DNA of 59,900 bases from Macrostomum lignano (taxonomy: Eukaryota). Made by a program: the position numbers and the translations under genes. The notes beneath the pieces were generated by a model. The model did no database searches and was not told the DNA's origin. It saw only the letters and a list, made by a program, of their open reading frames with translations. This document shows positions 1 to 59,900 of the stretch, piece after piece; position 1 is the first letter of the stretch, and each line of letters begins with the position of its first letter. The stretch is taken from assembly GCA_002269645.1 (NCBI GenBank), contig NIVC01004116.1:1-59900 (forward strand), written 5' to 3'.

Positions 1-340
1 GTTGTGTGCACCCTGGCGCACTTTAAGCGACATTGGCACACAACGCGGCGAGAGGCATTACTGCCCATTCCGCCGACTCCCCTGAGCAGGCATACAAGCG
101 CGCGGATACGTACGCAGGCACACACTCACACAGGAGTGTACAGCGGCCCCAACTTTATTTATCGTTAGGCATGTACACTTCACTGCGCCTTGGGGGGTTG
201 GCTCTCAAGGCCGTTAATTGCACGAGCAGAGCCAAGCCGAGATTCCAATTCAGCCCCAAAATAATGTGACTGCACTTGGAATCGAGTCTGGGTCGCTGGC
301 ACACCAGAGCAGCTGCGCTACCGCTGGGCTACGGCCCCCC
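1..340 (-). mobile_element. tRNA-derived SINE, family A (3' end at window edge)
   Basis: Reverse complement aligns along its length with copies at 51481-51815 and 56919-57270. Head GGCCGTAGCCCAGCGG (A box) ... GACTCGATTCCAAG (B box); central TGTACA hairpin. Confidence 0.85.
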
Positions 341-627
341 TTTCCGCAACACCGTTATAGATCTCGAAATCTGGCTGTAGAAAAAAAAACTTCTGTTCAG
401 GATAAACATGCAACACAAGTACGAGAGAAAAAATTCTGGGAAATCTGAAATTCAGTATTGACTTTGCTTATTATTTTTCAGTCTCGTTGACTATCGAATG
501 ACTGACTCCGGCGCTGGCCCGCGGATTCGAACCCCGGGACGCCGGTTTTTTCATCGCTTACTCGACACTGAAAGCTCAAATTTCAGCAACCCGGTCAGCC
601 GATGTCAAAAACGCAGACCATTTTTTT

Positions 628-1285
628 TGTTGTGCAATCGTGCCCGCCCTCCTGCCCCGCCCCAACAACCCTTCCAGTCTGCCCAAGCCTCCAATCAATA
701 ATCAATGCGTACGCCGACCAAGCTAACTCGAACCACCTGCTCCTACCGTACCATACATTAGTTCTTAAAGTACTTAGTATTCAAGTACTGGTAGGTCAGA
801 TAAAAAATATAGAATAAAGGGCCTGTCAACTTAAGCTCATGATGTCGGTCCCTAATTATCCCATGCTTGTTCTCCCTATCCGGCTATCCCAAGTCCAATA
901 TGCTCGTTTTCGTCGTTTTTTGCCAAACCCAGCTTCCGGTAATCCTAGTGTCACCGTGAGCAGAATGACGTAGCATTTGTGTACATAGGTTACTGGGGCT
1001 CCAATTTATGAGATTAAGCTAAGTTGACAGGCCTTTGCTGTCTAGTGGGCAGCCGCGGTCTTGAGTCCTCTTGGTCCTATCTTTGGCTACTTCAAAACAA
1101 ACTTCTTGTCTACCATAACAAGTGTGGACTGCATCGGCTTTGCACGGAAGCTCGCCAGTTCTTTTCTGACATTTTTACTGCTTCTCTTTAGGGCGCGGGA
1201 CGGGAGCTCTATGGGGACCTGGGGCTCGCAGTTACCCAACAGGGTTCAGCTGTAGGCGTCGCTCCGAAGGACGGGGCTCACAACA
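628..1285 (-). mobile_element. Short solo LTR (internally deleted relative to 7680-9132), interrupted by a MITE
   Basis: Termini TGTTGTG...CACAACA. Both ends are homologous to 7680-9132 (ATGTTGTGAGCCCCG, CCCCAGGTCCCCA, AGCCGATGCAGT, GCGTACGCATTGATT, GGGCACGATTGCAYAACA). Flanks TTTT/TTAT are a possible 4-bp TSD with 1 mismatch. Confidence 0.7.
816..1036. mobile_element. MITE (about 220 bp) nested in solo LTR
   Basis: Terminal inverted repeats AAAGG(G)CCTGTCAACTTA at 816-833 and TAAGTTGACAGGCCTTT at 1020-1036; absent from the homologous LTR copy. GGCCTGT termini recall PIF/Harbinger MITEs; no clean TSD. Confidence 0.7.
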
Positions 1286-1904
1286 TTATGGTGATTAAAA
1301 GTCACACACATCGGACACAACTTTTTTCTTTTAAAGACTTTCTTACGAGAGTAAATCGTAATATCAATCAGGCTTCAGATATTCGTAGCGCAGAAGTCCT
1401 CAGCATTATTGGCTCAGCCGCTCTGCACTCCCAAGCTGCTTGTCTTCATCGCCTCGCACCAGCCGCCTCCTCGTGACGACAACCCGGCTTCGCCTGGCCT
1501 CCGTCAGGATTCGCTGATTCTCCGCCGTCCTGCACGTTGTTGGATGCTGACTTCTGAAATCAACCGAGGCCGCTTCGTCATCAACGTCGACACCGTCGTC
1601 TTCGTCGTTGTTTCCGCCGACTTCGTCGAGAAGGCCACGGTGGCGGCGGCTGTTCACTGAGCGCAGGTGCGGCTGACCGGCGGCACGCCGACCGTCCAGC
1701 AGCTGGTAAATGCTGGTGAGAGCGCGGTCCACTTGCTGCTTGCGCACCGCCTTGTAATCGTGTGGAATAGGCAAGAGTTAGTGCTGTTTCACTTGCTTCC
1801 CAGCTACTCAAAGTAGTTTTTGATAGTAAATAGTTACCGGCATATTTTCAGAAGGGCACATAGGTGCAACGTCTTCGGTGACACTGTTGCACAGCTGAGG
1901 CAAT

Positions 1905-2062
1905 TCTCCCCATTTCAATGACTCCTGAGCACATTCAAGCGCGCCAAGAATTACGCAGACACGCACTAATACACACGCTCACACAGGGTGTACAGCGGCC
2001 CTGACTAATCTTCATGCATGTACACTCTCTGTGCCTTTGGGATTGGCCCTCATGGGGGCCAC
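1905..2062 (-). mobile_element. SINE family B fragment (central hairpin domain and 3' part)
   Basis: Reverse complement GGCACAGAGAGTGTACATGC...GTCAGGGCCGCTGTACACCCTGTGTGAGCGTG matches 19060-19210 and 48600-48750. Confidence 0.75.
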
Positions 2063-2626
2063 GCGTTGCAACGGTCAAGCAACCCAGTGCTCACCTGTTC
2101 CTTCTCGTCTCCGACTGTCGCTCCTTCGCCGCTCGAAGTCGAACACCGGCTCACTCGGTCCTCTTAGCTGTCCGTTGCTCATCTGGGTGATGAAAATCGG
2201 CGACTGCTGCGGCGTCTCATCGACCGGCGCCAGAGGACTTTTCCTCGATGCTGCCGACGTGGAGGAAGCCGACGCCAGGCCGCCAGACGTTGATGGCATA
2301 TCGTCGAACAGGTCGCGAGCCAGGCGATGCAACGCTGAGTTCAGGCGGGACGGCAAACCCAACGGGTTGGTGGCCGGGTTTGCGACGTACGGCTTGGTGG
2401 TGAGCGAGCGATTCGGCGCTGAGGGCTGCGTGAGTTTTCAGATTTAAGGTCGGGGTTTATTGAATGTTCGATTTAGTTGAGCCATAAGCCAAGAAAAACT
2501 GCTGTGTTTACTGCGGTTGAGGCACGTGCAGGTACGGCTGCTTCACATGCCGGTTAGTACACAAGTTAGTGCTCATTAGCTGTTCTTTCTATTTTACTTT
2601 TTCACTTTTTGAAAGTTTATTTCAGC

Positions 2627-2628
<2 letters not shown>

Positions 2629-2677
<49 letters not shown>

Positions 2678-2678
2678 T

Positions 2679-2744
<66 letters not shown>

Positions 2745-2745
2745 T
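2629..2745. repeat. (AAT)n microsatellite; expanded 3' tail of the adjacent CORE-SINE
   Basis: Near-perfect AAT run directly abutting the 3' end of the minus-strand SINE; the copy at 37249 ends in ATTATTATTAT. Confidence 0.9.
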
Positions 2746-3075
2746 GACTACATCTGCCCCAATTGGGCCAGATGTGCAACCGATAGCTCAGCCGCAGCTA
2801 TTGCACGCAAGGACGACTAAAGTAACGTAAGTAGTCTTTGATTGCACGGCGCATCTGAAGGCTGCGTACGGCTGTTCAGTCCATGGACTGGGGGGTCGCC
2901 ACACACCCTCAATTACCCCAGCTAATGCTGGTACCCATTTTACAGCTGGGTGAACTGAAGCAATGCAGAGTTAAGTGTCTTGCTCAAGGATACAAATTGT
3001 TCCAGTGGAATTGGGAATCGAACCCCCGACCTTCAAGTCGTGAGTCCGACGCTCTAATCACTGGGCTCAAACCCC
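2746..3075 (-). mobile_element. tRNA-derived CORE-SINE (MIR-like core)
   Basis: CCATTTTACAGCTGGGTGAACTGAAGCAATGCAGAGTTAAGTGTCTTGCTCAAG resembles the MIR CORE consensus. tRNA head with B box GGTTCGATTCC. Full-length homologue at 37249-37557. Confidence 0.85.
2808..2840. mobile_element. 33-bp palindromic micro-element with 8-bp TSD
   Basis: CAAGGACGACTAAAGTAACGTAAGTAGTCTTTG flanked by ATTGCACG at 2800-2807 and 2841-2848. The sister SINE copy has the empty site (single ATTGCGCG). Confidence 0.75.
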
Positions 3076-3734
3076 CCTTAGGTACGGTGATAACTGTTTT
3101 AGGCATGGTTTAGTTAATCTCATCCCATTCACAGTGAGTGGCTACAGTCAGCCGTTGAAAGCAACTCGAGTCAAGCATTAACCGCATCGAAAACACCGCA
3201 CAGCATTTGTTTCAGTTTTGCTCACCGCTGATCCACTTTGCAGCGCCCGGCTCTGCAGCTCGGCCACTTGGGCCCAGTCGGCCGTCAACTTTTCTGTGTC
3301 GCCTCGGCTCAGGCGGGACAGGGGCACAGGGTCGGCCGGAACTGGACCTTAGATCGAACCGCCTCCTCCCAGGGGTTGCGTTTGCGTTTCTTCACGGCTT
3401 GAAACACGCTCAGCGTGGCGAATTCTGGCGCCTTAGACTGGCGCGCCTCCAGCGGGCGCATGAACCTGCAAAGCAGCGCGAAATTTACAATTCATTTACA
3501 ACATAAAGAGTCTATAAGCTTTCAGAAGTTATGCGGAAACTTTCCCTGAATGCAATCTCCCCGTCTTCTGATTGAATTAACTAATATTATATCATTTTCA
3601 ATACTGGGGTAGGGGATCAAAGGTTTTTGCTCTATTTCGATTTGCCCTATAGCTGATGCTAGTGATGCTTTTCACATTTCGTAGGTCAATTCGAGGTGCT
3701 TCCTTGTGATTTTTGATCGTTAAATTGTACTTGT

Positions 3735-3945
3735 GTTCAGGGGTGTACAGCGGTCTTTACTTCCAATCGTCAGGCATGTACACTCTCTGTACCCTGGAGG
3801 CTGGCCTTCATGGGTTTGGATCTCACGGCATCCCCTCGGCCAATTTTTGCGCAAAAGCTCCAAACGAATGCGGCCGCGCACGGAATCTAACCAGGGGTCG
3901 TGGCGCGCGAGAGTCATTCGTGTTTACCGCACTCTGCCTCCCTCG
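3735..3945 (-). mobile_element. tRNA-derived SINE, family B
   Basis: Reverse complement has A-box-like GGCAGAGTGCGG, B-box-like GGTTAGATTCC, then CCATGAAGGCCAGCCTCCAGGGTACAGAGAGTGTACATGCCTGAC. Confidence 0.75.
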
Positions 3946-5467
3946 GTAACAATATTGTTTTCCCTCACAAACACACTCATACAGTCCCAGGGCGTTGTAT
4001 TTGGTTGTAGACTGATAGAAATCTATCTGAAGCATCCTATCCATACCTACGAGTGAGCACGGCACCAAAGGCCTTACCTGGGCAAGCTCATGTCAATAAA
4101 GTCCGGATACTGCTCGGCACTGGGCAGTCTCTCCAGCAGCAGAGTCGGCTCCCGGATTGCCTGATCGCGCAGCGCCACAAAGCGCTTCTTCTCCTGGTCC
4201 CGGTGAGCCGCCACCTGCCCTGCTGCTTTGCTAACGCCAACTGTCGCCTCTCCAATCTGGTGCCCTCGCGCACATTCACCTTTAGTAGGCATTCGCCGAA
4301 CGCCGTGTCCTTCTGATTGTAGGCTAAGTCGATGCCGCGGTCCAGAATCAGCCGTCTGCGCCTATTGAAGTCCCGTTCTTGCGCTCTACGCCTGGCTGCC
4401 ATTATTTTAGTTGTGAGGCAGCAACTGCTAAGTCTAGCGAGTCTCGGGTACAAATTTTTACTTGAAATTCCTTCGTCTGCGTTCCAGTATGAGCTCAGCA
4501 CTTGCTTGCTTCCCTCCAGTTTCTCTCCAGCTTCCCCTGCTTACTTTACCATTTATATAGCCACGTCTGTCAAGTTAGGGTCCCGTCTGCTTTCTTAGCA
4601 TAACATTAGCCAGTTGACATATAGCAAGTCACTGTGCTCAAGGCCCCGTCGTCTCCCCAAAGCAAACTCATCACTCAATAGCAGCTGCGCACACTCTCTC
4701 GATCTTACTACACCTACATCTTCAGAAGAGCAAAATGAAGCTAGATGCTCTACAAGAGCTGACCGTTACACAATGCACTGGGGGGGGGGGTCGGATTGTG
4801 ACTTGGGAATTTTAACTTTATTGTACTTCTTGAGAGGTGCGGGAAATTGCAGTCATGGCAAAGAGGAAGCCTACCTCTATGCCGGGGTGTGCAGTTCTCC
4901 AGACACTGTGGCTAAAGATAAAGTGCGTCAACCAAGGAGAGAATACCGCAAAGGCATTTATCAAGCTTATTTTTAATTAATTTTCTGTCACAATGTTGCT
5001 TGAAAGGATTGTCTAGAATTCTTTTAAATCATACGTCCAAAAATGACCCCTATATATCTTTTGCTTAATACCTGAAGTCTGAAATACTGTCTATTGAGCT
5101 ACAATATATACGATCTATAACTGCTGTCAAACGATCAGACTCGTGTCCATACATTTTTCCTGGAAATACAATGTACATGTACGAGTGTCCGTCCTGCCGT
5201 AGTGTGTGCTGCAGTGGTACCTGTTCTATATAACAGCTGACTACATGAGTCCATCGTCGATTTTCTGGAAGCAAACACGTTATCGACTCATACCCTATAC
5301 AAATGATGAGTGCATGGCCACTGTCATATGTCAGCCAGATGTATGAATGCACTGGATAAAAAACTATTTTAGTAAGCGAATGAAAAATATAAATTTTGTG
5401 GGAATATAGTTAGTTGTCTTTGGTAGAATCTAAAGAGGATGTGAACTTTAAAGTGAAGAGTTCGCTT

Positions 5468-6185
5468 GTGGTCCAGAGTGAGGCCCAGGCAGCGGACCTG
5501 CTTCTCCATAGAAATATTCTTCCCATAGAGGGTGAGGGGCTTAATGGTCCAGAGCATGCCTTCGACCGCGAGATGTTCGCAGTTTGTTGGTAAACATGAC
5601 CGCCGTGGTTTTCGACTCTGAGAGTCTAAGGCCACATTGGTTTGCCCAACGCTCCGCTCGTCCCAGAAAGCCCTGCAGAAGGTGCGGCCGTCCCCTGCCC
5701 CTCTCCTCTCCTGCGTAGAGCCCTCCTCAGGCTCAACCGCAGAGTCCTCAGAGCAGTCAGCATGGCCCTCTCCGGGCATGGCTGCTTCTCTCGCCACCGC
5801 TTCCTTCAGGGCCAAGTACCCGAGGAGCGGTGCCCCTTCTGCCGCTCAGGCAGTGAAAACGCCGAGCATTTTATCTGCCACTGCCCGGTTTTCACCAGGG
5901 CCAGGCTTACTCACCTCGGGCCAAACCCGGTTCTCTCCGACGTTTGCAGGCCCGAGAGCATCCCGCTGCTCGCCCGGTACCTCAGGGACACCGGACGAGC
6001 TGAATTCTTCCCCACCGTTGGTGAGGAGGACCGCGCTGCAGGCGAGACCGACGGGTCCCCCTGAGCGACACCACTTCAACGGAAGTCATTGGTCGCCAGG
6101 GGCTAGCGAAATGGGCGGTCTCCTCCGCCTCCTCGCTGCATCCGCCGGACGCCCCCTGCAGCTACTCGTAAGTCAAGTAAGTCAA
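5468..6185 (+). mobile_element. 5'-truncated, 5'-inverted non-LTR retrotransposon (RNase H/CCHC type, I/R1/Tad-like group)
   Basis: 5642-6064 (+) encodes the ORF2 C-terminal zinc knuckle (LSGHGCF...CPFC...ENAEHFICHCP). 5468-5630 (-) encodes the RT end (KTTAVMFT...PLTLYG...VRCLGLTLDHK). Tail (AAGTC/AAGT)n. 13-bp TSD GAAGAGTTCGCTT at 5455-5467 and 6186-6198. Confidence 0.9.
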
Positions 6186-6211
6186 GAAGAGTTCGCTTTA
6201 GCACACTAGAC

Positions 6212-6220
6212 AGAGAGACG

Positions 6221-6280
<60 letters not shown>
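6212..6280. repeat. (GA)n microsatellite
   Basis: Direct inspection. Confidence 0.9.
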
Positions 6281-6283
<3 letters not shown>

Positions 6284-6647
6284 ATTCTTTGTCAGGCAGG
6301 TCTGTAGAGCTCGTTTCCTCAATGTAGTCTTCCTCCGGAGTTGTCTTCTTGACTTCTAATAAAGTCGGCCGAATATGAGAGCACTTTAATGACGTAACAA
6401 TTCAATCCGTCGACGTCAATATATTCATCGAGTGCATAAATCTCATCTTTTCGCCATAGAAGGTAACATAATTCATCTTCTCGATATAAATAGTAACATG
6501 ATTCATTTCTTCTCTATAAATAGTAACATGATTCATAGTTTAAGTTTTGCTGCGTATGTGTGCGTTGATCTACTGACAGTAGCATTCTACGTACAAGAGT
6601 CAAAATGATCGAGAAGCCCGAAACATTCGGTCCCGATTTCTCTACGC

Positions 6648-7513
6648 TAGGGGTGCTCGGGTTTCCATTTTTTCGGGTTCGGAGTAGAACTCAAACCCGA
6701 AGCTATAACCCCGAACCCCGAACCCGACCCGAACACCCTACCCGAACCCGAACCCGACCCGGACCCAAAATCCAATCCGACCCGACCTCGAAATTCTACC
6801 CGAAAAAACATCAATACTCAACCAGAATCAAAATAGCTGCACTATTTTTCGTATTTTTAAGCGCGCTTGAAAAGTAACACTGCAGTATCATGTCGAGACA
6901 CTGCAAAAGGGTTATATTATCTGCTTTTCTTCAAGGGCTCCAAGTTCTCTAATGTCCAAGGCTTCATCACACCATAAGTCATAACCTGAATCAAAAACTG
7001 TTTCAAAGGAATAAAGGCGAGAAAAAACAAGTTTTCTATTTTTTCTACTCCATTCTATTCAACGAAATCTTTTTTCTCCAAAGATGGTATCGTATCGTTT
7101 CGTACCGGCTTTACATTTTATTTAGCACTGCCTCTCTTTGACTCTCTCACTCACTAATAGTGACAGGCTCTACATACCATAATACCAATATGGTCTTCTC
7201 TTGCTTGGAGAAGGCCATAATATTATAAATTCATTTTTTTTCTAAACGGATTCTTGACGAAGCCTTAATTTGTCATTTGTGTAAAATTGTTGCGCATTAT
7301 AAGGTAAGGTAGCATATTAGAATGATATTTATAACGATTTAAATAACTAAACATACACGAAAAAAACCTGGAAATACTCAGTTTACGCTTGATTTCGTTT
7401 CAACTCGTAAAAATATAAAAAACCCGAAAACCTTGAACCTGTATCAAAACCCGACCAGAACCCCGAACCCGACCCGAATGCCTACCCCGAACCGCGAACC
7501 CCAAACACCCCTA
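6648..7513. mobile_element. Non-autonomous hAT-like DNA transposon (MITE, 866 bp)
   Basis: TIRs TAGGGGTGCTCGGG / CCCCAAACACCCCTA; clusters of subterminal ACCCGA/CCCGAA repeats at both ends; flanks CTCTACGC and CGTCTACGC (about 8-bp TSD with one indel); no ORF. Confidence 0.85.
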
Positions 7514-7679
7514 CGTCTACGCCAATCTCTTCATTTGGAGCCAAAATAGCTCCCGTGCCTAAAACCGAACACTTTCGAATTTGGGGATCTCTATGAGGAG
7601 AAATGGGATAAATGGGGTTTTATTATAAGTCGACTCGCGCACGTTTAGTGACGTGATCTCAATTACAGCTGTGATCTTA

Positions 7680-9132
7680 TGTTGTGAGCCCCGAGCCCCT
7701 TCGGAGCGAGCCTAACCATGTCGGAAGCTGCGACCCCCAGGTCCCCAGTCCAGCTGGGCTCCCGTCCTGCGCCATAGGGAGAAGCAGGAAAAGAACAGTG
7801 ATGGGTTCGGCCTTTTTAAGCCTGTAGCTTCGGGCCTCAGAACTCAGAAATGAATCTCTAAGAGCTCTGGCCTCTCACTCCTGTCAGATGGTCAGCCCCA
7901 TGGTAGCTATGATTGTGGGTGAGCAGCTAGGTCCTATAGCTAAGAGAAGACAGCGAGAGACAAGCATGGGGAATTTGAAAGGTAGAAATTAGCTAACCGG
8001 CAGGCTAACTAACCCGCTGCCACCAGTCCGTGCTGCCCATGGGCTACGGTCTGCGATGCTTCACGCCTGCCCCTATCTTCAGCAGGTTAAGGCTGGTGGA
8101 AGGTCTGCACCCTCTATTTGCCGCTGGCAGGCGCAGAACCCCCCTCCCAACGCTGTCGCGCAAGTCGACCCAGGGGTACCCGTCCCGCGTGTGTTCAAGG
8201 CAGACCCCTAAACCCACCCCAACCAGGTGGCCTCCAGACCCCAGGGAGTTGATAGGTGTGGTCATAAATCATGAACAAAACCGAATAAAAGTCACTTGTC
8301 TAGACATCCTGGCGCCAAAAGTGACTGCAGAAAACCCATAACTCAAAGGAGCAGGCAATAGAGCGAGTGGGAAGGAGGCTGGAAAGACCTCTTTGACCCA
8401 GACAGGCTGGAGCCAAAAGTGACAGCTATACCGCAATAAATCACTAAAAATAGTGAAAAAGTCACAAATCGGGGGTCAGACTGAGATAAAAACATTCCTT
8501 CCAGACTTAGTGTCGCCTGTCTAGACTGTTAGAGGTCAATCCGCATCATACCCAGACTGCCTTGACCTTCAACCAAGCGTACGTAAACACCCAAAAATAG
8601 AATCCTAAAGGAAATACATTAAGTCCCTAACACACACTAATTAATAGTAATGTCATAAAATAACATAGGACTCAGCCTAGATGAGAGAATAGAGAGAAAA
8701 TCCTAAGCTAGCCTACTGACAGTAGGGGGAAAAGCGCATCGGAGCTAAATGTGCGGTTTTAAGATTGAAAAAAGGTGCGCCCTCATCAGCAGTTACTCAA
8801 GAACTTAGCCGATGCAGTTCGCCGTGCACTTTTTATATGGTAGACGAAGTTTTGTTCAATAGCCAACGTGGAGGCGGACCAAACGCGAGCAAGGGGGGTG
8901 CCCACCAGACAGCGACTTCATTACAGTATTCTTAATTTAATTGTCCTACGCGTACATAAATTTTAAATAAATTAAGAACAACTGTACGGTATGGGGGGAC
9001 GGGGTGAGGTGCAAGGTGGCGTGATCAGCGACAGCGTACGCATTGATTTTGGATAGAGAAAAATAGAGGGTGGGGCAGCGTGAAAGGCTTGGGGTGGGGC
9101 ACGAGGGCAAAAGGGGGCACGATTGCATAACA
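7680..9132 (+). mobile_element. Solo LTR (long form, 1453 bp)
   Basis: TGTTGTGAG...GCATAACA termini; both ends homologous to 628-1285; flanks CTTA/GTTA (4-bp TSD, 1 mismatch); no gag/pol ORF. Confidence 0.7.
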
Positions 9133-9726
9133 GTTAAGGCTCGTTCACAACGCCATCAAATAGGGCCAAATTTCGTGTGACCACATAACTTGTACATAAA
9201 ATTTGATTCCTTTGTACTTAGGTCGTGTGTGGCTCATTTGATGACAATGCGAATGTGCTCATTTGATAAAATTTACGGCAGAAATGCCATATATAACAAA
9301 AGCATTTTTCTGACGAAATGTCGGATTAAGAACCATTTTTGATTCAATAAATTTCCTGTAAATAAGAACTTTAAGATTTTTGGCAAAGTTTCAAATATAG
9401 GCATGGAAAATCTTAAAATATCAGCTGATCTGCTCTCTACCCCCACTCAGCGCGCAAAACAACTCATCTCATCTGGCTAGCTGCGTGACGAAGATGGATT
9501 TGATTGACTGACCATAATTGAAATAAACCTAAAAGGACTGAATTGATGTTATAAATTTCCAATATCTATTACTAAACAAAATTACCTGTACGCCTAATAA
9601 TCAGAAAAAATATATTCTGCATAAACTGCATAATACTAAGATTAAGTGTCTAATTTCTTGTAGATTTTTAATTTATCTGACTGAAGAATTATTGACACTT
9701 GACAACAAACAAGTCAAAATTTTCAA

Positions 9727-12700
9727 ATGTCTTTGACTGGAGCTGATACTTCAACTGGTAAGATTTTATTAAACTTTACCACTGTCTCTCTATAAACTAC
9801 TTGCTTTAGTTTTTTAAGGTGTTACCTTTTTTATAGGGCCTAAATTACCCTAAATATAAATTATGATTTGAATATAAAAGTATTAAAGTAGGCCTAGGCC
9901 TGTTTTCGCTTTAGGCCTACCTTTTGTTTATAATTATTAAATATGATTTGGATATAAAAGTGTATAAAAGTATAAAAAGACATAAAACTTTTGAAGTGAA
10001 AAAATCTAACTTTCTAGTGAGGTGCATGTAAAACCATGAATTATTAGGCCTAACTCTTTAAAAGTTGACTGTGGTTGCTCTATTGCTTAGGAAAAGAAAG
10101 TTGCTCTGTTCTTCTATTCTAATTCTAAAGTTTTAATATTGATTTAATAGGCTTTTTGGACTATTTAAATGCTAAGAATAACTTAAACAATGGGAAAATA
10201 AATTAACAGATGATTCTACACAATAGCTAGCTTGTGATATATGGGATTATTTTTATTTAGAATGAAAATTGATTGCAGAATTCAAAGTAAATAACTAATA
10301 ATAGTCTGTCAATAAGATTTTAAATGTTCTTTATTTTGATAATATGATTATCAAACATGATAGAGTACCTACATTAATAGTATTCCAAAATGGGGCTTAT
10401 GAACAAAAATTGATTGAATAATAAAAAAAGTTATGAAGATTTTAGTGATAAGTTTTGTATATATTTTTTAATAGAAAAATATATTGAAAAGTAAAACTAT
10501 GTTCTAATGTAATGCATATAACTTAATGATTTTAGTGCAAATATATTGGTTTGGTGTTATTTGAAAGATAAATTTGTTTTCTACAAGATATATTAAAAAA
10601 GTTCTAGGACTTGGGCTCATAGAAACTTAGATCAATTGGAATCAAATCTGGCTCCTTCAAAGTACTTTTGCCTGAGCCAAATGCACTTGTCCATTCTTCT
10701 GCACCAGGCCTCCATGTAGCCCTAGAAGGCTTCTTTGGGAATACTTTGCAATTTTGTCATTGTGGCCCTTCTAATGATATGAACATTAGTAAATTGAAGG
10801 CCTACCTTTAAGGTGATCATAGGTGATCATAAAAATATAAATGATAAGTTTATCATATTCTAATAGAATGCCTAAATATATAAAATTTTATTATAGCTCA
10901 GTTAAGCATAGATTAGCTAGCTAGTCCCTAGACACCTTGGTAACAACATGTTTTGGTGTAATAAGCTTTTCAATGACATTTCTAAAATAAAATTGTAGCA
11001 TAAAGGGTCTATTGATTAATAATAGGCCTATATTTGCAAAGTCAAGCAAATTAAAAGAGGATAATACCCTTAATTTTAATATTCATTGTATTTATTAATT
11101 TTTAGTACATTGATTGGTTTTGTTATTATATTAAAATCAGATTTCATATTGTTTCAAGTTTAAAGAAAAGGGTTGTTATTGAAATGTCTTGTTACTAAAA
11201 TGTGTAACTATTATGCAAGCATAATAATTATAGTCTTTATTCAAGAATCAGGCAAATCAGTAGGGGCCTAAGAATTTACAAAAAAAAATATTTAGTTTCA
11301 ATTAAGGTTTTAAAAATACAATTATATCAAATTGCATATAATGATATATGCAATTATATCATTGGTATTGATTTAAATCAAATTTTTAATAAGAGATATT
11401 ATAGACATTTAGAATATTCACTCAACACTATTTTTGTAACTTATATTCATGTAGATGCAGCCACATCTGCCACCTGGATAGAGGTACAGTTTGCTGCTGA
11501 CCCTAACCCACAAGCAACTGGAGCTGGCGGCTCCCAGGCTATGGAGAAGCTGTTGATAGATGCCCAAAGAGAAAGCGGCCAATCCTCACTGGCCCAGTCT
11601 GGCAGTGCCAGTCCGGCTATAGCTGGAAGTGGCAGTCACAGCCCAGCAGTTCTGGCTGTAAGTAGCACTCATGTTACTGTTTTTAACTATCGTTTCTATT
11701 TTCATCTTTTTAATATGGTGTTGGTGTATGGTCTTTCCTCGTGATCAAATCGTGAATAGGAAAATTCCTCAAAAATCTCACTGAGAATCTCCCTTCAACT
11801 TCCTATTGAGAATCTCCCCTCGAATCCCCATTGAGAATCTCCCCTCAAATCCCCATTGAGAACCTCCCCTCGAATCCCCATTGAGAATCTCCATTGAGAA
11901 TCCCCATTCAGAACCTCCCCTCGAATCCCCAATCCCCATTGAGAATCTCCCCTCAAATCCCCATTGAGAATCTCCATTGAGAATCCCCATTGAGAATCTC
12001 AATTGAGAATCCCCATTGAGAATCTCCATTGAGAATCCCCATTCAGAACCTCCCCTCGAATCCCCAATCCCCATTAAGAATCTCCCCTCAAATCCCCATT
12101 GAGAATCTCCATTGAGAATCCCCATTGAGAATCTCCATTGAGAATCCCCATTGAGAACCTCCCCTCGAATCCCCAATCCCCATTGAGAATCTCCATTGAG
12201 AATCCCCATTGAGAATCTCCATTGAGAATCCCCATTGAGAACCTCCCCTCGAATCCCCAATCCCCATTGAGAATCTCCATTGAGAATCCCCATTCAGAAC
12301 CTCCCCTCGAATCCCCAATCCCCATTGAGAATCTCCCCTCAAATCCCCATTGAGAATCTCCATTGAGAATCCCCATTCAGAACCTCCCCTCGAATCCCCA
12401 ATCCCCATTGAGAATCTCCCCTCAAATCCCCATTGAGAATCTCCATTGAGAATCCCCATTGAGAATCTCCATTGAGAATCTCCATTGAGAATCCCCATTG
12501 AGAATCTCCATTGAGAATCCCCATTGAAAATCTCCATTGAGAATCCCCATTGAAAATCTCCATTGAGAATCCCCATTGAGAATCTCCCCTCGAATCCCCA
12601 TTGAGAATCTCCATTGAGAATCTCCATTGAAAATCTCCATTGAGAATCCCCATTGAAAATCTCCATTGAGAATCCCCATTGAGAATCCAAGATCTTCCCC

Positions 12701-13913
12701 AATCCTCCATTGAGAATCTGGCTCCTTGAATCTCTATTGTTATTATCTCACCATAAATCCCTATTAGGAATTTTCCTTCAAATCCTGATTGAGAATCCCT
12801 TACAGCCCCCTGTCAATCCCGCATCTCCACAGGCCGGTGCGCAACTGCAGAGCAGCGGCGGTGCCGGCGACTGGCAGCGCGACTGGCCCACCAGATTTGT
12901 CGTGTGAGTTTTTTGTGTAGAAATTTTTAATTTTTGCCATTGCATCGTGCTACTATAAGTAGCTCAAATCGTGATATAAATGAGCGGTATTTTTTCAGCT
13001 CCCAGACGGCAGGCTCGCGCCAATTTCAAATCTGGCGCTTTCTCAGCCTGCGCAAGACTCGCCTGGTTCGCGACGGCTCTGTGCTACTGGGCTGGATCAG
13101 CCATGCCGCCTCCTTCCTGCTGGGTGCCACCTCGTGAGTTCTTTGTCTCAGTGTCATTGTAATCCCAGCTCCTGTGTCATTGAAATCCCAGCAGGATTAT
13201 CCCAGTGTCATTGCAATCCCAGCAGGATTATCCCAGTGTCATTGCAATCCCAGCAGGATTATCTCAGTGTTATTGCAATCCCAGCAGGATTATCCCAGTA
13301 TCATTGCAATCCTAGCAGGATTATCTCAGTGCCATTGCAATCCCAGCAGGATTATCTCAGTCGACTCAGTGCCATTGCAATCCCAGCAGGATTATCCCAG
13401 TGTCATTGCAATCCCAGCAGGATTATCTCAGTGTCATTGCAATCCCAGCAGGATTATCTCAGTGTCATTGCAATCCCAGCAGGATTATCTCAGTGCCAAT
13501 TGCAATCCCAGATATTATCTCAGTGTCATTGCAATCCCAGCAGGATTATCTCAGTGTCATTGCAATCCCAGCAGGATTATCTCAGTATCATTGCAATCCC
13601 AGCAGGATTATCTCAGTGCCAATTGCAATCCCAGATATTATCTCAGTGTCATTGCAATCCCAGCAGGATTATCTCAGTGTCATTGCAATCCCAGCAGGAT
13701 TATCTCAGTATCATTGCAATCCCAGCAGGATTATCTCAGTGTCATTGCAATCCCAGCAGGATTATCTCAGTGGGTTCGGGTGATTTAAAGGGCTAGAATG
13801 CTTGCATCAATCAACCGCGCGGATTTCCACCCTCTCAAACTCTTAGAATGTACATCATTTGTCGCGTCTTCGCCGGTGGCCAGCGCGAGCAGCGGGTTGT
13901 GCACTATCGCTGA
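9727..13913 (+). CDS. BNIP3: BNIP3/NIX-family mitophagy receptor, 5 coding exons, 168 aa
   Basis: Exons 9727-9757, 11455-11657, 12833-12903, 12999-13133, 13847-13913 (507 nt, phases 1,0,2,2 consistent). LIR-like ATWIEVQF; MEKLLIDAQRESGQSS (cf. MEKILLDAQHESGRSS); DWQRDWPTR; LSLRKT; C-terminal TM WISHAASFLLGATSMYIICRVF. Confidence 0.9.
11780..12716. repeat. 13-bp minisatellite (GAGAATC[C/T]CCATT) with longer variant units, BNIP3 intron 2
   Basis: Direct inspection; explains the MGILNGDSQW ORFs. Confidence 0.9.
13146..13762. repeat. 31-bp minisatellite (AATCCCAGCAGGATTATCTCAGTGTCATTGC), BNIP3 intron 4
   Basis: Direct inspection; begins about 12 nt after the donor at 13134. Confidence 0.9.
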
Positions 13914-14350
13914 TCAAGCTTCGTACAAATTCACAGCCGAGCCTCTGTCTTGGCTACCCCATACAAGTGTTTGCCCATTCACTGAAACCGCTTATGATTA
14001 ATTTTTGATTGATTGATTTATTGTATCCAAATCCGTTTGCTTGAGAAAAATATAACTATACTCGTTCCGTTCATAAATAGATATGTTTTGTTTGATTTGA
14101 GATTTTTTAATAGGTACAAGATAGCACCGGGGCGGCACTCGGTAGGAGTAGATTAAAAATACTTGGACTCAGCCCAGCTAACTCCAGTAGTGTTTCATTC
14201 AACTGCATTTCGTGGGGAGATATTTTTTATATAAAATTCGCTGTCAAATTAGAGAACATATAGTTTGATGACTGTTATTGTAAGCTAAGAGTGCCGATCG
14301 CATCTGCTATGCAATTCTGCTTTTGTGTTTATTGTATATTTATTAAAACA

Positions 14351-14356
14351 AATAAA
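14351..14356 (+). terminator. Candidate BNIP3 polyadenylation signal AATAAA
   Basis: AATAAA about 440 nt downstream of the BNIP3 stop codon, followed by T/GT-rich sequence; inference only. Confidence 0.35.
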
Positions 14357-15166
14357 CTATAATAGAGTGCATATCATTTGCGTGTGAGAATACTATATGT
14401 TAAATATGTTCATATTTTATTGATTTTTTGTCTAATTTTTTACATTGTCAGGTTTCAGGCCCTGCCGAAAGGAATATACATAATGTACTTTGTTTCCATA
14501 ATTGAAGCATTTTATTATTATGTTAATCCAGGAGCAAGTTAGTTGTGTCTTCACTCGATCAACACGGAGTCAAGAGCATTGCACCCTTGTACATTGAATC
14601 GCCAAGTTTTAATTCGCCGCAAATGCATGTACACTGCAATATTGCAGGGCGTACATGTACCGCTGCCAGAGCAATGGTCTGGTTAGCCGTTCGCCTGCCG
14701 GCCGGGGGAATTCATGACTCATGCCTGGGCCGAGCCATATCAACCGTATGAGTTTGCTAAGGGGGGGGTTGGGGTTGATGGCGAACAGAGAGAAACCACT
14801 CACTCTCGACCTGTGGTTGGGTGGTGGGCTTGTGCGCGTGTCGGGGTAGGGCGGAGGGTAGCTCGGGTCGAATGCCGCTGCTGCGGTACCGCGAATTGCG
14901 GGAGATAGAGAGAGAAGGCGGGGTGGGGTGAAAGGCAGCACGCTTGCAGCTTTTCGAAAGCGAAGAACAGAAGAGGAGAGAGATCGCTCACGCCAGGTTC
15001 ACATCGGAACACTTGTGCCCTTTGAGGTCTTTCAAGTCATAGAATAGCAGCACGACAGTATTAAACAAACTGGTGAGCAGGCAACCTCTTCTGGAATTGA
15101 GACGGAAGAAAAGAACAAGAAAATGACAGGCTAAGTGCCTTCAACTGATTAGTTGAAAGTCTGAGC

Positions 15167-18229
<3,063 letters not shown>

Positions 18230-18282
18230 GTGAGCTCTGATATCTGCCGCTGTGGCTGCCGGCTGCTGAGATTTTCAGGAGA

Positions 18283-19003
18283 ATGGTGCTCACTCATGGT
18301 GCTCACTCATGGTGCTCACTCATGGTGCTCACTCATGGTGCTCACTCATGGTGCTCACTCATGGGGCTCACTCATGGTGCTCACTCATTGTGCTCACTCA
18401 TGGTGCTCACTCATGGTGCTCACTCATGGTGCTCACTCATGGTGCTCACTCATGGTGCCCACTCATGGTGCTCACTCATGGTGCTCACTCATGGTGCTCA
18501 CTCATGGTGCTCACTCATGGTGCTCACTCATGGTGCTCACTCATGGTGCTCACTCATGGTGCTCACTCATGGTGCTCACTCATGGTGCTCACTCATGGTG
18601 CTCACTCATGGTGCTCACTCATGGTGCTCACTCATGGTGCTCACTCATGGTGCTCACTCATGGTGCTCACTCATGGTGCTCACTCATGGTGCTCACTCAT
18701 GGTGCTCACTCATGGTGCTCACTCATGGTGCTCACTCATGGTGCCCACTCATGGTGCTCACTCATGGTGCTCACTCATGGTGCTCACTCATGGTGCTCAC
18801 TCATGGTGCTCACTCATGGTGCTCACTCATGGTGCTCACTCATGGTGCTCACTCATGGTGCTCACTCATGGTGCTCACTCATGGTGCTCACTCATGGTGC
18901 TCACTCATGGTGCTCACTCATGGTGCTCACTCATGGTGCTCACTCATGGTGCTCACTCATGGTGCTCACTCATGGTGCTCACTCATGGTGCTCACTCATG
19001 GTG
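18283..19003. repeat. 13-bp minisatellite (ATGGTGCTCACTC), about 55 copies
   Basis: Direct inspection; explains the MVLTHGAHSW ORFs. Confidence 0.92.
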
Positions 19004-19019
19004 CTTACTGCTCATTTAT

Positions 19020-19250
19020 TTGGGGCTTGCGAGTGCAAGAAAATTGGCCCAAGGGCGATTCACAGGCATGAGGGCCAGCCTCCAAGGCACAGAGAGTGTA
19101 CATGCCTGACGATTAGAAATTCAAAGGGCCGCTGTACACCCTGTGTGAGCGTGTGCATGAGTGCAGTGTCTGCGCACAGTATTGGCGCGCTTGCATGTGC
19201 TCAGGAGTCAGCTGTATAGGCAGGATGTCGCCGGGTGTCCGCAGCCTTCT
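19020..19250 (+). mobile_element. SINE family B body (head missing)
   Basis: GGCGATTCACAGGCATGAGGGCCAGCCTCCAAGGCACAGAGAGTGTACATGCCTGAC...GCTGTACACCCTGTGTGAGCG...GCTCAGGAGTCAGC is shared with 48590-48800. Confidence 0.8.
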
Positions 19251-20355
19251 TGCAGTTATTATTGATATTATTTGGCTGCCCTGAGGGTATCTCTTTGATT
19301 TATCTACAGTTTATCTAACACCGGCATTTAACAGTCAGAGGGCATTTGAACACAGAATCTGATGGCTCAATTTGTTCCCCTCAGTCTAGAAAGCCCTCCC
19401 CCGCACTGGCGCCTCTCATATTGGAAAGCTTTGTGCGGAAAATAGAAAGAGAATTGGAATTAGAATCGGGTGCGGAGCGGACGCAGCGAAGGACTCAGCT
19501 GAGTAGACTCTCCAGGCTTAAGAAAAACACCAAAGAAAAGGAACTGACTTGAGAAGGAGAGTGTACGAGTGGGTTCGACGTGGCTTCCATAAAGTCCTGA
19601 ATTTGTAAGCCCCCGCGCTCTGCGGCATGGATAGCTAGACCAGTGCTGGAGAATTCCCTGTTTGGAATGGCGGTCCCGCCTTCTCCGCCCCCGTCCCCAA
19701 TCGGTCATGAATAATGAAGGCCGCGGCGGCTGCCTGCGGGACGGAAATTGAAAAAAAAACCTGGGCCACCCGTGTGCCAACGGACTTCACCGGGAACCAA
19801 AGCCAGCCACCTCGGGATGATCTCAACCGCGGAGGCCTGCGGCCGAATTGCGTGCGCGCCATGCAGGTTGGGTACCCGACCGCCGCTCCCCTCTTGAAAG
19901 TTGAGAGAGAGAGGAAGAGAGAGTGCTAGAGTAAAAAACTGGCCCACACACAAAGGCTTAGAGACTTCGCCATGGATGCGGGAATGAATGGTAGGGAGGG
20001 AGAGGGGCCACTGACCAATAGATGGCGCCCGCGTGCTCATGAGGGTGTGTGTGTGTGATCGACTGCCGGAGCAAAGTGAATCTTCCTTTTAAGCTCCCAG
20101 TAGGGCCTGGCACGCAATTTGAGGCTTCTCATCTGCTGCCTCTCCCTCATTATTTTCGTTCTTCTCTATTTGCCTGTCTCCTTAGGCATGGTGGGAAGCG
20201 GCAGGTTATTGCATCGCAGATTGTTCTCTTCCGACAGAGGACCCAGGCTCGATTCCTAGTTTTCAGGTTAGCTCTCTCTGGTCGGGTTTCATGAGACACT
20301 TGATACTGCGTGGTGAGGTCCTGCTTTGGGCCGAGGTAAAGGCGGGGGGGGGCAT

Positions 20356-20760
20356 TCACAGATTCTCAACACCGGAGAGGCAGAATGGGCATTCCTCGTA
20401 ACGGATTTTGCGCTGGAGTTGGCGATGTCTGGCAAAACAGACATGACCCGAGAGCGCCATGGTCACCGCCCTGATGTCCCTGCGGTTGAGTCCTAGCAGG
20501 GCCTTGCTGAGAGCGGGGGAAGGACAGGGGACTGTTAGACCAACTCTCCTTGTGCTTAGAAGCCACCCACTGGTTGATCCGAGTGGTTGACAACGGCTGA
20601 GGGGGGTGGGGGCTATGAGCAAGTCAAGGCTGCTGTGTAAGCGTGTACCTGCGGGGGACAATGCTACAAGTAGGCTATCCACCCGATCGGTTTCCATATT
20701 ATTGCAATTCCCGGGCACCTGATCGGCTGGCCTGACTGCCGTCCTTCTTGCTCGCATTCT
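20356..20760 (-). mobile_element. Degenerate LINE ORF2 fragment (RNase H end to zinc knuckle), same family as 5468-6185
   Basis: QVPGNCNN...DSL (RNase H WVPGH..GNE.AD-like); VPCPSP.L..ALL.LNRR..RAV.MALSGH.CF.RHR...CPFC.SG.EN is shared with the 5642-6064 ORF. Confidence 0.85.
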
Positions 20761-21087
20761 TCGCCTTCCCTACGCCCAGCGAAAATTGCTTATCGTGTCG
20801 CATTACCGTCACTTATTGGCCCTCCCTATGCCTTCTCCTATCCGGGTAAAGAGCTTCATTGCATTCAGTGAGGCGGGAGTCTAAGTCCCTCATCCCCAGT
20901 CTCCTCATCTTCAGCTGGAAGCTGGAAAGCGACTCTGCTGATCCGTAGGCGGCGGTCTAAAGTGCACCGCCGCTCTTGGGTTGCAGAGTTAATAATCGAC
21001 ACGCCTATTCGTGTTAATTTTGCCCGACCACAGCAGTTAGTTGCAGTGAATTAAGGAATGCCTTACGGTCTGCATTGCGGACTACCT

Positions 21088-21520
21088 GCTCCCTTCCTCT
21101 CCTCCCTTTTTCTACTTCCTTCCTCTCCTTCCTTCTTTTCCTCCCTTCTTCTCCTCCCTTCTTCTACTTCCTTCTTTTCCTCCCTTCTTCTCCTCCCTTC
21201 TTCTCCTCCCTTCTTCTACTTCCTTCTTTTCCTCCCTTCTTCTCCTCCCTTCTTCTCCTCCCTTCTTCTACTTCCTTCTTTTCCTCCCTTCTTCTCCTCC
21301 CTTCTTCTACTTCCTTCTTTTCCTCCCTTCTTCTCCTCCCTTCCTCTCCTCCCTTTTTCTCCTCCGTTTCTCTCCTCTCTTCTTCTCCTCCCTTCGTTTC
21401 TCTCCTCCCTTCTTCTCCTCCCTTTTTCTCCTCCGTTTCTCTCCTCCCTTCTTCTCCTCCCTTCCTCTCCTCCCTTCTTCTCCTCCCTTCCTCTCCTCCC
21501 TTCCTCCCCACCCCTTCCTC
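21088..21520. repeat. Pyrimidine-rich minisatellite (CTTCTTCTCCTCC-type)
   Basis: Direct inspection. Confidence 0.85.
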
Positions 21521-22088
21521 AGAGATTCGAAGGAACAAGACACATTAAAGCCATTTTCTTGTTTCAAACCTCACAACTTTGAGGTTTCAATTCAAGCCGC
21601 TCAATCAACAACAGTCCAAAGGCCCTTAACGATCCTTCAGCTGTCAAAGCCAGCCCAGAAGACGCAAAGTGCAACGGAGCTGACCAAAATCCCTGCAGAG
21701 CGATGGAGAGCTGGGAGCAACACGGGCGTCAAAGGACTTTTGTTCCCCGTGAGCCGCCACCAGGTCATCCCCACTTCCTGACCGCCAGTGCCGCCACTCT
21801 CCTTCCCGCCTTACTTCATTTTCGCCCCCGCCCCTTTTCTCTTTCTAAAGTCTTAATTCACTTTGGCGCTGCTCCCCTGGGAGCCTTGAGATAAGTCTTG
21901 GCTTTGGCGATCAAGGAGTAAGGGAGGCTGGAATCCCTTTCCCTCCCTCCTGATCCCAGGTTGCCTGTAGAGAATTCTATTCCCCACGCTTCGGCTGGGA
22001 AAGCGGTTTTTATGGATGCATTTCCGAATTTCCAGTCCGCATCTTTATCCGATCCCCACCCGAGCAGGCCGGGCCCGAGAAAACGGCA

Positions 22089-24963
<2,875 letters not shown>

Positions 24964-25080
24964 GAGGACCAACCCAGCAGAATTCATGATTCTAGAAGAT
25001 TTCGCTCACTACATCGAACCCATGGACAACTGGAAGTAGAAGGAAGATACACTCGATTTTCTCGACTGAATTTGTCTATG

Positions 25081-25230
25081 GCAAAACCCCATTCAGCGCT
25101 ATGCTTTCTCTGGAGCATACTAAATGCGTACTGGCGATGCGACTAATATGCGCTCTTTAGCGGCCTCCAGCCCATTTCTATGAAAGTCGAGTATAGCGTC
25201 CTTGTACTGCAGTTGCGTCCATGCACTTAC
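25081..25230. repeat. Dispersed repeat fragment (second copy about 35445-35600)
   Basis: GAGCATACTAAATGC...CTGGCGATGCGAC...GGCCTCCAG...TTTCTATGAAA is shared by both loci; family unknown. Confidence 0.7.
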
Positions 25231-25549
25231 CCAGAACAACGCGTTGCTATGGACGCCAGTTGCGCTTTCCAATTGTCTGCTTCTGTGTTCAATGTACACA
25301 TTCACTGACTATAGAACTATCGGATTGCCTGAAAACTGTCAATCTGCATTCCAGGGAGACCGTCTGTCTAGCCTATACAGTGTAACATGCTATTCTATTT
25401 GTATTTTCTGCGTTCTTGTTTGAACTTGATGTGCACAAATACACTAAAGTTCTTTCAGCTAACTTGCTAAAGAGATTTACTGCTTTATTGTATTAGGAAT
25501 TGTACACTCTTAAATCAACTAGCTGAGCTCAGTCTGCTTTTTTATAGAT

Positions 25550-26462
25550 GCGGCTCCCCCCCCCTCACAATGCCCCTCCCAGTCTCTGCCTTTCCCTCCC
25601 CCTCACAATGCCCCTCTCAGTCTCTGCCTCTCCCTCCCCCTCACAATGCCCCTCTCAGTCTCTGCCTCTCCCTCCCCCTCACAATGCCCCTCTCAGTCTC
25701 TGCCTCTCCCTCCCCCTCACAATGCCCCTCCCAGTCTCTGCCTCTCCCTCCCCCTCACAATGCCCCTCTCAGTCTCTGCCTCTCCCTCCCCCTCACAATG
25801 CCCCTCCCAGTCTCTGCCTCTCCCTCCCCCTCACAATGCCCCTCTCAGTCTCTGCCTCTCCCTCCCCCTCACAGTGCCCCTCAGTCTCTGCCTCTCCCTC
25901 CCCCTCACAGTGCCCCTCTCAGTCTCTGCCTCTCCCTCCCCCTCACAGTGCCCCTCTCAGTCTCTGCCTCTCCCTCCCCCTCACAATGCCCCTCTCAGTC
26001 TCTGCCTCTCCCTCCCCCTCACAGTGCCCCTCTCAGTCTCTGCCTCTCCCTCCCCCTCACAGTGCCCCTCTCAGTCTCTGCCTCTCCCTCCCCCTCACAG
26101 TGCCCCTCTCAGTCTCTGCCTCTCCCTCCCCCTCACAGTGCCCCTCAGTCTCTGCCTCTCCCTCCCCCTCACAGTGCCCCCCTCTCAGTCTCTGCCTCTC
26201 CCTCCCCCTCACAATGCCCCTCTCAGTCTCTGCCTCTCCCTCCCCCTCACAGTGCCCCTCTCAGTCTCTGCCTCTCCCTCCCCCTCACAGTGCCCCTCTC
26301 AGTCTCTACCTCTCCCTCCTCCTCACAGTGCCCCTCTCAGTCTCTGCCTCTCCCTCCCCCTCACAGTGCCCCTCTCAGTCTCTGCCTCTCCCTCCCCCTC
26401 ACAATGCCCCTCAGTCTCTGCCTCTCCCTCCCCCTCACAATGCCCCTCTCAGTCTGTCTCTC
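25550..26462. repeat. About 38-bp C/T-rich minisatellite (CCTCTCAGTCTCTGCCTCTCCCTCCCCCTCACARTGCC)
   Basis: Direct inspection; explains the Pro/Ser/Leu-rich ORFs. Confidence 0.9.
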
Positions 26463-26902
26463 TCCCATCTCATAATGCCCTTCTTTGCCTTTGCATCTGC
26501 CATTACATCTATTCTTTTTGTATCACATCGGATGCAAAAGTCTTTCTGTATTTATTCTAAAGCTTTCTACAAAGCGGACACACAGACAGACAGCTTTCAC
26601 CCAAAACAAATCAATCTGACCTATTTGATGAGGAGCATCGTTAAACCTGTGAGAATCAACCCAGTTAATGGCTGTCCTAGTATTTTGACGAGCCGCCTTC
26701 CTTTCATAATTAAATAATCTTCTTAATCTTAAATACTTCAACACGCTGAGGTGAAATGAAAAGCTTATTTTATCCATCTCCAGGACATCCCTGACATTCG
26801 GAATTAGCGATCCGGGGGTGAAGCAGACGGGTCATCCGCGGGACCTGGGATCCTAGGGACTGCAAATGGTGGAGCCTTGATGCTCGTGGTTTGTTGAGTA
26901 CA

Positions 26903-28170
26903 GCCTGTCTGCTGGTCTGGCTGCCTGTCTTTGGCTGCCTGTCTTTAGCTGCCTGTCTCTGGCTGCCTGTCTTTGGCTGCCTGTCTTTATCCGCCTGTCT
27001 TTGGCTGCCTGTCTTTGGCTGCCTGTCTTTGGCTGCCTGTCTTTGGCTGCCTGTCTTTGGCTGCCTGTCTTTATCCGCCTGTCTTTGGCTGCCTGTCTTT
27101 GGCTGCCTGTCTTTGGCTGCCTGTCTTTGGCTGCCTGTCTTTGGCTGCCTGTCTTTGGCTGCCTGTCTTTATCCGCCTGTCTTTGGCTGCCTGTCTTTGG
27201 CTGCCTGTCTTTGGCTGCCTGTCTTTATCCGCCTGTCTTTGACTGCCTGTCTTGACTATCTGTCAGTCTGGCTGCCTGTCTTGACTATCTGTCGGTCAGG
27301 CTGGCTGCCTGTCTTTTGCTGCCTGTCTTTGGCTGCCTGTCTTTGACTATCTGTCAGTCTGGCTGCCTGTCTTGACTATCTGTCAGTCTGGCTGCCTGTC
27401 TCGACTATCTATCAGTCTGGCTGCCTGTCTTTGACTATCTGTCAGTCTGGCTGCCTGTCTTTGACTATCTGTCAGTCTGGCTGCCTGTCTTTGACTATCT
27501 GTCCGTCTGGCTGCCTGTCTTTGACTGCCTGTCTTTGACTATCTGTCAGTCTGGCTGCCTGTCTTTGACTATCTGTCAGTCTGGCTGCCTGTCTTGACTA
27601 TCTGTCAGTCTGGCTGCCTGTCTTGACTATCTGTCAGTCTGGCTGCCTGTCTTGACTTTCTGTCAGTCTGGCTGCCTGTCTTTTGCTGCCTGTCTTTGAC
27701 TGCCTGTCTTGACTATCTGTCAGTCTGGCTGCCTGTCTTGACTATCTGTCGGTCAGGCTGGCTGCCTGTCTTTTGCTGCCTGTCTTTGGCTGCCTGTCTT
27801 TGACTATCTGTCAGTCTGGCTGCCTGTCTTGACTATCTGTCAGTCTGGCTGCCTGTCTCGACTATCTGTCAGTCTGGCTGCCTGTCTTTGACTATCTGTC
27901 AGTCTGGCTGCCTGTCTTTGACTATCTGTCAGTCTGGCTGCCTGTCTTTGACTGTCTGTCCGTCTGGCTGCCTGTCTTTGACTGCCTGTCTTTGACTATC
28001 TGTCAGTCTGGCTGCCTGTCTTTGACTATCTGTCAGTCTGGCTGCCTGTCTTGACTATCTGTCAGTCTGGCTGCCTGTCTTGACTATCTGTCAGTCTGGC
28101 TGCCTGTCTTGACTTTCTGTCAGTCTGGCTGCCTGTCTTTTGCTGCCTGTCTTTGGCTGCCTGTCTTTCT
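26903..28170. repeat. Compound minisatellite: 14-bp TGGCTGCCTGTCTT grading into a 29-30-bp GACTATCTGTCAGTCTGGCTGCCTGTCTT unit
   Basis: Direct inspection. Confidence 0.9.
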
Positions 28171-29064
28171 GCCTTTACCTTTCTGTAATCTGTATATCAT
28201 AGTAGTGTCTGTCAGCCTTTCTGTCTTAGTACCTGTCTGTCTAATTCAATGCTTGTCTGTTGGCGTGCCTCAACGTCAAAATTAGCTATAGATGAGTAAT
28301 TAAGCACCTGGACGTCCGTGCCAGACGGAGAGCAAACTGGAACTCGGCAAATTTACTTCGATTCAAATGAGAGAAACAGAAATGTTAATCTACAGTTCTG
28401 CAGAGACAGAAGTCGAAGACAGCCAGCTTCTTAATTTAGTTCGCAGGGCAGCTGGCTGTCGCACGCGATCTCGCTGCATGGTTACAGGCGGGGACAGCAT
28501 GTCAGCGAGCGAAGGGTTTCCATTGGCTGATGGCTTTTCAGATAAAATACATAAGCTACTCTCTGCAGCCGAGCGCAGAGATTCCCGGCCAACTGAATGA
28601 ATCTTTCAATATTGTTTAGCATAGCAGGCGCTGCTCGAGTTTCCAAAATCGGATTGTCCAGCATTCCTCAGCTCTCTCGCGTCCCGGTGAGTTAAAGCGC
28701 GACTTTGGACACCGTGGGAACCTAGCGCGGTTCTGTTTAGAGTTTGCTAAATTATATTCAGAGTTAATGAGATACCGGCTCCTAAACAGGACTCCACCAA
28801 TGCCCACATGACCTGCCGTTGACTGTGTGTTTTCCAAGCAAGTCGGTGGGTAAGACAAGTGGTTCAGCTTTAGCGCGGCTTCTTGGGAAACTGTAAAGTC
28901 TGACGCAAACTGTTCTGTGTGCATTCAGATTCTTCTTATTTATGCAGGCTGCACTAAAGAATATGCAGCTGTTGTTAGTCCTGTGGCTTGGTTGCAGTTT
29001 CTAGCGAAAAATACTGCCATTTTTTTCACAGCAAGATGACGATCCAGCTGCCGGACGAATGCAG

Positions 29065-29065
<1 letters not shown>

Positions 29066-29137
<72 letters not shown>

Positions 29138-29421
29138 CTCTCCTCTATCTCTCTCCTCTCTCTCCTCTCTCTCTCTTTCTATCTCTCTCCCTCTCTCTCC
29201 CTCTCTCTCTCTCCCTCTATCTCTCTCTCTCTCTCTTTCTATCTCTCTCTCCCTCTCTCTCCCTCTCTCTCTCTCTCCCTCTATCTCTCTCTCTTTCTAT
29301 CTCTCTCTCCCTCTCTCTCCCTCTCTCTCTCTCCCTCTATCTCTCTCTCTCTCTCTCCCTCTATCTATCTCTCTCTCTTTCCTCTCTCTCTCCCCTCTCT
29401 CTCTCTTCGCTCTCTCTCTCT
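29066..29421. repeat. (CT)n microsatellite with degenerate 3' part
   Basis: Direct inspection. Confidence 0.9.
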
Positions 29422-29473
29422 GTGCCAGTCAGACTGCTGTTATTAAAGATTTAAGGAGATTCTATGATGCGCA

Positions 29474-29658
29474 TCAGTTGGATAGAGATAATTTAGATAG
29501 AGATCAGTTGGATAGAGATCAGTTGGATAGAGATCAGTTGGATAGAGATCAGTTGGATAGAGATCAGTTGGATAGAGATCAGTTGGATAGAGATCAGTTG
29601 GATAGAGATCAGGTGGATAGAGATCAGTTGGATAGACATCAGTTGGATAGAGATCAGC
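29474..29658. repeat. 15-bp minisatellite (AGATCAGTTGGATAG)
   Basis: Direct inspection. Confidence 0.9.
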
Positions 29659-30634
29659 TTTCCAGTTGGTTAGACAAAAATTGCATACAGAATTCACAAG
29701 TTGTCAAGTTCAACTCAGCAGCATTAAGAATTCCATTGTCACTGTCTCAATTAGTCCCAAATGTGCCTGGGCAGGCGGATGAGAGGAGCTCGGTCGGAGC
29801 AAGAGCTGCCGCTCCATAATCGGATTAATCCGCTGCTTCAGTCAAAAGCTGGCGCAGCAAAAGTAAATGCTTGAGAGCCCCCCCCCTGACAGCTCTGTGC
29901 TGTCTACGCATTCTAGCGTGCCATCACCTGCTAATTCTCGTGCGCCCCTCAAAGGCAAAAAGTCCTCTTAGAAACTCTAAACCCCTGACTGATGGGACAA
30001 TTTTCCCGCTTTCCCTCTTCACATCTCTTCCCATCGGCTCCGTGATTTGCCCACCAAACCCTCCGGGCCCCCTCGGAGCATAATTAAAGAAACCTACAAA
30101 GTAAATTGAGCCACCGTTTTGCCAGTTCGCGCGATATGGAAACCTGCTGAAAGAGAGAGAGAGGCTGAGAGAGAGTCAGGCAGACAGACAAGACTTCAAA
30201 TACTCTGATTGTATGCCGAAGATTGCCTACGCTTGTAATTCTTTTTCACAAAAAAATATGTGATGGCAAGCAATCAGCCAGTTAACCAATTGTCTACTGA
30301 AGGCTTTCCGAAGGTGAATGAATTGCTACAGTTCTCGGCCAGACAGAATTCTGCAGCTCCAGCATCCCTCAGCGTCTCCTATAGACTAAAGAAAGAAACA
30401 CAAGAAACGCAAGAAACGAAAGAAAGAAACGCAAGAAAAGCAAGCCGTGGATGCGATGCGCATCGAGAATCTCTTTTGCGCAAGTCTGAAACTTTGAAGA
30501 AGCTTCACTGATATTACACGTATCCTGCTTAATGCGCCTACGAGAAGATGTACGAGTGTAACATGACAAATGGTCCAACTTATGAATTTATATAATTTCA
30601 TCCGCGACAGGCTAACAACGCCCAGCAACTCAGG

Positions 30635-33600
30635 ATGATGGCGAACTTGCTGCTGTACACTTTGCTGCATCTGCTGGCGCTGCCGGTGCCTCCAGTTGCA
30701 TCTCGCACTTCTATGCTGACTGGCGCATACCGCATCGGTATTGCTGAGGAGCTGCCAGTTAATTCCATTGTGGCCAGTTTAAAGACTTACTTCGAGTCTC
30801 GCGGCAACTCTACAGCTGGCGGCCGGTTCAGCCTGATTCAACTGGACGGGCAGCAGTCCGCGTTCCGTGTGGACGAGCGCTCCGGCGATATCCGGACTGT
30901 GGAGCGGATCGACCGGGAGAAACTGGCGTGCAATAAGGGGGAGAAAGTGGCTTGCGTGTAAGGCCGCGTGACTGGGCCGTTTGTCTAGCCAATCTGTCTC
31001 TGTGTCTAGCCAATCTGCCTCTGTGTCTAGCCAATCTGCCTCTGTGTCTAGCCAATCTGCCTCTGTGTCTAGCCAATCTGCCTCTGTGTCTAGCCAATCT
31101 GTCTCTGTGTCTAGCCAATCTGCCTCTCTGCCTTGCCAATCTGCCTCTGTGTCTAGCCAATCTGCCTCTGTGTCTAGCCAATCTGCCTCTGTGTCTAGCC
31201 AATCTGTCTCTGTGTCTAGCCAATCTGCCTCTGTGTCTAGCCAATCTGCCTCTGTGTCTAGCCAATCTGCCTCTGTGTCTAGCCAATCTGTCTCTGTGTC
31301 TAGCCAATCTGCCTCTGTGTCTAGCCAATCTGCCTCTGTGTCTAGCCAATCTGCCTCTGTGTCTAGCCAATCTGCCTCTGTGTCTAGCCAATCTGCCTCT
31401 GTGTCTAGCCAATCTGCCTCTGTGTCTAGCCAATCTGCCTCTGTGTCTAGCCAATCTGCCTCTGTGTCTAGCCAATCTGCCTCTGTGTCTAGCCAATCTG
31501 CCTCTGTGTCTAGCCAATCTGCCTCTGTGTCTAGCCAATCTGCCTCTGTGTCTAGCCAAACTGCCCATGTGTCTAGCCAATCTGCCTCTGTGTCTAGCCA
31601 ATCTGTCTCTGTGTCTAGCCAATCTGCCTCTGTGTCTAGCCAATCTGCCTCTGTGTCTAGCCAAACTGCCCATGTGTCTAGCCAAACTGCCTCTGTGTCT
31701 AGCCAATCTGCCTCTGTGTCTAGCCAATCTGCCTCTGTGTCTAGCCAATCTGCCTCTGTGTCTAACCAATCTGCCTCTGTGTCTAGCCAATCTGCCTCTG
31801 TGTCTAGCCAAACTGCCTCTGTGTCTAGCCAAACTGTCTCTGTGTCTAGCCAAACTGCCTCTGTGTCTAGCCAATCTGCCTCTGTGTCTAGCCAATCTGC
31901 CTCTGTGTCTAGCCAATCTGCCTCTCTGCCTTGCCAATCTGCCTCTGTGTCTAGCCAATGTTCTGTGTCTAATCAAGCTGCCTTTCTCTGTCAAGCCAGT
32001 CTGCCGCATGACCCGCTGTCTTGCCAATTTTTCAGACAGTCTACCCAATCTACCAACTCTGACTAGACAGTCTGCAACACAGTCTACCCAACCTGCTATA
32101 TTGTCTCGCCAATATATCACTGTTTGTCCATTAAGTCTGCTAATTTATTTTGCAAATCGTTCTCTTCGATCTGCTTCCGTTCATCTTTTAAGTCAGCCTC
32201 CCCTCTCCAAAATACCCAGCTTCCACTTCCTGGCCTACCAAAACAACCGCATCGGTGTCAATACGTTCATCGAAATCTTCGACATCAACGACTGCGCCCC
32301 AGTCTGGAACGAAAGCGTCGTTCAGCTGCATTTCCGCGACGGCGACCCGGCCGGCGTGGCCGTGAAAGTCGCGGCAGCCTCGGACGACGACTGCGGCCGG
32401 AACGGCAGCCTCATCTACAAGCTGGACAACCGGGGCGCCGCCTTCTCCCTGAGGAATCGAAATGGACAGCTCGAGCTGGAGACCAACAGGCTCATCGACA
32501 GGGAAGAGTGCGAGTCATACAGCATGACCCTGTACGCTACGGACGGCGGCGAGCCGCCCCTCTCCGGCTCCGTGCAGCTGCTTGTCCTGGTCGCCGATAT
32601 CAACGATCACTCGCCGCAGTTCGCTGGCAGCCTGCTCTCGCCGCCGCGCCCGGTGTACGAAGACGAACCGGTCGGGTCGGTTGTCCTGCGGCTGAACGCG
32701 ACGGACCGAGACTCCGGCGCCAACGGCAAGGTGCTGTTCGAGTTCGCCAGCGTGACAGGCGAAGATCAAGAGCTGGCGATGCAGCATTTCAGTGTGGAAC
32801 CGGATGGTGACGTCATCATCAAGGAGAAGCTGGACTACGATACGATGGCGAAGAAGTACTTTATCTTCGAGGTGAGTGCTCTGTGCTCTGAAGGGGATCA
32901 GAGGAAAGGGATGTAGAGGAAGGCGGATGTAGATGAAGGCGGAAGTAGAGGGAAGGCGGAAGTAGAGGAAAGGTGGAAGTAGAGGGAAGGCGGAAGTTGA
33001 GGGAAGGCGGAAGTTGAGGGAAGGCGGAAGTTGAGGGAAGGCGGAAGTTGAGGGAAGGCGGAAGTTGAGGGAAGGCGGAAGTTGAGGGAAGGCGGAAGTT
33101 GAGGGAAGGCGGAAGTTGAGGGAAGGCGGAAGTTGAGGGAAGGCGGAAGTTGAGGGAAGGCGGAAGTTGAGGGAAGGCGGAAGTTGAGGGAAGGCGGAAG
33201 TAGAGGAAAGGCGGAAGTAGAGGAAAGACGGATGTAGAGGAAGGCGGATGTATCAGGCATTTGAGTGCGTAGCAACAGTTGAGCATAGATTAGAATCCCG
33301 TCTTCGCCATCCCACTGCGCAGGTAATCGCCCGAGACGACGCTGAAGGCGCTGAGAATCGCTTGAGTTCCACGGCCACAGTCAGCATTGCGGTGAATGAC
33401 AGACGGGACGAGCCGCCGGTAGTGCAGGTGTGCTTCCTGCCTAACAGTTGCAGTCAGTCGCCTTCGGCCTACCGAGTCAAAGAGGCTCAACCGCCGGGCT
33501 CTGCTGTAGCGCTGGTGCTGGTGAGAGATCCCGATGCCGGGGATCGAGTCAGCTGCTCGGTGGAAGCTGAGCCGAGCTCGATGCCATCCAAGCTGCAGTT

Positions 33601-36600
33601 TCCCTTCGTTCTGCTGAAGACACCTGGGGGCGGCGGGGTTGGAAGAGATGCGGAGGTAAGCTCAGAATGATCAGTGCTCACTGCTCAGAGTGATCAGTGC
33701 TCACTGCTCAGAGTGATCAGTGCTCACTGCTCAGAGTGATCAGTGCTCACTGCTCAGAGTGATCAGTGCTCACTGCTCAGAGTGATCAGTGCTCACTGCT
33801 CAGAGTGATCAGTGCTCACTGCTCAGAGTGATCAGTGCTCACTGCTCAGAGTGATCAGTGCTCACTGCTCAAAGTGATCAGTGCTTACTGCTCAGAGTGA
33901 TCAGTGCTTACTGCTCAAAGTGATCAATGCTCACTGCTCAGAGTGATCAGTGCTCACTGCTCAGAGTGCCTGGAGTACCCTCTTCTAACAGACAAATCTC
34001 ACAAGCCACTATGCCTGCAGTGTGATTTCAATCAAAATTTACGTTACATTTCAAAGAAACACTCTTTCTTACGAGTACGCAATAGACAAAAGGGGATTTT
34101 GATGTTCACTAGACATTAATCCCTTTTGCTTCTCACGCAAAGAGAGTGTTTTTATCGGCTGGATCGGTCTTAAGCCTGTAAGATTGCCATCTTTCTTTCG
34201 TATTTAAATTTCCTCTTTCAATTTCTGCGTGAGTGTCCTTGAGATATTTCCAGGTGTTACGTTCCCATAAATTAAAAATCGCAAAGAGTCGCTTTCAGCC
34301 CTTTGTCTCCCAACTACTTTATATGGGTTAGGCGGATTTATAATGATTCCATTTCAAACGGCCTGTGCGCGAGCACTTTCCCAACGCAGCAGTCATCCCC
34401 CATCTGGATCTTCGACCTCGTCACTAACCGGACCCTGGACCGGGAGAGCGAGTCGGTGCTCTGCTTCCGCATTGCCTGCCGCGACACCAGCGGACGCGTC
34501 GCCCATAAAACTTGCTGCGCCAAGGTCGAGGACGTCAACGACTCGCCGCCGGTGCCCGTTGAATCGCCGATCTCCGTCTGGGCGCCTGAAGGCGACATTG
34601 CGATGCGACCGCTGCTGACTCGCCTTAACAAGTACATCAGGGATGCCGACGAAGGTGAGGCGTTTCGGATTCGCTGTCGGCTTTTTCGTGTGCTCAGAGA
34701 GTCGCCTAAAACTTATTTTTCTGATCTTAAAGATGGCAATAAATGAACTCGGAGTACATCTATATTCCCCAAGCATGTCAAGCATTGAAGGCGGATGTAG
34801 AGGAAGGCGGATGTAGAGGAAGGCGGATGTAAAGGAAGGCGGATGTAGAGGTGTTACGTTTAATTGGTTCCCCGCCAATTCATCACACTTCTAAATTTTG
34901 AGGGGGGATCTTATTCAGACTAAAGGCTTCTCAGTGGCCCTTGTAATTAGTGGATCGTACAAGTATATGGAGCTACCGGACATTTCCCCTCCGGCGATTC
35001 CGGTTTCATCACCACGTCGATCAACGGCCTGCACGACGTGGAAGGCCCGCAACCAGCGGTTCCAGCGGGTGGCAGCTACAACCAGCACGCCTGGCTGGAG
35101 GTGCCCGTGGAGGACGCAGATCACCCACTGCTCACCTACCTGCACGGTTTTACCTATGCCTACCGCGCCCTGAACCAACTGCTGAACCAATTGAACCATC
35201 TTCCGTGCACCGAATCCAAAATTAACCGGAATCAAGCCTGGAGATTAAGGCGACGAGTGTCGGACGCGATACGAGCGATCTTATTGGCATCATGGCTTGA
35301 TGGACTGAGCTGAAATGCGTCCAACGGCAGGAAGTTAGGATACTGAGAATCAGCTGAGGCCTCTGAGGCCTACTGGACGATTCTTAGGGCGGCTTAAACA
35401 GTCCTTACTAAAAATCATTGGGTTAAGAAAGTTCTATGCAGATCCTCTAGAGAACGCATAAAGCTAAATGGGATTTCGCCCCAAGAAGCTTCTCCAGAGC
35501 ATACTAAATGCACTGGCGATGCGACAAACATGCGTTCCTTACCGGCCTCCAGATTATTTCTATGAAAACCGAGCGAAGCATCTCTCTACTTCAGTTGGCC
35601 AAAATGTTAATCTTCATCTCAATTAAAAAACTTCCTAGGCGTTAACGCAAAGCTGGCCTTCCAATTGGATCCCAACGACATAGCAGCAGCTGCCATCGTC
35701 AGCTTAGACATCGACACTGGACGCCTGACTCCGCGGATTGTCTTCGACCGGGAGCGACAGGATGCGTATAACTTCGCCGTGGTGGTCAAAGATCGCGGAC
35801 AGCCGCCGCTCAGCACCAGCATCAGCGTCTGGCTGCGCGTGTCCGACGTCAACGACAACACGCCGGTGTTTCTCAAGCCTGAGTACGTCTTCAACATCAG
35901 CGAGAATTGCCAGCCGCGCAGCTCCGTCGGCAGAGTTGAAGCTCTCGACGCCGACTCGGTCCAGACAGGCAATGGCCGAGTACTGTATCGGCTGGCACCA
36001 GCCGAGAGCTCCGGTCGGGTCGCCGATGTCGACGCTTTCAGCGTGGATAGGGACAGCGGCGAGATTTTGACGGCGTGAGTTTTCGGGACAGAGAATCTCA
36101 TTCTGCCCCCGGCCTGTCGAGTTGAGTGGCTGTGCGAAAAGACATCCATCCGCTCTTTGGATTCTTCTATCCGCTGTCATTCACCCGCTGCTACATTTTG
36201 ACCTTTTATATCCGCCTATTTGTATCCTCCCTCTACCACCTGCCCACCTGACCTCCACTACCCGCATCCATCGCCCCACCCCGCAGAGCCAATCTGGACA
36301 GGGAGACCCAGGCCGAATACTCATTTCACGTATTGGCTATCGACCAGCCAGCAATGGAAAGTGAGGCCAGCCTGACGGCCACCTGCTTAGTCCGAGTCCT
36401 GCTCGCCGACGTCAACGACAACGCGCCCCGGCTGGTGACCTCGCCGCCGCACTACCCGGCGGTGTTCCACCTGCGCCAGCGCGAGCCCGGCGTCCGAGTT
36501 GGCCGCGTCCGCGCCGAGGACGCCGACAACATTCAAGCCGACGCCTCGGCCGGCCTCGAATACGAGCTGGTGAACTCGGTGGAGCTCGGCCATCGGTTCA

Positions 36601-38962
36601 GCGTGGACCGCGCCTCCGGCCTGGTGCTGGTTGGCCAGTCGCTGCGCCGCGACACCGGTCAGGAGTTTCAGTTGCGTGTGCGCGCCTGCGACACCCGGCA
36701 GCTGCCGCGCCGCTGCTCCGCCGCCGGGCTCTACCGCGTTCTCGTGGAGACCGACGACGTTGCTGTCGTCGGAGTCGGAAATTGGAGAAGCATCTCAGAG
36801 AGCGACATCCGAAATCATCCGCAAGCTCAACCGCCGTCGCACGTTGGTGGCGGAGGCTTCGGCAGCGTTGGAGCCAGCGAGACGGTGATCGCCTGCCTGT
36901 CGGCCATGCTGCTGTTACTGGGCGCCGCAGTGGTGATCATCGTCTGCGTGCTGGTCAGGCGCAGGCCCGAGCACAAATGCCGGCGGTCATCAGACGTTGT
37001 TGAAGATGTCTTGGCGCCTGGAGCGGCTTTGGCAGCGGCATCGCTGTGCGATGGGGCTTCCTCACTGGATGCCGGGCAGTTTGGTGAGTGTCCAGGGCCT
37101 GATGGTGAGTGTCCAGGGCGTGATGATGAGTGTCCAGGGCCTGATGGTGAGTGTCCAGGGCATGATGATGAGTGTCCAGGGCCTGATGGTAAGTGTCCAG
37201 GGCGTGATAGTGAGTGTTCATGGCGTGATGGTGAGTGTTCATGTCGACGGATTGTAGCCTAGTGGTTAGATCGTCGGACTCACGACTGAAAGGTCGGGGG
37301 TTCGATTCTCGACCCACTCGGAACAATTGAGCAAGACACTTAACTCTACATTGCTTCAGTTCACCCATCTGTAAAATTGGTGCCAGCATTAGCTGGGGGT
37401 AATTGAGGCTGTGTGTGGCGACCCCCCCCCCGGTCTTTGGACTGAACAGCCGTACGCAGCCTTCAGATGCGCCGCGCAATAGCTGCGGTTGAGCTGTCGG
37501 TTGCACGTCTGCCCATTAGGACAGGTGTAGTTCATTAGTACTATTAATTATTATTATGGCATGATGGTGAGTGTCCAGGGCATGTCAGGCATGTACACTC
37601 TCTGTGCCTTGGAGGCTGGCCCGCATGGGTTTGGATCGCATGAAAATCCCCAATGTGGAATCGAACCAGACGAGTCTACCGCTGAGCTGCTTTGCCCCCC
37701 TCCCTCCAGTTCATGGCACGACGGCGCGTGTCCATGGATGGTAAGAATTCAGAACATGCTTATGGGAGCAGAAAAATGGTGACGAAAACATTGCAGAGAT
37801 GAACTCGATCAGCACCAAGATGATACCTGCGTTTCCTTACGATCGCGCAGTTACGGAAAGCTACCAGGACTACCCGGACTGGGCAGAGGTGATTTTCCTC
37901 CCTGTTGTTTTCATATTATTACAGCACTCAGACAAATAGTTTGCCCATTTCTTATCCCTGCAGGACGATTTCGATGCCTCCAAGTCCAACGGCATGCGCC
38001 TAAAATTACCTGGTACTGCAGTTTATACAGCTCACAGACGAGCCACAACTGACAGAAATGCGGGCAGTAGGTACTACACCACTAGTCCTGCTATTGGTGA
38101 GACTGGAATTTTAATAACACGTTTATATGTGGTGCTTAAATATATTTTCTATCAGACGTCATTCCAACAATAAGTAGTCACAGCTTGAGTCCCCTGTGAG
38201 TGATGTACGAGTACATGATTTATGATTCCTGTCTGACAGCTTGAGTCCCCTTAAGCTACTCAATTTACTTGTAAGGTTGTATTGTCGCAAAACAAACATT
38301 CTGCCTGCCAATAGAGTGCTATTTTTAGAGTAACAGTCTGACATGAGATCATTGCGTGATTCTCCCTGACTCACTTCCTCTTCTCTAATTTGCACGCTCT
38401 ATCATTGACATAGCTTCTTTCGGCTAGCAAGTTTCAAATAATGTTTTTTCGTCAGCCTAAGGAAGCAACTACTAGCGCCACTCGTAGTTTGTTGTTGATA
38501 GGGCAGTGAATATCGACTTTAGCAAGTGTTCAATACGCTGTGTACTTTAATACTGTGAAGCTCTTGTAAGTAAGAGTGAGTGAGAGAATTGACTACTTGC
38601 AAGTAGTTTAATGTAGGAAGAAGGCATAAAAAACTTTCTCTTTCTCAAAACTTTAACCGCGACGCTCTGCCTGCCCAGCAGGCTCGAATTCCGAGTACCA
38701 GTCGCTGGACGCGCCCAGGCTCCGTTTCCCCTGGCAACCAGTGGGCAGTGCCGAGGCCCCGGCCCGGCTGCTGCACCTCGGCGGACTTCGCGCCAATCCC
38801 GAACTAGCCGACTCTGGCGCCGCTGCAGGCTCCGCAACGCTACCAAGGAATTTCCGTCGCCGAGCTGACCACAACGACCAGGTGGACAAAACTGCCTCTG
38901 TGTACTTCCGGCTGGCCCGCCGAGGGCCGCTCTGTCCCTTCAATGAGGCCAGCTTTGTATGA
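30635..38962 (+). CDS. Non-clustered protocadherin (signal peptide, 7 EC repeats, TM, cytoplasmic tail), 9 coding exons, about 1085 aa
   Basis: Exons 30635-30957, 32220-32871, 33323-33655, 34390-34654, 35639-36074, 36287-37083, 37851-37888, 37964-38096, 38682-38962 (3258 nt, in phase). DRE, DxNDxxP and DxD Ca-binding motifs; Cys pair after the EC1 DRE; TM VIACLSAMLLLLGAAVVIIVCVLV; C-terminus ASFV. The three tail exons are less certain. Confidence 0.9.
30980..31960. repeat. 21-bp minisatellite (TCTAGCCAATCTGCCTCTGTG), about 46 copies, protocadherin intron 1
   Basis: Direct inspection; explains the LARHRGR, CLANLPL and SSQSASV ORFs. Confidence 0.93.
32908..33252. repeat. 16-17-bp purine-rich minisatellite (GGGAAGGCGGAAGTTGA), intron 2; related short array at 34787-34850
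   Basis: Direct inspection. Confidence 0.88.
33660..33966. repeat. 23-bp minisatellite (GCTCAGAGTGATCAGTGCTCACT), intron 3
   Basis: Begins about 5 nt after the donor at 33656; the unit contains an AGTGA...TCACT inverted pair. Confidence 0.9.
37082..37244 (+). repeat. 21-bp repeat containing copies of the exon 6 donor (GATG|GTGAGTGTCCAGGGCCT)
   Basis: GT donors at 37084, 37105, 37147, 37189 (GTAAGT), 37210, 37231; one more unit at 37558-37583 beyond the SINE. Confidence 0.9.
37249..37557 (+). mobile_element. Full-length tRNA-derived CORE-SINE
   Basis: Head GGATTGTAGCCTAGTGG (A box)...GGTTCGATTC (B box); core TTGAGCAAGACACTTAACTCT...GCTTCAGTTCACCCATCTGTAAAATTGG; (ATT)n tail; homologous to 2746-3075. 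Confidence 0.9.
37584..37710 (-). mobile_element. SINE family B 5' fragment
   Basis: Reverse complement AGCTCAGCGGTAGA (A box)...GGTTCGATTCC (B box)...GGCCAGCCTCCAAGGCACAGAGAGTGTACATGCCTGAC. Confidence 0.75.
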
Positions 38963-38998
38963 TACCCGCCTCGTGCTGGTGTTCTCAGAATTAGGGTA

Positions 38999-39395
38999 GT
39001 GCAACCCCACAGTCCTACCCCTGCCCAACCCCACAGTCCTACCCCTGCCCAACCCCACAGTCCTACCCCTGCCCAACCCCACAGTCCTACCCCTGCCCAA
39101 CCCCACAGTCCTACCCCTGCCCAACCCCACAGTCCTACCCCTGCCCAACCCCACAGTCCTACCCCTGCCCAACCCCACAGTCCTACCCCTGCCCAACCCC
39201 ACAGTCCTACCCCTGCCCAACCCCACAGTCCTACCCCTGCCCAACCCCACAGTCCTACCCCTGCCCAACCCCACAGTCCTACCCCTGCCCAACCCCACAG
39301 TCCTACCCCTGCCCAACCCCACAGTCCTACTCCTGCCCAACCTCACAGTCCTACCCCTGCCCAACCCCACAGTCCTACCCCTGCCCAACCCCACA
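38999..39395. repeat. 24-bp minisatellite (CAACCCCACAGTCCTACCCCTGCC), about 16 copies, just 3' of the protocadherin stop
   Basis: Direct inspection. Confidence 0.92.
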
Positions 39396-41772
39396 TTGAA
39401 ACTCCTAACCGCTGAAAATATCAAAGCAAACTCACTTTTCTCTCACTCGCATTATAAACCCTCATTAAGTCAAAAACCACTTTCATTCCACGGAAAAAAT
39501 TTTTAATTACATGTAGTCGTACCTTTTAGCGAGGGAAATCCAAATCGCAGAATTCGATCGAGCTCAAATATTGCTTTAACTACACTACAAACGTTTGAAC
39601 CTGCATTGAGCAGATCCCAAATTTTTGATGAATTGTTACTTTAAAACCACTGGGACCAAAACCTTTATGTACTTGTACCGCATTCGCAATATTGCTGCTA
39701 AACCATGTTCCATTATGGCCGTGAACTTGAATTGATTGATAAATTTGTTGTTTGAAATTCGGTCCCCTTAGCTTCATTAGCACTCCTAAATTACATGGAG
39801 TAGTGTTACACTCCTTTTGTTAGACTAGACAAGTTTGGCTAGTCCAAAAATTGCACAAAAAATTGTGTATAATTCTAATCTGTGTCCAGTTTTTTCAAAT
39901 TTAACAATCTTCTTTGGCATTCGAATCCCGCCTTCATAAAAATCGCTTCGGTGAATTGAAATTCTTAAAGACTGACCTCAATTCTTACTACTCGAGATGT
40001 TCTACAATGGTTATTAAACTTTAAACCTTTGTTTACATAAATTCTAACCTACCTCCAAGCAGTGTCAGTCCTTAACCCCATTTGTTGGTTTAATTTTAGA
40101 AACATCAAATTAAAATGAGGAGCTTATGTACGTGCTTTTTGTGCATGTGCTTTTATTAATTTTCATCCTGTTATTACGTAGTTTAGGAAAGGATCGAGGC
40201 TTTAAAATATTTTTGACGGTACATTACTTGCTTCAATCAATTTGAATTTCTTTACTGCAAACTGGCTCTTTACTCATAAAATAATTTTTCTTGAATACTG
40301 TCGAGGATTAACCTTTAGAATCTTTTTATTGAGAAAAAAGCGATGGACAATCAAACTAACAAGGAAATATCGTTACATTCAATTTTTTCAACCCGAATTT
40401 ACACGCTTACTTTAATTTTAGCGTGTACACTGTACGAGCGAATACACGAGGTGATCAATACGTAGCAAAAATGAATATTTTCGTTGTCAATGTCATCCTT
40501 GGTATAAAAAAGTTAATAAACTTGACTGTTAATTTCTTTCAAATCCGCAGGAAAAAACTAGCCATTGTCGTCGACTTACATTTAAGAGCTGATATTCTGG
40601 ACGCAAGTTGGAGGTATAAATTTTAAACAGCACGTCTATTTCATATCACTGTACACTACGAGCGTACGTAAATACACGTAGAATTGGCATTTGGTAGCCA
40701 GTATCCATGAAATACATGAGGGTACGTTTTGACCACGTTTGAAAAAGAGGGTTTACATATTAGATACCTTTTTTCTGAAGCAATTACTGACTAGAATTTG
40801 ATAATTGATTTTTGCGCATTCATGATTCAACTAATGATGTTTTTTCTTAAAATTGTTTCCAATCTAATGTCCAATTGTTTAAAATTCACGTGATGTCTTG
40901 ACCATAAGTCTCTGTACAAGACAAAAGCCAAAGTCTAAATAATTATTATAATTCGTTGATTTTGTATTTCTACGATTTGTACTATAATTTACAATGTTCT
41001 TAGTCATAATTTTTCTAAAATCGATCGCGCACACATGCACACACATACCGACAAACCATTTTTATTGAATGATAGATGAGATCAAAATTCGGAAGTATTA
41101 ATGCAATGAAATGTGCAGTAATTTAATGCTTTAAATTACATTGTTAATATGCAGTGTGACTTTTTCGGTAGAAATTCAGTAACTGAAATTTCAATAATCA
41201 TATATTTATATACATTTAGCCGGCAGGCGGCAGCTACATGTAGTATGCATTATATTGAAAATGTGTTTTCTTTCGCAGGTTGCCACGATAATACAAAACG
41301 GTTTAAACAAAGTATACAGAAAAAAATTAAAAACAGTTCAAGCTAAGGACGACTTTATGCATTTTTATTTTGTATGATTAATAATAAAGTTTATGTCGCT
41401 TGCATATAATGCTACGGACACTGACGCGTTGGCTTCAATGCTTCCTTTTATATTTCGCGTCTTTTTAAAATTTATTTGAAATAAAAAATGATTTTTAAAC
41501 AATACAATACATAGCGAATCGGTATCCACTGATCGTCCTTGGTTATTCAGTTGTACCTAGTAAGCACTGCGTATTGATCTAAGCCAACAGATCGGATCGG
41601 CCCTAGACTATAGCAGAACCTCTGAAGTGTCTAATTGGTTGGATTAGATTGCATTAGCTACAGCCTACAATGCTTGAATTACGTTTCCAATTTATAAGTC
41701 TATGACGCAATATGTTTTATATTTAACTTGAATACCGTACTGAGTTACAGCAGCCGATGTACCATTTTAAGC

Positions 41773-44700
41773 ATGGAAACGTTACGTAGAATTTTTGGGC
41801 TTCGAAACGAAACCAGTCCTTCAGATCTCAAAAAGAGTGGCATTGAATGTATTGTTCAATGTCTAGACGAAGGAAAAGCAACTATTAATTTACCTGTAAG
41901 TCCTTTTCTTTGATACATGGCCCTATTAAAGTTATCTTGAATTCCATATGTGGTTCTTAGCTTTTTTGAGTCAGTAGCCTAGCTGTTTTTCTACATTAGA
42001 TATTTTAGACATTTAAATGATCATGTCCTAGAAATATAATAAATTATTTATTATATTTAATTTCCAACATTAGAATTAAAATTATAATTTGATAAAAAAT
42101 CAAGGCTAGTTAATATAGTTTTCCTGTGATATAAGTTAAATATAGGTAAATTAAGCACACTAGCCTAAATTTTAAAATGAAGAGATATATTTTAATAAAG
42201 TAGTAGGAAAAACTATTTTTAGATAATTTATACTTCATTCAAAAATAATTATAAAATAAAATGCTTCAAATATACAAGGTATACTTCCATGTGTTCTATA
42301 GAAACTAACAATTTTTAAGTATTATATAAAAATGAATCATTTTATTATTTTTATATTTTAGAATATTTATTAGAGTATCTATTATACTTTTCATCTTTTT
42401 GACAGAAAACATGCCTTGCCAGTGAGCTCTATGATAGAGTCTACAAAGAGCTAGACTTCCAATGTGAACATGACTATTTTGCTTTGCAATTCACGGACTT
42501 TCATGGCATCAGGCATTGGCTAGATCCAACTAAAGAGTTACGGCGCCAGATTACTAAGCGAATGCGTGAGTTTTGCTTCTTGACTTACTGTATCTATTGC
42601 TAATAATATAGCAAATTGTAATTTAAACATTTTATTACCTAAACCAGAATATATACTAGCTATATGAATGTGAAAAAAGCAAAATAATTCAAAGCTAAAT
42701 AGTTTTGACCTAGTTTTTGATTGCCTATGACCGAAGCTATCCTTGACCCAAATTGTCCATGACCCAAACTTTCCATGACCCAAACTATCCATGACCAAAA
42801 ATATCCATGACCCAAACTATCCATGACTAAAACTATCCATGACCAAAGCTATCCATGATCAATTGTCCATGACCCAAACTATCCATGACCCAAACAGTCC
42901 ATGACCCAAACTGTCCATGACCCAAAATATCCATGATCAAAATTGTCCATGACCCAAACTATCCATGACCCAAACAGTCCATGACCCAAACTGTCCATGA
43001 CCCAAACCAGTCCTATCAAAATGGGGCATCAAAGGGCAATTAAAGTAATATTTGCATAAATTACCACACTGTTTTAGCTGGTCCTCCGTTCACATTCCGC
43101 TTTCTGGTAAAGTTCTATTCTAGCGAGCCGGACAACTATTTGAAAGAAGAGCTGACTCGGTGAGATAATGTGTATAAATTGTATAAATAAATATCTAGTT
43201 ACATTTTGTCACCCATGGACATGTTATATTAAAAACCTGCCGACTTTTCCCCAGCTACTTGTTTGTCCTGCAACTGCGTTCGGATATTCGAGATGGCCGG
43301 CTTGTTTGCCGAGACGAGGCCAAGGCGGCCGAACTAGCGGCTCTGGTTATACAAGGTGAGGCCCTGCTGCCAGGGTATAGTAGCTGGGAGTGCTTGAGTG
43401 GAGGACTGAAGTGTTTTTGGGTTGGTAAAAGTACTCTTTAAGGATTATTATTAGCAAAAGTACACTGATATTTTGTTTTAGCAAGAGTTTATTTAAGTGC
43501 TGCACGTCAGTAAAATTATACCGAAAGCCTAGATAATTAAATAAAGTACACTGAAAGTCTGAAGGATTAGAAAAAGTATACACTGAAAGTGGAGGCATTA
43601 GAAAAAGTATACTGAAAGTCTGGGGGCTTAGCAAACGTACACTAAAAGTCTGGAGGCTTAGCAAAAGTACACTGAAAGTCTGGAGGATTAGAAAAAGTAC
43701 ACTGAAAGTCTGGAGGCTTAAGCAAAAGTACACTAAAAGTCTGGAGGATTAGAAAAAGTACACTGAAAGTCTGGAGGCTTATTTAAAGTACATTGAAAGT
43801 CTGATGGATTAGAAAAGAACACTGAAAGTCTGAAGGCTTATTTAAAGTACACTGAAAGTCTGGAGGCTTATTTAAAGTACATTGAAATTCTGATGGATTA
43901 GAAAAGTACACTGAAAGTCTGGAGGCTTATTTAAAGTACATTGAAAGTCTGATGGATTAGAAAAGTACACTGAAAGTCTGAAGGCTTTTTTAAAGTACAC
44001 TGAAAGTCTGAAGGTTTATTTAAAGTACATTGAAAGTCTGATGGATTAGAAAAGTACACTGGAAGTCTGGAGGCTTAGCAAAAGTACACTGAAAGTCTGG
44101 AGGCTTATTTAAAGTACATTGAAATTCTGATGGATTAGAAAAGTACACTGGAAGTCTGGAGGCTTAGCAAAAGTACACTGAAAGTCTGGAGGCTTATTTA
44201 AAGTACATTGAAATTCTGATGGATTAGAAAAGTACACTGGAAGTCTAGAGGCTTAGCAAAAGTACACTGAAAGTCTGGAGGCTTATTTAAAGTACATTGA
44301 AATTCTGATGGATTAGAAAAGTACACTGGAAGTCTAGAGGCTTAGCAAAAGTACACTGAAAGTCTGGAGGTTTATTTAAAGTATATTGAAAGTCTGATGG
44401 ATTAGAAAAGTACACTGAAAGTCTGGAGGCTTATTTAAAGTACATTAAAAGTCTGATGGATTAGAAAAGTACACTGAGAGTCTGGAGGCTTAGCTACGAG
44501 TAAAATACAATAAGAGACGCCGGCTACCAAAAGTACTCTAAAGATCTGGGGGGTAGCATATAAGTAACACTAAAGTGTACGGGAGCTAGCAAAAGTACGA
44601 GTACACCAGAGAATCAGGGGTACATCAGTAACCAAATGTAATCCAATCTAAGTCTAATGTAACCAAATGTAACCAAACGCTGCTTAACCAATCCCAAATG

Positions 44701-47700
44701 TAAGGAATAACCTTTCCGCTCCCATTCGCAGCGGAGGAGGACGACTACGACCCCCTGAGACACACGCCCGGCTTCGTGTCGCAGTTCAAATTCCTGCCAG
44801 ACCGACAACAGACAGAAGCGTTCGAGCTGCGAGTGCTGGACGAGTACAGGAAGCTGGCGTGAGTGGCTCTTTGCCTTATCAGCTGTTTGTGCAAATTTGA
44901 AATTGGTTATGTTTATTTACTGTCTTCAAATCTGTTTTTAGTAACAGAAACCTATCGCCGGCCCTGTGCGAGCGGATGTACCTGAGTAAAGTGAAGAACT
45001 GGGAGAACTATGGAGTCGATATGCACACTGTTTCGGTTAGTAACTCATTGTTCACTACATTGTTTATTTCGTTTTAATTCGTTTGTTTTATAGTTACATT
45101 TTTATCAGTGAGTTATGGGCATCCCACAATTTAGTCATGAACTGTTCCATAATTGAGTCATGAACTGTTCCATAATTGAGTCATGGACTGTTCCATAATT
45201 GAGTCATGAACTGTTCCATAATTGAGTCATGAACTGTTCCATAATTGAGTCATAAACTGTTCCATAATTGAGTCATGAACTGTTCCATAATTGAGTCATG
45301 AACTGTTCCATAATTGAGTCATGAACTGTTCCATAATTGAGTCATAAACTGTTCCATAATTGAGTCATAAACTGTTCCATAATTGAGTCATAAACTGTTC
45401 CATAATTGAGTCCTGGGGTGTTCCATAATTGAGTCATAAACTGTTCCATAATTGAGTCATGAACTGTTCCATAATTGAGTCATAAACTATTCCATAATTG
45501 AGTCATGAACTGTTCCATAATTGAGTCATGAACTGTTCCATAATTGAGTCATGAACTGTTCCATAATTGAGTCCTGGGGTGTTCCATAATTGAGTCATAA
45601 ACTGTTCCATAATTGAGTCATAAACTATTCCATAATTGAGTCATGAACTTTTCCATAATTGAGTCCTGGGGTGTTCCATAATTGAGTCCTGGGGTGTTCC
45701 ATAATTGAGTCATAAACTGTTCCATAATTGAGTCATAAACTGTTCCATAATTGAGTCATAAACTATTCCATAATTGAGTCCTGGGGTTTTCCATAATTGA
45801 GTCATAAACTGTTCCATAATTGAGTCATAAACTATTCCATAATTGAGTCATGAACTGTTCCATAATTGAGTCCTGGGGTGTTCCATAATTGAGTCCTGGG
45901 GTGTTCCATAATTGAGTCATAAACTGTTCCATAATTGAGTCATAAACTGTTCCATAATTGAGTCATAAACTATTCCATAATTGAGTCATGAACTGTTCCA
46001 TAATTGAGTCATGAACTATTCCATAATTGAGTCCTGGGGTGTTCCATAATTGAGTCATAAACTGTTCCATAATTGAGTCATGAACTATTCCATAATTGAG
46101 TCCTGGGGTGTTCCATAATTGAGTCATAAACTGTTCCATAATTGAGTCATTGACTGTTCCATAATTGAGTCATGAACTGTTCCATAATTGAGTCATGAAC
46201 TGTTCCATGATTGAGTCATGAACTATTCCATAATTGAGTCCTGGGGTGTTCCATAATTTAGTCATAAACTGTTCCATAATTGAGTCCTGGGGTGTTCTAT
46301 GATTGAGTCATGAACTGTTCCATAGTTGAGTCATTGATTGTTTTATTAACCAACCTGTGTGTTTTATGAGCGAATTTCCAGTGAGCCGACACTTTCCTGG
46401 AAAATGCCGGTCTAAAGTGTAACCCTAACCCAACTTTATAGCACCTAAAGCGCAATTGCTGCAAAAATTCAGTAACGAGTTAAAAAAACCCAGGCCTTTC
46501 TCAGAACTGTCTAACTGTCTTATATTTTGCGTACATCTGTCTGTCTGCCAGCTGCTAATCTCTTATCTCTGTTGGCAAAAGGTGTCTTTTTTGTAGAATA
46601 AAAAAACTAACACTGATACGTTTGCACACGCGCTCTCCTTGGACGAAAGCAGTGCAGTCAGTTTTATTTCGGTCGCTTTGTCCCCTCACGAATTCTGTTC
46701 TTGTTTGTGTCGTAATTTTTCGGCAGTTGTGTAAAAGCAGTTTCAACGGGCTTCTTCTGGCCTCTTCTGAATCTGTTAATACTGTAAAAGGCATGAAATA
46801 AACTCGTAATTCTACGAAGTCTTACTTCGTAAAGGATTGTAGCTTAGTGAGGGGGTTGTAGCCTAGTGAGGGGATTGTAGCCTAGTGAGGGGTTGTAGCC
46901 TAGTGAGGGGTTGTAGCCTAGTGAGGGGTTGTAGCCTAGTGAGGGGGTTGTAGCCTAGTGAGGGGATTGTAGCCTAGTGAGGGGGTTGTAGCCTAGTGAG
47001 GGGATTGTAGCCTAGTGAGGGGTTGTAGCCTAGTGAGGGGTTGTAGCCTAGTGAGGGGTTGTAGCCTAGTGAGGGGGTTGTAGCCTAGTGAGAGGGTTGT
47101 AGCCTAGTGAGGGGGTTGTAGCCTAGTGAGAGGGTTGTAGCCTAGTGAGGGGGTTGTAGCCTAGTGAGGGGTTGTAGCCTAGTGAGGGGTTGTAGCCTAG
47201 TGAGGGGTTGTAGCCTAGTGAGAGGGTTGTAGCCTAGTGAGGGGGTTGTAGCCTAGTGAGAGGGTTGTAGCCTAGTGAGGGGTTGTAGCCTAGTGAGGGG
47301 TTGTAGCCTAGTGAGAGGGTTGTAGCCTAGTGAGGGGGTTGTAGCCTAGTGAGAGGGTTGTAGCCTAGTGAGGGGGTTGTAGCCTAGTGAGGGGTTGTAG
47401 CCTAGTGAGGGGGTTGTAGCCTAGTGAGGGGTTGTAGCCTAGTGAGGGGTTGTAGCCTAGTGAGGGGTTGTAGCCTAGTGAGGGGGTTGTAGCCTAGTGA
47501 GGGAGTTGTAGCCTAGTGAGAGGGTTGTAGCCTAGTGAGGGGGTTGTAGCCTAGTGAGAGGGTTGTAGCCTAGTGAGGGGGTTGTAGCCTAGTGAGGGGG
47601 TTGTAGCCTAGTGAGAGGGTTGTAGCCTAGTGAGGGGGTTGTAGCCTAGTGAGAGGGTTGTAGCCTAGTGAGGGGTTGTAGCCTAGTGAGAGGGTTGTAG

Positions 47701-50700
47701 CCTAGTGAGAGGGTTGTAGCCTAGTGAGGGGGTTGTAGCCTAGTGAGGGGATTGTAGCCTAGTGAGGGGTTGTAGCCTAGTGAGGGGTTGTAGCCTAGTG
47801 AGTGGGTTGTAGCCTAGTGAGGGGGTTGTAGCCTAGTGAGAGGGTTGTAGCCTAGTGAGGGGGTTGTAGCCTAGTGAGAGGGTTGTAGCCTAGTGAGGGG
47901 GTTGTAGCCTAGTGAGGGGTTGTAGCCTAGTGAGAGGGTTGTAGCCTAGTGAGAGGGTTGTAGCCTAGTGAGGGGGTTGTAGCCTAGTGAGGGGGTTGTA
48001 GCCTAGTGAGGGGGTTGTAGCCTAGTGAGAGGGTTGTAGCCTAGTGAGGGGGTTGTAGCCTAGTGAGGGGGTTGTAGCCTAGTGAGGGGGTTGTAGCCTA
48101 GTGAGGGGGTTGTAGCCTAGTGAGGGGGTTTTAGCCTAGTGAGGGGGTTGTAGCCTAGTGAGAGGGTTGTAGCCTAGTGAGGGAGTTGTAGCCTAGTGAG
48201 AGGTTGTAGCCTAGTGAGGGGTTGTAGCCTAGTGAGGGGGTTGTAGCCTAGTGAGGGGTTGTAGCCTAGTGAGGGGGTTGTAGCCTAGTGAGAGGGTTGT
48301 AGCCTAGTGAGGGGTTGTAGCCTAGTGAGGGGGTTGTAGCCTAGTGAGGGGTTGTAGCCTAGTGAGGGGTTGTAGCCTAGTGAGGGGTTGTAGCCTAGTG
48401 AGGGGTTGTAGCCTAGTGAGAGGGTTGTAGCTTAGTGAGGGGTTGTAGCCTAGTGAGGGGGTTGTAGCCTAGTGAGGGGTTGTAGCCTAGTGAGGGGTTG
48501 TAGCCTAGTGAGAGGGTTGTAGCCTAGTGAGGGGGTTGTAGCCTAGTGAGGGGGTTGTAGCCTAGTGAGAGGTTGTCGGGGGGGGTTGTCGTGCGATTCA
48601 CAGGCATGAGGGCCAACCCCAAAGGCACAGAGATGTACATGCCTTACGATTAGAAAGTCAGGGCTGCTATACACACTGTGTAAGCATGTGTATCAGTGCG
48701 TGCTTGTGTACAGTATTGGCGCGCTTGTACGTTCTCAGGAGTCAGCGGAACGGGCAGAATTGCTGTCCCAGAATTGGGCCTCCTGAGATTACTGTTCCGG
48801 GTATATTATTCCTTATCTGATCCCATATCGATCCTCATTATCTGATCCCCTATCGATCCCCATTATTTGATCCCATATCGATCCTCATTATCTGATCCCT
48901 ATCGATCCCCATTATTTGATCCCATATCGATCCACATTATCTGATCCCATATCGATTTCTATTTTATTAATTTGTGATCCTTAAATCTAAGTTATATGAA
49001 TTATGGTATCTGTGTATTGAGGCAGCTCTATCATTCAGCCACAAAATGTCCGAATCAACAGGGCAAGGACGGTCGCACTTATCACCTGGGCCTCACACCT
49101 GCCGGCATTTTGGTTTACGATAGGCAAGAAAAAATTGGACTATTCTTCTGGTGAGCAGACAATTTGCAATGCTTTTTAATGCACTTTTACGCCAAATTAA
49201 TTAATTTTTAGTCCTTCTTGTTAAACCTTTATTCAATATTTTTATTTGCTCCGCTTCTAGGCCGCGGATTATCAAGATCGATTTCAATCGGAGTAAACTG
49301 AAAATTGTGGTCACCGAGGACGACAATCAGGTTGGATTTCGCTTTCAGTTTGACATTCCTCAGGATTATGGCTTACTGTTCGAAGAATCTTCTTTGAAGC
49401 ATTTATTATTTGCTCTAATCCTCATTTGAGGTATTTAATCCCCTCAAATCCTCATTTGAGGCATTTAATTCATTGTAATCCTCATTTGAAGCATTTAATC
49501 ATCTCTCTAATCCTCATTTTTAGGCATTTAATCCCCTCTAATCCTCATTTGAGGCATTAAATCCCCCCTAATCCTCATTTGAGGCATTTAATTCATTGTA
49601 ATCCTCATTTGAAGCATTTAATCATCTCTCTAATCCTCATTTTTAGGCATTTAATCTCCTCTAATCCTCGATCTAAGCATTTAATTCCTGCCATTCCTCA
49701 GTTAAAGCATTTAATCCCCCCTATCCCACTAATATCAGTAAGCGTCTCCCACCCGCAGGGAGCCCAGCAAGATCACGTGTTTGTATTCAACCTGGCCGAC
49801 ACGCAGTCCTGCAAGCACCTGTGGCGCTGCGCTGTTGAGCACCATTCGTTCTTTCGCCTAGTTGAGACCCGGGCGCCGCCAACCAAAGCCAAGCAGCTGC
49901 TGCGAATGCGGTCCAGGTTCTACCACAGCTTCCGCACCGAGTCCGGCCTGGTCAGGGAGCGCCAGTTCGGCACCAGCCAGCGCCGGTCGGCCAGATTCGA
50001 ACGGCGACCGTCGACGCGGCACAGCACCAGGCCCAGCTTTGCCAGGGCCGACGCTGAGAGGCGATTCGCCAGGGCGCAGGAGCGGCAGGAGGCCAAGTTG
50101 GCCACGCTGGAGCGGGTCAAGGCCGAGGAGGACGGGTGAGCGGCGGCGGGGAGAGGGTGAAGCTGACGGGGTGACTGGATGACAGGGTGAAGCTGACAGG
50201 ATGACAGGGTGAAGCTGACAGGATGACAGGGTGAAGCTGACGGGGTGACTGGATGACAGGGTGAAGCTGACAGGATGACAGGGTGAAGCTGTCAGGATGA
50301 CAGGGTGAAGCTGACAGGATGACAGGGTGAAGCTGACAGGATGACAGGGTGAAGCTGACAGGATGACAGGGTGAAGCTGGCGGGGTGACTGGATGACAGG
50401 GTGAAGCTGACAGGATGACAGGGTGAAGCTGGCGGGGTGACTGGATGACAGGGTGAAGCTGACAGGATGACAGGGTGAAGCTGACAGGATGACAGGGTGA
50501 AGCTGACAGGATGACAGGGTGAAGCTGACGGGGTGACAGAGTGAAGCTGGCGGGGTGACTGGATGACAGGGTGAAGCTGACAGGATGACAGGGTGAAGCT
50601 GACAGGATGACAGGGTGAAGCTGACAGGATGACAGGGTGAAGCTGACAGGATGACAGGGTGAAGCTGACAGGATGACAGGGTGGAGCTGACAGGATGACA

Positions 50701-50927
50701 GGGTGAAGCTGACACAGGTCTCAGACTCTTTCATGCACAAAGTAACTTTGTTTGCTTTTGTCTTATCGAAGAAGAATTTAAACTGCAGCAGCATTGGCAT
50801 GATTTCATTTAATTTTATTGAACTGGTTTCAGTTAGTACGACTAATTGAACTCTACCGTAGAACCGCGTGTGTACACAATAATTATGCAACTTCTCTGCT
50901 TGACCAGCAAGTTTTTTGTTTTATTTG

Positions 50928-51002
<75 letters not shown>

Positions 51003-54000
51003 TTTGTTGCCGTCAGGCGCAGGATTTTCTCAGATTTAATTGCATAAAAGCAGAAAAGAAAAGAAAAAGAAAAAAGTGAGAAAAATGCGTGTATAAGCAA
51101 TAGAAATTCTTTGCTGGCAATCATAAACTATGCTGTGTTACGGGGGGGGGGTTCTGTCCGAAAGAGGCCAGCATTTGCAGTCGTTTTTAGACTCAATTTC
51201 TGTGCAGTCCCTGTGCTAAGGAAAAGTTATTTATTTAAAAGCATTTGCGAATACCTATACTGACCTCGTTGCAGCTTTCTCGTTAGCCAATATCGAAGAG
51301 CCCAACGCGTTCAGTGAGTCGTTTATACATGCACTACTTGCAGTAGCTGCAGATCTACAGGTTGCGCATATTTTATCCAGATATAAATATACTTGTAAAA
51401 GTTGTTGCTTGCTAAAATCGAGGATCAGCTAACTGAACTTTTTTTGCTATTAAAAATTAAAATATTCTTTAGATCAACTTGGTGGCCGTAGCCTAGTGGT
51501 CTAGCACGGCGCTTTGATGTGCCAGCGGCCCAGGCTCGATTCCAAGTGCAGTCGCATTAATTTAGGGAATCTCGGCTTGGCTCTGCTTGTGCAATTAACT
51601 CCCTTGAGGCCAACCCCCAAGGCGCAGTGAAGTGTACATGCCTAACGATAAATAAAGTTAGGGCCGCTGTACACTCCTGTGTGAGTGTGTGCCTGCGTAC
51701 GTATCCGCGCGCTTGCATGCCTGCTCAGGGGAGTCGGCGGAATGGGCAGTAATGCCTCTCGCCGGTTGTGTGACAATGTCGCTTAAATGCGTCAGGGTGC
51801 ACACAGCCCCTGCCTCTAATACGAGTACTAAGTACTTTAAAAAAGAACAAATTTGGCTTTCTTTTTCTAATATTTTGTGACCTGTGGAGACTTTATTCGA
51901 CTTTTAAACTTCCTCTGTGTGCAAGTGGAAAGGGTTTCGGTCGCTTCAGATTCTCTGTTTGGGGCTCCCTGGCGTATAAAAATCCTACTGAAGTGCTCTA
52001 ATTTAAATAAATCGAATGCATGCTCATGGCATACTACTGCGCTAGTATTTTATCAACAGTAGCAAGTATTGGATTTATATTTTAACTTTATAATCTTACT
52101 TTTAATTTACTGATGAAGCAATTTACTGACAAAGCTCACCATATGTAAAACTCAATGTACTACTTATTATGTCTCACAAGTAACCAATTTGGATTCCAAT
52201 GTCTCGGAAATTGGATTATAAACATCGCTGTTAAAAAAATTAATCCGAAACAAAAATAACTGTTTTTTCTAGACAAGCTCCTATGTCTGCCGCGGTGCAT
52301 CAGCAGCTTCAGCAGCAGTTTCGTCAGGAATCCGAGCGTACATGTATTAAAACAACTGCAATGGTTTCGCCACAGCCCCGTGGTGAGAGTCTTATCAGTA
52401 TAAATGCTGCTTTTACTTCAGTGTATTTTAGAGGCAATTATGTATAAGAAGAGTAATGCTTCTTCAACTGGTCGCATCATTAGGGAATTGAGCCAAGGGA
52501 TTAAGCTATTGTGCGTACATTAGGGTAAGGGATTGAGCCATTGTGCGTACATTAGGGTAAGGGATTGAGCCATTGTGCGTACATTAGGGTAAGGGATTGA
52601 GCCATTGTGCGTACATTAGGGTAAGGGATTGAGCCATTGTGCGTACATTAGAGTAAGGAATTCCGAGATGAGTCACTTCTTTAGTTAATTAAAATGACTA
52701 TAATTTTTTAAGCTACTTACAGTAGCTCGTATCATTGCCGCACGCATCCCAGATCCTTCATCGGCGGAAGCTGCATCAGTGGAGCCGGCGGCGGCTGGAG
52801 CATCGGCCAGTCGGCAGGCAGTGCGAAGTAACCCGGACAGAGAGCAGAAAGCCGAGTCTGAATCTACAGTGCTGGTCAGGTGAGGACAGATCCGGGATTG
52901 TGAAGCTTGGGGATTGTGAAGCTTGGGGATTGTGAAGCTTGGGGATTGTGAAGCTTGGGGATTGTGAAGCTTGGGGATTGTGAAGATTGAGGATTGTGTA
53001 GCTTGGGAATTGTGAAGCTTGGGGATTGTGAAGCTTGAGGATTGTGAAGCTTGAGGATTGTGTAGCTTGGGGATTGTGAAGATTGAGGATTGTGAAGCTT
53101 GGGGATTGTGAAGCTTGGGGATTGTGAAGCTTGGGATTGTGAAGCTTGGGATTGTGAAGCTTGGGGATTGTGAAGCTTGGTTATTTTGTGAAGCTATTTG
53201 AGGCTTTTTTGAAGCTTCAGATTCTTGAACTATTAATATTTATATTCGTAAATCTTTATTATTTTGACTCTTAGTCTTTCAAATACCTACCTATATTACA
53301 GCAGCAATAACAAAAGCAACAGAAGCAGCACCAGCAGCAGTTCCAGCAGCGCTAGCGACAGCGACAGCGGCAGTGAAAGCGAGAGCGAAGAGAAAAAGCC
53401 GCTAACGTCTCTTGAGCCAAAGAATTCGAGTTCTGCACCTAGCAGGTATGAATGTACTGTATGGTTTATTGAATAATATTTTATATTCATTTATAGGTAG
53501 ATTAATTAAACTTACATGTAAATGTGGCAGATTTTGCTAGTCAGTCACTCTAACCTTCAAATGACCCCTCCTTTGTTCTTCTAACATATATGAACTGTTA
53601 GAAGCGCTGCCTGACGCGACAGAATAGTCTTAATTGTAAGTCTAACTGTTTGGTAATTCTGAGTCAGTTATTTAGGGGTAGCGGCATGTGCTGCAGTTGA
53701 TAGATATAAGTCTGTACTAATCCTACTAGATGACTGTGTTTAACTTGCCAGGGTAAAAAATTTTGCATGCCATTTAAGTAAGTATGGAATCAGATACTGC
53801 AGTCATAATATCTGTTGTCAAAAAGTCTGTAGATGGGATTGTAATTAAAAGTTTTTTAAATTAAAATTCACGTTTCATACTACTAACTTGAATGGGATGT
53901 GCGTATGTACGCTTGATTTTAGAGTTTTGATGTTTTATATGCATGCTAATGTACTTTAAAATTGTAGGAAAAAAGAAAATTTTCATGCTATAACAGTAGA

Positions 54001-55574
54001 ATATTATTATCTATGTACAAGTAGAACGACAGAGAGTAGAACAACAGAGAGTAGAACAGCAGAGAGTAGAACAGCAGAGAGTATAACAGCTGAGAGTAGA
54101 ACAGCAGAGAGTAGAACAACTGAGAGTAGAACAGCAGAGAGTAGAACAGCTGAGAGTAGAGCAGCAGAGAGTAGAACAGCAGAGAGTAGAGCAGCTGAGA
54201 GTAGAACAGCCGAGAGTGGAACAGCAGAGAGTAGAACAGTAGAGAGTAGAACAGCTGATAGTAGAACAGCTGAGAGTAGAACAGCAGAGAGTAGAACAGC
54301 AGAGAGTAGAGCAGCTGAGAGTAGAACAGCCGAGAGTGGAACAGCAGAGAGTAGAACAGTAGAGAGTAGAACAGCTGATAGTAGAACAGCTGAGAGTAGA
54401 ACAGCAGAGAGTAGAACAGCAGAGAGTAGAGCAGCTGAGAGTAGAACAGCCGAGAGTGGAACAGCAGAGAGTAGAACAGTAGAGAGTAGAACAGCTGATA
54501 GTAGAACAGCTGAGAGTAGAACAGCAGAGAGTAGAACAGCAGAGAGTAGAACAGCTGATAGTAGAACAGCAGAGAGTAGAACAGCAGAGAGTAGAACAGC
54601 AGAGAGTAGAACAGCTGATAGTAGAACAGTAGAGAGTAGAATAGCATAACGGTAAAGCAGTAGGTGAAATACCATTACTGTAGTGATAATAAATTTCACT
54701 AACCGCAAATGTTCCCTAGTCGTCATGGCAACCGCAAACCCATATGTCACTAACAAAAATTTATAAATCCGCAGCGCTCTCCGACCGGCGAGCTCCCAGC
54801 CTCAGTCCGCCAGCAGCATCGCTAGGCCGCATCCGCAGTCTGCCACCGCCGCTTTTAAGGTAGGCAGTTTCTTCTGTTGCTTTTTTGTTGTGGTTATTGT
54901 TGTTGTTTCTGTTGCTTGCTGTTACAATGGCTATGGAAACTTTTACTCATTTTTATTTATCTTTAGCTATAGTTGCATCTGTATCTCTGTCAATCTTATC
55001 GAACAGCTGCATTGATTTCTTAATCCCCATATGGATAATCCCACTCTCGCGTGCCCAGTTTGATGCCTGGTCCCCGACCCCAGTCCCTGCCGCCGCTGCC
55101 GAAGCTGCGAAGCTCAACGCCGATTCGCAGTCTTCTGGCGGCAGCGACTCCGACTCTGACAACGACAACGAAGACGTTGCTGCTGTTGATGGCAATGAAG
55201 CTTCATCGACAGCAACTTCGTCGAGGTCCTCCGCTGCAGCTGAGGTCTCTACCCCGATGTCGCCTTCAATGTCGCCACTGAGACCGACGCAGCAGCCGCA
55301 GCCGCCGCCTGTAGCTCCGCGTCGAGGCTCGGGCATCCGGCCGCCGGCTCCCGTGCCCGGATTTGTCGCCAAGCAGCCAGCCTCGCCGCCTCCGAGCGTC
55401 GTTGCAACGACCCCAGCCGCGGCGGCCGCCGCTGGATCGCGAATCCCCATCGCCGCTCAGCCGGCAATCGTCGGCGCCGTCGGCGGCGCCAAGTCGTCCG
55501 GTGGTGGAAATGGCAGCGTCGGCCGACCGTCGGGCATCCCGACGCCTGTGCAGTTTCAACTGGTGCGTGGCTGA
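41773..55574 (+). CDS. EPB41L5: EPB41L5/EPB41L4B (yurt/mosaic eyes)-type FERM-FA protein, 14 coding exons, about 744 aa
   Basis: Exons 41773-41895, 42406-42565, 43078-43159, 43255-43355, 44732-44858, 44942-45035, 49062-49150, 49261-49330, 49759-50135, 52273-52382, 52723-52879, 53302-53445, 54775-54859, 55059-55574, all in phase. [33 protein letters not shown]...[29 protein letters not shown] region SRF...RFERRPS. Low-complexity exons 10-14 are supported by phase only. Confidence 0.9.
42725..43010. repeat. About 17-bp minisatellite (TCCATGACCCAAACT[A/G]), FERM intron 2
   Basis: Direct inspection. Confidence 0.85.
43540..44490. repeat. About 29-30-bp minisatellite (AAAGTACACTGAAAGTCTG...) with alternating variants, FERM intron 4
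   Basis: Direct inspection. Confidence 0.88.
45130..46335. repeat. 23-bp minisatellite (TTCCATAATTGAGTCATGAACTG), about 52 copies, FERM intron 6
   Basis: Direct inspection; most units contain TGAGTCA. Confidence 0.92.
46835..48575. repeat. 19-20-bp minisatellite (GTGAGGGG[G]TTGTAGCCTA), about 88 copies, FERM intron 6
   Basis: Direct inspection; early units match the SINE head sequence GGATTGTAGCCTAGTG. Confidence 0.93.
48590..48800 (+). mobile_element. SINE family B body directly following the 19-bp array
   Basis: GCGATTCACAGGCATGAGGGCCAACCCCAAAGGCACAGAGATGTACATGCC...TATTGGCGCGCTTG...CTCAGGAGTCAGC. Confidence 0.8.
49412..49690. repeat. About 30-bp minisatellite (TAATCCTCATTTGAGGCATTTAATC...), FERM intron 8
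   Basis: Direct inspection. Confidence 0.85.
50153..50715. repeat. 22-bp minisatellite (ACAGGGTGAAGCTGACAGGATG), FERM intron 9
   Basis: Direct inspection; begins about 18 nt after the donor at 50136. Confidence 0.9.
50931..51001. repeat. (CT)n microsatellite
   Basis: Direct inspection. Confidence 0.9.
51481..51815 (+). mobile_element. tRNA-derived SINE, family A, full length
   Basis: GGTGGCCGTAGCCTAGTGG (A box), GGCTCGATTCCAAG (B box), central hairpin; homologous to 1-340 and 56919-57270. Confidence 0.88.
52495..52640. repeat. 32-bp repeat (GGGATTGAGCCATTGTGCGTACATTAGGGTAA), about 4 copies
   Basis: Direct inspection. Confidence 0.85.
52894..53180. repeat. 16-bp minisatellite (GGGGATTGTGAAGCTT), FERM intron 11
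   Basis: Direct inspection; begins about 14 nt after the donor at 52880. Confidence 0.9.
54020..54645. repeat. 15-bp minisatellite (GAGAGTAGAACAGCA) with higher-order repeat, FERM intron 12
   Basis: Direct inspection; a 120-bp block of variant units recurs about three times. Confidence 0.9.
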
Positions 55575-55701
55575 CGTCGGTTATTTGCATTGCCAACGGT
55601 CCTTGGGTTTGGGTTCGAGTCTGCTTTTCGTACAATTCATTGCCCGAGGGCCAATCTTTATGGCATAGAGTGTACACGCTGCTTGACGATGATACATTCA
55701 G

Positions 55702-56195
55702 GTACAGCCTGTGTGAGCGTGTACACCTTGTGTGAGCGTGTTCACCCTGTGTGAGTTTGTACACATTGTGTGAGCATTTACACTCTGTACACCCTCTGTG
55801 AGTTTGTACACCTTCTGTGAGTTTGTACACCCTGTGTGAGTTTGTACACCCTGTGTGAGTTTGTACACCCTGTGTGAGTTTGTACACCCTGTGTGAGTTT
55901 GTACACCCTGTGTGAGTTTGTACACCCTGTGTGAGTTTGTACACCCTGTGTGAGTTTGTACACCCTGTGTGAGTTTGTACACCTTCTGTGAGTTTGTACA
56001 CCCTCTGTGAGTTTGTACACCCTGTGTGAGTTTGTACACCTTCTGTGAGTTTGTACACCCTCTGTGAGTTTGTACACCCTGTGTGAGTTTGTACACCCTC
56101 TGTGAGTTTGTACACCCTCTGTGAGTTTGTACACCCTGTGTGAGTTTGTACACCGTGTGTGAGCATTTACACTCTATGCACCCTGTCTGAGCGTG
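55702..56195. repeat. 19-bp minisatellite (CCTGTGTGAGTTTGTACAC)
   Basis: Direct inspection; the unit matches the SINE segment TGTACACCCTGTGTGAG. Confidence 0.9.
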
Positions 56196-56918
56196 TACCT
56201 AAGTAACGTATCTGTGTTTGTGTGCGTCTGCGTGCTCTGGGTTTAGCTGAATGAGCACGACCGCTTGCCTCCATGGGGGTTCGATACAGAGTCGTGCTTG
56301 GCATTGTTGAGCTACCCCATGGACATCTCGAGCTAGAGATCTGGAAAGAAGTTTGTAAAAAAATGGGCTGGTCTCACATAGTATGGGAGATAAACTACTA
56401 ACAAGTAGTTGTTCTAGCGTTATACATTATTAGAAGTGAGGTCCTTCTAGGTGAGGTCCTTCTAGTTGAGGTCCTTAATCGTTCAAAATAAAACTTGTAA
56501 TGGTTCACATGACCAAGAGTCTTACCCCTGATGTAAGCCTTGCCTGTATGTGTGTTTGTTACTACCAATAGCAGTGCATGTAATTTCAGAAACTGTAACC
56601 TTGTCAGTTCAGCTTGCTTCACTAAAAGGTAACGCAGAGAAGTCAACCAGTTAGAGGCGTCTGCAATTAATCAATATTAATCCGAGTCGAAATTAATTCC
56701 TGCTTGATCTCTACAGCTACGAGCGTAAAGCGCAAAATCTAAAATCCAAAAATTGACATTTTGCATCTTCTTAAAAACACAATCTTTGATTTCTTTGACA
56801 GCTAGCAGCTTTTTGTGCAGTGTTTCTGTTGCACCATTTCATTGTTCTCTTTACTATTTTACTCTTTTGGTGTTGTGCTTTTGTTAATAAACTGCAATGT
56901 TGGTTTTCTATTTCGACT

Positions 56919-57270
56919 GGGGAGGCCGTAGCCCAGTGGTCGAAAAGTGCGGCGCTCTGATGTGCCAGCGGCCCAGGCTCGATTCCAAGTGCAGTCACAT
57001 TAATTTGGGGCTAAATTGGGATCTCGGCTTGGCTCTGCTCGTGCAATTAACGGCCCTGAGGGCCAACTCCCAAGGCACAGTGAAGTGTACATGCCTAACG
57101 ATAATATAAAGTTAGGGCCGCTGTACACTCCTGTGTGAGTGTGTGCCTGTGCGTATGACTGCGTACGTATCCGCGCGCTTGTGTGCCTGCTCAGGGGAGT
57201 CGGCGGAATGGGCAGCAATGCCTCTCGCCGGTTGTGTGACAAATGTCGCTCAAAGTGCGCCAGGGGACAT
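56919..57270 (+). mobile_element. tRNA-derived SINE, family A, full length
   Basis: GGAGGCCGTAGCCCAGTGG...GGCTCGATTCCAAG...; aligns with 51481-51815. Confidence 0.88.
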
Positions 57271-57274
57271 AGGT

Positions 57275-57650
57275 CATGACACTGACACAGGCTGACACGA
57301 GCCATGACATAGGCCATGAGACAGGCTATGACACATGGTATGACACACAGGGTATGACTGGGTATGACACAGGGTATGACACAGGGTATGACACAGGCTA
57401 TGACACAGGGTATGACACAGGATATGACACAGGGTATGATACAGGGTATGATACAGGGTATGACACAGGGTATGACACACAGGGTATGACAAAAGGGTAT
57501 GACACAGGGTATGACACAGGGTATGACACAGGGTATGACACAGGGTATGACACAGGGTATGACACAGGGTATGACACAGGGTATGACACAGGCTGACACA
57601 GGGTATGACACAGGCTGACACAGGCTGACACAGGGTATGACACAGGCTAG
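57275..57650. repeat. 12-bp minisatellite (GGGTATGACACA) at the SINE 3' end
   Basis: Direct inspection. Confidence 0.9.
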
Positions 57651-57831
57651 GACAATGATCCAGTGCGGTTGTTTGCAGTTATGATTCAATTACTCGTATA
57701 TATTATTATTGTCAGTAAAACCTCTACTCGTAATTAAAGTTGAAACTATAAGTTGCAAACCTATATATAATTAATGTTTTTCTTCACCGAATTCTTAAAA
57801 AGATCCCTTCATCCTCTCCATGGTTTTCCAG

Positions 57832-58023
57832 CAGCCGCAGCAGCAGCCGCAGCAGCAGCCGCACTCCCAGACATCGTCAGCCAATCGGCACAAGGTCAAC
57901 CGTCGAGCTGGGCGGCCCATCGTTGCTACTAACAGTAGTGCTATTAGTAGCAGTAGTAGTAGCTACAGTAGTCAACCGCATTACGCGTCAAGTAGGCCCG
58001 TTCGTTTGAGTACCCTTTTGTAG
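57832..58023 (+). CDS. Candidate terminal exon of the FERM gene (ends RPVRLSTLL*)
   Basis: Acceptor TTTTCCAG| in phase 0 matches a phase-0 donor CTG|GTGCGT at 55563; open frame to TAG; C-terminal T-x-L is a class I PDZ-ligand shape. Confidence 0.5.
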   Translation, partial: QPQQQPQQQPHSQTSSANRHKVNRRAGRPIVATNSSAISSSSSSYSSQPHYASSRPVRLSTLL

Positions 58024-58164
58024 CAACTGACTCACCACCTCATGTTTCTGTCGAGGGTCGAGGGTCAATTTCTCTTGATTGTCATTAAAATAGCGTAGAG
58101 TTTTTGGTCTAATTTTGAATTTTTTGAGTTTAAAACAGCTTTGGTATTCTTCAATATTTTTTTA

Positions 58165-59255
58165 GATAATTCACTTAGTTTTGGGGTTATTCACTTAGGT
58201 TTGAGATCGTTCACTTAGGCTTGGGATCATTCACTTAGGCTTGGGTTATTCACTTAGGTTTGGGATCGTTCACTTAGGCTTGGGATCATTCACTTAGGCT
58301 TGGGTTATTCACTTAGGTTTAGGATCGTTCACTTAGGCTTGGGATCATTCACTTAGGCTTGGGTTATTCACTTAGGTTTGGGATCATTCATTTAGGCTTG
58401 GGTTATTCACTTAGGTTTGGGATCGTTCACTTGAGCTTGAGATCATTCACTTAGGTTTGTGATCATTCACTTAGGCTTGAGATCATTCACTTAGGCTTGG
58501 GTTATTCACTTAGGTTTGGGATCGTTCACTTAGGCTTGGGATCATTCACTTAGGCTTGGGTTATTCACTTAGGTTTGGGATCGTTCATTTAGGCTTGGGA
58601 TCGTTCACTTAGGCTTGAGATCATTCACTTAGGCTTGGGTTATTCACTTAGGTTTGGGATCATTCATTTAGGCTTGAGATCATTCACTTAGGCTTGGGTT
58701 ATTCACTTAGGTTTGGGATCATTCATTTAGGCTTGGGTTATTCACTTAGGTTTGGGATCGTTCACTTAGGCTTGGGATCATTCACTTAGGCTTGGGTTAT
58801 TCACTTAGGTTTGGGATCGTTCACTTAGGCTTGGGATCATTCACTTAGGCTTGGGTTATTCACTTAGGTTTGGGATCGTTCACTTAGGCTTGGGATCGTT
58901 CACTTAGGCTTGAGATCATTCACTTAGGCTTGGGTTATTCACTTAGGTTTGGGATCATTCACTTAGGCTTGGGTTATTCACTTAGGTTTGGGATCATTCA
59001 CTTGAGCTTGAGATCATTCACTTAGGTTTGTGATCATTCACTTAGGCTTGAGATCATTCACTTAGGTTTGGGATCATTCACTTAGGTTTGGGATCATTCA
59101 CTTGAGCTTGAGATCATTCACTTAGGTTTGTGATCATTCACTTAGGCTTGAGATCATTCACTTAGGTTTGGGATCATTCACTTAGGCTTGAGATCATTCA
59201 CTTAGGCTTGGGATCATTCACTTAGTATTTTGTGATGCTTGAATAACTTTACAGA
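58165..59255. repeat. 20-bp minisatellite (CATTCACTTAGGCTTGGGAT), about 54 copies
   Basis: Direct inspection. Confidence 0.92.
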
Positions 59256-59900
59256 TCATTCACAGAGTTATTCTACATTTGCTAACCATTATTCGGATAA
59301 AGAATGATTCGGATAAATTGTCTCTAATAAGTATTACTTTCGCTAGTTTAGTTGTAAATTTTGCGACAAAAACTAATTTATGTTTTGTACTAAACTATTT
59401 ATCGCGTATTACTTTTGTCACTAAAATGATTATGATTTATTTAATCACACATTCCCTATTGGCTGTGCTAGCTGCGAATGGTGTACGGTAGGCCAGCCCG
59501 TGTTTACACATTAAATTGTGATTCGAAGTCATGTATTTATTTCAGTTTTATAATTATATGTGTACTGTTTTACTATTTAAAATCTGGTACACGCTTTTAT
59601 TATAAAAATATTCATAATTGTTTTATTTACTCGCATTGGCGCCTACTTAACGCGAGTTATTATTTAGTAGTCTATTGAGGATTGCGTGTGATGATTTCTA
59701 GTGGACATTCAATACACATTCAATCTTTGCAGCTAACTGTTTTTTGTCGCATTGATCTGCGGGGGGATGTTCGGGGGCCAATGTATTACTGACCTAAGCC
59801 TAAGCTAAGCAATCCAACTATATACTAATATTGATTGTGTCAAACTTATTTCTGTTAGCCCAGAAATCAACATACTTTCATCTACTATGAGTAATGTGTA

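Follow-up and report, generated by a model that had tools for sequence, protein, structure and literature searches.

Short palindromic inserts between 8-bp duplicates as candidate excision scars of a P-like transposon

The most probable identity of a 33-bp palindromic insert found in a SINE sequence is that of an ordinary but seldom noticed object, namely a P-type excision scar fixed in an animal genome. More precisely, the insert would be the immobile remnant left by the excision of a longer, P-element-like transposon, a related 46-bp insert would probably have arisen in the same manner, and the two would represent independent events. To this explanation as a whole we assign a probability of about 0.5. 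In the following, the window refers to the whole 59.9-kb stretch of DNA that was analyzed; the coordinates of all features are collected in Table 1.

Important insight was gained from the insertion site itself. Positions 2800-2848 read ATTGCACG, then CAAGGACGACTAAAGTAACGTAAGTAGTCTTTG (33 bp, 2808-2840), then ATTGCACG again, and the two 8-bp duplicates are identical at 8/8 positions. Compared ungapped with its own reverse complement, the 33-mer is a palindrome around position 2824 with an arm complementarity of 12/16. Between the duplicates lie 16 nt of one end and 17 nt of the other and nothing else; alternatively, base 2824 (A) may form a centre of 1 nt, with an arm of 16 nt on either side (16+1+16). 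The hairpin energy of the 33-mer is not unusual (z = -1.7), and a comparison of its parts with the surrounding SINE and the rest of the window gave no match besides the known related palindromes.

The interrupted SINE, referred to here as copy A, has 41 bases that are missing from its sister, copy B, and these consist of the 33-bp insert plus one 8-bp duplicate. Both duplicates in copy A carry the same A where copy B has a G; therefore this A/G difference either predates the insertion or arose in copy B. The preliminary description had claimed that a 33-bp insert is bounded by perfect 8-bp duplicates and that the site is empty in a sister SINE, and exactly this was seen at 2800-2848 and 37473-37480, respectively. 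The 8-bp target-site duplication around the 33-mer, with its empty site in a paralogous SINE, is confirmed by direct observation. Copy B is the sole other copy of the host SINE within the window, and the direction of the change rests on parsimony.

As to the SINE family, the two copies (2628-3085 and 37245-37560) have in common a conserved block in the centre, ...GAGCAAGACACTTAAC...CACCCAGCTGTAAAATGGGTACC..., and both carry a tail of the (TAA)n type. Apart from the insert, 9 bp of copy A (AAGGATACA, at about 2987-2995) are absent from copy B.

Table 1. Positions of the 33-bp insert, its host and sister SINE copies and the 46-bp relatives in the window
Feature	Position	Strand	Basis or remark
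Target-site duplication, left copy, 8 bp, ATTGCACG	2800..2807		Single ATTGCGCG at the same spot in the sister SINE
Left arm, 16 nt, CAAGGACGACTAAAGT, read as outer end of one terminal inverted repeat	2808..2823	+	13/16 match with left arm of the 46-mer
Right arm, 17 nt, minus-strand reading CAAAGACTACTTACGTT, read as outer end of the other inverted repeat	2824..2840	-	Ungapped palindrome
Target-site duplication, right copy, 8 bp, ATTGCACG	2841..2848		Read from sequence
Host tRNA-derived SINE, copy A	about 2745..3085	-	(TAA)n tail at 2628-2744; insert ~60 bp from tail end
Sister SINE, copy B, ~85% identical to copy A, without the 41 extra bases	about 37245..37531	+	Comparison with copy A
Empty site, one ATTGCGCG read on the minus strand, same SINE sequence around	37473..37480	-	CAGCT-ATTGCGCG-GCGCAT uninterrupted
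46-bp relative: arm CAAGGACAATTGAAGT (16 nt), centre ATATATATAACGTA (14 nt), arm ACTTCAGTTGTCCTTG (16 nt)	17346..17391	+	Within (GTCT)n
Identical second copy of the 46-mer	17656..17701	+	From 310-bp tandem duplication; offset-310 identity 400/410 across 17150-17559
310-bp unit of the (GTCT)n array, ~2.4 tandem copies, ~98% identity, carrying the 46-mer	about 17113..17867		Offset-310 comparison

Two further palindromes of the same kind are located in the (GTCT)n array. The arms of the 46-mer are complementary at 15/16 of the first 16 nt; the pairing stops there and is followed by the 14-nt AT-rich centre, and the hairpin energy is low (z = -7.2). The flanking 8-mers, CTGTCTGT and CTGCCTGT, are identical at 7/8 positions, yet nothing can be concluded from them, since a period-4 repeat shows an apparent duplication after every in-phase insertion. 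The second 46-mer is a by-product of the 310-bp tandem duplication, so that the window holds two independent events, not three. Thus, the three copies listed in the preliminary description exist as described, but the two 46-mers among them count as one event.

To relate the two loci to each other, the arms were aligned. As had been proposed, the 46-bp inserts at 17346 and 17656 do align with the 33-mer: in terminal register the arms match at 13/16 and 12/16 positions, with a joint chance of ~1.4e-10. Judged by these arms, the relationship between 33-mer and 46-mer is not in doubt. Additionally, the 7-mer AACGTAA, located in the right half of the 33-mer, recurs in the 46-mer centre (p ~0.009 for a 7-nt match with a shuffled 46-mer centre). 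A gapped alignment with an 8-nt (AT)4 insertion and a 5-nt deletion gives 28/33 matches and a common form of ~38 bp; the ungapped alignment, with 25-26 matches, scores about equally, and the support of the gapped version for a common fused ancestor is suggestive rather than decisive. The two inserts are separated by a 13-bp length change and several substitutions, and in the ungapped reading their centres measure 1 nt and 14 nt. The 38-bp perfect palindrome with a TACGTA centre that had been put forward as consensus is absent, as AACGTA is read in both copies. A templated origin of the 46-mer filler was considered by eye and rejected, the adjacent arms offering just the weak resemblances AAGTA/ACGTA and AACGT/AACTT.

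The sequence supports the view that the 33-mer is transposon-derived and represents two terminal inverted-repeat ends fused head to head. In our proposed explanation, a longer cut-and-paste transposon with CAAGGAC... ends of at least ~16 nt would have inserted into the SINE and generated the 8-bp duplication ATTGCACG. A P-element-type transposase would then have excised the element, with one cut at the boundary (3' strand) and another ~17 nt within the inverted repeat (5' strand). Each flank would thereby retain its duplicate and, attached to it, a 3' tail of ~17 nt derived from the transposon end. Finally, host end joining would have ligated the two non-complementary tails, with the loss of one nucleotide in the 33-mer (16+17). 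As to the 46-mer, an AT-rich filler of ~12-14 nt would have been added or, alternatively, extra end sequence would have been copied in an aborted gap repair before joining. The 16+17 and 16+14+16 anatomies and the kinship of the two loci can be read directly from the DNA; from these we infer a former long element, P-type cleavage and an immobile remnant.

The chemistry on which this explanation is modeled has been described in detail for Drosophila. Staggered cleavage by 17 nt and an 8-bp duplication are defining features of P transposition: the P-element transposase cleaves the 3' strand right at the edge of the element, and the 5' strand is cut 17 nt further in, within the inverted repeat (PMC7776569). 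After excision the flanks keep 17-nt 3' tails, which are non-complementary and are joined by end joining (PMC2895639). With the uncut P{wa} reference reading acccagac-CATGATGAAATAACATA / TATGTTATTTCATCATG-acccagac, the recovered junctions start and finish with acccagac, and in between lie up to 17 nt from either side, linked by microhomology or filler (PMC2895639, Tables 1-3). The commonest products keep 14+2+14 or 15+2+15 nt; joins of 30 and 32 bp recur, and in one case a blunt join left 16+17 = 33 nt (PMC2895639). An insertion class shows 16+12+16 and 13+14+17 = 44 nt with AT-rich fillers of 12-14 nt, e.g. TAATAATAATATAA (PMC2895639). By this comparison, the 33-mer (16+17) and the 46-mer (16+14+16, AT-rich centre) lie well within the published P{wa} junction spectrum.

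The likeness to the donor-site scars of Drosophila melanogaster P is thus one of architecture: both 8-bp duplicates are kept, no more than 17 nt of each end stand head to head, and an AT-rich filler is optional (PMC2895639). The 16+17 join of 33 bp resembles our 33-mer, and the 44-bp joins with 12-14-nt filler resemble our 46-mer (PMC2895639). Several differences must be set against this. The fly ends read CATGATG... and those found here CAAGGAC...; the fly scars were recovered in an assay, whereas the present inserts are old and fixed in the genome of another animal; and here no parent or transposase is seen in the window, and in one copy an end may be retained beyond 17 nt.

Zebrafish Pdre (P-like, THAP9) is comparable as a non-insect P-type family with short 13-bp inverted repeats, 8-bp duplications and internally deleted copies (PMC10983969, PMC7776569). 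However, its ends read CATACCTGTCAAC, its deleted copies measure hundreds of bp and keep subterminal repeats, and forms of 30-50 bp are not described in the parts of these sources consulted.

A number of observations speak against the excision scar. The shared AACGTAA suggests either a common fused ancestor or that the 46-mer kept one end to a length of at least 22 nt, beyond what a 17-nt tail would provide. It can be explained if the parent end continues ...GAAGTTACGTT and the 46-mer retained at least 22 nt through partial repair synthesis, and such synthesis before joining is a common outcome in flies (PMC2895639). Furthermore, the argument draws on only two events and on a 17-nt stagger demonstrated for Drosophila P only. 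The 16+17 composition of the 33-mer and the 16-nt pairing of the 46-mer match the prediction of a 17-nt cut, but a 16-nt terminal inverted repeat would look identical. In rice, fixed insertions exceed fixed excisions by 2.6-8.7 to 1, and because of this ratio, two scars and no element in 60 kb are mildly unexpected. A point in favour of the scar is that a comparison of rice species revealed fixed excision scars with filler of a mean of 13 bp (PMC4423477).

We also considered which superfamily the parent could have belonged to. An 8-bp duplication fits P, hAT and a few rarer superfamilies. CANRG termini are quoted as a rule for P-superfamily transposons; hAT elements have an 8-bp duplication with the preferred form nTnnnnAn and ends of the form YARNG. 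The duplication known from the P superfamily (8 bp, or 7-8 bp) is present, with ATTGCACG occurring twice in copy A and as a single-copy site in the sister SINE, and the CAAGG end of the 33- and 46-mer fits both CANRG and YARNG. Two published P-type ends start with CATGA (Drosophila P, PMC2895639) and with CATAC (zebrafish Pdre2, PMC10983969), which counts against the P-type scar, as does the fit of CAAGG and of an 8-bp duplication to hAT. The expected hAT target preference was seen in part, as T is at position 2 in both duplications and A is at position 7 in neither (ATTGCACG, CTGTCTGT). As had been proposed earlier, a P-type or hAT-type parent appears reasonable as a candidate.

During hAT excision, hairpins form on the flanking DNA, and the duplicates are left with few altered bases and no transposon ends. 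A related point is made in the abstract of PMC5499845. At the present site, instead of such a clean excision, 16-17 nt of each end remain between the duplicates. Although hAT elements resemble the insert in their 8-bp duplications and in the fit of CAAGG to YARNG, they differ in that their excision leaves no 16-17 nt ends and in the preferred A at position 7, which neither duplication has here. A hAT parent would consequently need another route, such as aborted gap repair or mobility of the mini-unit itself, and it is above all the 16-17 nt left in place that argue for P-type chemistry.

Other families were rejected on general knowledge of their properties. Helitrons make no duplication and insert at A/T; Tc1/mariner, piggyBac, Harbinger and CACTA elements have the wrong duplication length; Foldback elements make a 9-bp duplication and are much longer.

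Next to these structural considerations stand the searches for further copies and for a parent element. The paired-arm pattern CAAGGAC-N10-40-GTCYTTG was found at 3 sites of the window (5 strand-wise matches) against 0.08 expected from shuffles. The single 7-mer CAAGGAC occurs 10 times against 9.1 expected, and five of its sites lie outside the palindromes and show no extended similarity. Scanning the whole window with the 16-mer arm at up to 3 mismatches returned the known arms and one chance-level match at 43031, and no solo arm. By script, the 59.9 kb were also searched for CANRG...CYNTG pairs separated by no more than 8 kb, with similar ends and with 8-mers that match; only the known units emerged. 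The search for longer elements with the same inverted repeats, which had been suggested as a check of the preliminary description, accordingly yielded none within the 59.9-kb window: over spans of up to 8 kb, these ends and an 8-bp duplication did not frame any longer element. A general window scan for any short palindrome between 7-9-bp duplicates gave minisatellite artefacts only. Autonomous members of the P superfamily encode a THAP-domain, GTP-dependent transposase with an RNase-H fold (THAP9-like); an ORF of this type, or any other transposase, was not found in the window. Pfam searches of the ORFs near the site were empty, and so were the Rfam and tRNA scans.

Regarding its overall composition, the window is animal nuclear DNA in which mini- and microsatellite arrays number in the dozens. 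The density of tandem repeats is unusually high: Tandem Repeats Finder gave 59 rows with a score of at least 100, and many arrays are 0.3-1.7 kb long with units of 12-60 bp, e.g. 46837-48569, 45124-46334 and 58165-59225. The long ORFs of the window are mostly artefacts produced by these repeats. Protocadherin-like exons were detected at 32230-32916 and 36333-37000 (Pfam Cadherin, 3.7e-22 and 1.7e-9), the second including a transmembrane stretch, with closest proteins in the searched collection that are only 32-39% identical (bird, snake), so that either this gene or its source species is missing from that collection. These exons are separated and then followed by minisatellites, among them a 21-bp repeat (37082-37238) in frame with the second ORF.

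Larger collections were also scanned for the paired-arm pattern, with the limitation that metagenome, viral and prokaryote collections have almost no power for finding copies from an animal genome. The viral contigs, for which the same near absence of power applies, gave 0 matches. The metagenomes gave one match, on L001, a Prevotella-type contig encoding MutL, IMP dehydrogenase and peptidyl-prolyl isomerases, and 596 Gb of prokaryotic genomes likewise gave one, in a Prevotella MAG (L004) that proved to be the same contig. The matching element (L001 12535-12571, equal to L004 4535-4571) is an intergenic 37-bp hairpin, CAAGGACGACTGAAGTCTTAACTTTCAGTCGTCCTTG, which matches the left arm of the 33-mer at 15/16 positions. 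As it is bacterial and intergenic and has no flanking duplication, it was rejected as a relative of the 33-mer; it is probably a terminator-like structure of chance resemblance.

A different repeat of the window did have relatives in metagenomes. The 5'-truncated tail of a non-LTR retrotransposon (LINE) at 5520-6064 (+), with a C-terminal Cys/His motif (...CPFCRSGSENAEHFICHCPVF...), shows 85% DNA identity to a 1.4-kb contig of JGI metagenome 3300038379 (L002) and 62-78% protein identity to products on short metagenome contigs (six ENA/JGI matches, including ERZ28573545); its relatives were all on metagenome contigs of about 1 kb. These LINE-tail relatives indicate that DNA of the source animal or a relative is present in those metagenomes.

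The main competing explanation is the one given in the preliminary description, i.e. that the 33-46-bp unit is a truly mobile, ultra-short mini-MITE, whose ends were fused once and which is moved in trans by a P- or hAT-type transposase with a new 8-bp duplication at every move. MITEs are usually about 50-800 bp long and occur in many near-identical copies. The present units share with them terminal inverted repeats, a target-site duplication, the lack of coding capacity and derivation from a larger element by internal loss, but they measure 33-46 bp, represent two events in 59.9 kb and have dissimilar centres. We know of no eukaryotic cut-and-paste element as small as 33-46 bp, and a literature search on short MITEs yielded nothing relevant, only papers on arachnids. 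Mobility would account well for the fused-ends structure at two independent loci with no parent copy in the window, for the asymmetric centre AACGTAA common to both copies (with the gapped 28/33 alignment to a ~38-bp form), and for a perfect duplication with a clean empty site, as insertion predicts. MITEs can moreover arise through microhomology-mediated miniaturisation of a parent, according to the part of PMC3814204 consulted. On the other hand, there are two events only, their lengths and ungapped centres differ (1 nt and 14 nt), the 13-bp length change and several substitutions between them stand against 33-mer duplicates that have stayed 8/8 identical, and the 33-mer lies exactly at the 16+17 limit predicted for a scar. 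A 17-nt stagger applied to a 33-bp element was computed to produce two non-overlapping 16-nt single strands with 0 bp of duplex, so that under P-type chemistry the excised 33-mer would have neither a duplex core nor internal transposase-binding sites; applied to the 46-mer, 12 bp of duplex would be left. For Drosophila P, the transposase-binding sites are inside the 31-bp repeat, and natural non-autonomous elements measure 0.5-2.8 kb (PMC7776569). Given the stiffness of DNA in general, ends 0-14 bp apart would also have to bend extremely to enter one complex, and no further copies turned up in the viral, metagenome and prokaryotic-genome collections, though these have near-zero power for an animal genome. 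Two copies of unequal length and centre, the 16+17 anatomy and the missing duplex core together speak against mobilisation in trans as had been claimed. We regard the mini-MITE as a doubtful reading, and an active ultra-short element appears mechanistically unlikely.

Two further explanations dispense with mobility altogether. An extreme internal-deletion derivative could have formed in place through aborted gap repair or replication slippage, the parent being a hAT, a P or another element with an 8-bp duplication; after its excision or breakage, copying from the sister chromatid would cease a few tens of nt into each end, and the nascent ends would be joined. Most recovered products in Drosophila in fact reflect incomplete synthesis from one or both ends followed by end joining (PMC2895639). 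Such a deletion would account for the 46-mer if one end keeps 22-30 nt (CAAGGACAACTGAAGTTACGTTATATATAT) with the joint in the (AT)n tract, and it works for hAT parents, to which CAAGG and the 8-bp duplication fit equally. The exact 16 and 17 nt of the 33-mer, however, would be a rare result of random breakpoints, and parent copies are equally missing from the window, so that we judge this origin distinctly unlikely. Concerning the 46-mer, these data leave deletion in place and excision scar inseparable; the remnant would be immobile in both, and in the former the kept length would not be set by the 17-nt stagger. Very unlikely, in our estimate, is an insert of no transposon origin, i.e. palindromic filler or a template switch at a staggered break, or a reversed polarity in which the 41 bp are ancestral and were lost from the sister between 8-bp repeats. 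What lends this some substance is that the direction was deduced by parsimony from two SINE copies only, and that unrelated palindromes matching the pattern exist, such as the Prevotella intergenic hairpin without duplication. Opposed to it are the same arms at an unrelated microsatellite locus (chance 1.4e-10), the failure of the 33-mer parts to match the surrounding SINE or the rest of the window, and the exact 8-bp duplication around a terminal-inverted-repeat unit, which is the signature of transposase integration.

If the units were mobile, they would constitute a family, still active today, of eukaryotic cut-and-paste elements smaller than any known, consisting of just two 16-nt ends. 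The lower size limit of eukaryotic DNA transposons would have to be revised, and ideas on end pairing would be challenged, since the transposase would act on ends separated by just 0-14 bp; it might bring together ends of two separate DNA molecules or use a hairpin form as its substrate. There is also a lesson for annotation, in that a short palindrome between 8-bp duplicates is not automatically a MITE.

If, instead, the excision-scar reading is true, these fixed inserts would be a natural record of P-type excision in a non-Drosophila animal, and a P-like family would once have been active in the source genome. Its transposase would have cut within the ends, at a depth of ~16-17 nt; this peculiarity, the oddest of P chemistry, has so far been shown for the fly enzyme only. 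Scars collected genome-wide would then yield arm-length distributions, and with them cleavage positions without biochemistry, and their count would give the number of past excisions, which are normally invisible.
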